Assembly: GCA_010093705.1 (NCBI GenBank)
Contig: MU006092.1
Location: 1,578,111 to 1,642,110 of the forward strand
Reading direction: 5' to 3'
DNA from: Patellaria atrata CBS 101060
Taxonomy: Eukaryota
DNA length: 64,000 nt
In this document: positions 1 through 64,000 of the stretch, piece after piece
How the letters are laid out: each line of letters opens with the position of its first letter
Numbering within the stretch: position 1 is the stretch's first letter
The notes under the pieces: generated by a model
Told to the model about the DNA's origin: nothing
Seen by the model: only the letters and a program-made list of their open reading frames with translations
The model's database searches: none
Made by a program: the position numbers and the translations under genes

Positions 1-1547
1 GTTGAGGGGGAACTAGACGCAATGCTTCGTGAATAACTCCGTTGAGATGCGGAAGTTGAGCAAGTGCGTTCGCATCAGTAACATCAACGTCTTTGATTTC
101 ATCATAAACCTTTTCCGCATCTTTTTGGTGCTTGGCCAAGAAGTACCAGGTGCTGATGAGAGTTGCACGTGCGGTATCACTATCATCGGGCGCATAACCG
201 TTAGTTATAATAATTCTTATTTGAACCTCTTATATCTTACCTGCCGGCCACCACAACTGTTACGGAATTACCGCTTAGAAGCGCTTGACGACTGGCGAGG
301 GTATCGGCTGAAGTTGGCTTATTATACTCATCAATGAACCAAGATGCAATGTTTGTATCCTTGACAGTTTTCTGGTACTTGTCGTCAGTAAGGGACTTCT
401 CATCTAAGGTGCGGTATGACCGACCTTCATCCGCTTCTCCATCTGCTCTTCGCAGAACGCGATCATTCCCAGGAAATCTTTCACTTTTCCTAGCCATGGG
501 AAAAAGGCAAATGCGAACCGAACGATCCAGGGGATATCATTAATAGGAGCAAGCAAAGAAAGAGCTTGGTGTTGGCGCCACATGGCCGGATGCCATTTGT
601 TCGACCTCATCATACCAAAATCTTCACCAAATGTAACTTCTCCCATGGCATCGAAGGAGTACCAAGACATGATATCATTCACATTGACCGGTTCAGCTCC
701 ATAGGAAGCGACACGGTCACCTAGCTTTTCGGTCAATCGTGCGAGCCTTGGAGCATAATCATTGACAGCTGACAGTTTCTGTATCAGCTACCCGCATTAC
801 CAACCCAAGATTCGTGGCGTACCTTTTGTGGACACTGATTGACTCCATATCTTGCGCCTAATCTTGTGGTGTTCTTCATTTCGCGTAAAGATGGATGAAG
901 TGCGTGGCTGCAATATATCATACCATCCATCTTTGTACGTCTTGTTCTTTGGACCGTCGAGGATTTCTACTGCTCCGGTATGGAACACAGTAATCTCATT
1001 AGGGCCTAATGATTATCAGCCACATTCTGTTTGGTATTGGGGGTAACACCAAGCCCTATGAAGCGATCGAGCTAGCTGGACGACTCGTCATGCTGTTCAC
1101 TTGAACATACACCGACAAACCCTTGAGGATTGGGGAATATTTACCTGTACGAACGAAACTACCATACTCCTCGTGTATTCTTGTCATAAGGAGATAATTG
1201 GTGGAGTTCCGATTATGGAAGATTTGCCAAAACTTCGTGACAGCCGCAAGCTTTGGTCCAGGGAAATGACGAAGTCTATGAAAGAAGAGTCGATATATAG
1301 TCATACTCGAGAACAATCCGGCCAGATAGGATGCGAACATCAGTCCAGTAGTGTGGAGCTGCCATCCTGTTCCACCAGATGGGGAGACTTTCGTTACTAG
1401 AATCCACCAAATGCTACACAGGAGCGTGATATGGCCGAAGACGATTGGCTTTGTGCGCATGTGCCATTCCCCATGGATAAACAAGCCTATATGCGCAAGA
1501 ACACCAAACGCGGACGATCCCGCGAACAATATGACTGAAGACAACAT
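1..1547 (-). CDS. Cytochrome P450 monooxygenase, 3' end beyond window edge (exons approx. 1547-1145, 1005-823, 768-425, 377-241, 179-<1)
   Basis: N-terminal TM segments, then YRLFFHRLRHFPGPKLAAVTKFW; spliced junction gives VRTGPNEI; FDAMGEVTFGEDFGMM; spliced I-helix VVVAGSDTA; GT-AG introns keep frame. Confidence 0.95.
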
Positions 1548-2723
1548 TTCAAGAATTTACAACAACTTTGAAGAAGAGAGAAACCCGAGACCATAATCAA
1601 GATACTTTTGTAAGAGCTACTAGTGCTTCCGTGTAGGACAGCCAGCCAGCCGCAACTTTCCACGACCATTATTGCACCCTACTATCTTACCACTCAGACG
1701 CTCCATAAGCGAGAGTTAGAACTAGCTAAGAAGTCGATGGAAGCAACCCATGTCTTACTCGGAGCTGCCCTACAAAGTGCTCAAGGATTACTGTACTATC
1801 CGGCCCCGGTCGATTATTACAGAAAACTAAAAAATACGCAATATCCCGGAATTATCGTTTTCTGGGGGGGAAATCTTATCATGAAAGCTGAATCGCACAG
1901 GCCAAACCCTTTCTAGCGCCTACAAACACGCCGCAGCGCAGCAGTTACGGACAAATTCAACGGGTGTACAGTATCTTGCCTAAGAACGAGTACCTCAATA
2001 ATGCTCTGCATTTTTCATCTACGGTAAATTAATATTTATCTAAAACCGTGTTGCTTTCGCCACAAGTAGGACAAGGAGATGTTGAATGCCTTGCTCCATC
2101 GACCATATTCCACCGTCAACTCTGACTATTATCCCGTCTAGAAATGTCTACCACGCCACATCACCTCAGTGCAAATCAAAGGCTTCCCAAAATGACTGTA
2201 TCCTGCGAATTGCATCTCTAAAAAATGTTCTGCGTCTATAAGCTAATTCATCCCGCGCATAACTGATGCATGTCCAAATACCGCCGACCCGCGCTCAGCT
2301 AAGAACTTAGCAGCGCGGCAGTGTACAAGCTGGGTCACGGACAGCTTTCTGGAAAATAGCCTTTCCGAAACCCTGGCAAAATACCTCTGTCGGGTAGGTT
2401 GATGCTACGAAATCACTTTTGGGTACTGTTGCCGCCGAGACGTAAACTTGGTTTTCTTAAGAAATATTAGGATTGTACAGAAAGGTTTCCATTTGCTTGC
2501 CGGCTTTGAAAGGGAGCGTTGCAAAGTAGTCCGAAATCACTGTCGAAAGTCACAAAGTAGTCCAGCAATTCGGACTTCTTCTCAATTGGTGGTCAGTCTT
2601 GTTCGAACGATCGAATGTTGCTGCACTGCATATGCGACGTTTTGAAGTCAGAAATCCCACGTCCCCGGACAATGCAGTGGAACCGATCACCGCCAGCCGA
2701 TCCTGGATTCCGGGCTCCAATAT

Positions 2724-3710
2724 TTATTGAACCAAGGGCATAGTGTACAGCACAACCTGCCAGAGGCACCACAATTGCCAAGTCCGTCGGTCCATTTTCT
2801 GGTTACGCAGGTAAAGACATCTCCACGCAACATACATGCCCAAAGCCGTTGCCGGGATGCAATTGAGCCATGTCAAATGCCAAAATGAAGTACAAGCAAC
2901 GATCCAGGGTGGAATGGCGAGGGAAACGGTCCACCGAGAAGCCATATCTCCCAGAATTATCGGCGCTGAATTACGTCCGCGAACTCTATCACCTGCTTGG
3001 TCCTGAAGATCCTGCACGTGCATCGTACACATGATAACTCCACTGACAATGTAGGCCCACATATATCCTTCATTCGTAATCGTGGCCGAAGTCCCAAATG
3101 ACGCTGCAACTTTCATGGACCCTATGTTGTACACACCGAAGGCCGCAGCGATAATTGCATTTCGAGAGACGAAGTTCTCGTCACCCCCCCTGAGGTCATT
3201 GTACAACCAGGTGAGGATGAGGATCAGGGCACTCTCGACTCCGACGTCTAGAACATAGTGATTGAACGCAAGGACAAGAGGGATCGAGACGAGCAAGAGC
3301 TGCCGCATCTGATTGGTAGTCATCAACCCCATGGGGATCGGCCGCCATGGTTTATTGAGTTGGTCTTCTTTCGCTGAATCTTCGTTTCGTTGATTGGCGA
3401 GGTCGAAGATAAGGAGGTTCGTCCAGTTGAACAGAATCACCCAGGGCATCTGCTTCATGACATCGAGGAAAGTGCTTTCATTGTCGGCGATGAGACGGCT
3501 TCCAGCAAGAGCACCGCATATTCCGAAGGTTGCATTTGGCCCGACAAACGTTGGAGTATTATCGTAGGTACATCGGTAGAGTATCTCGACGCCGAGTTTC
3601 AGCTGTTGATATAAGCTTCGTCTTGCAGATTTTTGTGGAGTGATCGGTTTATGAATCGATCTATACGAGTCTGAGGTAGCAGTGGCGGTTATTGTCTGCG
3701 TCAAAGCCAT
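2724..3710 (-). CDS. UbiA-superfamily membrane protein, probable UbiA-type terpene cyclase (Fma-TC / beta-trans-bergamotene synthase type)
   Basis: Intronless 328 aa ORF with several hydrophobic helices; motifs ANQRNEDSAKEDQLNKPWRPIP, WLYNDL and VQDLQDQAGDR match the NQ..EDxxNKPxRP / YN / QDxxDxxGD pattern of fungal UbiA-type cyclases. Confidence 0.85.
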   Translation of the reverse strand: MALTQTITATATSDSYRSIHKPITPQKSARRSLYQQLKLGVEILYRCTYDNTPTFVGPNATFGICGALAGSRLIADNESTFLDVMKQMPWVILFNWTNLLIFDLANQRNEDSAKEDQLNKPWRPIPMGLMTTNQMRQLLLVSIPLVLAFNHYVLDVGVESALILILTWLYNDLRGGDENFVSRNAIIAAAFGVYNIGSMKVAASFGTSATITNEGYMWAYIVSGVIMCTMHVQDLQDQAGDRVRGRNSAPIILGDMASRWTVSLAIPPWIVACTSFWHLTWLNCIPATALGMYVAWRCLYLRNQKMDRRTWQLWCLWQVVLYTMPLVQ

Positions 3711-6551
3711 GATTTTCTTTTTCTATGGAGTAGGATTTTAGTTTTACTGACTGCAGGGCCGAATGAGGGTGTGGAGCACTAAAGGGTAAAATCCTCGATA
3801 TTGGAGGAAGATAACATCCCACAGAGACATTTTATAGCGCTGCACAGTGATGGTCCAAGCCTGGAGATTCGCAGTCAACATCAGCCTTGATTTCTCCACT
3901 TGGTCTGAATACTGCCAGACCCCTTGTCCTCCGTACCGGTCATCAAAATAAAGTATAGCCCTGCAACCTTCTGGAGTGAGCTCCCTCTCGGACCATTACT
4001 TCTCGCGTCTGGACTCCGCATCGTCGAATCAGAAGTCAAGATATGAAAATGATAGAACGATGTTAGTACATTATTTTCTATGGTGTGTAAGGTAAGCTAG
4101 ACGGACTGGCGGGCAAGGGCAGAACAGGTAACGGTTCGAATGACACTAAAAGATACTGACACTAAACTCCTAACCGTGCCCCGCTGATGAAGCGCAACAA
4201 AGCGCAAACATCCCACTCTCACGAAAGGAGACAAACATCCAGCACACCGTACGAGGAATCACAGCATGTCGTGCTCAAGTTAAGTTATCTAGTTACATCT
4301 TTTGTCTATGAACACTTCGCCTAGGAGCACAGTCAATATTTCCTTAGTACTTCAACCCGGACGAACTATCAACCAAATAGGTACTCTTTGTCGCTCAGAG
4401 TACAGAAAAAATCGAGAGATACACGATACTCCATATTGACCCCCATACTCTAACGGTGCGGACGCGCGGGATTTTGAAATCGGATCAATCTCATCCGCGG
4501 TATGACGGATGTGGCAGGCAAGTATTGTGCTTCCCTTGATGCTTTTGATATCCTTAGCAGCTCCAACTAGAACTCACTATTCGCCACGGGTGACATCTAA
4601 TGTGATGATTTCCAGCCAATCTCTCCATCAGGGTCACGCACACCTTGAAGAGCGACAGGAGAAGAGTACGAAAACGGCTGCAACGTGTCTCAAGTATCTT
4701 TAGTGAGGCCAATCCGTACCATCCGAGGTGCCCCAATAGTTGTACTAGACTGTACGGAAATAGGGGGGTTCAAGAAGAGCTGACCACATCCACGATGATG
4801 ATTTGTATCTCACCACTGCTCCACAGTACAGTAATCTGCTGTGAGTGTTGTTTGTACTACAACTACCGCATTGTGTATCGGCTGTTCCCGATCAGCAGAG
4901 GAGTAGAGGACCCCTTTGACCTACAACCTGAATCCTTCAGCCTTTCGCTAAAGGCTCTTTACCTGTGGCTCATAATTGCCAAGCTCTTCCCATGTTGGAC
5001 TCTTTGGACGGTAAATTATCGAACTTGGCCCTACGATCCAAATAGTCTCCCGCTCAGAATTTTCCAGTTCTCCAAGTCCTGCAACATGCGCAATCATTGC
5101 CCATTGAGGGTCGACTAAGCACCCAAACCAGAGTGGCAGCTGATGGGCTTAACTGCAACAAGTCAATGTAACAGAAACATACATTTCTCTTTGTCCATAT
5201 TTCTAATTCCAGTCTTCACCATCAGTGATGGCGGGATGCAACGATCATGCGAGACTGAGTTGATGTTATCAACCAACTCCGGCTTGCCGTCCCGCAACTC
5301 GAGACAAACTTCCTTTCATAAACGCCACGGTTAACGCAAGAATTCACGATCGATCGCTTGTGGAACTCCAGCGCTGCGAAACCGAGAGATTGGCCAATGC
5401 AGGCGTTCAACTAAACTGTATCGACTTGACCGTATCGAGCAGAAGGAAGCAACATCGCACACTCACAGAGAAGAATTTGCAAGCAATATCTTTGTCTAGC
5501 ACTGCAATAATCTATTTTGATCGGACCGATGTAGGTCGCACAATTATCAAGAAACCGTTGAAGCAGGGTGGTACATGTACCTGAGCGGCGAACCGAACAA
5601 ATAATGCAAAATTTAGAGTAGAAAAGCGAAAGATTGACAAACTTCCACCTTCCTGTGTGGAGGGATATGGTAGTGGCGTAACTAAGCATCTTGAATGATC
5701 CGGCTAGGACGAGATAAGATCTACTGGATTCATCCTAGCGAATCGCAGGTGTCATACATAGCATTCATCACACGCCACCTTCATATCTCTGAGTCGCTCT
5801 CTAAGCATCGAGCTACTGCAGGAGAGTGCGCAACATAGCCAAATCTCCCTAACACGGGCCGGCGCGGGCACACCATTTCGTGACTCCCGTCCCTAATTCT
5901 GGGTCTGTTCTGGATGTGTTTTGGCTGAAGAGGGCTTGCTGGTATCACTCAGTCCCACAGGTCCAGAGTTCCACAGTCTCCCCTTATGCCATCAGTCCCG
6001 TTTTGTTTCACACCCTTGTCCATTTTCTCTGATGCTGGTCGACTTAACGGTCTTGACGTTGAGTATAATATCTTGCTTTCACATGCGATCTGCGCTTGCT
6101 ATATTGCATAGGCGAAATGATATTCCCTATTTTGCCATACTCTTATACAGTAGCCGTTTCAATGCAATCCTAAACTCAAAGTCAGATATCAAGGCAGATT
6201 CACAGAAAGGAAGGTCGAGGGGTTCCTGGTTCCGTTGTTCAACAGTGGTAGACACGATTGGTTGTGCAAATCACACAAGTGTTACCGGCCTGATAAGAAG
6301 AATTTGCGAAAATATAGCAAGACTATGTTGGATATCATACAAGGACTAGAAAATGCAGTGCCCCTTTTGCTTGCAAATGCTAGGAAACGGACATACCTCG
6401 GAACGCATGTGGCTCCGGATGCTATTAAGATAACGCCATTATAGGATTATTTCGCCCGACCGCCGGACTCCGAATCATCAATCACCCAAAGCACACGCCA
6501 GCCTCCTCATTACCAACCTGAGGTCTATGTACAAAGCTCATAAATCACACG

Positions 6552-7879
6552 TCATGAGAAACCACGCGTGTGCTTTTGTATCTGTTCAAAATTTTCGATG
6601 TCCTCGACACTGATTTCGACGTCACGCTGGAAGCCGATGCCATTCTCGTGCATCGACCTCCTGGGCGTGCCTGCTTCGATTTTGGCGGTGTGCTGACCCT
6701 CGATAAGCTCTACCGGAAACTCTAACGATTCGTCGTCCAGGCGGTTGAACTTATCTCGGTATATGTCGGGGCCGTTGCTGCCAAAGGTACGCGACATATA
6801 CTTGTTCGACCTCGGGTGTGACGGCTTCTTTGAGGATCGGGAGCTGAAAAAGTATGTCTTCACTCTAGGCATGATGTAGCGTGTATACAATGGTGCGAGC
6901 GTCGGTAGGTTGGCGGCCATGATTCCGAGCCACAGTTCGAGATTACTCTGAAGAGAGATGTAATACAGGTTGTAGTTGAAGTCCGTATCGTGTCTCGTCT
7001 GGTAGGTAAACACTATCCGCCAAACCATGATTGCAACGATTCTGCAAGTCTGTTAGTCTCTTATCTTCTTATCAGCTCAATATCGAAGCATCACATACAT
7101 CAGACCAATGCTAAACATTCCGCTCACGAAAAACTTTTTTCTGGTCGGCATCTGCAGTTTCCAAACCATGGGGATTGGGAAGCAAACAACCATCAAATCC
7201 AAGAACATATTCGTGGCCACAGTTCCATATTCCAGGTTGATGAGCGGTCCACAATTCGCAGCATTATACGCGGGGTCAAGACTCCAGAAAGCGTCGATCG
7301 GTTGGCAATTCGTCAAACCGACGGGAATGTAAATGATTGGAAACAGAGCGATGAATCCCATAGCGATGTAAGTTACTTGTCGAAACCGTCTTGTCGTAAA
7401 TATCTGTGTATACAACCACATAACTGCTAATTTACATAGAGTTGTTGCAAGTGTCCAGGTTACGATTGCGGACAACAGCAGCTATTTTTTTTTAAAAAAA
7501 AAAAATCAGCACCAAACTAAGAGACGTTATGCGATAATCTATTCTACGGACCTTCAGTTGTGCTTGAATCTCATGATGCTCCATAGTGGCCAAGTGGGCA
7601 CCGAGTCCATGAGAAATACCTTCGGACAAAGTCAGTCACTGATGTTTTGATATTTGCTACAGTTTGTAAGATATCAATTCGGTTTAACATACCCCAGAGT
7701 GCTGCACCCTCCATAGCCAAGTGACAACACCAAGCAGCAGCGATTAGATAGTCGTCAACTCTAGCTGCCCGCTTCTGAATGAACGCAGACCATATCCGAA
7801 GCACCATTGTGGTAGCTGTGAGGGTCGTGAAGACCACCATCCAGACGATGAGCTTCCATCCTCTATCGCTGACCGTCAT
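6552..7879 (-). CDS. PTH11-like (fungal rhodopsin-domain) integral membrane protein (exons approx. 7879-7693, 7619-7552, 7481-7099, 7041-6552)
   Basis: LRIWS..DDYLI; CKLAVMWLYTQIF; CQPIDAFW; DLMVVCFPIPMVWKLQMPTRKK; ELWLGIMAANLPTL; GT-AG introns keep frame. Confidence 0.9.
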
Positions 7880-9300
7880 TATTGCTGTTTGTAGGTGGTG
7901 ATAATTTCTTAGAGGTCAGCAGCAGTTCTGCGGCACAGTACATGGAGACAGCCTCTACTATATCGTCCCCAAAAAGGCGGCGATTATTTGACACCTTCAG
8001 CGCCATTTATTTTGGGCCGCGTGCTGGTATGCCGGTAGGGCCAAGCTACGGACTTTCCCAAGCTCGGGAATCCAATGCAAGATAGATGAACTGACCAATA
8101 AGAGGGCCTAAATGGAGCATAAAGACCAGGACGGGATGTTCGTCTATGCATCTGTACTGCACTCCCCGAGAGGGTACAGGGCTGACTTGCGAGTGCACAC
8201 CACGCTATGTCAGTGAAATCTCATGGGCTTTGGTAGGACTTGGAAGGTCGTACTGCACGTAGTCCCAGCAGCCTAAACGCATTACAGTTTCTCGTACATC
8301 TGGAGGCGTTGCTTTCATCCCGGTTCTATGGTGTTTGCCCCCTCCTTAATATATACCCTCCCAAGATGCACCATGGTCATGGCCGTCTGTACACGATCTG
8401 TGCACCCTTCTGTACTTCATCCTTTAAAGAGATCTTACCATGGGCGTGGCTCCTGCTGACGTTGGCGACTTCGATCTGCCATTGCTCACAAACCCTATCG
8501 GCCCATGATAGCTGAAAAAGACCGTACAATGGGTTCAACTCTTTGTAAGCTGCCAAATAATATAATCATATTAAAGTTAAGATGGGGGATGAAGACTTCG
8601 CTTTGCAGATATGAAGTAATAGCAACGCTAATAATTCAGTCACAGGAGGTTCTTGAAATATTCTGTACATTCGGGTACTCCGTACACGGTCGTTCTCCGG
8701 AGTCTTGGCAGCGGGTGAATCAAGGGACGTGCGTCGCCCAGCCACGCTAACCTATTTAAAGCTAGACTCCTAGGAGTAACTCACAATCACACCGCAGCAA
8801 CAACCTGTCCCTTCTTTTCCCTTTCTCCACAACATGCTACACCTATAGCAGAAACTCGACGCCGCCGCCACGTCCTTTGTACCTTTCTACCTGTCGTTAG
8901 CACTATCGATTCAAGTTCTCGTCAAGAAGAAACAGGAGGGACATCTCCCTATCTGGAAATCCGGATTCGGCATTGTTTGTTGGGAACTTCCATCCTTCAA
9001 TTTACTTCAGTCACAGTAGAATCGCCGAATCTCTCACTCCTGCTTTGACCATCTCGGCCACTTCTTAGATTGAACTACAAAAAAACATATCCGCGCTGCC
9101 CGAGCGTCCCGACGCACAGGCAGCCTACAGGTACTACCCTTTCTTCAAGGACCTTGTACCTGCACAGTTATTAAGCTGGCCGTTAGCTGCCCCACGTGGG
9201 TGGCGTCTTTGATCCTTCAGCATCTTTTGTTGTGTTTTTATATGCTTGGAGTCCAAGTAGAGCACAACTCTCTCAATTTTTCAATCACACACTAGCAATC

Positions 9301-11097
9301 ATGGGTCATTTCTTTACTCTATCTTCTGTTCTTCTCCTTCCTTTCTTGGTTTCTTCTCTTTCCGAGAAGGATTCTTCTCCACAAGTCGTACTTGACCAAC
9401 CTGATGATCCGACTCCATGCCGTGTGTTCCCAGGGGACAACCTTTGGCCAAAACGATCCGAATGGCAAGAGTTCAATCGAACTTTAGGAGGTAAACTTAT
9501 TGCAACAGTCCCTCTTGCAGCTCCTTGCCATGACAGTGAGTTTGGACCATATGATGAAGAAAAATGCTCCGCGTTAAGGGACGTGTGGTTTCTACCAGGG
9601 ACGCATCTCCATTCCCCCGGATCGGTGATGGCGCCTTTTTTTACAAACAACAGCTGCAACCCTTTCCTTCCTCCCGAGGCTCCGTGCACTCTGGGCGGAC
9701 TTGTCAGCTATTCAGTCAATGCTACTACTGCGGCTGATTATCAGGAGACCATCAAATTCACTCGTCACCACAACATCCGTCTTGTGATTAAGAATACTGG
9801 TCATGACTATAACGGCAAATCAACAGGTGCTGGTGCAGTTGCTCTTTGGACACAGCATCTCAAACGAATTGATCTTGTCAACTATCACAGTGCTCACTAT
9901 AATGGCAAAGCACTCAAGATGGATGCAGGTGTACTCGTTGGTGAAGCCTATGAGTTTGCCGAAAACCATGATATCCTCGTCGTTGGCGGCAATGGCGCTA
10001 CTGTTGGTATGGTAGGTGGGTTTATCCAAGGCGGAGGCCATGGTCCTCTAGCCTCCAACTTCGGTCTGGCTGCCGACCAGGTGCTCGAGTGGGAGGTAGT
10101 CACTGGCGCTGGGGATTACCTTGTTGCAAGTCCTGATAGGAACTCGGATCTGTACTGGGCTCTCCGTGGAGGTGGAGGAGGGACGTTTGCCGCAGTGCTG
10201 TCGGCCACAGTCAAAACCTATCCAGCAAAGAAAGCTTCAGCAGCCACACTATCTTTCCCAAACCTGGGCACCAATGCAGACCAGTTCTACGAAGCCGTTG
10301 AAGTGTTTGTTAAGGGACTTCCAGACCTCGTCGATGCCGGCGTTGTTGCTAATATGGTTATCCTGCCTAACGCGTTTGCGATGCTACCAGCTTCAGCTAC
10401 AGGAGTTACTAAAGAACGACTCGATAAACTTCTTCAGCCTACCATTGACAAGCTCAAAGAAAATGAAATTCCACACCTTTACCAGTCAGAACAGTTCGAT
10501 TCATTCTATTCCAGCTTCAAGGCGATGAGCCAACAGTGGAACGTTTCAGACGCACAGCTTGGTGGCCGTCTGATTCCACGTTCCATTGTTGCGGAGGATC
10601 CAGCTGGATTCACGCGAACAATCCGGAAAATTTCCGAACTTGGTGCTATTTTCGTTGGAGTGTCACTCAACGTCGCACATGGTGTTAAGGATACCAGTGA
10701 AGTAGCTGCTCATCCATTCTGGCGTGAGACTATCATGAACGCGGTACTCGGTGTGCCCTACAACTATACCGACTGGGATACCAACATTGCAATGCGCGCC
10801 CACCTCACCCAGACGCTGCTACCTGAACTAGAGAAGCTAACACCGGATGGAGGCGCTATTTACTTATCGGAATCGGATCCGCAGACGAAGGAGTTCAGGG
10901 AACCATTCTACGGGTCACACTACGACGAGCTAGAGAAAGTCAAGACCAAGTATGATCCCGCAGATATATTCTATGCCTTGGGAGCCGTTGGCAGCGACCG
11001 ATGGGTCGAAGGGCCCGACGGCAGATTATGCAAGAGCGGCCCTGTGGAACCGGCATCATCGAAAGCTTCTAGTGTAGAACAACATGATGAATTGTAA
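9301..11097 (+). CDS. FAD-linked oxidoreductase (BBE-like / VAO-PCMH family) with signal peptide and C-terminal HDEL
   Basis: ATG at 9301 begins a hydrophobic signal peptide; CRVFPGDNLWP; IRLVIKNTGHDYNGKS; GFIQGGGHGPL; LYWALRGGGGG; BBE tail FYGSHYDELEKVKTKYDP; ends VEQHDEL*. Confidence 0.95.
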   Translation: MGHFFTLSSVLLLPFLVSSLSEKDSSPQVVLDQPDDPTPCRVFPGDNLWPKRSEWQEFNRTLGGKLIATVPLAAPCHDSEFGPYDEEKCSALRDVWFLPGTHLHSPGSVMAPFFTNNSCNPFLPPEAPCTLGGLVSYSVNATTAADYQETIKFTRHHNIRLVIKNTGHDYNGKSTGAGAVALWTQHLKRIDLVNYHSAHYNGKALKMDAGVLVGEAYEFAENHDILVVGGNGATVGMVGGFIQGGGHGPLASNFGLAADQVLEWEVVTGAGDYLVASPDRNSDLYWALRGGGGGTFAAVLSATVKTYPAKKASAATLSFPNLGTNADQFYEAVEVFVKGLPDLVDAGVVANMVILPNAFAMLPASATGVTKERLDKLLQPTIDKLKENEIPHLYQSEQFDSFYSSFKAMSQQWNVSDAQLGGRLIPRSIVAEDPAGFTRTIRKISELGAIFVGVSLNVAHGVKDTSEVAAHPFWRETIMNAVLGVPYNYTDWDTNIAMRAHLTQTLLPELEKLTPDGGAIYLSESDPQTKEFREPFYGSHYDELEKVKTKYDPADIFYALGAVGSDRWVEGPDGRLCKSGPVEPASSKASSVEQHDEL

Positions 11098-13346
11098 ACG
11101 GCATAAAATGGGAGCACATGTCTGGATTTGGGCCGCAAAGACCAATCAAGGGAGTTCGGAGATTATTTTCGAGCGATTCGAGCGATGACCAAAGGTGGAC
11201 AATTCGACAGGGGCTTGTATCGGGTTCGGTTAAGGTTAGTGATCGAAGTATGTGTTACACAGCGTTCAGGCAACCCAATTTCTTACTTGCATATATGATG
11301 TAGGAGGAGTTTTGATGGTAATAGGACATGTGCCATACATGTGGGGAAGAAGCTGAAGGTGATGATGTGGATGAGCTAAAGCTGACTCAACCCAACCATG
11401 AACAGCCGCAATTTGGGTGTTCTAGGAATTTTAGATTCCAGTCTGCATGATGCAAGATATTTGCCAGATGGTTGCATACATGTCAGCTCAATAGGCAAAA
11501 TAATTAAAATCATAATCTTTCACCAATGCTACCCACACTATAGCAGCGTTCTACCAAGCTGTACTGTACCTGTGTGACCAGAAAGCTAAGGGTGCAGAAT
11601 GTACATCGAACACATCCCATACAGGTAAGGTGCACAAGCATGACGATAATGGACCCCTCGTCGCGATAATCAAGCCCCAATCACGGTTATCACGGTGAAC
11701 ACGTCCACCGCAAACGCCTTGTGCTGTCTAAGAATAATAATAATGGATAGAGTAAATAACAGGAAGTCTTTCCACTGCATTTGGCTAAATGGATGCGGTT
11801 AGGGCTGAAAGCACGGGGGGGAGGGACGGGAAGGGAAACTAGAAGCGGGAGAGGGAGGAGATGACTCACGCAACTTCCACTCAAAACCAACATCTCCCGT
11901 CCTCCGTTCTGTTTCTTAACGGTAACGATCATCAGAAACGGACAAGCCGTGTATCAATTAAAGTGTGTCATCCATAGCTATTAGACGATCTCAGTCCATT
12001 TTCTTGTGTTTAACCATTGAGGTAACATCAACGCTCTATACAGTACTTCCATCACCGGTATCCGCCACATCTTATCCCATTGCTTAACCCGCATCTTGTG
12101 TTCCGTACAAGCTTATTTCAGGCATTTTTTCAGCCGTTGTCAAAGACTAATAAGCATCGACTAGAGCGCCTTCTAGGACTCTACACTGAGCTTTGCCACG
12201 GGCTACTATTGAGTCTCACTCAGATACTGTGATACATACTGTTTGCTTGGACCTATGTATGGGGCATTAGTCATGACTCCGCAGCTTTCCCTTCGCGGGA
12301 GTAATACAGGTTCCTCGACGTTACCGCTTTTCCGGTTTCCCTAAAAATATGCAAGGTCTTCTGGTTGTTATCACCGCTTAATTCGATCCAACGGTCTTCC
12401 ATAACAGCAAAGAAGGGTGGGATCTTCCTAGGTGTGATGTCAAAAACCTCTAAGTTATAATCATAAACGTATTTGTACGATACACATCCCAAGCATACAG
12501 ACAAAAAGATCAGTGTTATCTGACAATGCTTAGTACTTGTACAACTGGAAAGTCTTCCGGAATCAACATCACCCGCCCTTAAGGACACTATGTCAAATCT
12601 TGATGATGCTCAAAATCAGGGGGAGATATCGCTCCTATTTACTGTTTACATACAGCCCCCATAACTACCCCTTTTCTCAGTATTTGTGGGAGCTGGGACT
12701 ATATTTGAATACTCCGCACAAAGGCAAAGGCAACGATACCATTTTGAAACTATCAGACAAATAAATCGTTGAGATAAGATACTCTGGAGTAACAGTATAG
12801 GTAACGTGCCGGGTGAATATATCTGTGATCGAGCTCTCAGCCCTTGATGATCTTCGACATCAGGATTTTCAGTCAAAACATAATTAAAAAAAAAATGAAA
12901 TAAAGATATTGGAGCCTAACTGACTAGGTACATGGAAAAATGTTGACTGAATTGGTACAGTACTATACCAGAAAGCGGGTGTGCAAACAGAATGTAATCG
13001 ACGCTTCAAGCGAGCGAAATTATCTTTGATTTAAACAGTACTGTAATGAAGTAATGCTGCGGAGGAAAGTATGACAGAAGAACCACCCAGCTTTACCTAG
13101 ATAGCTCGGAAACGATAGATAGAAGATACCCGATAATATGTAGCGGCTAGGCAATAGCACCTAGGAACTCATACTCCAGAATAATGCTTAAAGCGCATGA
13201 TTCCGATACGGCCCCATGCGGCTCCGTCAAACTCAAGGCAGTGTTCGCGGCAGTATGAGAATATGAAACTATGTAAGGAGGTAGTTGAAGCGGTGACGAG
13301 GCTGAATATTGGCTTAATGCGAATTCAGAAATAAGAGTAGGGATAA

Positions 13347-13367
13347 TATATATATATATATATATAT
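13347..13367. repeat. (TA)n microsatellite
   Basis: atatatatatatatatatata tract. Confidence 0.9.
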
Positions 13368-16300
13368 ACATATTTTTGAAAGACAAAAATAAAATAGAAA
13401 ACGCCAATTGTTTTTTCTTACCTATTACCTCGGGTATTGTATCAAGATGTCTCATCGCTCTATGTGCAACTCTTCCCCCGTATCAGGAAAGCATAGCCGT
13501 CTTTCCACCCCCTCATCCGTCCGGACGGGAACACAGGGCACTTCACTTTTTTCTTTTGGCAGAATTCGCTACCACAACCCCACGAATGGGACGATCGAGC
13601 AGGATTCAGGATTCAGTCTTTGTATTTCGCACAGCAGGATTTTGAGTTCGAACCGTGAGTGCATGTTAGCGAGGAGGATTTGGAAGGATCAAAGTGGAGA
13701 TAAGGATTCGATAAGGGATAGAACTAAGGGGTGGGAAATCCCGCTGGTGAGTTGTGGCTGGGCGGCACAAGGCGGGCACGGTGGGATCGGATCGGCCTTC
13801 GTTCGGGGAAGCCACACTTTAATTTGATGACTGCCGACATCGGTCTACTGTTCAGCAACGAGATGAACCTTTGAGAATGACGATGAAGAGCGTTGAAGGA
13901 TTGGAAGGGAGGAGCAGCGGAGTTCATAAGGTGACGGGTTCGGAGGATGATGAGGGAAGGAAACGCCAGAACAGAGGACATCGGCATAGGGTAGGAGGAG
14001 CGGAGCGTGATGGCAGGTTAAAAAAAGTCTCCGGCGTAGGATATGGCGGAGGTTCGTACGCTGTGATCGGTTAGTTGGCCTTCCCCTTTGACCATTTTTC
14101 TTCTCTTGAGTTTGAACTTTTGGAACGTCTCAAAAAAAAATATGCAACCTTTTCCCATAAGCTTTGAGATACGACAATGAAATGAGACGTATCCTCTCTT
14201 TACTTGTGACCTTTCAGTCTGAAAGTGGATTACGGTAACACATTATTCTCACCACACGGAACGACACATGTACGCAACGCCAAAGAGAACACGTAAGAAG
14301 ACGCCTTGAATGCTGCAACTAGGAGAATTTCTTCTTCTTTGACCAATAGGGAGAGTTTGCGTTCGACGATTTGCAGTTTCAGCACTCGTAGAATTTTGAT
14401 CGACCTCTATATAAATTTATCAACCCCTTCATATTCGTGCGCTTACGCAAAAGCGACCACATTCTCACAATGTGCCATTCTCATTCATTAGAACAAGTCA
14501 TATTCCCTTTCAATGTTGAGCGCCTCTATGAACCTTCGGGCGGCGGCTTCACCGAGTAAAAGCACCGATCATTCAATCGCCGCACTATATGCCTAAACTA
14601 TAAAGGCCAATTAGCCACTGGAGTATTGAAACGGAGGCGAGGTTTATATCAAGATATCAATATTCGACCGTCACCAGACCTCGGTATCTCAGCTCCACCA
14701 CACCCCACAATGACCCCCAACTGTGCCCCCATGGACTAAACGCCTCGGATGCCTAATAGACAGTCTCTGAGCACCCGTCCGTCACCTTCACTCTACCCTT
14801 ATGTAACAAGCTTCCTCAACCAAGCACAAAACACCCGGTACAGACGCATACCACTATTCCGGCTGCCGTACCTTCTCCTGGGCTAGACCCTTATGTCACG
14901 ATCGACACGGGAAAAAGGCAAATTAACGTTCTACAGGGCGTGCAGACCTTTCGTACGCAACAGTTCGCATTTCGCAAATGTGCATGTGTAGGTTCGTGGG
15001 ATGTAGCGCACCTGGCGCCTCTGGGGTGCAGGACGGAGTTTAAGGGGGGAGTCCGGCGCTGGTACCCGAGTACGGATATCGGTGGGTAGAAGCGGTACCG
15101 TGGTTGAGAGCACCAAGGTGGTATGTGGGTAGTATATTGTTGAAATCTTGATCGAAGTTAAGTGGGTTTGGGATTTGTGGAGGCGGTGTTGTGTGGAGTT
15201 TGCTCCGGTTGTCGCGTTTGTGAATAGGATGGGAATTTATGGACAGTATGGGGTTCTAGGACGTGCTAGGGATCCTCGTGGAGGTTTTTGTAATTCCAGT
15301 GGATGAAAACCGTTAGGTTTGAAACTGATATTCATATCCCTTTGGGTGTTGAACGCCGTGCAAATGGAATTGGATTAAAGGTAGGAGGTTCCAAATTCAG
15401 TAAATGAGTGGTCGTGCAATCCTAGAATGATGCCATCAACTCATATGTTTTGTATCATTATCATTCAGGTTTGTTTTAAATGAGACATAGATTTTGCGGG
15501 TCTGATCAAAAGTACGTTGGTCATGCTTTACTTCCGTAGATGATACCATCCTGTGGGAGGGATGAATGTAAACGGATGATCATAAAGAGCATTCGTAATA
15601 GAACGTCCTTTTCTCACGGACAAATACCGACAACTTCCTAGGAGCTGATCACCTCATTATTTCACTCCGGTCTATAGAGAATGTGAGGTCGTAGAGTACG
15701 CCAAAACATGTACTATACATACCCTTGATGAAAGAGAAATCAAGAGTCTTGAGCACTAGATTTTATTCGGCTTCACTGAGTTCTTGTAACTAAATTTGAG
15801 ACCCTATCTGAGCCAGATGGTTCTGTTTGAGATGTCAAGGGAAAGGAATCTCGGAATGGAAATGACCCCGTCTCAATTATTGACTTAGCTCTAACCGTGA
15901 AATAACCATATATAAGTTTTCTGACGACTTCAATGTGCAATAGGGATCAAACAACACACTGTATGCACTATACTCCTGGCCTTCTCTGTCGTTTTGCAGC
16001 TCCCTTCTCGTCTTTCCCTGGAATGTCTTTTTCTCTCCCTCTCAAAAATTTGAAAAGCCATTCAGGAAAAGAACCCCTATACTTATCCTATGACTTACTA
16101 TTCTATAAATGTCTCAGAACTTAAAAAGTTTGTTACAAAGCAATGAATTTTCTCTAAATACACAATAAAAAAGGACGCCACATAACAGCCCCAGACCTAT
16201 GTAGAATGGGAAAAGAATTTACCTGTTCATACTCGCATGATGATTGCCCGGCGTTATGAAACAATTCTACAGAGGAAAGGGGCTAAGGAGCTTCCTCAAC

Positions 16301-17953
16301 TTAAGATAGTATTCTGAGTGATAGGGGTGGAGCGGAACGTTAGAAAAGGGCCGGAGCGACTAGAAATAGAAAGGAAGATTTATGATGTAATAAGGACCGG
16401 CTTCCATGGATAGCTCAGTATTAAAAATGATTTGACTGTGAGGGGGAGGGGGCCCGAAGACAGGTAAAAAGAACTAAACCAAGGCGTAATTGCTATAAAA
16501 TCGACGCCTGAAGGTTTTATGCCATTATGACGATTAGAATCCTGTTAATTCTCACCGTAATTAAACATCATCTAATCACTCCTAAAATCATCTTCTCTTT
16601 TAGACGGTATCAGTCCGAGAGAACCTCAGATTTACAATGACGAGCTCGTCCGTAATCTTTGATTGGTCAATACCCTTTTGCTAGTGCTATCAGTTCTGAG
16701 GCATTTCTTAGTCTGTTTTCCGTGAGCCCAACTCTTTGTAGCTCTTGTTGAAAGGTCCAACTATATTTGCTCGAAAGGAGTGAGATGGACCTAAAACTGG
16801 GCAAGGGGTCAATGACGCCTACAGTACAACGAAGCCTGAACCCGTAAAGTTATTGAAACTTGAAATAGCCTTATATAAGTAGTAATCTACTGGCGATAAT
16901 GGTAACCAGTATAGATTTGATTCCAGATTCTAATTATGTGGAGTTTCTCAGTATTATGTCCTAGGAGTAGACTGTAAACCTCTTGATCGTACAACTTTTG
17001 TAGGGTGTGCATCTTTTCCATTCTCTCCATTCGGCTTGCGATGGGTCGAGATTGGAAATGAACTATGCTGATTCATTCTAGGCCATTATTGTTGGTTTGT
17101 AATGCATGGTTTGTGATGAAAGGCTTGTGAGCGATGGTGTGATGTGACCAGTTCTGTCTCTTTGTCCCGCATCTGAAATATTAGAATAAGGTATGTGAAG
17201 ACCATTTGATAGGGACATAAGATGTGTGCTATACAATACTAAGATTCTATGGCTGTCAAGGCAATTGGTCTATTCGTTATTTTCCGAATGAGTCTAAGAT
17301 ACAACCAGGAGAATTTACTCGAAAGGCTACTCGGAACTTTTACAGATTGGTTGTAGTTTAACAACAATACGGATGACAACGATAATCCCGTCTTTCTCAG
17401 ACAGAAGCTACTTTCTGCAAGGTACTAGCTCTTATGGAAGTTATACTGGTATTTTTGATCAATCAATTACAGCCAAGACTGCAAGGCCCTCTTCTATATA
17501 TTAGTTATGAGGGATCTTCTTTTCGATAAACAAAGACAAGATCGACTAGTACGCATTATAGACTTAAGGGAAGCTTAACAAACGAAACTCCTCCTAAAAA
17601 AGTAGCGGCAGATAGATGGATTCTTGAAATCGTTCCAGGATAAGTACCGAGACCGAGGAGTTTAATGAATGTTCAATTAAGCTTCAACAAGCTCCACCAA
17701 TCTATGAAACCGTGAGCATTTCCTCGCTTATTGTTTGCGGAGAACCCTAGTCTTAACTCACCTCAACCTAAGCACGCCCAGCTGGGTAAATGGCGACAGT
17801 TTAGAGATAATGAATTCATGGTTATTTCCCCGCAAAGGTTGACAGGAACGAAAAACGTATAAGAGACGTCCATCAAGGGATTCTTATGGCCTTGATTGTG
17901 TCAGCAACTGTAGCATTTAAGAATATTCTAACCCACATACCAAGCTAGTCAAT

Positions 17954-18499
17954 ATGAGATCTTCATTTTTTGTCGCCGTCGCCGCATTTGCGATAGAGAG
18001 AGCTTCGGCTTCTCTGAACTGCACCGCACTGGTTGACATTGACTACTACACTTGCCCGGATACCAATTGCGACAAAGCGGGAACTTATAAGGCGGGAACC
18101 ATGGCGCAGTTCGGTTGCGCATGGGACAATTCTACTGCAACGAAGTAAGTAAAAACGCCCGTTCCCCTGAATACTGCCGTGCTGATTGATCAATCCTATA
18201 GCCGGTGGTTGTGGAATTACAACGAATTTTACACTGCATCAACCTATGAGGTCAAAGACTGCAACTTGAACGGTAGACCATACAACAACACAGATGGTGA
18301 GTTAGTCCTGTGAAGAACGGCCGTGACTCTGCTGATATGCTCAGTCCTGCCTAAATGCAGTCAGGATATTATTGTTCTTGAAATAACGAACAATGCACCG
18401 CTGAAGCCATGCGTCTGTCATCGAAACCAAAGTGCAGTCTCTAGGGTAATGAGACGCCAGATGCAGAAGAAGAGCGCCCCGGTCCCAATTCAATACTGA
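17954..18499 (+). CDS. Small secreted cysteine-rich protein, 146 aa (exons 17954-18144, 18202-18296, 18345-18499)
   Basis: Signal peptide MRSSFFVAVAAFAIERASA; introns gtaagt..tag and gtgagt..cag with gctgat branch sites join into one open frame with 8 Cys. Confidence 0.8.
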
Positions 18500-19014
18500 G
18501 ATGTGGAGTGAATGACGGATGAGCGGAAAAAGAGGCACCGCAAGGCCCACATGGGAGATAGAAAGACAGAAGAAATTTGTAAGGTACCCGGGTTAATATA
18601 TTTTAAAGGATGACAGTGTCGTAGAAAGAAGAAGGAAATCGAAATTAAGAATAATCTAGATCATCTATCTATATATATATCTTTTACTTTTTTACTGAAT
18701 ATCGACCGTGCCTGAATCAATCATGATAGTCTTTGAATCTAGCTCAATGACCCTGCGGTAGAAACCTGAATGGCGACAAGACTGGAATAAACGCAATGAC
18801 AAAAATAGAATAGACAGAAAGAAATGCCACCGGCCGAGCAGAATAGAGAGCTTAACACGAATGAGTTCATATCCACATGGTCGACCATATCAATGTTGGA
18901 ATGCGTATATAGAGTGCAAGATACATGACCCGATTCTATGGCGTTCTTAGTATTTGAGACCTTCCTTGTAGATGATTATTAAACCTTCGAACTCGGAAAG
19001 GGGAATTTGTAGCC

Positions 19015-21073
19015 TTAAAATAAATCCGTCATTGCCCCATGTGAGGCGTCGCCTACCAAATGCGCGTACTTCGCCAGTACACCTCTCGTTACGGTCGCCT
19101 TTGGTCTTACCCATATCTTCAGCCGTCTTTTGATCTCCTCATCGCTTACGTTCATACTCAATGTATTCGTCTCGGCGTCTATCGTGATCGTGTCGCCATC
19201 CTCGACTACAGCGATAGGGCCGCCAACCGCAGCCTCAGGCACGATGTGGCCAACGATGAAACCATGGCTAGCTCCCGAGTACCGACCATCTGTGATGAGT
19301 GCTATGTTGGTGAGCTTTGCCCCCATGAGCGCAGCAGATGCCTTTAGTTGCTCAGGCATACCAGGCCCGCCCTTCGGTCCCTCATATCGGACAACAAGGA
19401 CTAGATTCTCACCTCGAGGGATTTGGCCCTTGTTCAAAGCAAGATCAAGTTCAAGCTCTTTATTGAAAACCCGCGCTTTACCAACGAATTTGAGACCTTC
19501 CTTGCCTGTGATCTTCGCCACAGCCCCTTCGGGCGCAAGGTTACCGCGAAGAATCTCGATATGGCCAGTCTTCTTGATTGGGTTATCCAAGGGACGAATA
19601 AGCTGTTGTCCGTCGGGAAGGGAAGGATATGAAGCTACGTTTTCGCCTAGAGTTTTACCTGTCACCGTTGGAACCGCCCCGTCGAGTAATCCAACGGCAA
19701 CGAGCATTTTCATGATGGATGGTGTGCCACCAACCTCGTATAGATCTGTCATAAAGTTTTTGCCGCTAGGAGCAAGATCTGCGAGGAAGGGGATTTTGTT
19801 TGAGACCCTCTGAAAGTCATCAAGTGTCAGTTCCACGCCTGCAGTTCCCGCCATCGCCAACAGGTGGAGCACACCATTCGTTGAGCCTCCAAGGACCATC
19901 ATCATCACCATAGCATTTTCAAACGCGGGCTTCGTAATAAGATCGCTAGGCCGTATATTCTTCTCCATGCAGATACGGATTGCATTGGCTGCTTTAATAC
20001 ATTCCCTCATCTTCTCTGGGGACTCGGCCGGAGTGCTTGATGATCCGGGCAATGTGAGACCCATTGCTTCAATTGCGACTGACATAGTGTTGGCTGTGTA
20101 CATACCTCCGCATGCTCCCGCTCCGGGGCATGCATTACGCTCGATATCGGAGATGATATCGTCTTTAGTATGTGATAGGTTATTTGGGTTTCGTAACGTA
20201 TTGTAGTTATACGCTCCATGTGCTTCATAACATGTGCTAATGTTGATTCGTTTTTCGAGGAGCGTACTGTACCCTGGTTTAATACTGCCTCCATATATCA
20301 TCAGGGACGGACGATTATGCCTAGCGAAAGCCATGATACAGCCTGGCATATTTTTGTCACAGCCCGGGATAGCAATGCAAGCATCGTGGTGTTGAGCACA
20401 TGTTACCGTCTCGATACTGTCAGCAATGATTTCTCTGGTCTGTAACGAGAACCTCATCCCTATGAGCGCCGTGAGTTCCTAGAGTCTCATGATAATTAGA
20501 CCCAGGCATACCTTCACCACCCATCGTGATAGCGTCCGACACACCAATGGTGTTGTATTGCCATGCAAGCATACCCTGCTTCTTGACCGCATCTTTTACA
20601 ATCTTTCCCAGATCCAGCACTATTCACGATGGCTATTAACGGGGCCCGGGAAAATGCGACTGGCGAAGCGGCGATACAGGGATTAAGTTCGTAATGGGTA
20701 TACGTACAGTGCATACTGTCGATCATCAGCTCGTTTGAATCAACCAAGTACCCATCAATAGAGTCACGTACTTGCATGGATTTCCTTCCCACCAGACGGA
20801 CGCAACGCCAACATGAGGGGCAGTCTCCATCATCTCTCTATCAGGGACTCCGGCCGCATATAACATCGCCTAGCATGTATTAAAAGCTTGTATACTTCGT
20901 GGGATTGAGGAATCAACCTGAGCGCCCGGAAAGTCATGAGCTCTGGTTAACGTGGAAGACCACCGATTCAATGCTAGTTTACCGTCTCGAATTGTGTCAG
21001 TCGGCAAGCATGGGAAATCCAGAAACCTGGGCTCTTCAGGTTCTCGGGACTTTTGTATATTTGAAGGATCCAT
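19015..21073 (-). CDS. ilv3: Dihydroxy-acid dehydratase (IlvD/Ilv3 family), paralog without evident mitochondrial presequence (exons 21073-20918, 20869-20772, 20715-20708, 20619-20512, 20459-19015)
   Basis: AQAMLYAAG; WWEGNPCNMHLLDL; GVSDAITMG; PGCDKNMPG; GACGGMYTANTM; GGSTNGVLHL; YEGPKGGPGMPE; TDGRYSGASHG. Confidence 0.97.
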
Positions 21074-22351
21074 GGCGAGATAAGGAAGACGATTCGGTAT
21101 CTTCAGTAGTAAAGGATGAGAAGGGTCACTGACGAACGAAATAGTTATTCTTTCAATGCTCCTATCATACAGACAGTTGACGACGACGGCGGGAAGATGA
21201 ACAAGTTTGGAATGATGGTACAAAAATATACGGAGATAATGTAATCCTGAGTCCGGGATGGGACGTCCAGTGGAGACTGGGGAGTCACAGGATTCGAAAG
21301 AGATACCGTACTGTCGCGACGTAACCGGTTCTTTCTCTGCATTTCGACCCCGCAATGTAGGCAGTTTAGCACTATCTTAGGTACTGGAGTGGCATCTGAT
21401 ACCGTAGACATATTCGAGTGGTAGATGTTCACACCGCACCTATGAACTGAGATCCCGATGGTGATGACTCCGTGATATTGATGTTATTAGGAAGTTCAAC
21501 TGAACAAAAGACGCGTAGAAATAATCCAGTGAATATAAGGTAATGGGTTGCCAGCCACCAGAAGCTTGGGATCAATTTAATACCTTCCGTAAAGGCAAAC
21601 ATTGGGGGGTACCTACCCAAAAGCGCCTAATACCACGTCCGGTTTCGTCTTTCGTCTTTCGTCGGTCATTCTCCACCTTCTTTTTCCGTTTTATTCTTAT
21701 TAATACAAAGGCAGTCGCACTCCACCACCTCAGCTCCTTCCTGCTTTCGCTTACATATACTGTAAGGTAAGGTACCTTAGTTCCATTACAAAATAGAAGA
21801 AAAGGAAAAGGAAGGAAAAAAAAAAACAAAAAAAAAACCGGACCTTCGATAGTTCTACTACGATTACGACGGAATCGAATTGCGATTTTTCTCAAAGACC
21901 CTCTTTCTAGAAATCATCCTTGTAGATCCAGTTCTATCTCCATCTACTTTAGCTGTCACTTGAGGATTTGGGCTCCCATCTGTACAGTACAATAAACCGA
22001 CCACCCGGAACTGCGGAGACTGACGGTTTGACAAGCAAGATGCTCTTGATGCTGTATTTCTACCCTGATATTCATGCATAAAGTCATCATCTTTTTTCTC
22101 TCTCTCGAATCTCACGCAAGGGAGCTTCCACGTCTTCATCTCTTTTGCTCACTTCATCATTATTCTACGCCGATCTTCTGCAGAATCCGGTCAGCCTTGC
22201 AGCTACGGCCCTACGTGGGTTCTTTACCAAGGACATCTGCACGCTTGCCGATTTCTCGTATCATTGGCCGAAGCTTACTATCGCACAAGACTGTCTGGGC
22301 TCCCGCCGTTTTCTCTTATAGCTTCAATCACCCAGGCCACGAACACGTTGA

Positions 22352-24550
22352 ATGGAGGCTCATTCGCGCAGATATGGCCTCAGCGGTGTGACGACCAGCA
22401 TTTCGCTGGTATTGACGTTTTGTATTGTCTTAGGCCATTCACTTTCCACGGCCGGAGCTTTGGATACGAGCAGCGAAAGGAGCACATGGATTGTTGATAT
22501 AAATTCGAGGGTCACCTCCTCTGTCCAACGTATTTTCCATATTGTCAACACCAGGTCGACGCAGCGGATCGCATCTTGGGACATGGTGAGATTGTTAACT
22601 TTGTGTGGCGCGGCAACGAGTCTATTATTATGGAGGAGACGATCGAACAAGCAATTTAAGGAAACTTCTCAACGACAACTGACTACAGGCATCTCTGATA
22701 CTGTTGGTGTGGGTACGTAGGATATCTCGTTATCAGCTGAGTGCGAACACAAGGCCTTTACATGATGATCATTTAGTGACGCACGGACAGATGCCGTGAC
22801 TACAGATCCGGGTTTGCTGAAAAAGCATTCCAACTTAGAGTCATATACCGTACCAGGCACTGGCATCACATATCCCGGAATTCGAACTTTTTATCGGCCT
22901 CACCCCCAAGGCCATAAACTCCCGTCTAAACCTAACCCACTTCCTTTACTGGTTTTCGTACATGGTCTGGGTGGTTCTGTTGCTCAATTTCATCCTTTGC
23001 TGACAAGTCTTGTAAATGTCGCACCTTGTCTGAGCATTGATTTTCCCGGCTGTGGACTATCTGAGTTTTCTCCCAAGTCATGGGAAGCTTACACTACTGA
23101 TGCCCTTGTGCAGTTATTAGCAACAGTGATCAATAAGTATCGAGATGCGGAAACAGGACAGCAAATTGTATTCATCGGCCATAGCATGGGATGTTCCATT
23201 GCTACACTTTTAGCATCATCAACTTCTCCATATGCGAATCTGTTGTCATCTCACGTGGTGGGCTTCGTTGCGATATGTCCCAAAGCAGACGCTCTAACGC
23301 TCGAAGAGGCTAAGAAATTCAAGAAGCTCTTGCGTATTCCGGGTCCGATATTTGATTTATGGAGAAAATGGGATCGACGGGGAGGCACCGAGAGCGCTAG
23401 CGTTGCGCGTTTCACAGGACCGAACGCGGAAAACGAAACTAGGAAGCTACAGTTTCGCTTCAACGAGCAGAGCAGAACACCCGTCTGGAGACGTATGACC
23501 ACGGGCATACTTCCAGATTACTCATCTGGAGTCCCGAAAGGTGGTCTTCCTGGGAGAGAAGTTTGGGCTGGCCTTGCTCTGCCCATCTTCTTAGCAGCGG
23601 GAGAATTGGACAAAATTACTCCCGCAAGTGAACTGGAGAAAATAGCCGGCTTTCTTGGGAAATCACCAAACGATGAAATCAGGAAAAAGATAACTCGGGA
23701 TCCAAGCATGTCTGGTCCTGAGATGAAAGATGATAGACTTGATGGAGATGTCCGAACAGACAGTGCGTCCTTCATCTCATCAGAGGATTCGGATATAAAC
23801 AAGTCGGTTCCCGGAGAAACTCTTACATTCCGTCGAAGGGTTCTCAAGAAGATAGTTTTCCCTGCGCCAGCTTCGCACGCTTTGCTCTACGCACCATCCA
23901 CATGCCGTACCCTCGCTGGCTTGATACAAGCGTTTTTCACAGATCACATTGATAAACGCTTATCCCTAGGTTGGCAACTTCAGTATCTCACAACCGAAGG
24001 GAAATGGGATGTGAAGAATCTCGAAAAGTGGAAGGCCGTGAAACCTGTGTCTGAACCGATCGCGGATATCTTTCGTGCTATGAAGACTTTGAGAGAAGTT
24101 GATGAGTATCATTGCCCAAGGGTTTTTGTCGAGCAGTGGAAAGAAAAGATATACGCCATTGTGGATATCAGCCACGAAAGTCCCGTATATGACCCTAGAG
24201 GCTTGGAAATAGGTGGCATTGAGTATCACAAGTTTCCAACCGTTTCGAAGTTACCACCGAGCGTTGATGAGGTCAAGAGCTTCATCGACCTGATTGACGG
24301 CTTACGCGGGGGACAAGCTAGCGTCAGTAACGTTGTCAAATGCGGGCTGATAGGAGTCCATTGCCACTACGGGTTTAATCGCACAGGCTTTTTCATTGTG
24401 TGTTACTTGGTTGAGCGACTTGGATACAGGCTTCAGGATGCACTTGACGAGTTTGAAGGACAGAGACCACCAGGGATTCGTCACGATCATTTCATTGATA
24501 CTTTATTTGTGAGATATTGCACTAGCTTGAAAAGAGCTCCTACATTGTAA
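22352..24550 (+). CDS. Alpha/beta-hydrolase fused to a cysteine (dual-specificity, DUSP11-like) phosphatase domain (exons approx. 22352-22712, 22791-24550; start codon uncertain)
   Basis: FVHGLGG oxyanion motif, GHSMG nucleophile elbow, GELDKIT and ASHALL as candidate triad residues; C-terminal P-loop GVHCHYGFNRTG and RPPGIRH. Confidence 0.92.
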
Positions 24551-25006
24551 CGAGTATTGGCGATTATAGGACGACGATTCTATTCAGCAGTGCGTTCCTA
24601 GATACGAGCATTCAAGTGAAATTACTGTCTAAATAAACAGAGTTTTGGGGATACTGTAGTATTGATATTATCTGCTACCATATCAGTTCTAGGATTTAAA
24701 ATTCATGAGAAGCCATTCCGACTTCAACATCAAGTCTCCACGACGTAGAACTGTCAGGTAGCAACTCCTACTTCCAATATTCACTACGGACGGTTTCATC
24801 CATTTTCCAATCAGCCATTGCCGAAGCAGAATAAGGATTCTTCAAAGAATGTCCTTTGTAAAAGTTATGATATCATACTCGCACGAAGAGCTAGTTCTAA
24901 ACCTCGGCAACCCAACGCCCCGCTCATACTCACCACCTAATGCTACACACAATGCCAGTCTGGGGCGATTCTTTTCAGGATACGACTCCTTTATTCGGGT
25001 CGTATC

Positions 25007-26359
25007 ATGCCCCATACTCTCATTGGGACAAGTTCTTCTTCGATAACAGCTATACAGAGATTACGCTACTGTACTGTACGGCCAACATCATCCATCGCTC
25101 GTGAAGCAGCGCAGTCAAGCTGGAATCAAAAGATTCAGATAAAACGCCGTATGGTAACTCCAAGAATGTATTCAAAGGACCATGTAAGAACCTCCACACA
25201 AATCTCGACCTCGCCTGGGGAAAAGACTGCTCCTGTACCCAGACCAAGCGCAAGGTTCAGTGAATCCCTCTGTTTGTACCAATGTCTCGCTGATCTTTCA
25301 TAGTGTGATTCTTGTTTCACATACGAATCAAGTCCTTCTCCTCCACAGAGTCAAATCTTCTAGCTCCTTCCCATCTGCTCACGTCTTCCCGGGGGGGAAC
25401 CTTTCCGAATTCCATGACGGCAGAATCCCAGGACCAGACCAACCTGGCCGGCACGACGACTCTGAACCGTACAGGCTAGCAGCTGTGAGGGAAACTTTTG
25501 AAGAAAGTGGAATCTTACTAGCCCGGAATCGTCAAACGGGGAGACTGTTGGAAATTAAGGAGAAAGAGAGGGAAGAAGGAAGACGTGCGGTTTACAGCGG
25601 AGACATCTCGTTTCCAAAATGGCTGCACAAATATGAAGGAGTAGCTGATATTGGTAAGTAACCAACGTCCCTATGTCCTTGAAGTATTTCAGGAGAAAAT
25701 TCGCTGACGACATGCTAGAGAATCTCATTCCTTTCACGCGGTGGGTGACACCAGCTTCTGTTCCTAAGCGCTTTACGACGCAAATGTATATCTACTTCCT
25801 TCCCGTTGGAGCGTTTAATCATGTTCCTGAACCTCCTCCATCTCAATCGGAAGACACCATCCTTGCAGACTCTGACGGGGAGATCGTAATTCCAACTCCT
25901 ACTCATGACGGTGGGATTGAACATACAGCCGCCCGCTTCCTCTCTTCGTCCGCATGGCTTTCCCGAGCGCGCACAAATAAAATAATACTATTTCCTCCCC
26001 AGTTCCTCCTCCTTTACCTTGTATCTTCGTTTTTCTCGTCGTCCGATCGAGATTTTTGCAGTAAACCAGCAGGTAGGGCAATGCTTGAGCGGCAACGGGG
26101 GAAGTTAAAAGAGTTCATACACTCGGGTGACCCACCTTGGGGTATTAAAGTTATAAGCCCACGCCCAGTAGCGAAGGCTCGAGATGGGAGGAGCATTCTA
26201 GATTTGAGTTGGTCTGGTGCGGAACTGGAAGGTTGTGGTAGGACTGGGGAGAAAGACCTTGTTGTCTTAACGAATTTTAAGAAAGAAGGACCTAGAGATG
26301 TAGATGTAATGAAGCGACTCGACGTTGATGTAGATGTAGGGAAGTTGTCGAGAATATGA
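25007..26359 (+). CDS. Nudix hydrolase, NUDT19-like (introns approx. 25255-25303 and 25654-25718; start codon uncertain: 25007, 25151 or 25166)
   Basis: Spliced PRPSASVILV; HVFPGG; AAVRETFEESGILL Nudix box; FTRWVTP..KRFTTQMY; LFPPQF. Confidence 0.9.
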
Positions 26360-26537
26360 AATGGGACTTTCCTCTCCATTACTCGTATTAAATTAGGAAG
26401 AAGAACAGTACCTTATTAATGGCTCGGAGAAATAGCGGCGGTGGGTCCTGTGGTCTGCCGTATTACAGTTAGGTACTTTTTTCTATGCATCTTCGATCGC
26501 TCTCGCAACCGACTATTCTGAGTCGATCAACTACCTA

Positions 26538-29500
26538 ATGTCCTCTAATCGTGTGATTTCCCCTATAATCACTTCGACCCTTTTTACGTTGCCCGAATCC
26601 AGGATATGTCCCCAATGTCGTTCGAAGCTTCGTCAACATTACTGGTCGATCAAGGGTTATAGGCGCCGATCGAGACTCTCGTCTCCGTCCATCAAAGCGT
26701 TTGGTGATGCATATAGTGGAAACCATAAAGAACGTCAAGAACATCTACAGTTGAGCGATGATCTTTCCAGAATATCGTTACCGTTTATACAGAACGTTGA
26801 AAAGAGGAGCGAACGACAAGTAGGGAAAAAAGATCAGCAGAGAGATCTGCTACCAAGGGCGTCGGCACTTTACATTACATCGACAATTCGCAATCGTTCA
26901 TCTCTCGCAGAATGGGAAATCAGTAACCAGATGTATTGGAGTGGACAGAGTGCCAAAAAGTGGAAAATCGTTGGAATCCAGCGCAGACCTCGTCGGGCAT
27001 TCAGTAGGACAGTCCATCGGCTGGCCTCAAATCACTATAGAGCTATACATTCAACAACGAGTGTGAGTAGATATCTGGAGAATCAATTACACGCCCCTAA
27101 TACCTCTTTTCTACTTATAGAGCCCCCCTGTTGCGGTGGAGGTGTTTCCATCATCCCTGCAGCTTCGAAGAACAAGTCGACTTTGGCATGGTCAAGATGC
27201 AATAACCATAAGGGAACGTTTGGCGCTATGGCAGAAGGAGAATGCTCAGTCGAATCAAAATAAATCAGATCCGCTAGGTACTGATATTTTTGACTCTTTT
27301 ACTGCTGACACTCGTTCAGAGGAGGCCTCTGCACAAATAGATGATGATTATATATCTGACTTAGAATATGAACTTACAAGTGCTACGAAATTCGAACCAG
27401 GCGACCTCCTTGAATTAAGGTATTCTTTTTCTAGTCCTCGCATGCCCAGTCACTAACTTCATGACACAGGGTCGGCATAGATAGAGATACACTCTTAGCT
27501 ATTCATATCCGAATCCTTGGCGAATTCAAGGAGTGCCTTACAATTACAGGAAAGACCGTTCAATACATGTATTCAGACGTTCACTTCACAATCAAACACT
27601 TTGTAGATCCAGCGGTCGTGAAGAGAATTATTCCACATCTTCCAGAGGAAGGGTTTACCAAAGAAGTAAGGGTCAAGTCCAAATATACGGATTTCAGCGC
27701 TCCCCGTACTGTCACAGCCCCTGTTGTTGAGAAACTCGTCGATCTTCAGAACGAAATTGAGGAAATATATCGCAAAAATGCATCCGTCCTTGACAATGCT
27801 CATGGCATTCTCGCACATCCTACCGAACTCCGGTTTGGATCCCTTGAGAGTATCGCACAAAAGTTGCTTGGGCCCACAATTAGGGTTTTAGACTACCCGA
27901 CGATCTTTGCGGTTCGCAAAGCTCTTCTTCGAGCTGGGTATGGAATCAGCTTTGATGAACGTTCCGCACGAAACTTAGCTGTTTATCGTATCAGACCTTT
28001 GATCCATGTTGAAGGAGTAGATAAGGTGGTGCAGTGGATTCGCTCCCATCAAGAGTACATATCAGCTACACAAAGCTTCGGGAACCGGAAGATTGAGATC
28101 TCGAATTACAGTGGAGCAAAAATAATTGAAAGCTTTGTATCGAAGGCAAGACTGCTCATCGAGCAAAGTCGACTGAACCGGAAGCCTATGAACGGTGGAC
28201 TTGGTCCAATCATACCTCAAACCCCGACTGGCGACTCCATACATTCCTCCCAAAATGTGATGATATCTATCAACAATTTCTCAGAGACGGACCGCTTAAT
28301 CATAGATTTTTTAACATCTTGGTGCATAGGTGATAAATTTCGCTATATTGGGAAGCTCCAATCTCTCGGGTCTATGGTCCTTCGCGCTGTTGGAAAATAC
28401 CAAGGGTTCGTGCTTGATGGCTCGACTGCCTGTTTATTCCTTCAAGAGTTAGGCGTTATCAGTCCGTTCACGAATCCTATAATGTTTGATGAAAACCTAC
28501 TATTGCCAGCTGCTAGACACTCTTTACAGCTCGAACAGTTACAGTCAAGAGTAGATAACATGGCTTATCAAGACGATCTTAGTTTCAATGATAGTATGAG
28601 TCATTTACGGAAAGATTGGAAAGATCTAGATGTTTACTGCATTGACGGGATAGGTGCTGAAGAAATCGACGACGGCATATCCTTAGAAAGGGTACCTGAC
28701 TCTGCGGATGTTTGGGTCCATATACACGTCGCCAATCCTACAGCTTTTTTTGACAGATCACACCTTTTGTCTAGAATGGCTGCGCACATGGCTGAATCGA
28801 TATATTTCCCGGAAAAGACCTTCCCGATGCTTCCAAAACCAGTAACCGCGAATCACTTCAGCCTAGCCCCTAATCGGCCTGTTCTGACATTCAGCGCGAA
28901 ACTAAATACAAAGGCAGAAATTTTAAAAATTGGGATATGTCCTGGAATCATACGGAACGTGATATCTCTGACACCACTTAACCTTGGGAAACTCCTGGGT
29001 CTACCTGATGCGAAAGGCTCGCAGATTAAGCTCACAGTTGGCAAGGGAGTTCTATGGAACTCTGATGAAGTAACTACTGACCATCCCCACGTCGACGTGA
29101 GTGAATCACAAAAGAAGGACTTACTCACACTGCTTGAATTGGTCACTCGACGCTATCAGAGAAGGTCTGGCGGCAGAGCTCTCGCCCAGATAATTGAAAA
29201 TACAGCAGAGGCATTTCCATACTACAACTCAACCATTGGGCCTAATCCCCAAATCATGCATACTACTAAACCCAGATATCAATCAGGAGACCCATTGATC
29301 CAACTTCAGGCGGTGGCACATAAGCCCTGGACCGACACAATGCATCTCATCACATCAGATCTCTTCGTTGGGGAGCTAATGGGAATGTGTGGCGAGATTG
29401 GGGCCAAATGGACCAAAGACAGGAATATCCCAATCATCTACAGAGGTGGTGGGACTCTAACTCAAGTCGATGAATACTGGAAATATCTCGATGAGATCAC

Positions 29501-30155
29501 TAATCTTGTGAACCAAAAGATCGAGGTGCCCCATTACGCTCAAGCTCACCTCCTCAGAATCATGGGAAGCGCCGTCGAATCTTCAACGCCGGTCCAGAAC
29601 AAAACCCAGGGATACCCACAATACGCGAAATTAACAAGCCCGTTGCGCAGATATTCAGATATGATAGGCCATTGGCAGATTGAAGCTGCATTAAGAGAGG
29701 AGCATGCGAGGGGCCATATGTTTTTAGGAACTACCGACAACCTTGGACTCCCATTTACGAAATCAGAAATTGACAGCATGATCCCCCGGCTAAACGTAAA
29801 AGCACGCCGCATAAAAAATGCCTCGAGGTTGAGCAGAGCTTTTTGGAGGACCCAATTCTTTTTCCGTGCTCATTACTTCAACCAGGCAGACCTCCCCGCC
29901 GAATATACTGCAGAGGTGTTGAAGATGTCAAAGGACGAAAGATCTTTCTGGGTTTGGATAAGAGAATTCAGTTTCCCTGCGTCGATGCGTTTACCAAGTT
30001 CGGGAAATGTCGAACTTGGTGATCTGTGGTCAGTCAAGCTTGTCGAAATCAATCCATATTTTCGTGAAAAGACTGTAGAACCAGTGAGCCTATTAAGGCG
30101 ACAACCCGATGAGGTTTTCTCAAAACTCAATCCATTCCAAGAGATTCGGTGGTAA
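26538..30155 (+). CDS. cyt-4: RNB-domain (RNase II family) protein, mitochondrial CYT-4/DSS1-like (exons approx. 26538-27062, 27121-27419, 27470-30155)
   Basis: Arg/Ser-rich N-terminus; LRKDW..VYCIDGIGAEEIDDGISL; VHIHVANPT; SIYFPE; TSPLRRYSDMIGHWQI. Confidence 0.88.
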
Positions 30156-32259
30156 ACATTTAGAGGGGCGTTAATGGGGTATAGGAGCCAGGACATGAGT
30201 TTTCAAGCGTTATGGGTATATTGGGTACCTGAAATTTTGTCGGCATTATTCTCGTGATAGGGTGTAGTTTTAGATAACTATCTGATGCAAACGGACAGCA
30301 TCCGAACTTCAGCGTCGTCGGTATGTCAGAATGACCTGGATAGATATCGTAGGGTAATAAGGCGAGGCGGCCAATTGAACATGATGAAAGGTATATCTCA
30401 CAGTGAGGCGGTATGTACTCCGTATCCAAACCAAAAGCCAAATTGTCGGGAGCGACCCCTTGCCCGCTAGTGAGGCTATGGTGTATGCTGTACTACAGTT
30501 GACGCTTTCTTGTGTGCTGGGAGTTTAAGGTAGTTTGCGTGGTGGTGTCTTCGGTGTTTTGTCCCACGCTTAGGTTGAGTGTCGTCGCGATCGGGCCTGG
30601 GGATCGCAGCATGAACGAATGAATGAATTCATCACCTTGGTCAGTGTTTGGTCTCTCGCTTTGACCGTTACTGCAGGTACTGTACTGTACGTACAATACA
30701 GTACGAGTATAGGTATCCCGTCGTTCAGAGTACATACATAAAATTATTGTACAGTACGGTATCATCAGAACTAAAAAAGGTATCTACTGTAAGTTCTAAT
30801 CCTACTGCACTGCACAGGATGACGCACGGCTGGCTAATTAAGGTAGAACTATGCATAACAGGCTCGTTTCCCGCCATGGCAATCCGTAAGGTGGTGCTTG
30901 ACGGCTCGTGATCGATAAGTAGAACTATAGGCTTTCAAAGGCTTGCTATGATTCATCACCGTCATAGTTCAACGAAAAAAGGTACCATAGGCCAACATCG
31001 TCTTGAAAGAGTTTGCAAGTTGGCTTTGAGCTGAGATCTATGCTTGGTTGAATTTCTTGTCTTGGTTTCCTCATCATCAGCCACCGTTGGCTATGTTTGG
31101 CTCATGTGTCAGTTCTCTTACAAGCTACGGAGTACATTTGTATATATTCTTCTCACTTTCTTCCATCAAACCGTCCCCCATCAGCCTATCACCTCAATTC
31201 CAGGCCGCTATGTCTTTCATTTTGACAAGCCACCATCTCCTGTCTACACAGATCTACCGTATGTACATTACTCCGTCGTGTTCGTACACTTTACTTGATG
31301 CCGCTCATCACACGCACAGACTTTCTCAACGAAGTTCCTTGCCATCCTTTCAATAACACCCTGTCAGCCATCGGACCCACAAAGGGATTAGCGCTCCAAG
31401 CGGAGATTAGCGAGCATGTCCTGCGCTCGGATGCAAGATCTTCGGCTCGCCGGGCGGCAGGTACCCTTGTGAGGTACTGTACTTTTCGGGATATACACTC
31501 CGTAACCCTCTTGATATCAAACCCCCAAAACCCGACTCTCTGGCAACCCCGTCACACACCCACGCAGGAAATCTGAGAGGCGTTGATGCGTGCAAGATGC
31601 AACCTCCCACTCGGGTCCAACCCTACCATTGGCGGTTTTCCAATCCTGAAGCGGGTCATTGGTCCTACTCGACTCCTGTTAGTTGACGACTTGGCCAGGA
31701 GGCCAGAAAGACACATAACTTTTGTAGGCCGACGGCACCGCTTCACTCACCGCTGATGGACCACTCTTACACAATGAAATTCGTAACACTGGATCCCTAA
31801 CGTAGTCTTTGGCGTACCTCTCGTGACCACAGGGGAGCAACCCTCGAGACGTTGTCTGCCAGTAGAACCTACACGCCGGAAACTTTACGCCTTGCATATT
31901 TTTAACTAAATCTCTCGGGACTTGTAATACATAATGGGCCAGCTTCAACCTGGTTGTCGGAATCGCCAAGGCAGAATGATTTGAGTTTTTGTTCGTCGCA
32001 GTTGCTGATGCTCCTTCCTCTATGGGAATCTCTTTAATGTTTAGTGATCATGTAGATTTAGAGTGGTGTATCGATATTCCGTATATCGAGCTGTACGTGT
32101 GATGTATGTTTTTAGCATCTGTATATGTGGTCGAGCATGTCCGAAAGAGAACTTCAACAATTCCTTGTGTTCTGCTGTCATCTCTCCTTCAGTCTTAGAT
32201 ATCTTGATCGTCCGATTATTTCACCTGATTTATAGGGCAGTATCGACAAAAATTGGATT

Positions 32260-34954
32260 ATGAGCAACCGTCCTCCATCCTCTGCGGCACCACCGAGCTC
32301 GACCGATGATGCTGACAACAATACGGATTCAGCTCGGGCGTCACAGTCGGACCCTGTCAGGAAGAGGAAACAAGATCGTCAAAAGTTATCTTGCACAAAG
32401 TGCCGTGACCGCAAGGTAAAGGTAGAGTATCATACGATAATAAAAAGGTCCGTTCGAAGCCCTATACTAACTAACTCTCCAGTGTGATCGCACAAAACCG
32501 TGCTTTGCATGTTGTGCTCGGGGACATCCCAAAGAATGCCATTTTGTCGTTGCGGAAGGAAGTGACTATGGCCCCATTCAGCAGTCATACGAAATCCGCA
32601 AGTTACGAGAAGAAAACGAGACCATGAGGAAACGATTGCAAGAGCTCGGAGGTCAAACTGGATCAGATGATGACCAAGTATCTCTGCCCCTATTACGCAC
32701 TTCTAGTGGGATGGGAAGCACGCGTCGAAATAGCCGCAAACAAACAAACCTTGCGCAACAGAAGTTCAAAGCCCAGGAATTGCCGCAAAGTCTTTATTTT
32801 GCGAGTCCAGGGATAGCAAGTATCGTTAATAACGTACGTCATCCGCTGTCTAACGTAAAAGGGGATAATTCTGTAGGCCCGTGATAATAATGACCATAGT
32901 TTGCCAACCTCACTGTGGGTCCTAAGTCTTTGACACAATCAGTATCTCTAGACTTGGATATCTACACAGCTCACAATGGTCCCGCTTACCCCTTTGCCAC
33001 CATGTGGAAAGCTACGCCTCAAGAATGCATCCCTACACTGCTTAAATGCTTGCCTCCGAAGGAGGAGATACGGGACCACCTCCGCAGTTTTCAGACGCGT
33101 GCGCAAATGCTATCATTCCCATACCTACCAGAAGAAGTTACCCATAAAGAGGTCGAACACTTTCTTGCCGACGCAAAGAGAAACGTAGAACTGTTCCCTG
33201 ACCGGCTGGCGATGATATTCGCTGCGTTAGCTTTAGGGGCGCAATCGGGTGTTTTCGACAAGCAGGGGGGGGAATGGGTTGAGAAAGCCATGGACCGCGA
33301 AATCTCGAAATGCAACGTATTTAGTAAGAATCAGAACCAGTCTTCTCGTTCTAGAACGTGTACTGATATATCTCTGGTGTAGTCGCCGCGTCAATGCAGG
33401 CTTTACGGATGTCTTCTTTCATGAACCGACCCAATCTAATCAGCGTCCAAACCCTTGTTATGCTCGGACCGTATCTGACGAATTCTGGGCGGTTTTTGGA
33501 TGCTTGGACGCTTTTCGGCACAACGATTCGCCTAGCCCATTCAATCGGCCTCCATCGAAACCCGAGATACATCGACCCGACCCCTTCACCTCGGGAAGCA
33601 GCGATTCGCCAGACCCTTTGGTGGTGGATGCTGCAGATGGACGAATCTTACTCTATCACCCACGGGCGGCCCCTTGGGATTAGTTCGATAGGGGATTGCC
33701 CGCCACCCGAACCTTTGACGAGTAATCCGACACTTGTGAGGTTGGGGGAGTACGTTAATCAGTTCACGTTGCTATCAAGACAGATTTTGAGCACAGAGAT
33801 TTTGACGAGTTCACTTATTGATGAGTTTACGGATGCATTGTGTCGGCTGTGGGATACGGTACCGGAAAGTGTCAGGTTTGAAGAGGCGTGGCTAGCCAAT
33901 TGTGGGAAGAAGGGTGAAGACGACCTAGACTGGCCTTTGGACGCTGTCTCAGCAGGTAAGTTTCCCATTGCCTTTCAATGGGCTTTAGAGAATATTTGTG
34001 TTAACTTAAGATTTCTCAGTCCTATACGCCAAAACAAACAACACCCTCATCCTCTTAAACCGTCAACGTCATGATAGCGCCTCTCACCCCGCATCCCCCT
34101 CAGCCTCAAACTCTCCAATCGTTCCCTCCGTGCTACCTAACAGCAGCCGCTCCTCAACCCGCTCTATCCGCCCCTCCTCCGCCTCCTCCTCTTATGCAAC
34201 ACCTGTAGCCCCAAACCCCCAATCTACGACCACTCCTCCTCGCGGCCATATCCTCGTACTAACATCCTGCGTCTCTCTCCTAACAGCATTCTTATATACC
34301 TTCCATCACTGTCCTGCCGCCTTCATATGCTGGGGCTTTTGTCAGCAGGCATTCAATGCCTGCACCATCATCTTGCTCGATGCGCTCGAGACGGGAAATC
34401 TAGACCGTCTGCCGCGGGTCGAGCAAGCCTACGCGGTTTTCATGATGTTGGCGCGGTGTGGGGTTCACGGCGTCGCAGGGGAAGCGGTGGGGAGGATCGG
34501 AGAGGGAATCAGAAGGTGTCTAGAGAAACAGCAGAGAGGAGAAAGCGTTGATATTGGGCTCGGGAGGGAACAGCCCGGTCCTTCAAACCACCCACCCACC
34601 CTATATGCCGGCAAAGCGACCACTCAACACCCCTTCTCAAACCCGGTGCCCGGCGCAGTATACTCTCCTCACCCACTCGCCCCCCCATCCTTCGATCCCT
34701 CGTTTATCCCAGGTTCCGGTTCCTCGTCCCCGACAACGCTCAAACGCACGCATGGTCTTGATGCAGATGCCTCTCCGAGAGCGCCGATGGCGAAGAGGCC
34801 GCAGATGGCGAGGGCGAGTCATAGTTTTCCGCCTGTGGTGCCAAGTCCGCTTAGTACTGGCGATGTACACATGATGGAATGGGAAGACGAAGAGCAGGAG
34901 ATGATGAAGCCCGCAGGAGGTTATGGGAGGGGACGCGGGCGGGGAATGGGGTAA
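32260..34954 (+). CDS. Zn(II)2Cys6 transcription factor with fungal TF middle homology region
   Basis: CTKCRDRKVK|CDRTKPCFACCARGHPKEC across intron 32422-32482; RLAHSIGLHRNP; RQTLWWWMLQMD..SITHGRPLGI. Confidence 0.93.
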
Positions 34955-35317
34955 GAGTCTCCACAAAAAAAGTGTAAATAGGTGATTAGAGGGTTGGTCG
35001 AGGCGGATGGAGAGACTTAGAGGGGAACGGAGAGGAGACTAGGTAAATAGATATAGATATTTCGGTTATTTGTAAAGCATATCTAATCTTATCTTAATCG
35101 GTAGAAAGAGTCTTTGAGCGTGCGGTTGGGAAGCCCGGGCAAACTCTAGCTTAAAACCTTTCCTCTATGTGAGATGGAAAAAATTCGACTTAACTTGTAA
35201 CTTCGATGGATATTACATTTCAAAACGAATCGAATTGTATATTTATGCTCAAATTGGACTCGGTTATGCTCTTTTAGCATTATTTTCTTGTTAACTCCAG
35301 GAGGATCATTCGCAGCA

Positions 35318-36982
35318 TCACACGTTTATCACCATTCCAATTCCAGCCCAAAACTCACACTTTTCCCGCAGCTTTACGATCAGTAAATTCTCGAACGCGT
35401 CCTGATCAATCACGAACTCCTTCCCCTCACTAACAAGTGGCAATCCTGGTTGGTCCTCCGGCGTCAACTTATTTTGGTTAGGATCACCCGTTTGGATGAT
35501 GCTAGCAAAAGCTCCCGTGAAGCCTTTGTACGTCAACAGGTGATCTTGTAGGTCCGGATTTATCAAATGCCACTATATTGTTAGTCTCTTTTCACCTGAT
35601 TTTCATGAAAGGAGAGGGTGGAGGGTTACATAAAGATAATCACTAGCATGCTTCGCCGGCGCAATGGTGTATTCCGCTAGATATCCCTTACTAGCTGCCT
35701 TGGATGTCCAGTAAGCGGGACACGCGAGAACAACGTCACGGTATATAAGTCCCGCGCGAAGCTCTGTGGTGTTGTAGCTCATGGTCTCTGTTTGACCCGC
35801 GGGTGGGTATAGCCGATTTACGGATACGATGTGCGAAGAGTTCAGTTTGGGAAGGAAACCTCGGAGCCAGTCGTCAAAGCCAGCACTGGTGGAGTTGAAA
35901 GAGCCGGTTACGTTACTATTGAAACCGGGTGGCATGAAGGTTTCGCCTTCGTGCGAATTATATATGGTAAGAACGGTATCTACGTTGATTTGTCCCTTGA
36001 GAACAGTATCAGTGAGAGATTCCTTGATAAATACACCGTCGATGACGGGTGCCCAAGTATACGTGCTCGTGGTGTATGTATGACTCCCTACGATCGCTTG
36101 ACTCGCATCTCTGATTTTCTGTGGGTCAACTGACTTCAAGCATGCTAGTGAGTCCGTGTATAGATCACAGCCAGTACGCATTACCATCTGTAAGAAGATA
36201 TCATCAGCTTCTGGGTCGTCGTACTGGTAGGTCTTCGGCCAGAACGGAGAGCTAGCGATTGCTCTTGAGAATAGCTTAGGGCTTGTGCTTCCACCATTCG
36301 CTATTACTTGGGCGATGACAGAACCACCACCTGCAGATTGCCCCCAAATAGTAACTCTCTCAGGATCGCCCCCGAACTTGGAGATATACTTTTGAACCCA
36401 CTGAAGGACGAACTGTTGGTCCAATAGTCCCACATTAAGATCGGCCATGCCCCCGGATGCTCTCACCAATTTTCCCGGTAGGAAACCGAAGGCATTGAGG
36501 CGATAGTTGGGATACACGAGGATAAAATCGTTCGTATTACTCACATTCAGGATAGGATATCCTGAGGGTGGGATCGTGAATGGTCCACCGCCTCGAAAAA
36601 ATCCACCACCATGAAATGCGACGAATACGGGACGAGCCTTGTCGTCGGGAGTCCACGGCCGGGAGTATAGGCCAAGGTACAAACAGTCCTCACTCCCGTT
36701 CGTTGCGTCTTGGGGGCACACATTGAATGGTTGGTCGGTCTCGTACGGATCGATCTCCTGTGCGGGAGGCTGCGGTCTCCGGAATCGGTTTTCTCCAGTT
36801 GGAGGTGCTGCATATGGTATCCTGCGGAAGTAGGATAAGTTGTAAGAGGCATCGTATTTACCAATAAGATTGATATAATCAAGATTTATTACCGGATCTT
36901 CGAATGCAGAAACAGTTATGAATAATGAAGGAGATAGACAGACAAGGCATAAAAGAAGCCGGAGCGTAATTAACGGCCCCAT
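35318..36982 (-). CDS. Secreted type-B carboxylesterase/lipase (one intron near the 3' end, approx. 35629-35573)
   Basis: Signal peptide; IPYAAPPTGENRF; SEDCLYL; FHGGGF; NYRLNAFGFL; FGGDPERVTIWGQSAGG. Confidence 0.95.
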
Positions 36983-38344
36983 AATTGGGATAGATGAGAT
37001 CTCTCGATGTACGGGGACAATTGGAGAAACCAGAGACGATTATGAAGGAGAAACTCTAAAGTACTATTTGGATCACAACCAGAATCATGATGCCTATATT
37101 ACGGAACAGGGGAAGGGTTGAGATGCAAACCAATATTGATAGAGTATCAACAAGCTTCATTGCGAGTAGCACGCGGATTGCTAAATGGTAGAGGCGGCTA
37201 GGGATTTACGTTCACTCAAGATTTGCTTAAGCAGAATTGAGTGCCCGTCAAATCATCCATATAACGCACCCCTGAATTTACATTGATATTTAGACGAACC
37301 CCCCCGCCTGGCCCTTCTATCTGGGAAATTTTTGACAGATCAACCGAGGAAACGGATGTAAAAATTGGACTGACGAACAGTGACCCAACACCTTGGCGCT
37401 ACGATGATAATAGGCGGTAGATAGAAGGAAGATAGAAGTGATCAGTGGGAGGGAGACGGAGGGTTGACAACCTGGCTAAGGAAAAGGAGACGAAGATTAC
37501 ATATGTACGAGCTTTTGGCTTCAAATGGGAGTAAACCTAAGGGACCTCGGGAAAGGCGCACCGTGGACTATTGATGGTCCCATATCTCACTATATTTGTA
37601 AACATGTTCTAAGTGATAGGGGATATTTGGCGGAGATGTTGTGTTCTGATAAGGACTAAAGGGAGGTGAAGGTGGCGGGAAGAGACAAGGACCTGGATTT
37701 CCACTCCTCTTCCAACTTCGACGTAACCAGAATCTCACCGAATAACACAAAAAGAGGGACAAACATGATAGATTGATATAGGAATGGACATATTTTCAAA
37801 TACAAGGTATAGTTTAGATGGTTTAGGTGGAGAATGAGATGAAGAGATGAAGAGACGGAGTTCTTTAAAAGTTTCCTTTAAGTGCTCTTACCTTGAGGAT
37901 AATTTTGCTTCACCACAGTCATTCCTTCCTTTTACAGAAATAGAATTTTTATTTTACAGTATCTTACCTTAGGTTATCATTATCACTCCCGTCAGTATTC
38001 CGACTTTATGCCACATCATCATTCATCTCAAGTCATACCTTACCGTTACAGATAATTTTCAGAGCATAAAAGTCATTGATATTGATATCGCTACTTGACA
38101 CATTCCACACTTGTAACCTCAACACGCGTGACCGACATTACCTCCGCATTCCTTACCCACTCCGTCACCTGTGTCTATCAAAGCTTACATCAACTCCTTT
38201 GGATATTCTACCACCGCGACGTTCTACAACGATCAAATTGCGCCCTCGTTCAAAGCACACGATCATCGATCCTCTCCCGAGCCCAGTCAATCCTCAGGCG
38301 ATCAACGCGTCAATTGTCCACGCAACCGTTCTCCATTCCCCATC

Positions 38345-38773
38345 ATGGGCAACGTCCTAGATCCTAATTTCTGGCGCCGCTTCTCCGCTGCCGTGCACCA
38401 AGATGAAGAAGCCCAGAAAGCCCGCACCCGCGGAGGGAGTTCTGCATCTGAGTCAACATCTGCCTCCCAACCACATTCAGATCATTCGTGAGTATCCCAC
38501 CACCAAGAACTCGCGCTTCCCATTCCGCCCTCTTAACGCTAGCGTGCTCCTTGCTATATATCGCTCCACTCGCAAGACCTTTAATCTTCTTTGCTGACTG
38601 TATGTAGAGATTCCTGGCTCGAGCGCCAAAAGCGCAAGAAATCCCGCCGTACTTACATCTGCTGGACCTTCTGGCTTTGCTTTGCGATTCTCGTCGCGGG
38701 TTTAGTTGCGGTCATAATCTGGCTGAAGAACAAGGGCGTATTTAACAAAGATCTTTTTGATAAGGGTGAGTAG
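38345..38773 (+). CDS. Small conserved-looking fungal protein with a single C-terminal TM helix (exons 38345-38487, 38608-38773)
   Basis: MGNVLDPNFWRRFSAAVHQDEE; intron gtgagt..gctgac..tag; SDSWLERQKRKK followed by a hydrophobic helix. Confidence 0.75.
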
Positions 38774-39476
38774 CGATATTAGATAAGCATGTGGGGAAAT
38801 CGCGTTACCTGGTAATTGAAAAAGCAAGGGAGGATTTGCTTTGGGCGTTAAATGGTGGATCCCTGGGGGAAAGAGTTCACGATCGGGCTCATTGGTAGAG
38901 ATGAGCTCACGGTTGTGATGGTCTTAAATGATTCATGGGTTTGTTCTGGGGGGTAGCGTATATGACTCGTTAATTGATTCGAAAATGGAGTTGTGGGAAA
39001 TGTGGACATGATACTCATATGGGATAACCTTCCTTGCCTGCGACCATACGGTCGAATTATCGAAAAAGAGTAGTTGATATCGAAATAGCTACGCGTGTGA
39101 AGTGAATATCCGGTGACCTTTTTTAATTTGGGCTCCTGTAGCTGCTTCTGATTGTATGAGGGTTATTTATGGGTTGGAAAAGGACGTCCATTTGGGAACA
39201 GACCTACGGCCCTTATTTAGGAACGGGGGTTTCCCCTATGTGACAAGTTGTTCGAGGAATCAAAGAAGACAACATGGTATTAAACTTTTTGTCTGAGGAT
39301 ATCTAACCATATTTTGTTTATAATACAGCCCTTCTAACGCCTAGCTTTGACATTATAAAGAAATAGACTTCCTTCTCAATTCAAACACTCTGGAATCTCA
39401 ACGGCACCCACTCCCGTCAAGATATAAAACTGACTTCCAATCAGAAAGCAAACATCTTCCTCGTCTCCAAAATCCC

Positions 39477-40185
39477 CTAAAACCTCCTCCTTGTCGGCTC
39501 CGGACTAGGACTTCTGCTCATACTCCTCTCATCCCTGCCCCTCTCCTTCAACCACTTCTTCGTACTAAGCTCTAAATCTCTGTCCAACTCCGGACTCGGC
39601 TCCTTCCTATGAATGAAGTTACAGAACCCTCCTCTGACGCACCCTTCTCCAGAATTGAGACGGCAGCACGCCTCGCGGAAGTCTGTGACAGGGGAGAGCT
39701 CGCAGTAGATGGGGCGACCAGCGTACCAGCGCGAATTGAGCGCGTCGCACGCGGCTTGAGCGGATTCTTCATACTTGAAGCGGGCGTAGACGTTGCCGAT
39801 GAGATCTACAGCCGAGAAACGCATCGAATTAGTCATTCATCCGAAGTACAACTGACTGACTATGTTTTAGAGGCGTGTACTCACGATCGTTGTTGTTATC
39901 ACAAACCACAACCTCCTCGATCTGTCCATACTTACACATCTCGCACCAGAAGTCCTCATAGAAGGCGTCAAAGTGGTTTTGTAGCTGGCTGGCGTTCATC
40001 TTGCTCTTTGGGTCGTATGCCGGGTTCTGGTAAAGGTTTGGGAGGAGGATGGTTTGGCTGTAGGAGGGCTTGACATGTTTTCTTGAACAGCGGTCGCCGT
40101 GGCGACATGCGCCGATTTTGTAGTAGAAACTGCAGTTTACTTTGTCTTGTTCAGTGCCGAAGATGGAGGCGAGGTAGTTCGCCAT
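39477..40185 (-). CDS. U2AF1: Splicing factor U2AF small subunit (exons 40185-39885, 39805-39477)
   Basis: MANYLASIFGTEQDKVNCSFYYKIGACRHGDRCSRKH; UHM with CDNNNDHLIGNVY; second CCCH finger ACCR..CVRGGFCNFIH. Confidence 0.98.
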
Positions 40186-40978
40186 GATTGCGGTTTATGG
40201 GAAAGCTGTTGAGGTGGACTAAATGTAAGAGGTTTGATATCTCTTTCTAGTAGTTTAGGATTTGGAAAAAAATTGAAGGCGGGCTGGCGGATGGTGTAAT
40301 AAAGAACCTGTTTGCGCCAAAGTTCTAACGTATCTGGTGTTGAGGCTCCGATGGAATCGTGAAGACTTGGCGAGAATAGCTGACATAAGAACCGGTAGGG
40401 GTCCACGGTGGTCCACCTGGTCTTCCCGTTTTCACTTGCTCCTTCTCGATTCTCCGAGTTTGCTATAATACCACCATTACTACCTCATTCTCTTCGACTT
40501 TCAGAAAAAATTACCAGAAAAAATTACCGAGGTAATCGTTGGCGCTTTGAAAACTCCAGATGGACTTTTTATGTCAACTTTTACAGTACCTTACTCTCCT
40601 CATCGTTCAAGTACCCCACTTGAAGCTGCGGAGTTCCGCGAGCTACGAGTAGCTACAGTAAGGTACAGATTCCAAATGCTAGACCTCGGTAAATTTTTAC
40701 ACTGTGTAGTTCAACTGGCATTAAAAGATCACTCAGACTTTCGCCAATATGTCTTTTTCTTTGAAGCCTTATAGTAAGGTACTCCAGCTGAATCCCACTT
40801 CTTGGCTTGGTTCCCTAGTTGCATAGGGGTATAAAAGCTAGCTGGGAGCCTCTGTTATCTGTTACTATACATGTCACCTATATATAAGTCGAAAATAGTC
40901 TTTCTCCTCTAATTCAAACTCCAACTCTTGATATCTCGTCTCCACCCTCAATTCCAAATTCCAGTTCAAGTTTCCATC

Positions 40979-42458
40979 ATGACCACAGAAGATATAGTGG
41001 AAGCCGTTATAGAACCCCAAGAAGATGGAAGTAGATTAATCACTGGAATAGTTGTTAAAGCAATCAGTGCTGATGGTAAGCAATAGCTCGATTTCTCCCA
41101 AATCTGTCCTAAGTATCTATACAGGTAGCTTCAGTTACAATCGAATCCATGGAGTCAGAACCTTGGATCCTAACGGTGAACGAGAATTGAATGATAGCAC
41201 CGTACATTGTATTGCTTCGATGACCAAGCTTCTAACGTCAATTGCCGTCCTTCAGCAAGTCGAACGAGGTCTCATCGGACTGGATTCAGATGTTTCCCCT
41301 CTTCTTCACGAGTACAAAGACGCTAAAATCATCGAAGGTTTTAACGAAAATGGGCCTATCCTGAAAGATATTAGCAATAAAATCACATTGAAGCAAGTCA
41401 AATACTGTTTAATCGGGGATTCGAGACTCATACTATACCAAACAGACATTTGCTCACCCACACGAGCGGTATGGCGTACAATGAAATGAATCCTCTTCTA
41501 CTTGAATGGAGTAAGAGGAACGAAATTCGAATTGGAGGATCGCCTAAGGGGGATATTGTACAGTCCTATCCCAGCTTTCTTCGATATCAAAGCTGATTGC
41601 TTTCCAGGATGCTGACTGGAATCTACCCCTCCTCTTTGATCCGGGCACTGGCTGGATATATGGTACCGGTCTCGACTGGGCAGGCAGAGTCGTACGACCA
41701 TCATACGATCTCTATTAGACGTAATTAGTGATATGAAATACAGGTAGAACGGCTGAACGGAAACATTCGCCTAGAGAATTACATGAAGGAGAACATATTC
41801 GACCGTATGGGCATGGCCTCAACCACATTCCGCTTGGAAAACCGTCCAGACCTTCAATCCCGTCTTGTTGGTCTCTCAGAACGGAACCCAGAAACCAGGA
41901 CAGTCTTCCACAGGCCGGGTACCTGGCTCCCAATTGGTACCAAACACGATTTGGGCGGCGCCGGCCTCTTCTCTACGCCAGAAGACTATATCAAAGTCCT
42001 AGCTTCGATTCTACGCAATGACGGCAATCTGCTTCAACAACAGACCGTAGATGAGATATTTACGCCACAGCTCCACGGATCGGATGTCGTAATGTTGAAT
42101 AAGATTATCCATCTTGATGGTGCGGAAGGGTTGCGAACGCTGATCCCGAAAGGCACGAAGGTGAATTGGGGGCTAGGAGGAGTCATTATATCAGGGGATC
42201 TTCCGACTGGAAGAAAAGCTGGGACTATGCCGTGGGGTGGACTGCCAAACCTGAAATGGGTGAGTAGAAAAGGGTTGAAGTGATGGGATAAGTAATACTG
42301 ATCGAAATATGTAGTTCTGTGATCGCAAGACAGGCCTGGCGGGATGCGCATTCATGCAGATTGTTCCCTCCGGGGATAAGACGGCGATTGATTTGTATGC
42401 AGAGTTTGAGAAGGATATATATGAAAAGTTCAAGGCGTCTAAAGGTGGAAAGTTATGA
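40979..42458 (+). CDS. Beta-lactamase-fold esterase/acyltransferase (LovD-like), multi-exon
   Basis: IASMTKL (SxxK); spliced ITLKHLLTHTSG; PLLFDPGTGWIYGTGLDWAG; YMKENIFDRMGM; GGAGLFSTPEDY; WGGLPNLKW; ends KGGKL*. Confidence 0.92.
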
Positions 42459-44218
42459 GTTAAGTGTGCAAAGTGACAGATATATTTCAAGGATTTGCTT
42501 TACACCACCAGGCGTTGTTTATCGAATGTTCTACGTTACTGTCTCCCGCCCGCATGTTAACCAGTACTACAGATCCTGCGTCTTTGTATCTGGAATGAAT
42601 TGTTGCTCGTGATGCGCAATACATATTCCTTAGTACAGAGCGAGCATCTCCATCACATGGGGCCGTAGTTAACGTAACCTAAATAGCATACGACTGTAAC
42701 ATTGCAGCACCTCAGGTGGACTCGGTATTCTCGACACACGATTGATAAGGGTAGACCAACTATTTCGGCTAGATAATATATCGGTACACTCTCTACGGGC
42801 TCCTTTCATAAGCGTATCATGTTATGACTTTATATACGGAGTACAGTTTGCCACAAAGACGACCTCATGGATAGTACTACAGTACAAGATTAGAAGTGGT
42901 AGGGTAAGGTACGTACCTCTTGTCATATGAACTATGAAGTGATCATCAACTGTTACGATGGAGAGGGTCATGAGTGGCGAGTTTCTGCGAACCGAGCTTT
43001 CCTCGTAGCGTGGGAACATGGCGGGAGAAAGATGCACCTTGAAGGAAAATGCAGGTTGGGGTCTATTCTCATTGGTAGACCTGTTTTTGTGTATGCAGGT
43101 TGGAGGTTAGCTCTAGGGTTGCTAGAGAGTTAGGGTGGAAGTACGAGAGAAGTCTTGCCCCTGGTGAAGCATGAAGTATGAAAGAAAGCATGAGTTCGAG
43201 GGAAGATTGTGATGAAACAGATGTAATGATGGGATGGATAATGGAAGGGTGAGGCAGTGATGTAGGTTCCTTACCTTAAGGTACCGTACCTTAGGCATTA
43301 TCAAGTTTCATGACGGTATTGATGAGGTTATATACAGTACAGTATCTCCATGGATGAAGAAGGAACGGTTCACGGGTGTGTCGTCAGCTAACAAGTGGGG
43401 AGCAGCTGCCTTCTTCGGGTCTTCGGGGTTTTGCCCTGGACCTTGCCTGACGATGGGGGTTGTCTTGGCTCCATCGCCGACTCGTGATTCGAAGGAGCCC
43501 TTGGAGTCGGGGGGCGCCCACCTACCTGCCAGTATATCTGCTTGAGATACTTGCGCCCGCCTGCATCTTTTCCTCCTTTTACATCTCAACCTAAAGCTTT
43601 TGGACACCATCTGAATTTTTTTTGTCTTTTCACTTCGCTCTTGACAAGTTGTTGACGGTCGACAAGTCCAGTTGCTCTGGCCCTTCCCGTCCGGCCCGCC
43701 CGACATGGTCACGGCTCCGAACTGACGACACCACCTCATAATTAATAAGACACCAAGCGCTTTGCGCCGCAACGTCTCTTCTTCCCGATTCTCAGTACAA
43801 ACAATTTCACTCATTCCAGCTTAATAGGGCATCATCCAAACAACCTTTATCATTTCACTGGAACTCTCTATTGGCCTCAAGTCGACTCAGTGCTAGTTGG
43901 AAGTACACTCCTGCTATCCCGGTTACCCTTGAGGACTTCTCCCGTCCCATTACCCATATACACACCGGAGAATCCTTGTTGTAGCATCCCGTATTATCTA
44001 GAATAGATTGGTCAAAGAGAAGTCGACGATAACTTGGAATAAACGATAAGCTTCAATTAGAGGTCGTTGGAGGACAATTTGCCTCAGGAGTCATGAAAGA
44101 TTTGTCATAGGGCCAACACGTTTCCTTTTCTTTCTCTTTGGAGTTGTGGACAACTAGCTTGGAAGTATAGAACATATAGGATTTAGTCAAGTCGGCTTAG
44201 GTGGGATCCGTAGTAAAG

Positions 44219-47200
44219 ATGCAAGCTGGAGGAGCGGACGATGCCTACGCTTTGCTCGAGGACTCCTTCAAAGAGGCCCCTCTCTTCAAGGCTCACAAGG
44301 TCTTACCGCATAAAATGCACGACCCGTACTCGGTCTTCCCTGCTGCTGCACCTCTGAAAACTCTCTATTCTTTAGACGACGATACGGTCTCGCAGGAGAG
44401 CTTCCAAGAGACGGTGCCATTGGCTTCGCCAATCGTAATGAACGGGCAAGAGTCGGGGCTTCCACCAACACCACCTTCTAACTCCGCTGATAACATTGAA
44501 AGACCTGGGTTTAGCCCCCCACCGTTTGCGGATGGGCTAGTATCCTCCTTGACGAAAGAGACACCAACTCTTACTACGCCAATAAACCAGAGAAGCCCCC
44601 CAACTCCTGATACAACTCCTCCGAGGACTGCAGAGAATAATACCAACAGTGCTCCCACTCGTCCCACAGCGACGACGTACCCGTCTTCAAGAGCCGATTC
44701 TTTCAAAACGGCCAGAGAAGATCAGGGATCGTCCGATGGAGAGGAGGCTGTACAGAATTCACGCCGAGCGGATACGTTTGAGTCAAATTACTTGGATGCG
44801 ACGAGACAGAGCGGGCTTGGCAATTTCGGACTGGGCGTTCAATTCTTAGAACCAAATGAAGACGATGATGATGACATAACCCCTACTGAAAAGCGCCTTG
44901 CATCCCAAGCTGGCAAAGCTACACATTACTTCGATGATCAGAAGGGAAGGGCGAGGGATATGGATCCAATTCCCGACCGGGAATGGGACACCAATCTAAT
45001 GCGGAATGTGACCGTTAGGCGAAAACGCCGACAGCCATCAACACCACCTAGGCAAATGTCAACCTCACCACAAGTGTCGCCACCCTCATCGCGAAGACTT
45101 CGACAGTCAAGTCTGCGCGTACGCGTCGATGATGGTGTTAAAGCTCCCCACAGCGATTCACTAGAGAAATTTGCGGAAGAGATTGGATGGCCAACAGAAG
45201 TCAATAACATTCTGAATGCGCATCTACGCAACCAAGATACTCGCAGAAACTCTGGAATGTCCACAACGTCTACCGTAGTAGAAGCTATTGTAGTTGCAAC
45301 GCCACCCCAGCGCCGTCGCACTTTGCGTCATACCGGGAGAAATCTTGCTCTGCGTGGAGACACCGACTCGCCATCGGATGGATCCCCCGTCGCATCTTCA
45401 AATCGCCACTCAATGAACTCTGATGAACTCCGCCTGCACCGCCTTGTACACAAACGATCTCCGTTGCCTGATAGAAGACATAGAAGTAGTGGAGAATCTG
45501 ATTTGACGGCTCGTATCGGTTGTTCTGGTGCTACTCGAGAAGAAGGCCTCGTCGGACGGCTAAAAGATAATCTACCACAACGCCATGCGTCGGTTCCCAT
45601 ACAGAGATCCGTACAGGGTCCCGATGTTGGAAGAACTCGATCTCTTCGTCATACGAGTTTGTCGAAGCCAAATACCGCTTTGAGCGTAAATAAAGGCGCA
45701 TATGATCTGTACGACAAACCTTTACCAGCTATCCCAATTTCGGAGAGCTCTCCATCACCTCATCAACTCTCAGTTCAGAAATGTCGGCAGAGGCAGAATC
45801 CTTTACCGGACACGAACAATACATCGAGTCCAAAGGAACGTCCAGTACAAGAAGACCCTCAGCATACGCCAAATCTTTTAGATACACCAAAGAATAGCAT
45901 CCGTCCCGATTCTGATGTTCTACCACCTGCAACGTTTCCTTCTCCGAAACCTCCGAAAGACGTACAGCCAAAGCTAAAGATAGAATCCCCCCCAAAACAA
46001 AAGAAAATTCGACCTAGCTTAAGCGTACAGGATACGAATACCCAACGAAGAAGCTCTGACAAATCAACTCGTACATCGAGCCATTCTTCATCGAGAGCAG
46101 ATCATGCTCACGATGAACAAAAGCTCTCACGGCGTAGCTTGGACGCCTCAACCTTTCGCACTGAGGACATTCGAAGGATAAGTACGGATCAAAGTACTAC
46201 AGATCATAGTTTGATTAGGTATTTGCACGGACAGACCCCGTTTTCTCAATTGTCAACAACACCAGACCTTGAAGTCAGCGAAGCCACGGCTATCAGCATA
46301 TATCCGCATAATAATCACTCGTTGCTCGTCGTCCAGCAAGTCGCCCGCTCCGACAATGTATCTAAACGAGATACGGAGGTCGTATCCACTCCCCCTGCCG
46401 TACAAGCGACTCAGCCTCTCCTAACGGTTGAGCCTTCAACACCTCCGGTTGGGTCAGCACCCGAGATTAATATCGATTCACCGTTCATGAATCCACGAGA
46501 CCCACCGGCGCTTAAGATCATTCCTCCTACTCCGGCTGAGGAACTCGACCGCCAGCTCACGGATGCAACCAAGGAGTCCAGATCAGGTCCCCCTGTGCGT
46601 CGGCTTTCTCTAGCCCAGCGCGCACGTAGGTACTCCGACACCATAATCCAACCACTCTTCACACGCGCTCCGTTACGACGTGCAAACACGCTGAAGCATT
46701 CCCGCCAGGTACCCAGTGTCGGTGAAGAGAAAGGAAACCTACACCCCTTTTGGCGACCCCGCGGTTTTTGGGACGACTTCAGCGACAGCGAGGACTCCTT
46801 TGATCTTGAGGATGAAGACCGTAGACTGCCGCCTGGTGGTGATACTAGTGACATTGACCTCCAACGAAGCGTCAGGAGACGGCTGACAGGTACCTTGCGC
46901 CCTAGGAACGGAGATCGCGGCGGCAAGGGCTTGATTAAGCTTCCTCGCGCATTTTCACTGAAGAGGGCTCGGACAGACCGTGTACACCGCGTCATAAAGC
47001 ACGGAAGCTCAACTTCTCTCGGCTCTCGAGGTTCTGGTCCCCATGACCACACAACAACGCACACAAGGACGCGAATAGTCAATGTTACAGAATCTAAATT
47101 TGGTTCTGACGGTACGAACTCTTCCACTTCAGCCGCTCACTCTGGGAAGAATCCGTACGTCCAGTTACGGAACCAAACAGAGAAGAGGAACAAGGTTCAT

Positions 47201-47350
47201 ACGATTCCAGGATTGGGTCTGCAGGTCCAGTATGTAGGAATCAGAGGTGTGGCGGACAGAATCAAGGAGAAGAGGGCCGAGAAGAGGAGGGAGAGGTTGA
47301 GAGCGAGTATTGGCACCAAGTTTTTGTTGCACGGAAATGAGGCCTTTTAG
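44219..47350 (+). CDS. Large intronless low-complexity protein of unknown function (about 1040 aa)
   Basis: Long open frame rich in S/P/R/T, with islands such as REWDTNLMRNVTVRRKR, EVSEATAISIYPHNNHSLLVVQQ and LHPFWRPRGFWDDFSD. Confidence 0.85.
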   Translation: MQAGGADDAYALLEDSFKEAPLFKAHKVLPHKMHDPYSVFPAAAPLKTLYSLDDDTVSQESFQETVPLASPIVMNGQESGLPPTPPSNSADNIERPGFSPPPFADGLVSSLTKETPTLTTPINQRSPPTPDTTPPRTAENNTNSAPTRPTATTYPSSRADSFKTAREDQGSSDGEEAVQNSRRADTFESNYLDATRQSGLGNFGLGVQFLEPNEDDDDDITPTEKRLASQAGKATHYFDDQKGRARDMDPIPDREWDTNLMRNVTVRRKRRQPSTPPRQMSTSPQVSPPSSRRLRQSSLRVRVDDGVKAPHSDSLEKFAEEIGWPTEVNNILNAHLRNQDTRRNSGMSTTSTVVEAIVVATPPQRRRTLRHTGRNLALRGDTDSPSDGSPVASSNRHSMNSDELRLHRLVHKRSPLPDRRHRSSGESDLTARIGCSGATREEGLVGRLKDNLPQRHASVPIQRSVQGPDVGRTRSLRHTSLSKPNTALSVNKGAYDLYDKPLPAIPISESSPSPHQLSVQKCRQRQNPLPDTNNTSSPKERPVQEDPQHTPNLLDTPKNSIRPDSDVLPPATFPSPKPPKDVQPKLKIESPPKQKKIRPSLSVQDTNTQRRSSDKSTRTSSHSSSRADHAHDEQKLSRRSLDASTFRTEDIRRISTDQSTTDHSLIRYLHGQTPFSQLSTTPDLEVSEATAISIYPHNNHSLLVVQQVARSDNVSKRDTEVVSTPPAVQATQPLLTVEPSTPPVGSAPEINIDSPFMNPRDPPALKIIPPTPAEELDRQLTDATKESRSGPPVRRLSLAQRARRYSDTIIQPLFTRAPLRRANTLKHSRQVPSVGEEKGNLHPFWRPRGFWDDFSDSEDSFDLEDEDRRLPPGGDTSDIDLQRSVRRRLTGTLRPRNGDRGGKGLIKLPRAFSLKRARTDRVHRVIKHGSSTSLGSRGSGPHDHTTTHTRTRIVNVTESKFGSDGTNSSTSAAHSGKNPYVQLRNQTEKRNKVHTIPGLGLQVQYVGIRGVADRIKEKRAEKRRERLRASIGTKFLLHGNEAF

Positions 47351-48119
47351 GATGAGTCGGAGTAATGAGAGGACGGAAAAATCAAAATGTGAGAGGATGG
47401 GTACTCGAAGGGATCATGGTTTGTGTGATGCTTCACACGTGGCCCTAATCCACCTGCTCTGGTTTTACCTTCGGGAAGCCTCCTTGTTGATAGAGCAGCA
47501 CGGAGCATGGAAACATATTTCTGTGGAGGTCTTTTCTCATCACTGTGCGGGTCACGATTGCGATGAATTACGAATACGATTTACGACTATCTAATGTTCC
47601 TTTCATTTGCTCTCTCAAATTCACTTTCTGCCAATTCTTTCTTCCTTGTCTTTTTTAATGCTTGGGCCGTTATTCGTCTTTGATCGTTTGTAGAATTAGG
47701 TCTAGGGGGTCTGCTGAAGGTTAGAGTGGAATTAAGTTGTGGACTTATATAAGCCTAGTGTATCTCGTGACTGCGTGTTCGCTTTACTCTTGACGTTCTC
47801 GCGTCAAACTTCAAACGGACAACCAACATTGACGTTTTGCGTCACAACATGTAGTCCCACCTTAGTCACAAGTTCGTCGTCCATGAAGTGCCTCAGCGTT
47901 TGCTTTGCCACATCAACGCCAAATTCCGAGCAAGACTAAGGGCACGTGTCGCTTCTTTTTTACTATTTCTTCTTTCCACTCAGTCTTTACTTCACCCTAT
48001 TTACAATTTATCCACCACGGATCGCCGCAAATTTCTACCGCGTTGATTCTCACTTCTAGTGCTCGTATATCCTGAGGATAAAACTCTACTCGAGTCACCC
48101 TCATGGCGCCGCTACAGGT

Positions 48120-49955
48120 TATGTCAATTAGCATTACTGGCCGTGAAGCTTTTGGACAAGATCATTCCCTTCAGCGACACTCCTTCCCTTTGCTCTCTTT
48201 GCCTTGTTTCGAAGAAGCTCAATCGAGTAGCAATACCCAGGCTGTACGCTCATGTCCAGCTCGAGAATGGCACGTACTTGGGTACACCATTCCTTCACCG
48301 AGTCACATTCCAAATGATCCAAAACCCTCAGCTTGCAGCAAATGTGCGCCGATTCACACTTAGAGATGCTTTTCGAATCGAGCCGTTTCCGAGCCCAAGG
48401 TTTCATTCGTCCTGCATTCGTCCTGGTCCACAGTTCCCGACCTAGAAACACCTTGATGAATGCAGTGGCGCGTTTGAACATCACCGAAGATGAGGGAAGC
48501 AAATGGTTGGAGGATGTTCGCAATGACTGTCCCAAAGATTCTGTGATTAGATTCGGTGATTGTGCTACTGTTACGTAGCCTCCTGGGACTACAGCAACTC
48601 GACCTTCCACCCGGAGAAAATTCTCACTACCTCAATAAAATGTTCACCCACGCAGCAGCGGGCAAGTATCCTTTCGGACTATCTGGCGCACTGAACCAAC
48701 TGGAGGATATAATGATCTCTGGAAACAGAGTCAGACACTCCTGTGTCTGTTTTTGAATGGTGCTTCGGTCAATTGCGTTCCCTGAAACGGGTGTTCGGAC
48801 ACAAACTAGGCCCACTTGGACCGGATTATCTCGACCTGCGTGAGTGCCGGTTACAAGAAGTGGAGATCAGGCACGGCCAGATTTCACATGGTGACTTTGA
48901 CAACTTAGTGGGTGCTTGTAAGGACTCAAGACGATGATCTATGAGTTTTGGGGTCATCCAACGGTAGGCCTGTTATATTTTCATTTCACCGTGCTAATTT
49001 ACCTTCACCTTTCCATTCATCTCTACGTCTACTAGTCGGGCTATTTCCCAGTCGATGTTTAGATTCTCATTCGAAAGCGAGTTGGTCACCAGATGAATGT
49101 CTTACAAATGCCATTCTCACGACTATTTTCACTTTTACCGGGAGTGTTTTCGCTAATATTTTGTATTAGCAGTGGCATGCCGCTCAAATGAACTCCATTT
49201 CCCGCGCCCTAGCTTCTAAGACTGACATACTCACGTGCCTCTCTCTTTCGCATTGTTTAACACAATCTGGGATAAGGACTTCCTCGGTAGAATTCGTCCC
49301 GTGTCATTCTGCGCGTTCCCGCATCTCACCCATCTGAATATTCGGAGGTGCGCAGTTAGCTACCAACAACCACCCTGGAATGCCGTCAGTTATGTACACA
49401 CTTATGTTTGGGCTGACGTAATTACCTCCTGGACTCCCTGCTCCTACAAGAATGACTCTAGAGCAGATCAAAGTGCATTTAGCCACCAAAGCCTTTCCTC
49501 CACAGCTCACTCGCCTTAAAATCCTAAGGGCAGACTACATGATGATATGCGACGATCCACCGCTCCTTGCCAATCTCTTCGTGGACTGGTTACATGAGGA
49601 ACAGAAGACTTCGTGTCCCCAAGTTCGTGAATTGACGCTCGAAGGACAATTCGGAGACTCCGATCAAGAAAAGAGACATACCCAGCAGAAGAAGTTCTGG
49701 TGGAAGGTTTCAGGGATTGTGCTCGTGGCAAAGTTGGAGGTGCGGATTTGTAACAGCAGAACGATCTACGGCGAATTATATGATGAACCTGATACCTCTA
49801 TCGGAGGGTTGGGAATGAATGAAAAGCTTCAATGGGTCCCGGATATTGATGGAAACTGTACGGCTGCTAGAACCGAGATCAATGTAGGAAAGTACATTGG
49901 GGAGTATGTGTGGAAGAACGGTGCTAGAGTCCCAAAGTCTCTGAGGAATGACTAA
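48120..49955 (+). pseudogene. Degraded F-box-like / LRR-type gene
   Basis: F-box-like LLDKII..SLCSLCLVSKKLNRVAIPRLYAHVQL..PQLAANVRRFTL continues through several short overlapping frames without clean introns; a 13-nt tandem duplication at 48536-48561 causes one frameshift. Confidence 0.7.
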
Positions 49956-50349
49956 AGGGGTAGCATCTAGCCACTTGGTCAGGAACTAAAGACTTAAAAT
50001 AGCCCAGGTTTAATATTGGGTCACACTGAATGATGCTCGATTATCAGACGATGCTTGCTGATGGGATACCAGAACAGAAATGGAGACAAATCAATCGTCA
50101 CGGTGGAGATTGAAAGAGTCAGTTTCAACCATAGATTAGAAAATATGCGAGTTTGAATCATTCATTCTCTATCGTGATATTTCCCTCGTCTTCCGCACAC
50201 TTAAGGAGAATCCCGCAGCCGCTTTTCCTTAGCCCCAATCCCCATGGAAATGTCAATACTGCAGTCAATTCCATAAGGAAGTACACGTAAATTATTTTGG
50301 CACAAAATGATGGGGATATCGACAGCGTAAAGTTTCCTAACTTCCCACC

Positions 50350-52116
50350 CTAATGCTTCTCCAATCTAACAGCCGCATTCCCGCCAATGAACCCCAAATC
50401 ACACTTATGCCCCAATAACTCCCTGATATTACTAACCCCATACTTGATCATCGTCGGCCTTTCCAAAGATAAACCAAACCCATAGACCCTCAGATCTTTC
50501 GGAAGCCCCATAGGTTCCAACATCTCCGGCCTAAACATCCCACTGTTGCCGATCTCGACCCACTTCGCGAGGCCGATGTGGTACCCAAAGATTTCCATGG
50601 ACGGTTCAGTATAGGGATTGTAAGCCGGTTTGAAGCGCAGGTTCGTGATACCCATTTTGGAGTAGAAGTCCTCGAGGAAGCGCATGAGGCCTCCGAGCGT
50701 GAGGCCGAAGTCCGCGATGACGCCTTCGACCTGGTGGAATTCTGCGAGATGTGTGGCGTCGACTGTTTCGTTGCGGAAGACACGATCAATGGAGAAGTAG
50801 CGCGCGGGCCGCGGGTCCTCGGCGAGCCGGTGGAGGACCCAGGTGCTCACGGCGGTGGTGTGCGTGCGGAGCACGAGGCGCAGACACTCGTCTTCGGACC
50901 AGGGGTAGCGGTAGCCAATGGAGCCGAATGCGCCATTTTGGTGCACCTCTTTGATGTTGTTCCAGTACGCGTCGTAATCGCGGGGTTTGGTTTGCCGGGA
51001 TTCTCCGGATGGGGGTGCGTAGAGGCGACGGGAGCCGGCTTCCATCTCTTCCATCTGCGCGTCGGTTTCGGGATCGGGGCCGGGTTTGGAGGCTTTCGAG
51101 GGGTCGGAGATGAAGAAGGTGTCTTGCATGTCGCGAGCGGGGTGTTGTTGGGGAACGAAGAGCGCGTCGAAGTTCCAGAATCCGGAGTCAACGTATCTGG
51201 AGATAGTGAGTGATAACATTCTTCATTAAGAAAAAGGGGAGAAAGGGGAAAAGGGGTAGTTTTAAGGACGTGAATACTCACCTGCTCGTTGGCATTTCTA
51301 CAAAGCCCTGATTGAAAAAAAGAGTTCTGAACTCTGCACGCACTTTGTTTAAGGGATGTAGAGCTCCTGGGTGTTGATCAGTGCCCAAGGCGTTGAAATT
51401 GTATGGCTTGAAGTTTGCCGTCTTCCAGTCACCGCTCAACAACATATCAGCAGTGAGGTCTGTGACTTCCACTGGCATCTCTCGCTGATATTTCTCTCCT
51501 TTCTTTGCAGTATAGCTTATAATCTTTTGAAGTGTTATGAGCTTGCGCTTTCGATAATCTGCTATGGTCTTGTCCTTTGCATCTTCTACTACGGTACCCT
51601 TCAGCTTTTTCAGTGCCTGACTTGTAACATCTTCTACATCCTCTGCGACCAAAATAAGATTGTCACCGTCCTTTTTGATCCATTTGTTCTTAAAAGCGGC
51701 ACCCTGACCGACCTTTGCTGAATCGGGACCGACCAATTTCTATTCATACAATAAGCTGATACCCCAAACACCTTCTATCGCACTTCCTTCGGTCTACCTA
51801 CAGGTAATTCTTTCATTGAAACTTTGCCATGCTCTTTTATAGCCGACCAGACCTTGTACTCATGACTACCCTCGGTAACTATGGTGTTTCCCTCGTCTGT
51901 CAGCTGTACCTGCTCGCCAACTGATGTATCGTACATGATCATGGATCTCGATGATAATCTGTCCAATGCCGCTTTGATCTGAGTCTGAGGAACATCCGCG
52001 AAGTCATTGTTGGTTTGTGTTTCGGGCTTCTCGCTGAGCGTGTCGAGGATCTCTTGGGTCAAGTCGCGATCGCCAGCTTGTAAGGGCACTGGGACTGGAC
52101 CTTGAATGCCAGGCAT
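50350..52116 (-). CDS. FRS2: Phenylalanyl-tRNA synthetase alpha subunit, cytosolic (exons 52116-51802, 51739-51282, 51196-50350)
   Basis: [86 protein letters not shown]. Confidence 0.98.
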
Positions 52117-52389
52117 TGTGACAACCTAGCTCTACGGTCGTAGGAGAGAGTGTAGGAGAGAGTATAGCGGAATTGGTGTTTGTCACAATTTCACGGTTTA
52201 CAGTTTTACAGTAGAACTCTTTTGGGGAGCGGGGAGTCATCACCACCGAGCCCCTCCACAAGAACTACTCCGAAGACGACCCGTATCGAGCAGTCCTTCC
52301 ACAGTAAATTCTCTCCTCTTCTTGCAAAAACAACCTCTTTCATTACGATCTCATTCCATATGCTTGGACATAGATAGCATATCGCAACC
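52117..52389. promoter_or_regulatory. Probable bidirectional promoter between FRS2 and RPC34, with a 12-bp tandem repeat (gtaggagagagt x2 at about 52140-52163)
   Basis: Head-to-head ATGs separated by only 273 bp. Confidence 0.6.
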
Positions 52390-53492
52390 ATGGCTTCCTC
52401 GTCTGCGGGTAAGGGAGCGAAGAAATACCAACTCTACGATAAATGCGAAAGAGCGCCACCGAAAACCATATTTTTCCAAACAGACTTAACAAACTATGGT
52501 GTCGCCTCAGATCTCACTGATTTACTAAACATATGTCAGGCCTTAGTGGCCGAACAACTCTTCCAGCAATTGGAGTCTGATGGTTCCGCATGCTGGAGGC
52601 TACGATCGAGGGAGGATGCCGCAAAGTGAGTAACTCTACCACGCCTCCGTCTTCGTGGATATCCGAATTAGTATCTAACGTCTAGCCTCCCAGAATCCGT
52701 GCCTTGACTAATGACGAACGAATTATCTATGGCCATATCGAATCTGCCGGCCAGACGCCCATCTGGTTGAAGACGATAAAGCGGCAAACGAACATGCATC
52801 AAAACACTGTTGACAAGGCAGTGCGAAGCTTGGAGACCAAAATGCTCATCAAGTCCATTACTTCACGCAGTAGGAGGATGTACATGCTCGCGCACCTTGA
52901 GCCGTGCACCGACATCTCTGGTTCCGGCTGGCACAGCGAGGGCGAGCTTGACATCAGCTTGATCGAGCATGCCTGCATGCTCACAATCCAGTATGTGCGC
53001 GACAAATCCTGGGCAGAGCAAAAGCTTCCAGCATCTATCTTGAAATCCAGCATTGATGCAAAGAAGCGCGCCGTATCCGCAGCCAAGCAGAACCCCAAAG
53101 CTAAAGCTAATTCCCCCAAATATAAGCCCCGCCTCGGTCCTCATAATCGTCCTCTGATTCCTTTCCCGGCGGGCTGGCAACAATATCCCACTGCGGACGA
53201 TATTAGGGATCACCTTAACATTGAGGGCGTATTCTCTTTTGAGGTCACTGAGGACGACCTTAAGACTCTGCTCGACATGCTCGTCTTCGACGGCAAGCTG
53301 GAACGAATGGGTGCCAGAGGGTTCCGCAGCGTGCGCGAGCTTGAGAATGAGGATGACGAGATGAGTTCCGCTTTTGGCAATGGGCTCACCCAGGCACCGT
53401 GCGGACGCTGTCCTGTTTTCACTCTTTGTGAGGAGGGTGGGCCTGTGAACGCGAGTAACTGTGTTTATTTCGACGAGTGGCTCAAGTTCTAG
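52390..53492 (+). CDS. RPC34: RNA polymerase III subunit RPC34/RPC6 (exons 52390-52625, 52694-53492)
   Basis: ERIIYGHIESAG..IWLKTIK; LETKMLIKSI..YMLAHLEP; GSGWHSEGELD; LVFDGKLE; C-terminal Fe-S motif PCGRCPVFTLC..NCVYFDEWL. Confidence 0.95.
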
Positions 53493-54239
53493 TTCTAGCT
53501 CGCTCTTACGGTATATCTCTTCCGTTTTTTCTTTCTTGGAATTTAGGAGTTGGTATTTGCAGCATTTTGTTGGAGTCCGGAAGGGTCAGAAAGGTATCGT
53601 GCATTTCCGTGGTGTTTTCGATACCCCTATACACCGAAAAGGACTCGATGTCCATCCACGCAATGTCAGCCCAGATATGGCATAAACCGGGACCCTCTTA
53701 TGTGTTAGACAGAAAATGGTAACCGACTACAGCCCCATACCGTTCGAGTAGTACTCAATACTTTCATCTCATTGTATATGATGAAATTATTTATTGATTT
53801 TGATATGTTGAGGTCCTTTACAGTAATGGAGATGTACCGCTAATGCAGCCGAGGTCGTCATAAAAATCCGTACCTTACTGGTTTATATCTGATTACCACC
53901 ACACATCGGACTAAACCTGTCGGTATCTTCTGGACTTGCCTCTGTTTGGAAAGAATACAGAGCTATGACAATGTAAAGAGACCTACAAATCCTCTTGGCT
54001 ACATTAGCTGGAGCCGCGCAATACGAGATTTGACGGAACGAGTGAACGACGGCAAACCTCTCCTCTGTCCGTCAGTTTGTTCCTGGACCTGTAAAGCTCA
54101 TCAGTTCAAAGGAGACTGCCATCCTGGGAATCGGAAATCCTTCGGTCACCATGGTGGGGCCGTAGCTGTAGAATTATCATTGTGAAGAACTTATACTTAC
54201 AACTTTCTCCAGGAGACCCCGCAAAGCGACGCGAACCAT

Positions 54240-54725
54240 ATGACTACCCCCGAAACCACCGCCTCTACGCCAGCACCTATCATAGATTCGGAAACACCTG
54301 CTATATCGACAACAACTGAATTAGAGCAGTCGACAGTGCCTAAGAAAAGGGGCCCCAAACTAAAAAGCCTTTCCGAGAGACCGTACCAAGCACCCAAAGC
54401 GCGGAAGAGGAGGGTCCATTCGTACACGCGAGAACAAAAAGTAGAGGTGCTGATGTGGTTGGAGCATCACAAGGTCAACTACATGCGGTACACGGGGTAC
54501 GCGCGGCCATTGATACCGGACATACGTAAACCAACGCAGCGAGAGGCAGCAGATTTCTTCAAGATCAGTCTGTCTACGGTCAGTGAATGGTGTCGGAATC
54601 GGCAGAAGATCTTGGAGCAGCCGGTCGGAACGAGGAGATCGAAGAAGGATAAAGCAGCGGCGGCGGCGACGGCGGCAGCAGCAGTGGCAAGAGAAGCAGC
54701 TACTCTGACGCCGACGGTGACGTAA
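54240..54725 (+). CDS. Small helix-turn-helix DNA-binding protein (CENP-B N-terminal / Brinker-like HTH)
   Basis: RKRRVHSYTREQKVEVL...TQREAADFFKISLSTVSEWCRNRQKI; basic NLS-like PKKRGPK; Ala-rich tail. Confidence 0.7.
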   Translation: MTTPETTASTPAPIIDSETPAISTTTELEQSTVPKKRGPKLKSLSERPYQAPKARKRRVHSYTREQKVEVLMWLEHHKVNYMRYTGYARPLIPDIRKPTQREAADFFKISLSTVSEWCRNRQKILEQPVGTRRSKKDKAAAAATAAAAVAREAATLTPTVT

Positions 54726-55374
54726 ACAGCTATATCCACGCCGGCTGCGTCGTGAATGGGATGCTAAGGTAGGGTCTATGGAAAAAGGGAAGGTGTTTTT
54801 GGCGCCTATGCTGTCTATCTACTGATGTATCTGCGCGGTTCTATGGCAGGGGATGGCGAAATCTCCTCTATTGGAGGAAATAATGACTGACAAAATACAA
54901 TCTGTCTTGATAAAGGTAACATCCCGATTTTATTTGGAAATACCGTGATGCACCCGGCTTCAATCTGTTATACATAAAAAAAGCAACAATAACAACATCC
55001 CTAGACTCCTTTAGGGTAACCGTATAGCAAACCATGCTTCGCCATGTCACGGTGGGGGAGAATCAGCCACAAGTTCGGTGAACATTCGGTTGGCGATACA
55101 AAAGCACAACAGACGGTGAATTTCCGAATAAGAGAAAAAAAGGGTGTGGAGGTTTTGTTTATATTTTTCCCTAGCGCCAATCCGGCTCCGGGTCCTTGGT
55201 CTATTCCGATTGCCTACCCTTTGGATGGTGGGGTATAGACATTTACATTGAAGACTCAGCATATTACAGGCTTGGTGAACATCCTTATGCTCCATACGCA
55301 AGTACGATTATGCTGAGGAGGGTGTCAATGTGTATGAAAGAATGATATTCAATTTCTCCGTCTCGCCCACTCTA

Positions 55375-57276
55375 CTATACTTTACATAATCTCCCATCCT
55401 GCGTGGGCGCTCCTGGGCTCCCTCTAACCTCCCACTCTTCACTCCCTACTCCGGTAATGGCGTAAAAGACCCCCCAAGGATCGGTGGCTTTCTTGATCTG
55501 CAACAGTCTTGCATAATTCTTTCCATAGAAACTCTGCTGAAAATTCGGCTCCTCAGTATCCGCCTCATTCATGTAAGCGCCTGACGTTGGCGTCACATCC
55601 CTCCACTTCTGGATAAACTGATCTAGACGCTTATGGTTCGCGGCCCACTCCGCCGGTGGACCCGTGTACGATGCAGTGTCAAAACCAGTGGCATGTGCCA
55701 CCGCGGTCCGGAATGCCGGGTTCAGCGCAGAGTCAGTGCCGGGCCAGCCGGCAATCTTGTTGGTGGCGCCGAAGTTGACCGAGTGGAACATATATCCACC
55801 GTCTTCGACGAAGGATCGGATTGCGGCGATAGTGTTTTTGAAGAGCGTGCTATTCGGGTTTGCGAAGTTTTCACGGGGGAAGAGCCGAGAGCCGAAGCGA
55901 CTACCACCTCCACCACCGGCGGTGCCGTACCTTGAACGACCGAAGGAGCCGTAGTTGGTGAACGAGCTTGGGCGCGGTATGCTTATCTTTATACCGACCT
56001 CTTCCAAATCAGCATGGAGAGGAGCCATGAATTCAATGGACCTTTCAGCATTCATGCCGGGGAGAGAGGCGGTCAGGGTAAACGAGAAGGAATTACGACC
56101 ACTCGTTCTGATATAATCGTACCCAACACCGCCGGCATCACACATACGATTCACATGAGAAAAGAAGACGTCAATGCCTTTCCAGAAGACTGTTTCTGAG
56201 ACGGTCGTTGTAGAAAACTCTAAGGGGTAGTCCGTTATTTCGATCACAGGGAATGCTTTTAGTACGACCGAAGTCACGATACCGAATGTGCCTCAAATTC
56301 GATTAGTTCAAATTGTTCTAGTTGCAGGTTTCATGGACTTACTCCCTCCTCCACCCCGAAGGGCCCAAAACAGATCCATGTTTTCTGTTGGGGAAACATG
56401 GACGAAACGCCCATCCGCTGTTACCACTTCCAGAGACAATACGTGGTCGCTCATCAGTCCATATAGGGAGGACATAGCAGAATGACCACCTCCTTGGAGA
56501 AAACCACCTGTCAATCCAACCGTAGCACCGCCTGGGCCCGGGATGGTGAAGTTGTAAGTTTCCATAAGGCGGTAAAGTTCGTAGGCCATGTAACCAACTC
56601 CGAGCTTCACTGCACCGCCTCGATACTGTCCTGTACTAAAGTTTGGCAGATATTCAAAATCCTTAAGATGGTGTGTCCACACACTAAGCGAACCGCCGCC
56701 GGTGGACCGTCCTAGGAAGTCATGACCAGTATTCTTGATATTCAACCGCACATTTGCGTTCCTCGCAAAGTTGACCGCCAGCTGGATCTGCTTTACGGAT
56801 GTTGCGTTAACGACATAAGCCGGGTATCCGTTCAGACTGCAAACGCCATCCTCTGGTACAGTTCGTGTCGGGACTGGACATGAATTGCCGGTAGCCCACT
56901 GCGCCATGGTCAAGGTCGGATCGTCTGTAAAGAAGTTACCATTGCGGGAATTGACTCGAACTTGGTTGCATTTTGCTGAGCTGAAGTACTCCCCAGGATA
57001 GCAAACAGCTTGTGGCGGGACACCTGGTAACAAAGCACCTCCCATGCTATCATCTAATGCTTCCCATCTCGATTTACTTGGCCACTTAGAGTCACCGGGA
57101 AATGCTTTGCACTCTTCAGCATTGTTAACCGGAGCGCGAGCGTCCCCGAACGCCAGGTCTGGGTTACCGGCAACATCTGCTTCCGAAAGTTGAGCACGTT
57201 CATACTGGAAGTTGTAGCATGTCACCCTGTGTAGGAGTGCCAGAGCGAGGGGGACGCATGAAGGTGACCAGCGCAT
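55375..57276 (-). CDS. Secreted FAD-linked oxidoreductase (BBE-like) (exons 57276-56343, 56291-55375)
   Basis: Signal peptide; CKAFPGDSKWP; RLNIKNTGHDFLGRS; GFLQGGGHS; LFWALRGGGG|STFG; AYMNEAD..FYGKNYARLLQIKKATDP. Confidence 0.95.
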
Positions 57277-60200
57277 TTTCAAGCTTTCTTTGCTGCTGCG
57301 TCTGAAAAACCACAGGAAAAAGGGAAATGAAGTCGGAACGAGAAGACAGATAGGAATGCTCCCAGTCTAGATTATAAAATCTGTTCGTATCAGAGCTGTT
57401 TTCTGAGAAAGCCCATCTGTCCGGTAAGTCATCAGCGCCCACTCGTGGTCACACCCGAGCGGGTAAAGATACAAGTTTACCATCTGCCTATTGAAATACG
57501 AGAGTACTATGTTACTATGTAGATTTCTATACAGTGAAGTCTGGTCTTCTACCGGAACCCAGCAAACGCGGTGCGTGGTGGAACATTGGCACCAATATAC
57601 ATATATTAACCGTGACCCAAGTACAAGCATCCGCCTAGGATTAGATCGGGTAGAGCTCGTGTCCATAGTAGATAAGAATTTGAAATTTGGTAGGCAAATC
57701 CAGGAATCCGGAATGGGGCAATATCGAAAGGCTCCCACGCCGATAAGTTGGAAGATGAGTGTTGATGAGGCTGTTAATAACTATTTTATAGCTCTAGAAC
57801 TATAGGATTTTCCACCTAACGAAAAACAGTACAGTACTAAATGACGTAGCTATAAATAGGATTCTTTAGCGTAACTATCTGTATTTCATTTACAGAGAGT
57901 AAGTTGCACTTATTAAGGTAGCCTTGGTGCCTTACTGGCGAAGACGCAGTCTTTTGTCAGCGGCGTTCAAAGATTCAATTTGTGACTGTGAAGCAAACCT
58001 GCCAAGGTCCTATCCAGTTCCACTTTCCTGCTCGCAAATGTCAAATCTTCTTCTTGAGTACATTGCATCGGCGGTATTGTCATCCAGAGCATCACCGATG
58101 AGCGAGACCGACCGCCGTCAGGGGAGATTTTCCACACACCTTCGGTCGATGCACCCGCATTTGGCAATCAGTATGACCGCAAATCAACACGGATGCCGGC
58201 AGATATCTTGCTAAAGCTGCTATCAATCATCCACGGCCCGTCGCTGCTACTGTACCTACACTATAGAAGCGAGCAAGCGAGCAAGCGCGATGCCTAAATG
58301 TCGACGAAGACAGACTGCAGCACTAGTCAGGTCGTGGATGCTGATACCTGCATAATCTGATAATATATCTGGGTTGGGTATTTGTATTTCCGCTATTCAT
58401 CCCACCGGCGAAGGTCTTGGCTTAGCCTTGTTCAGAAGCAGATCTTTCGCGGGATAATATAAGAAATTATCTGCTAGTAAAGAGTTAGGTGGTGGGACCG
58501 TGCTATATGTTGAATTATTATGGAGGAGTTGCTTCTGCATGTCGTACTTGTGGGGCCTCACGTCGTAGGATTTATATCGAAGGACAAGGCAATCCAGTCA
58601 GTGAGTAGAAGAAATTTATATTTGCAGCTTTCAGAGAGCCGGTTGAGCAGATGCTTTCCTCGTATGGTTCATACTATTCTGTTCCTTCTCAGCAGTCAGT
58701 CTTCTTAATCACGCTACACGTAGTCCACCAGGATACAAGGATTCCTTTCACATTCCCACCCCTTCATCATTATGTGGGGATTAGATTTCAGGATGGGTTA
58801 AAACCGAATTGTATACTGATCTTTCTTTTTTCTGGAATGCGTCTTCAGTATGGCTGCATTCAGAAGAGAGAAGGTTAATAATGGTCAGATAGTAGACAGC
58901 CAATCCCTTAGGCGAATGGTTCATTTTCAGGTTAAAGTCCCAGTGAGTCCTTCTTTGATGATTGCTGTTCTTGTAACTTTTCAAGTCGTCAATACCAGGC
59001 TTTCAAAATCACACATAAGGCCCGGGGTGTAAGTGCAGCATAAGACGCCGATCGTCCTTTTCAACATCTCTTCCTTGCATACTTATCTGAACTAGCGTCT
59101 CGAATCAGAATGCGAGTCTCTATAGCCATCTTCTAACTTGCTCTCAACTGTCAAGAGTCCTACACCTTCACTATTCCGCACTAGCTCATCATAGTGTATA
59201 TACAAACCATTGAATCGAACAACAACGAGGTACAGTCCCATTCCGTGATCTATGCAATGCTCTACTGGTTTTCTATATTTTCTATTTCAAACCAGATTCC
59301 TGGACGTCAGCTTCAGACCTCGACGATATGCTCCGTTTTCACATACCTGCTATGACCCCTTCATGCAGGGTAACGTACACCGACCTATACCTATCGCCTC
59401 TGAACCGGGGCGAAGCAAGTAGAGTATTGCGCAAATTTTTCTGATTGGACCTCTCTAACGTGTTTTTAAACACAACTGGACATTTACTATTGCTGTTTGC
59501 TACACGAATAAAGCGAATGTACGCTCAAGTTTGTCACTTCCTTATCGCTCCACATTTGAAACTTATTATTTACCATTTCTGTTGCGGAAAGTCTTAAGTT
59601 AGTTGTACAAAGATATACCCTACAGTGTATGGAATATATTAGTGGCGAATTCTCCATCACTGTGCGATGATCGTACCGAGCGCCCCTTCTCACGGTTTCG
59701 ACTTTTCTCCGCTGTAAGCTCGATTGTACTATGTACGCGTTGCTGCGCACACGCGATTTTTAGAGCCGTACAGTTTTCATACGGTGCATGCGTTGTTTCC
59801 AGTCCCGAATCCTTTATAACCATACGCTTCATGTACTATGCACTCTTTGTTGTAGATCTGACTTTTCTACCGGTGGGCAGTCCCGGTATAGTACGCTCCT
59901 CACTCCCTTTCAATATTCCCAATTCGATACGCACTTCATGTGCAGCATTTTCGTTACTAGAATGATAACTCTCTTTACTATAGCATTTGCCTAATTCACG
60001 GTGTACTAATCAGCTTTTCCACGAATATTCTTGTTCATATTTCATATAGTCATCATATTCCCATATTTTTAAGTAAATCATCAATCTCCATTACAGTATG
60101 TTTGTACGTGGTTGCGCGAAAGGTTAATAAATTACGAGATTCCTTGACACATTGTCTGGACTTTATACTAACATGCGGTTGCTATCGCCACGTCCACCCT

Positions 60201-63200
60201 CGCTGTCTCCGCTCGACTGATCGTACTAGTGCGTGCTGCACAACCGTACTGGATTCACAAGCGTTACTAAAAAAAGAGATAACTAGGACTGAGGGTGTGC
60301 GCATAACCTCCTCGGCTTACGCTATCAAACAGGTCATGCCGGTTGATCTTTCCGAAAGACAGGGCCAGTTCTTGGGTTAGTACATATAACCCTCAGATCA
60401 AAGCTGCTGGCGTCGGCTTAAATAGCTGTCACTTTCTTTGACTGGATATTGAATTCCCTGCATTGTTTATAGCATTTGTACAAGTCAACCATTGGGGATA
60501 TCTCGAAGGATCTTAATCCGTTATTGAGCTCCAGGAGCTTTGTTCGGCTTGGACTAAGTACTACCTCATTTTAAGTGAATGCTCCACGTTATGGGAACGT
60601 GATATACCCAAGTTCTAGTGATCCTAAAAGGGTGAGCGTAGGGACGGGGGCTATTGTCGTGATATGTATTATAATAATCATCACCAGCACGCCTTGAAAG
60701 TGGACTTCACTAATAGAGGTTCGCAAGATATACATTACCAAAGTTAGGCCCGTAGATAGGAGCATCCGCATAGGAAATGTGAACTTACCTGAAAGAAAAA
60801 GGAATTAGGGGGAAGAACGATGCATCTACCTGTGGGTTTTATAAATCACCATGCATCAATCAGTTCCCCCTCTTATACTTCAGCATGCGAGTGACCAAAG
60901 GATGGAGCGCGTGCCAGGTTAGATAACATAGCCTCTACAGTCTCGAAATAGCCATCTCCTTTTATTTCCCCTTTTACAGATCGACAACTTTTTCTTAAAT
61001 TATCAGAAGCCGGGATCATCTCGGATTTGGCTTCAACCATCTCCAAAAACAAAATCAAACCACGCGAAATCACACGTATCGCATTCTCAATCAATTTCAG
61101 GGATGCTGCTCAAATAGCTATTCCCTCCTTCTACCGTTGGGTTTCTTCCTAGATCCACGATTCCCTCTGACAATAGGATAAATCGAGTTTACATAGCAAC
61201 CCTCTTACAATCAGTCTTTTGGTGGTTAGAAGTCTCTAGTAGCTGGATCGAGTTGTTGACGAATCGGTGATGGGATCTTTCCTCAGAGAATAGAGCCAGT
61301 GGATGGAATGACGGGTGATAGTATAGTGGTTAGTTCTATAGGAGCAGTGATGGTTATGAGTACGCTATCAGAATACATGTCATCGGCGGGAGGCGGAGAT
61401 GGGCATTATCGAGCACTAACCAGGGGATAGGACATGGGAATGGAAAGCTATACTTATCAGAATGGTAGTAAATGTGGTGAAGGAAACGGGCCTACATGGG
61501 ACATGGTACGACAACCAACTTCTCTTTCCTACTTCAGATCGGGATAATCAAAAGACGAAGCGCGTGCGTAACATCAAGCGCGTGTCTCATAATGAGAGGG
61601 TGCCTAGTATAAAATATACGTCCCGCAAGGGTATCTAGGGCCTTGCTTAAATAAATCTCGAGTTCTCCACTACTTTTCAGATCTATATCCCGCTCTTTAC
61701 TGTAACACCAGGAGCTATATACACCCGGAATGAGAGAATCTTCAAGATCTACAAAGGAAGTGTGGGATGTGGGGGAGCTTGCCCGGTTCGGGGACTTAAA
61801 GCCTTAACTGGAGGTTATAGGGGAGGGGATACTCCGCTTAGGTAATATCCAAGGAGTAGATCAGGAGAGTAGATTTCTCGTATGATTGAGGAAACCATCA
61901 TCATCATCCGCCAGTGGGTAGAAGTTCCTTATGCAGACATCATACTGCGATAGACTCGTAAAATATCATATCACAAGTTCCGGGAGAATCTGGAGATATC
62001 TCTTCGAGACGATCTGCGAGAACCGCCAAAATATTATTCCTGTTGCGGCGGAAGTGTCGAGCAATCTTGCCCGGAGCGGTGCACATTCGAATGCGAAGGG
62101 AGTTGTGGAAGACCTGAGGTCACATCTGTTGTCCACGCGCTATTAACTCACTATCATACACAGTATGCAGGTTGTCACAAGCGAAAGCGCATACCTAAAG
62201 CTGGGATCGCCAGGACGTAGAATAATCTCCGAGCTTTGGCATAGGTTAAGGCTCTCCTATTTCTTTACCCCAAACCTGTAATTCTCCTCGAGTCTCTAAA
62301 CCGTTTCAAGGTGGATGCGAAGAGACTGGAAACCCAAAACCCAAAAATGTGATTCTAGTGCATATGACCGAATGTATTACTGCTTGCCCCAAGAGCATGC
62401 TGCGAAGACGAAACCGAAAGTAGATCCAGGGCACTTTTGGGTAACGAGGGGGGTCGATTCTGCAGATGCTGTCTCTAATAAGGTGGCGAGCATGTTGATC
62501 ATCGTTACCACTCTGAAATTTTGGAGATTATTGGTGTTGTACGAAGAGAACTTGATGGATGCTGGTCAGGTGATAAGCGTATCAAGTGGAATCTCCGACT
62601 GACCTGAATGTTAGCAAGGGTATAGAAAGAACGTGTGCAGGTGAGGTGCTTACACTAATGATCGTTGTTCTATCATCATGGTATTTCGGAGAGTAAGAGA
62701 CAGCAAGTGTGCCTAAGCTAAGATCTTAAGATCTCGTAGACTTATCAGAGATTCGGGATGAATAGCGCTCATCTTCCTTTTTGACACAATAACTACATTC
62801 CTCCATTACTCTATGATGAAGTACCATAGAATGGGTATCATTGGGAATTATGGGAACCGAAGCAATGCATTCGAAGAAGAGTGCGAGGCGCAACCGCCTT
62901 GGTGCTAGTTATGTTAGACCATGGTGTGAGCAACGACTGGGTGGAGAATGTTGAGATATAATAGTGATAGATGGTAAGTTATACTGTGCTTCTACTACCA
63001 TGATGCGTGTAATCGGTGTAAGTACTTCTCAAAGATCGATATTGTCTCTAGTCAAGATAGATTTCATCTGATGTAGACCGGGTGAAAGGAGCAGTGGCGG
63101 AATCATAATCTTGCCTGAATTCGTGCGAAGCGCTGAGAAAATTAGGGATTGAGCATCGAGCCTTTATTATCAACTGAAATGACCGAGATTTTTTCGAGTT

Positions 63201-64000
63201 GTAGGGAAGGAATCACCCGTTTCGCCAAATCGCGAGATTAAGGTTTGACAACTCCTACGCAGAATCGGACAATGAGAAAATGAAGTGAACGGCACAGCAA
63301 ACAACTAACTGCTTCATGAGTTCTCTCAATGCCATAAGTATTCATCTCGGTGACCAATGCTCATAACATGGATCGTGAAGAGGCTCGAAACTAACCGATA
63401 GTGGGTAGGAGCTCACATGAGGATACTTGCGTGTTGTGACCGGACCATCACACCCTTGATTTAGAGGAAAAGATGTTGGGGGTTACAGATTTGAGAGATA
63501 TGATGAAGAAGACAGTCAGTAATTACCGATTGGTCACGTCTGGAGAATACAGGACTGGTCATTACCGGGGAAAAAAGTCCATTTTGAGAGGATATGATAC
63601 TGCACCACCAGCACAGCTATTAGAGTGTAACGTATTTGGACGATGCGCGTAGAATATACGCATAGTATGCAAATTGGTCACATTGAAGGCACAAGGGAGA
63701 AATGATCTAGTAGTAAGTTAATACAACGATGTTTCCTTGACCTCATGGATGCGACTAGTCTACCCTGTGCACAACCGTATTGAGAGTGACATCCTAAGGT
63801 GTGATTGAGAGAGAATGAATAAAGGTTTTGCAGAAGATCACGAGATTTTGACGAGAAGTGTTCGTGGGTTATCATTAGCGTCTATTTACTTCTATTAGAG
63901 GTAATGTAGACAAGGCATAACTGGATGGAATAGGAGGATGTAAGATTTCTGATAGCGCACCAGGCGCTTTATAGTTTGATTACGTACTGATACAACATGC

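What the first reader, a model, noticed from the sequence alone, without database searches (positions are those of the whole stretch)
1..11097. Probable terpenoid gene cluster built on a non-canonical UbiA-type terpene cyclase
Seen: a P450 (1-1547) co-oriented directly downstream of a UbiA-family gene (2724-3710), then a PTH11-like membrane gene and a BBE-like oxidase, bounded by about 7 kb of gene-poor DNA. Established: membrane UbiA-type cyclases such as Fma-TC of fumagillin biosynthesis make sesquiterpenes, and they are often annotated only as prenyltransferases and missed by cluster finders. Inference: this is the right arm of a cluster making an oxidised sesquiterpenoid. I do not recognise this gene set as a described pathway. 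More genes probably lie left of position 1.
Basis: partly seen in the sequence, partly recalled or inferred. Interest (0 to 1): 0.8.

Follow-up and report, generated by a model that had tools for sequence, protein, structure and literature searches.

The report
Conserved fungal four-gene sesquiterpenoid cluster
This fungus carries a compact set of four genes (a membrane terpene cyclase, two oxidising enzymes and a receptor-like membrane protein) that sit together in many other fungi and probably make one oxidised terpene; it is a plausible new pathway of a familiar kind, and the receptor-like partner is the intriguing part.

Summary
Real and intact. Four genes: a 7-exon P450 (544 aa, ending 512 bases left of the window), an intronless UbiA-type terpene cyclase carrying the cyclase motif QDxxDxxxD (52% identical to a database-named alpha-trans-bergamotene synthase), a PTH11-like membrane gene and a VAO/BBE flavin oxidase. 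It is not the right arm of a larger cluster: zinc-uptake genes, RPN11 and RPD3 follow on the left. Linkage is conserved: all four genes lie within 10 kb of the cyclase in 4 of 20 well-covered metagenome groups, and named genomes (Lineolata, Clonostachys, Trichoderma, Biscogniauxia and others) give neighbouring accessions. Relatives usually add a short-chain dehydrogenase that this locus lacks. Likely working: FPP is cyclised to a bisabolyl-derived skeleton (bergamotene about 40%), hydroxylated by the P450, then oxidised to a carbonyl or lactone. A PTH11-like gene lies beside the cyclase in 12 of 20 groups (background about 4-7%), and the window's copy forms one clade with four cluster-borne copies. 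UbiA-cyclase/P450 clusters are known (HEx, Pb_bis); I found no description of this gene set, but MIBiG and the HEx supplement were out of reach. No expression data.

The parts
1..1547 (-). Cytochrome P450, exons 1-5 (1547-1145, 1005-823, 768-425, 371-241, 179 onward); gene continues to 512 bases left of the window (L002:7488; G000:C4:1577598); 544 aa, heme motif intact
2724..3710 (-). UbiA-type (membrane) terpene cyclase, intronless, 328 aa; motif I N106-QRNEDSAKE-D116, Y170, motif II Q233-DLQDQAG-D241
3711..6551 (.). 2.8 kb gap at the position where the closest relative (L014) carries a short-chain dehydrogenase; no trace of it here
6552..7879 (-). PTH11-like (PF20684 fungal rhodopsin domain) membrane protein without CFEM extension, exons 7879-7693, 7619-7552, 7481-7099, 7041-6552; 375 aa
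7880..9300 (.). Divergent promoter region shared by the PTH11-like gene and the oxidase (divergent also in L014); no shared motif above shuffles
9301..11097 (+). VAO/BBE-type flavin oxidase, intronless, 598 aa, hydrophobic N-terminus (probable signal peptide), five N-glycosylation sequons, FAD-linking His168 kept, Gly232 where most homologues have Cys

Best explanation
A complete, compact sesquiterpenoid gene cluster, one member of a conserved ascomycete cluster family whose fuller form is cyclase + P450 + VAO/BBE oxidase + PTH11-like gene + short-chain dehydrogenase (sometimes a GMC oxidase and an MFS transporter). Mechanism: (1) the membrane cyclase binds Mg-FPP through QDxxDxxxD and motif I and ionises it (motifs shown; activity inferred from family chemistry); (2) 1,6-closure to the bisabolyl cation gives a bergamotene (about 40%), a bisabolene/bisabolol (about 35%) or another skeleton (about 25%) (inferred; my estimates); (3) the ER-anchored P450 hydroxylates the hydrocarbon, possibly several times (enzyme intact: shown; reaction inferred); (4) the probably secreted flavin oxidase turns an alcohol or lactol into an aldehyde, ketone or lactone (inferred from the VAO family); (5) the PTH11-like protein is an inherited companion that most likely senses the product or the condition that calls for it (linkage shown; role speculative). 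With the dehydrogenase missing, the end product here is probably a shorter or differently oxidised congener.
For: Cyclase motif II present, prenyltransferase motif NDxxDxxxD absent. 52% identity to WBQ21654, named (-)-alpha-trans-bergamotene synthase; both lie in one 42-row clade, SH-aLRT 99. AlphaFold model pLDDT 90.7, best folds are UbiA-family structures. Linkage: all four genes within 10 kb in 4 of 20 metagenome groups with at least 12 kb of DNA; closest group L014 has oxidase(-), PTH11-like(+), dehydrogenase(+), cyclase(+), the window's order. An oxidase hit lies beside the cyclase in 7 of 7 tree-placed groups inside the 52-row clade (one a fragment) and 0 of 14 outside it. Neighbouring accessions: Lineolata cyclase KAF2458349, oxidase ..352, P450 ..353; Biscogniauxia KAI1490700/701; Delitschia KAF2199994/990; Plenodomus NX059_007673/672; Trichoderma barbatum KAL7944154/155; Clonostachys byssicola CAG9982814/815; Colletotrichum falcatum KAK2002343/344; Massariosphaeria KAF2870138/143; Cenococcum XTI93013/016. 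No gene has a stop or frameshift.
Against: No expression or chemical data. The bergamotene-synthase name is a database label; I did not see its characterisation, and it sits in a different subclade from the window's protein. The family's dehydrogenase is missing locally and was not found in the genome with one 99-aa query. No transcription factor or transporter in the cluster; no shared promoter word above shuffles. 7 of 21 cyclase-linked oxidases are closer to another paralogue of this genome (C1) than to the window's oxidase. Some pairs are not linked or unclear: Monosporascus CRB-8-3 P450 and cyclase on different contigs, Glonium cyclase and oxidase on two short contigs, Clonostachys chloroleuca and Cenococcum 1.58 accessions far apart. 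P450s of the four complete metagenome clusters are only 28-38% identical to the window's.
Confidence: 0.75

Rival explanations
1. A decaying remnant of the five-gene cluster: genes still open but the pathway no longer works or is silent.
For: Dehydrogenase lost; oxidase has Gly232 where 91 of 120 aligned homologues have Cys; cyclase departs from 13 columns that are at least 80% conserved, including W45Y (35 of 35 others have W), end branch 0.76 against a median of 0.53; L015 keeps only a 100-aa oxidase fragment, so decay happens in this family.
Against: All four frames and splice sites are intact, catalytic motifs kept; cluster-linked oxidases of Colletotrichum and Trichoderma also lack the Cys.
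Confidence: 0.1
2. Only cyclase and P450 form the pathway; the PTH11-like gene and the oxidase are co-inherited passengers without a role in it.
For: Both families are large in this genome (76 PF20684 match rows, roughly 60 genes; 29 oxidase match rows); 8 of 20 well-covered groups show no PTH11-like hit and 14 of 20 no oxidase hit; oxidase orthology is split.
Against: Gene order and orientation differ among L014, L016, L017, L024, L034 and the window, yet the set stays together; the window's PTH11-like protein forms a 100-supported clade with those of L014, L017, L024, L034.
Confidence: 0.1
3. The UbiA protein is an aromatic prenyltransferase (COQ2/AscA type) for a meroterpenoid, as automatic names suggest.
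For: JGI names many hits '4-hydroxybenzoate polyprenyltransferase'; UbiA fold.
Against: NDxxDxxxD absent, QDxxDxxxD present; no PKS or NRPS frame seen in the window or the left flank as far as it was read.
Confidence: 0.03
4. Right arm of a larger cluster, or an aspterric-acid-like cluster with the dihydroxy-acid dehydratase gene at 19015-21073 as self-resistance gene.
For: A second DHAD copy lies about 8 kb from the oxidase; the genome has two copies, 59% alike.
Against: Left flank is zinc uptake and housekeeping. The nearby DHAD has an acidic N-terminus, the other copy an Arg/Ser-rich one, the pattern of the ordinary Ilv3B/Ilv3A pair (PMC3445565); no DHAD hit in any related locus (flanks of 10 kb only).
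Confidence: 0.02

Closest known systems
(-)-alpha-trans-bergamotene synthase, Stachybotrys sp. (WBQ21654.1; name from NCBI nr)
   Same: 52% identity over 305 aa; same motif I spacing, WLYNDL and QDxxDxxGD; same 42-row clade.
   Different: Different subclade; its gene neighbourhood and characterisation were not seen, so the product cannot be transferred.
HEx UTC clusters TC1 (Trichoderma virens) and TC3 (Botrytis cinerea) (PMC5895447, passages)
   Same: UbiA-type cyclase with nearby P450 giving oxidised sesquiterpenoids in yeast; T. virens and B. cinerea homologues are 45% and 50% identical to the window's cyclase, and the T. barbatum homologue adjoins a BBE oxidase.
   Different: The supplement with locus tags and structures could not be read, so whether TC1 or TC3 belong to this very family is open.
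Pb_bis cluster, Penicillium brasilianum (PMC11393291, passages)
   Same: UbiA-type cyclase + P450 + GPCR-like gene in about 7.5 kb; motif I spaced as here (PMC11745945).
   Different: Has a decarboxylase, no BBE oxidase; cyclase makes beta-bisabolene; the GPCR-like gene was only listed, not studied, in the passages read.
Fma-TC of fumagillin; Tps1A/Tps2A of Antrodia (PMC9835599, passages)
   Same: Membrane UbiA-type sesquiterpene cyclases with QDxxDxxxD, tailored by P450s.
   Different: Motif I there is NxxxG/AxxxD; the window has no G/A at that place. Fumagillin cluster has a PKS and MetAP2 (PMC8956814 passage and recall); tps1 has a methyltransferase. Sequences were not in hand for direct comparison.
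MtVAO615 (PDB 6F72), VAO-type flavoprotein oxidase
   Same: Best solved relative of the oxidase, E 2.8e-126, aligned over residues 38-578, FAD His conserved.
   Different: It has Cys where the window has Gly232; its bicovalent FAD and unknown substrate are recalled, not read.

Membership tests
UbiA-type terpene cyclases | UbiA domain and helical membrane fold | tested here: met
   PF01040 74 bits; model pLDDT 90.7; top Foldseek hits DGGGP synthase and AfUbiA
UbiA-type terpene cyclases | Motif II QDxxDxxxD | tested here: met
   Q233-D241; in 119 of 120 sequences checked; definition from PMC9835599
UbiA-type terpene cyclases | Motif I NxxxG/AxxxD | tested here: inconclusive
   N106..D116 with the spacing of Pb_BisA and of WBQ21654, but no G/A; the 'distinct motif I' paper (Luo 2022) was seen only as a reference entry
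UbiA-type terpene cyclases | Catalytic Tyr (Tps1A Y155) | tested here: inconclusive
   Y170 is invariant in 36 aligned sequences; Tps1A itself was not aligned
UbiA-type terpene cyclases | Cyclises FPP | not testable with these tools
   needs expression and GC-MS
UbiA aromatic prenyltransferases (COQ2/MenA type) | First motif NDxxDxxxD | tested here: not met
   no match in P0001
alpha-trans-bergamotene synthases | Same subclade as the named enzyme | tested here: not met
   shares the 42-row clade but not the 6-row subclade, quick tree
Biosynthetic gene cluster | Conserved physical linkage of core and tailoring genes | tested here: met
Biosynthetic gene cluster | Co-expression | not testable with these tools
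   no run on record as RNA
Described (MIBiG) cluster | Gene-for-gene match | not testable with these tools
   no MIBiG search here; nine paper searches gave no match
PTH11-like receptors | PF20684 domain | tested here: met
PTH11-like receptors | Seven transmembrane helices | tested here: inconclusive
   five segments pass a hydropathy threshold of 1.6; not folded
PTH11-like receptors | G-protein coupling, ligand | not testable with these tools
   none
VAO/BBE flavin oxidases | FAD_binding_4 + BBE domains, FAD-linking His | tested here: met
   (His168; His in 119 of 120)
Bicovalent BBE-like oxidases | Second FAD link through Cys | tested here: not met
   Gly232; Cys in 91 of 120
Aspterric-acid-type cluster with DHAD self-resistance gene | Extra copy of the mitochondrial Ilv3A-type DHAD inside the cluster (feature recalled) | tested here: not met
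   nearby copy is Ilv3B-like, 8 kb away

The most novel reading that the evidence does not exclude
UbiA-cyclase clusters carry their own dedicated subfamily of PTH11-like receptors that sense the sesquiterpenoid made by the cluster: a ligand-plus-receptor locus, i.e. a fungal terpenoid signalling or autoregulation module. It would supply candidate ligands for orphan PTH11-like receptors and explain why this cluster needs no transcription factor of its own. Basis: PTH11-like gene beside the cyclase in 12 of 20 groups, beside a second cyclase of this genome (C10) and in Pb_bis; 11 of 13 cyclase-linked copies fall in one subclade (support 82) with the window's copy and one other copy of this genome.
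Probability: 0.15. Interest if true: 0.8.

Novelty: new variant of a known kind. Interest (0 to 1): 0.42.

Why it matters
It defines a widespread, apparently undescribed cluster family (Dothideomycetes, Xylariales, Colletotrichum, Trichoderma, Clonostachys, Botrytis relatives) that is small enough to rebuild in yeast. A review lists 97 fungal bergamotanes, several from the same orders, and calls for isolating their genes (PMC9787638); this family is a concrete candidate source. The steady company of a PTH11-like gene makes a test of ligand and receptor possible. As one more cyclase-P450 cluster it would not surprise a specialist.

Tried and rejected
Larger cluster to the left: rejected after fetching 71 kb of left flank; frames were read fully for the nearest 17 kb and at 150 aa or more for 17-53 kb (part was cut). 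DHAD as self-resistance gene: rejected. Hidden or decayed dehydrogenase in the gaps: no hit better than E 0.2; not found in the genome with one exon query, which does not prove absence. Expression: no RNA holder listed; the two runs laid are probably DNA and say nothing on expression. Shared promoter words: none above controls. The oxidase best-match test counted a 1-kb overlap twice and was redone; only one search is used. The P450 best-match test ran against only 5 P450 loci of this genome and is weak. The nearest own-genome PTH11-like relative (C25) shows no cyclase-like frame within about 10 kb by reading of frames (no family scan). The careful cyclase tree did not finish; the quick tree is used. 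Binomial values for the PTH11-like linkage (1e-9 to 1e-12) ignore shared ancestry and are not relied on. Atlas search gave only the UbiA family. PMC13213483 (AsR6-like cyclase), PMC8956814 (class I bergamotene synthase) and PMC8403587 describe other systems. Earlier findings of the scan: three look-ups, nothing shown. No complex prediction was run.
Full report
What is there. The window is G000:C4:1578111-1642110 of a 28.7-Mb fungal assembly; its closest named relatives for these genes are Dothideomycetes such as Cenococcum, Glonium and Lineolata. Four intact genes occupy 1-11097: a P450 (1547 leftwards, seven exons, 544 aa, I-helix AGSDT, EALR, PERW, heme FNTGSRMCVG; stop 512 bases left of the window), a UbiA-family gene (2724-3710, intronless, 328 aa), a PTH11-like gene (6552-7879, four exons, 375 aa) and a VAO/BBE oxidase (9301-11097). 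The database's own P450 prediction is 99% identical to my model.

Boundaries. Left of the P450, after about 1.5 kb, come a ZIP zinc transporter, an HRXXH-family gene, RPN11 and RPD3; further left lie an MFS gene, a ferric reductase and other genes, with no cyclase, PKS or NRPS among the frames read. On the right, 7.9 kb without a long frame end at a dihydroxy-acid dehydratase gene. So the cluster is these four genes, not a right arm.

The cyclase. PMC9835599 (passages) separates UbiA-type cyclases (NxxxG/AxxxD and QDxxDxxxD) from prenyltransferases (NDxxDxxxD and DxxxD). The window's protein has Q233DLQDQAGD241 and lacks NDxxDxxxD; motif I reads N106QRNEDSAKED116, spaced like Pb_BisA but without the G/A. 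Among 294 homologues (120 listed) one carries a functional name, (-)-alpha-trans-bergamotene synthase of Stachybotrys, 52% identical. In a quick tree of 69 rows both lie in a 42-row clade (99) but in different subclades; B. cinerea BCIN_02g00250 (50%) is also in it and T. virens (45%) is in the sister group. The model (pLDDT 90.7) matches UbiA structures best. Cyclase activity is therefore well supported by family; the skeleton is not determined.

Conserved linkage. A metagenome scan confirmed 212 relatives and returned the best 80 loci, which fall into 38 groups at 90% cyclase identity; 20 groups have at least 12 kb of DNA. Of these 20, 14 have a P450 hit, 6 an oxidase hit (one a fragment), 12 a PTH11-like hit and 4 all three (L016, L017 group, L024, L034). 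The closest group (L014, 54%) has the window's order and orientation of oxidase, PTH11-like gene and cyclase, with a short-chain dehydrogenase in between and no P450 within 10 kb; the P450 cluster closest to the window's exon 5 (77%) has members on contigs of the same lengths as L013's contig and as a contig bearing this group's cyclase and oxidase, so it probably lies just beyond the oxidase, as in Lineolata (accessions 349 cyclase, 352 oxidase, 353 P450). Of 8 non-self P450 hits, 4 share a contig length with a cyclase hit, 3 of them confirmed by close accessions. Cyclase-oxidase pairs with accessions 1-5 apart were seen for Plenodomus, T. barbatum, three Clonostachys species, C. falcatum, Massariosphaeria, Cenococcum and Lineolata; counter-examples or unclear cases are Monosporascus CRB-8-3, Glonium, C. 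chloroleuca and Cenococcum 1.58. Oxidase hits occur in all 7 tree-placed groups inside the 52-row cyclase clade and in none of 14 outside it, and the oxidase tree splits much as the cyclase tree does, although shared descent alone would also give that. An orthologous dehydrogenase (50-65%) is present in L014, L017, L024 and L034 but leaves no trace in the window and was not found elsewhere with one query. GMC oxidases and MFS transporters appear in some relatives (150 of 151 frames scanned).

The oxidase and P450. The oxidase's best solved relative is MtVAO615 (E 2.8e-126). It keeps the FAD-linking His168 but has Gly232 where 91 of 120 aligned sequences have Cys (118 of the 119 non-self hits, P0290 and the window's protein). 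A hydrophobic N-terminus and five sequons suggest the secretory path. Alcohol or lactol oxidation is inferred from the family (knowledge, not tested). 14 of 21 cyclase-linked oxidases match the window's copy best among 6 own-genome loci, 7 match a paralogue on C1. The P450 is 52-60% identical to six nearest full or partial homologues and has no close solved structure.

The PTH11-like companion. This genome has 76 PF20684 match rows, about 60 genes (my count), which puts the chance of one within a 20-kb stretch near 4% (7% at a higher assumed density), against 12 of 20 groups. In a FastTree of 36 partial sequences the window's protein forms a 100-supported clade with the copies of L014, L017, L024 and L034, and 11 of 13 cyclase-linked copies share one weakly supported subclade (82) with it and one unlinked own copy (L033 and four own loci fell under the length limit). 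Best-match tests agree for L014, L017, L024, L034, are a near tie for L041 and point elsewhere for the other 9 of 14. A second cyclase of this genome (C10) also has a P450, a PTH11-like gene of another branch and a methyltransferase beside it. One published cluster, Pb_bis, lists a GPCR-like gene; two searches for a general link between such genes and terpene clusters found nothing to the point (listings only). The linkage is shown; a receptor role is a hypothesis.

What is known. HEx found 326 UbiA-cyclase clusters in a survey of 581 genomes, expressed 13 with nearby P450s and solved products for TC1 (T. virens) and TC3 (B. cinerea) (passages of the preprint and PMC5895447). Its supplement, which holds loci and structures, could not be read and could show that this family has already been expressed. 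A review of 97 fungal bergamotanes lists Pleosporales and Xylariales producers (passages, outline and first third of the tables), the orders rich in this cluster family; this is suggestive only. Nine searches of open-access papers found no description of the cyclase + P450 + BBE oxidase + PTH11-like set; subscription journals and MIBiG were not covered, and Luo et al. 2022 was seen only as a reference entry.

Verdict. A real, intact, four-gene sesquiterpenoid cluster, a reduced form of a conserved five-gene family: confidence 0.75 for the pathway as stated, product skeleton open. New variant of a known kind, interest 0.42; the ligand-plus-receptor reading has probability about 0.15 and would deserve 0.8.

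Noticed in passing
window 19015-21073 (-): Dihydroxy-acid dehydratase with acidic N-terminus (Ilv3B-like); the genome's other copy (G000:C14:500191-501609) has a mitochondrial-type N-terminus, 59% alike. Considered as an astD-like resistance gene and rejected.
   Followed up: yes
L129-L130 (G000:C10:384000-395000): A second small cluster in this genome: divergent UbiA-type cyclase (27% to the window's), intronless P450, PTH11-like gene and a methyltransferase frame.
   Followed up: partly
L127 (G000:C12:98500-108700): A third UbiA-type cyclase (36%) beside an FAD_binding_3 frame, a PIG-L deacetylase and a short-chain dehydrogenase; no P450 hit within the 19 kb fetched.
   Followed up: partly
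L131-L132 (G000:C1:1447971-1449795): BBE oxidase of the sister subfamily that sits beside cyclases in Trichoderma, Colletotrichum, L016, L017, L024 and L034, here with no cyclase hit in 19 kb; a second FAD-binding frame and a weak P450 frame lie 6-9 kb away.
   Followed up: partly
L002:1949-5966 (about 2-6 kb left of the window): Divergent pair of an HRXXH-family (Aspf2/Pra1-like, name recalled) gene and a ZIP zinc transporter, the usual zinc-scavenging locus; marks the cluster's left border.
   Followed up: partly
window 17954-18148 (+): Short frame with a signal-peptide-like start and several cysteines, no Pfam match; probable first exon of a small secreted protein inside the gene-poor stretch.
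   Followed up: no
window 55375-57366 (-): Another BBE-like oxidase (36% to the cluster's), unrelated to the cluster by tree.
   Followed up: partly
L015:8167-8458: Only a 100-aa oxidase fragment beside a 49%-identical cyclase, no P450 or PTH11-like hit in 20 kb: apparently a decayed copy of the cluster.
   Followed up: no
L014:10001-10972: This cyclase allele reads WLYNGL where almost all homologues have WLYNDL.
   Followed up: no
window 22769-24550 (+): Alpha/beta hydrolase fused to a dual-specificity-phosphatase-like domain.
   Followed up: no
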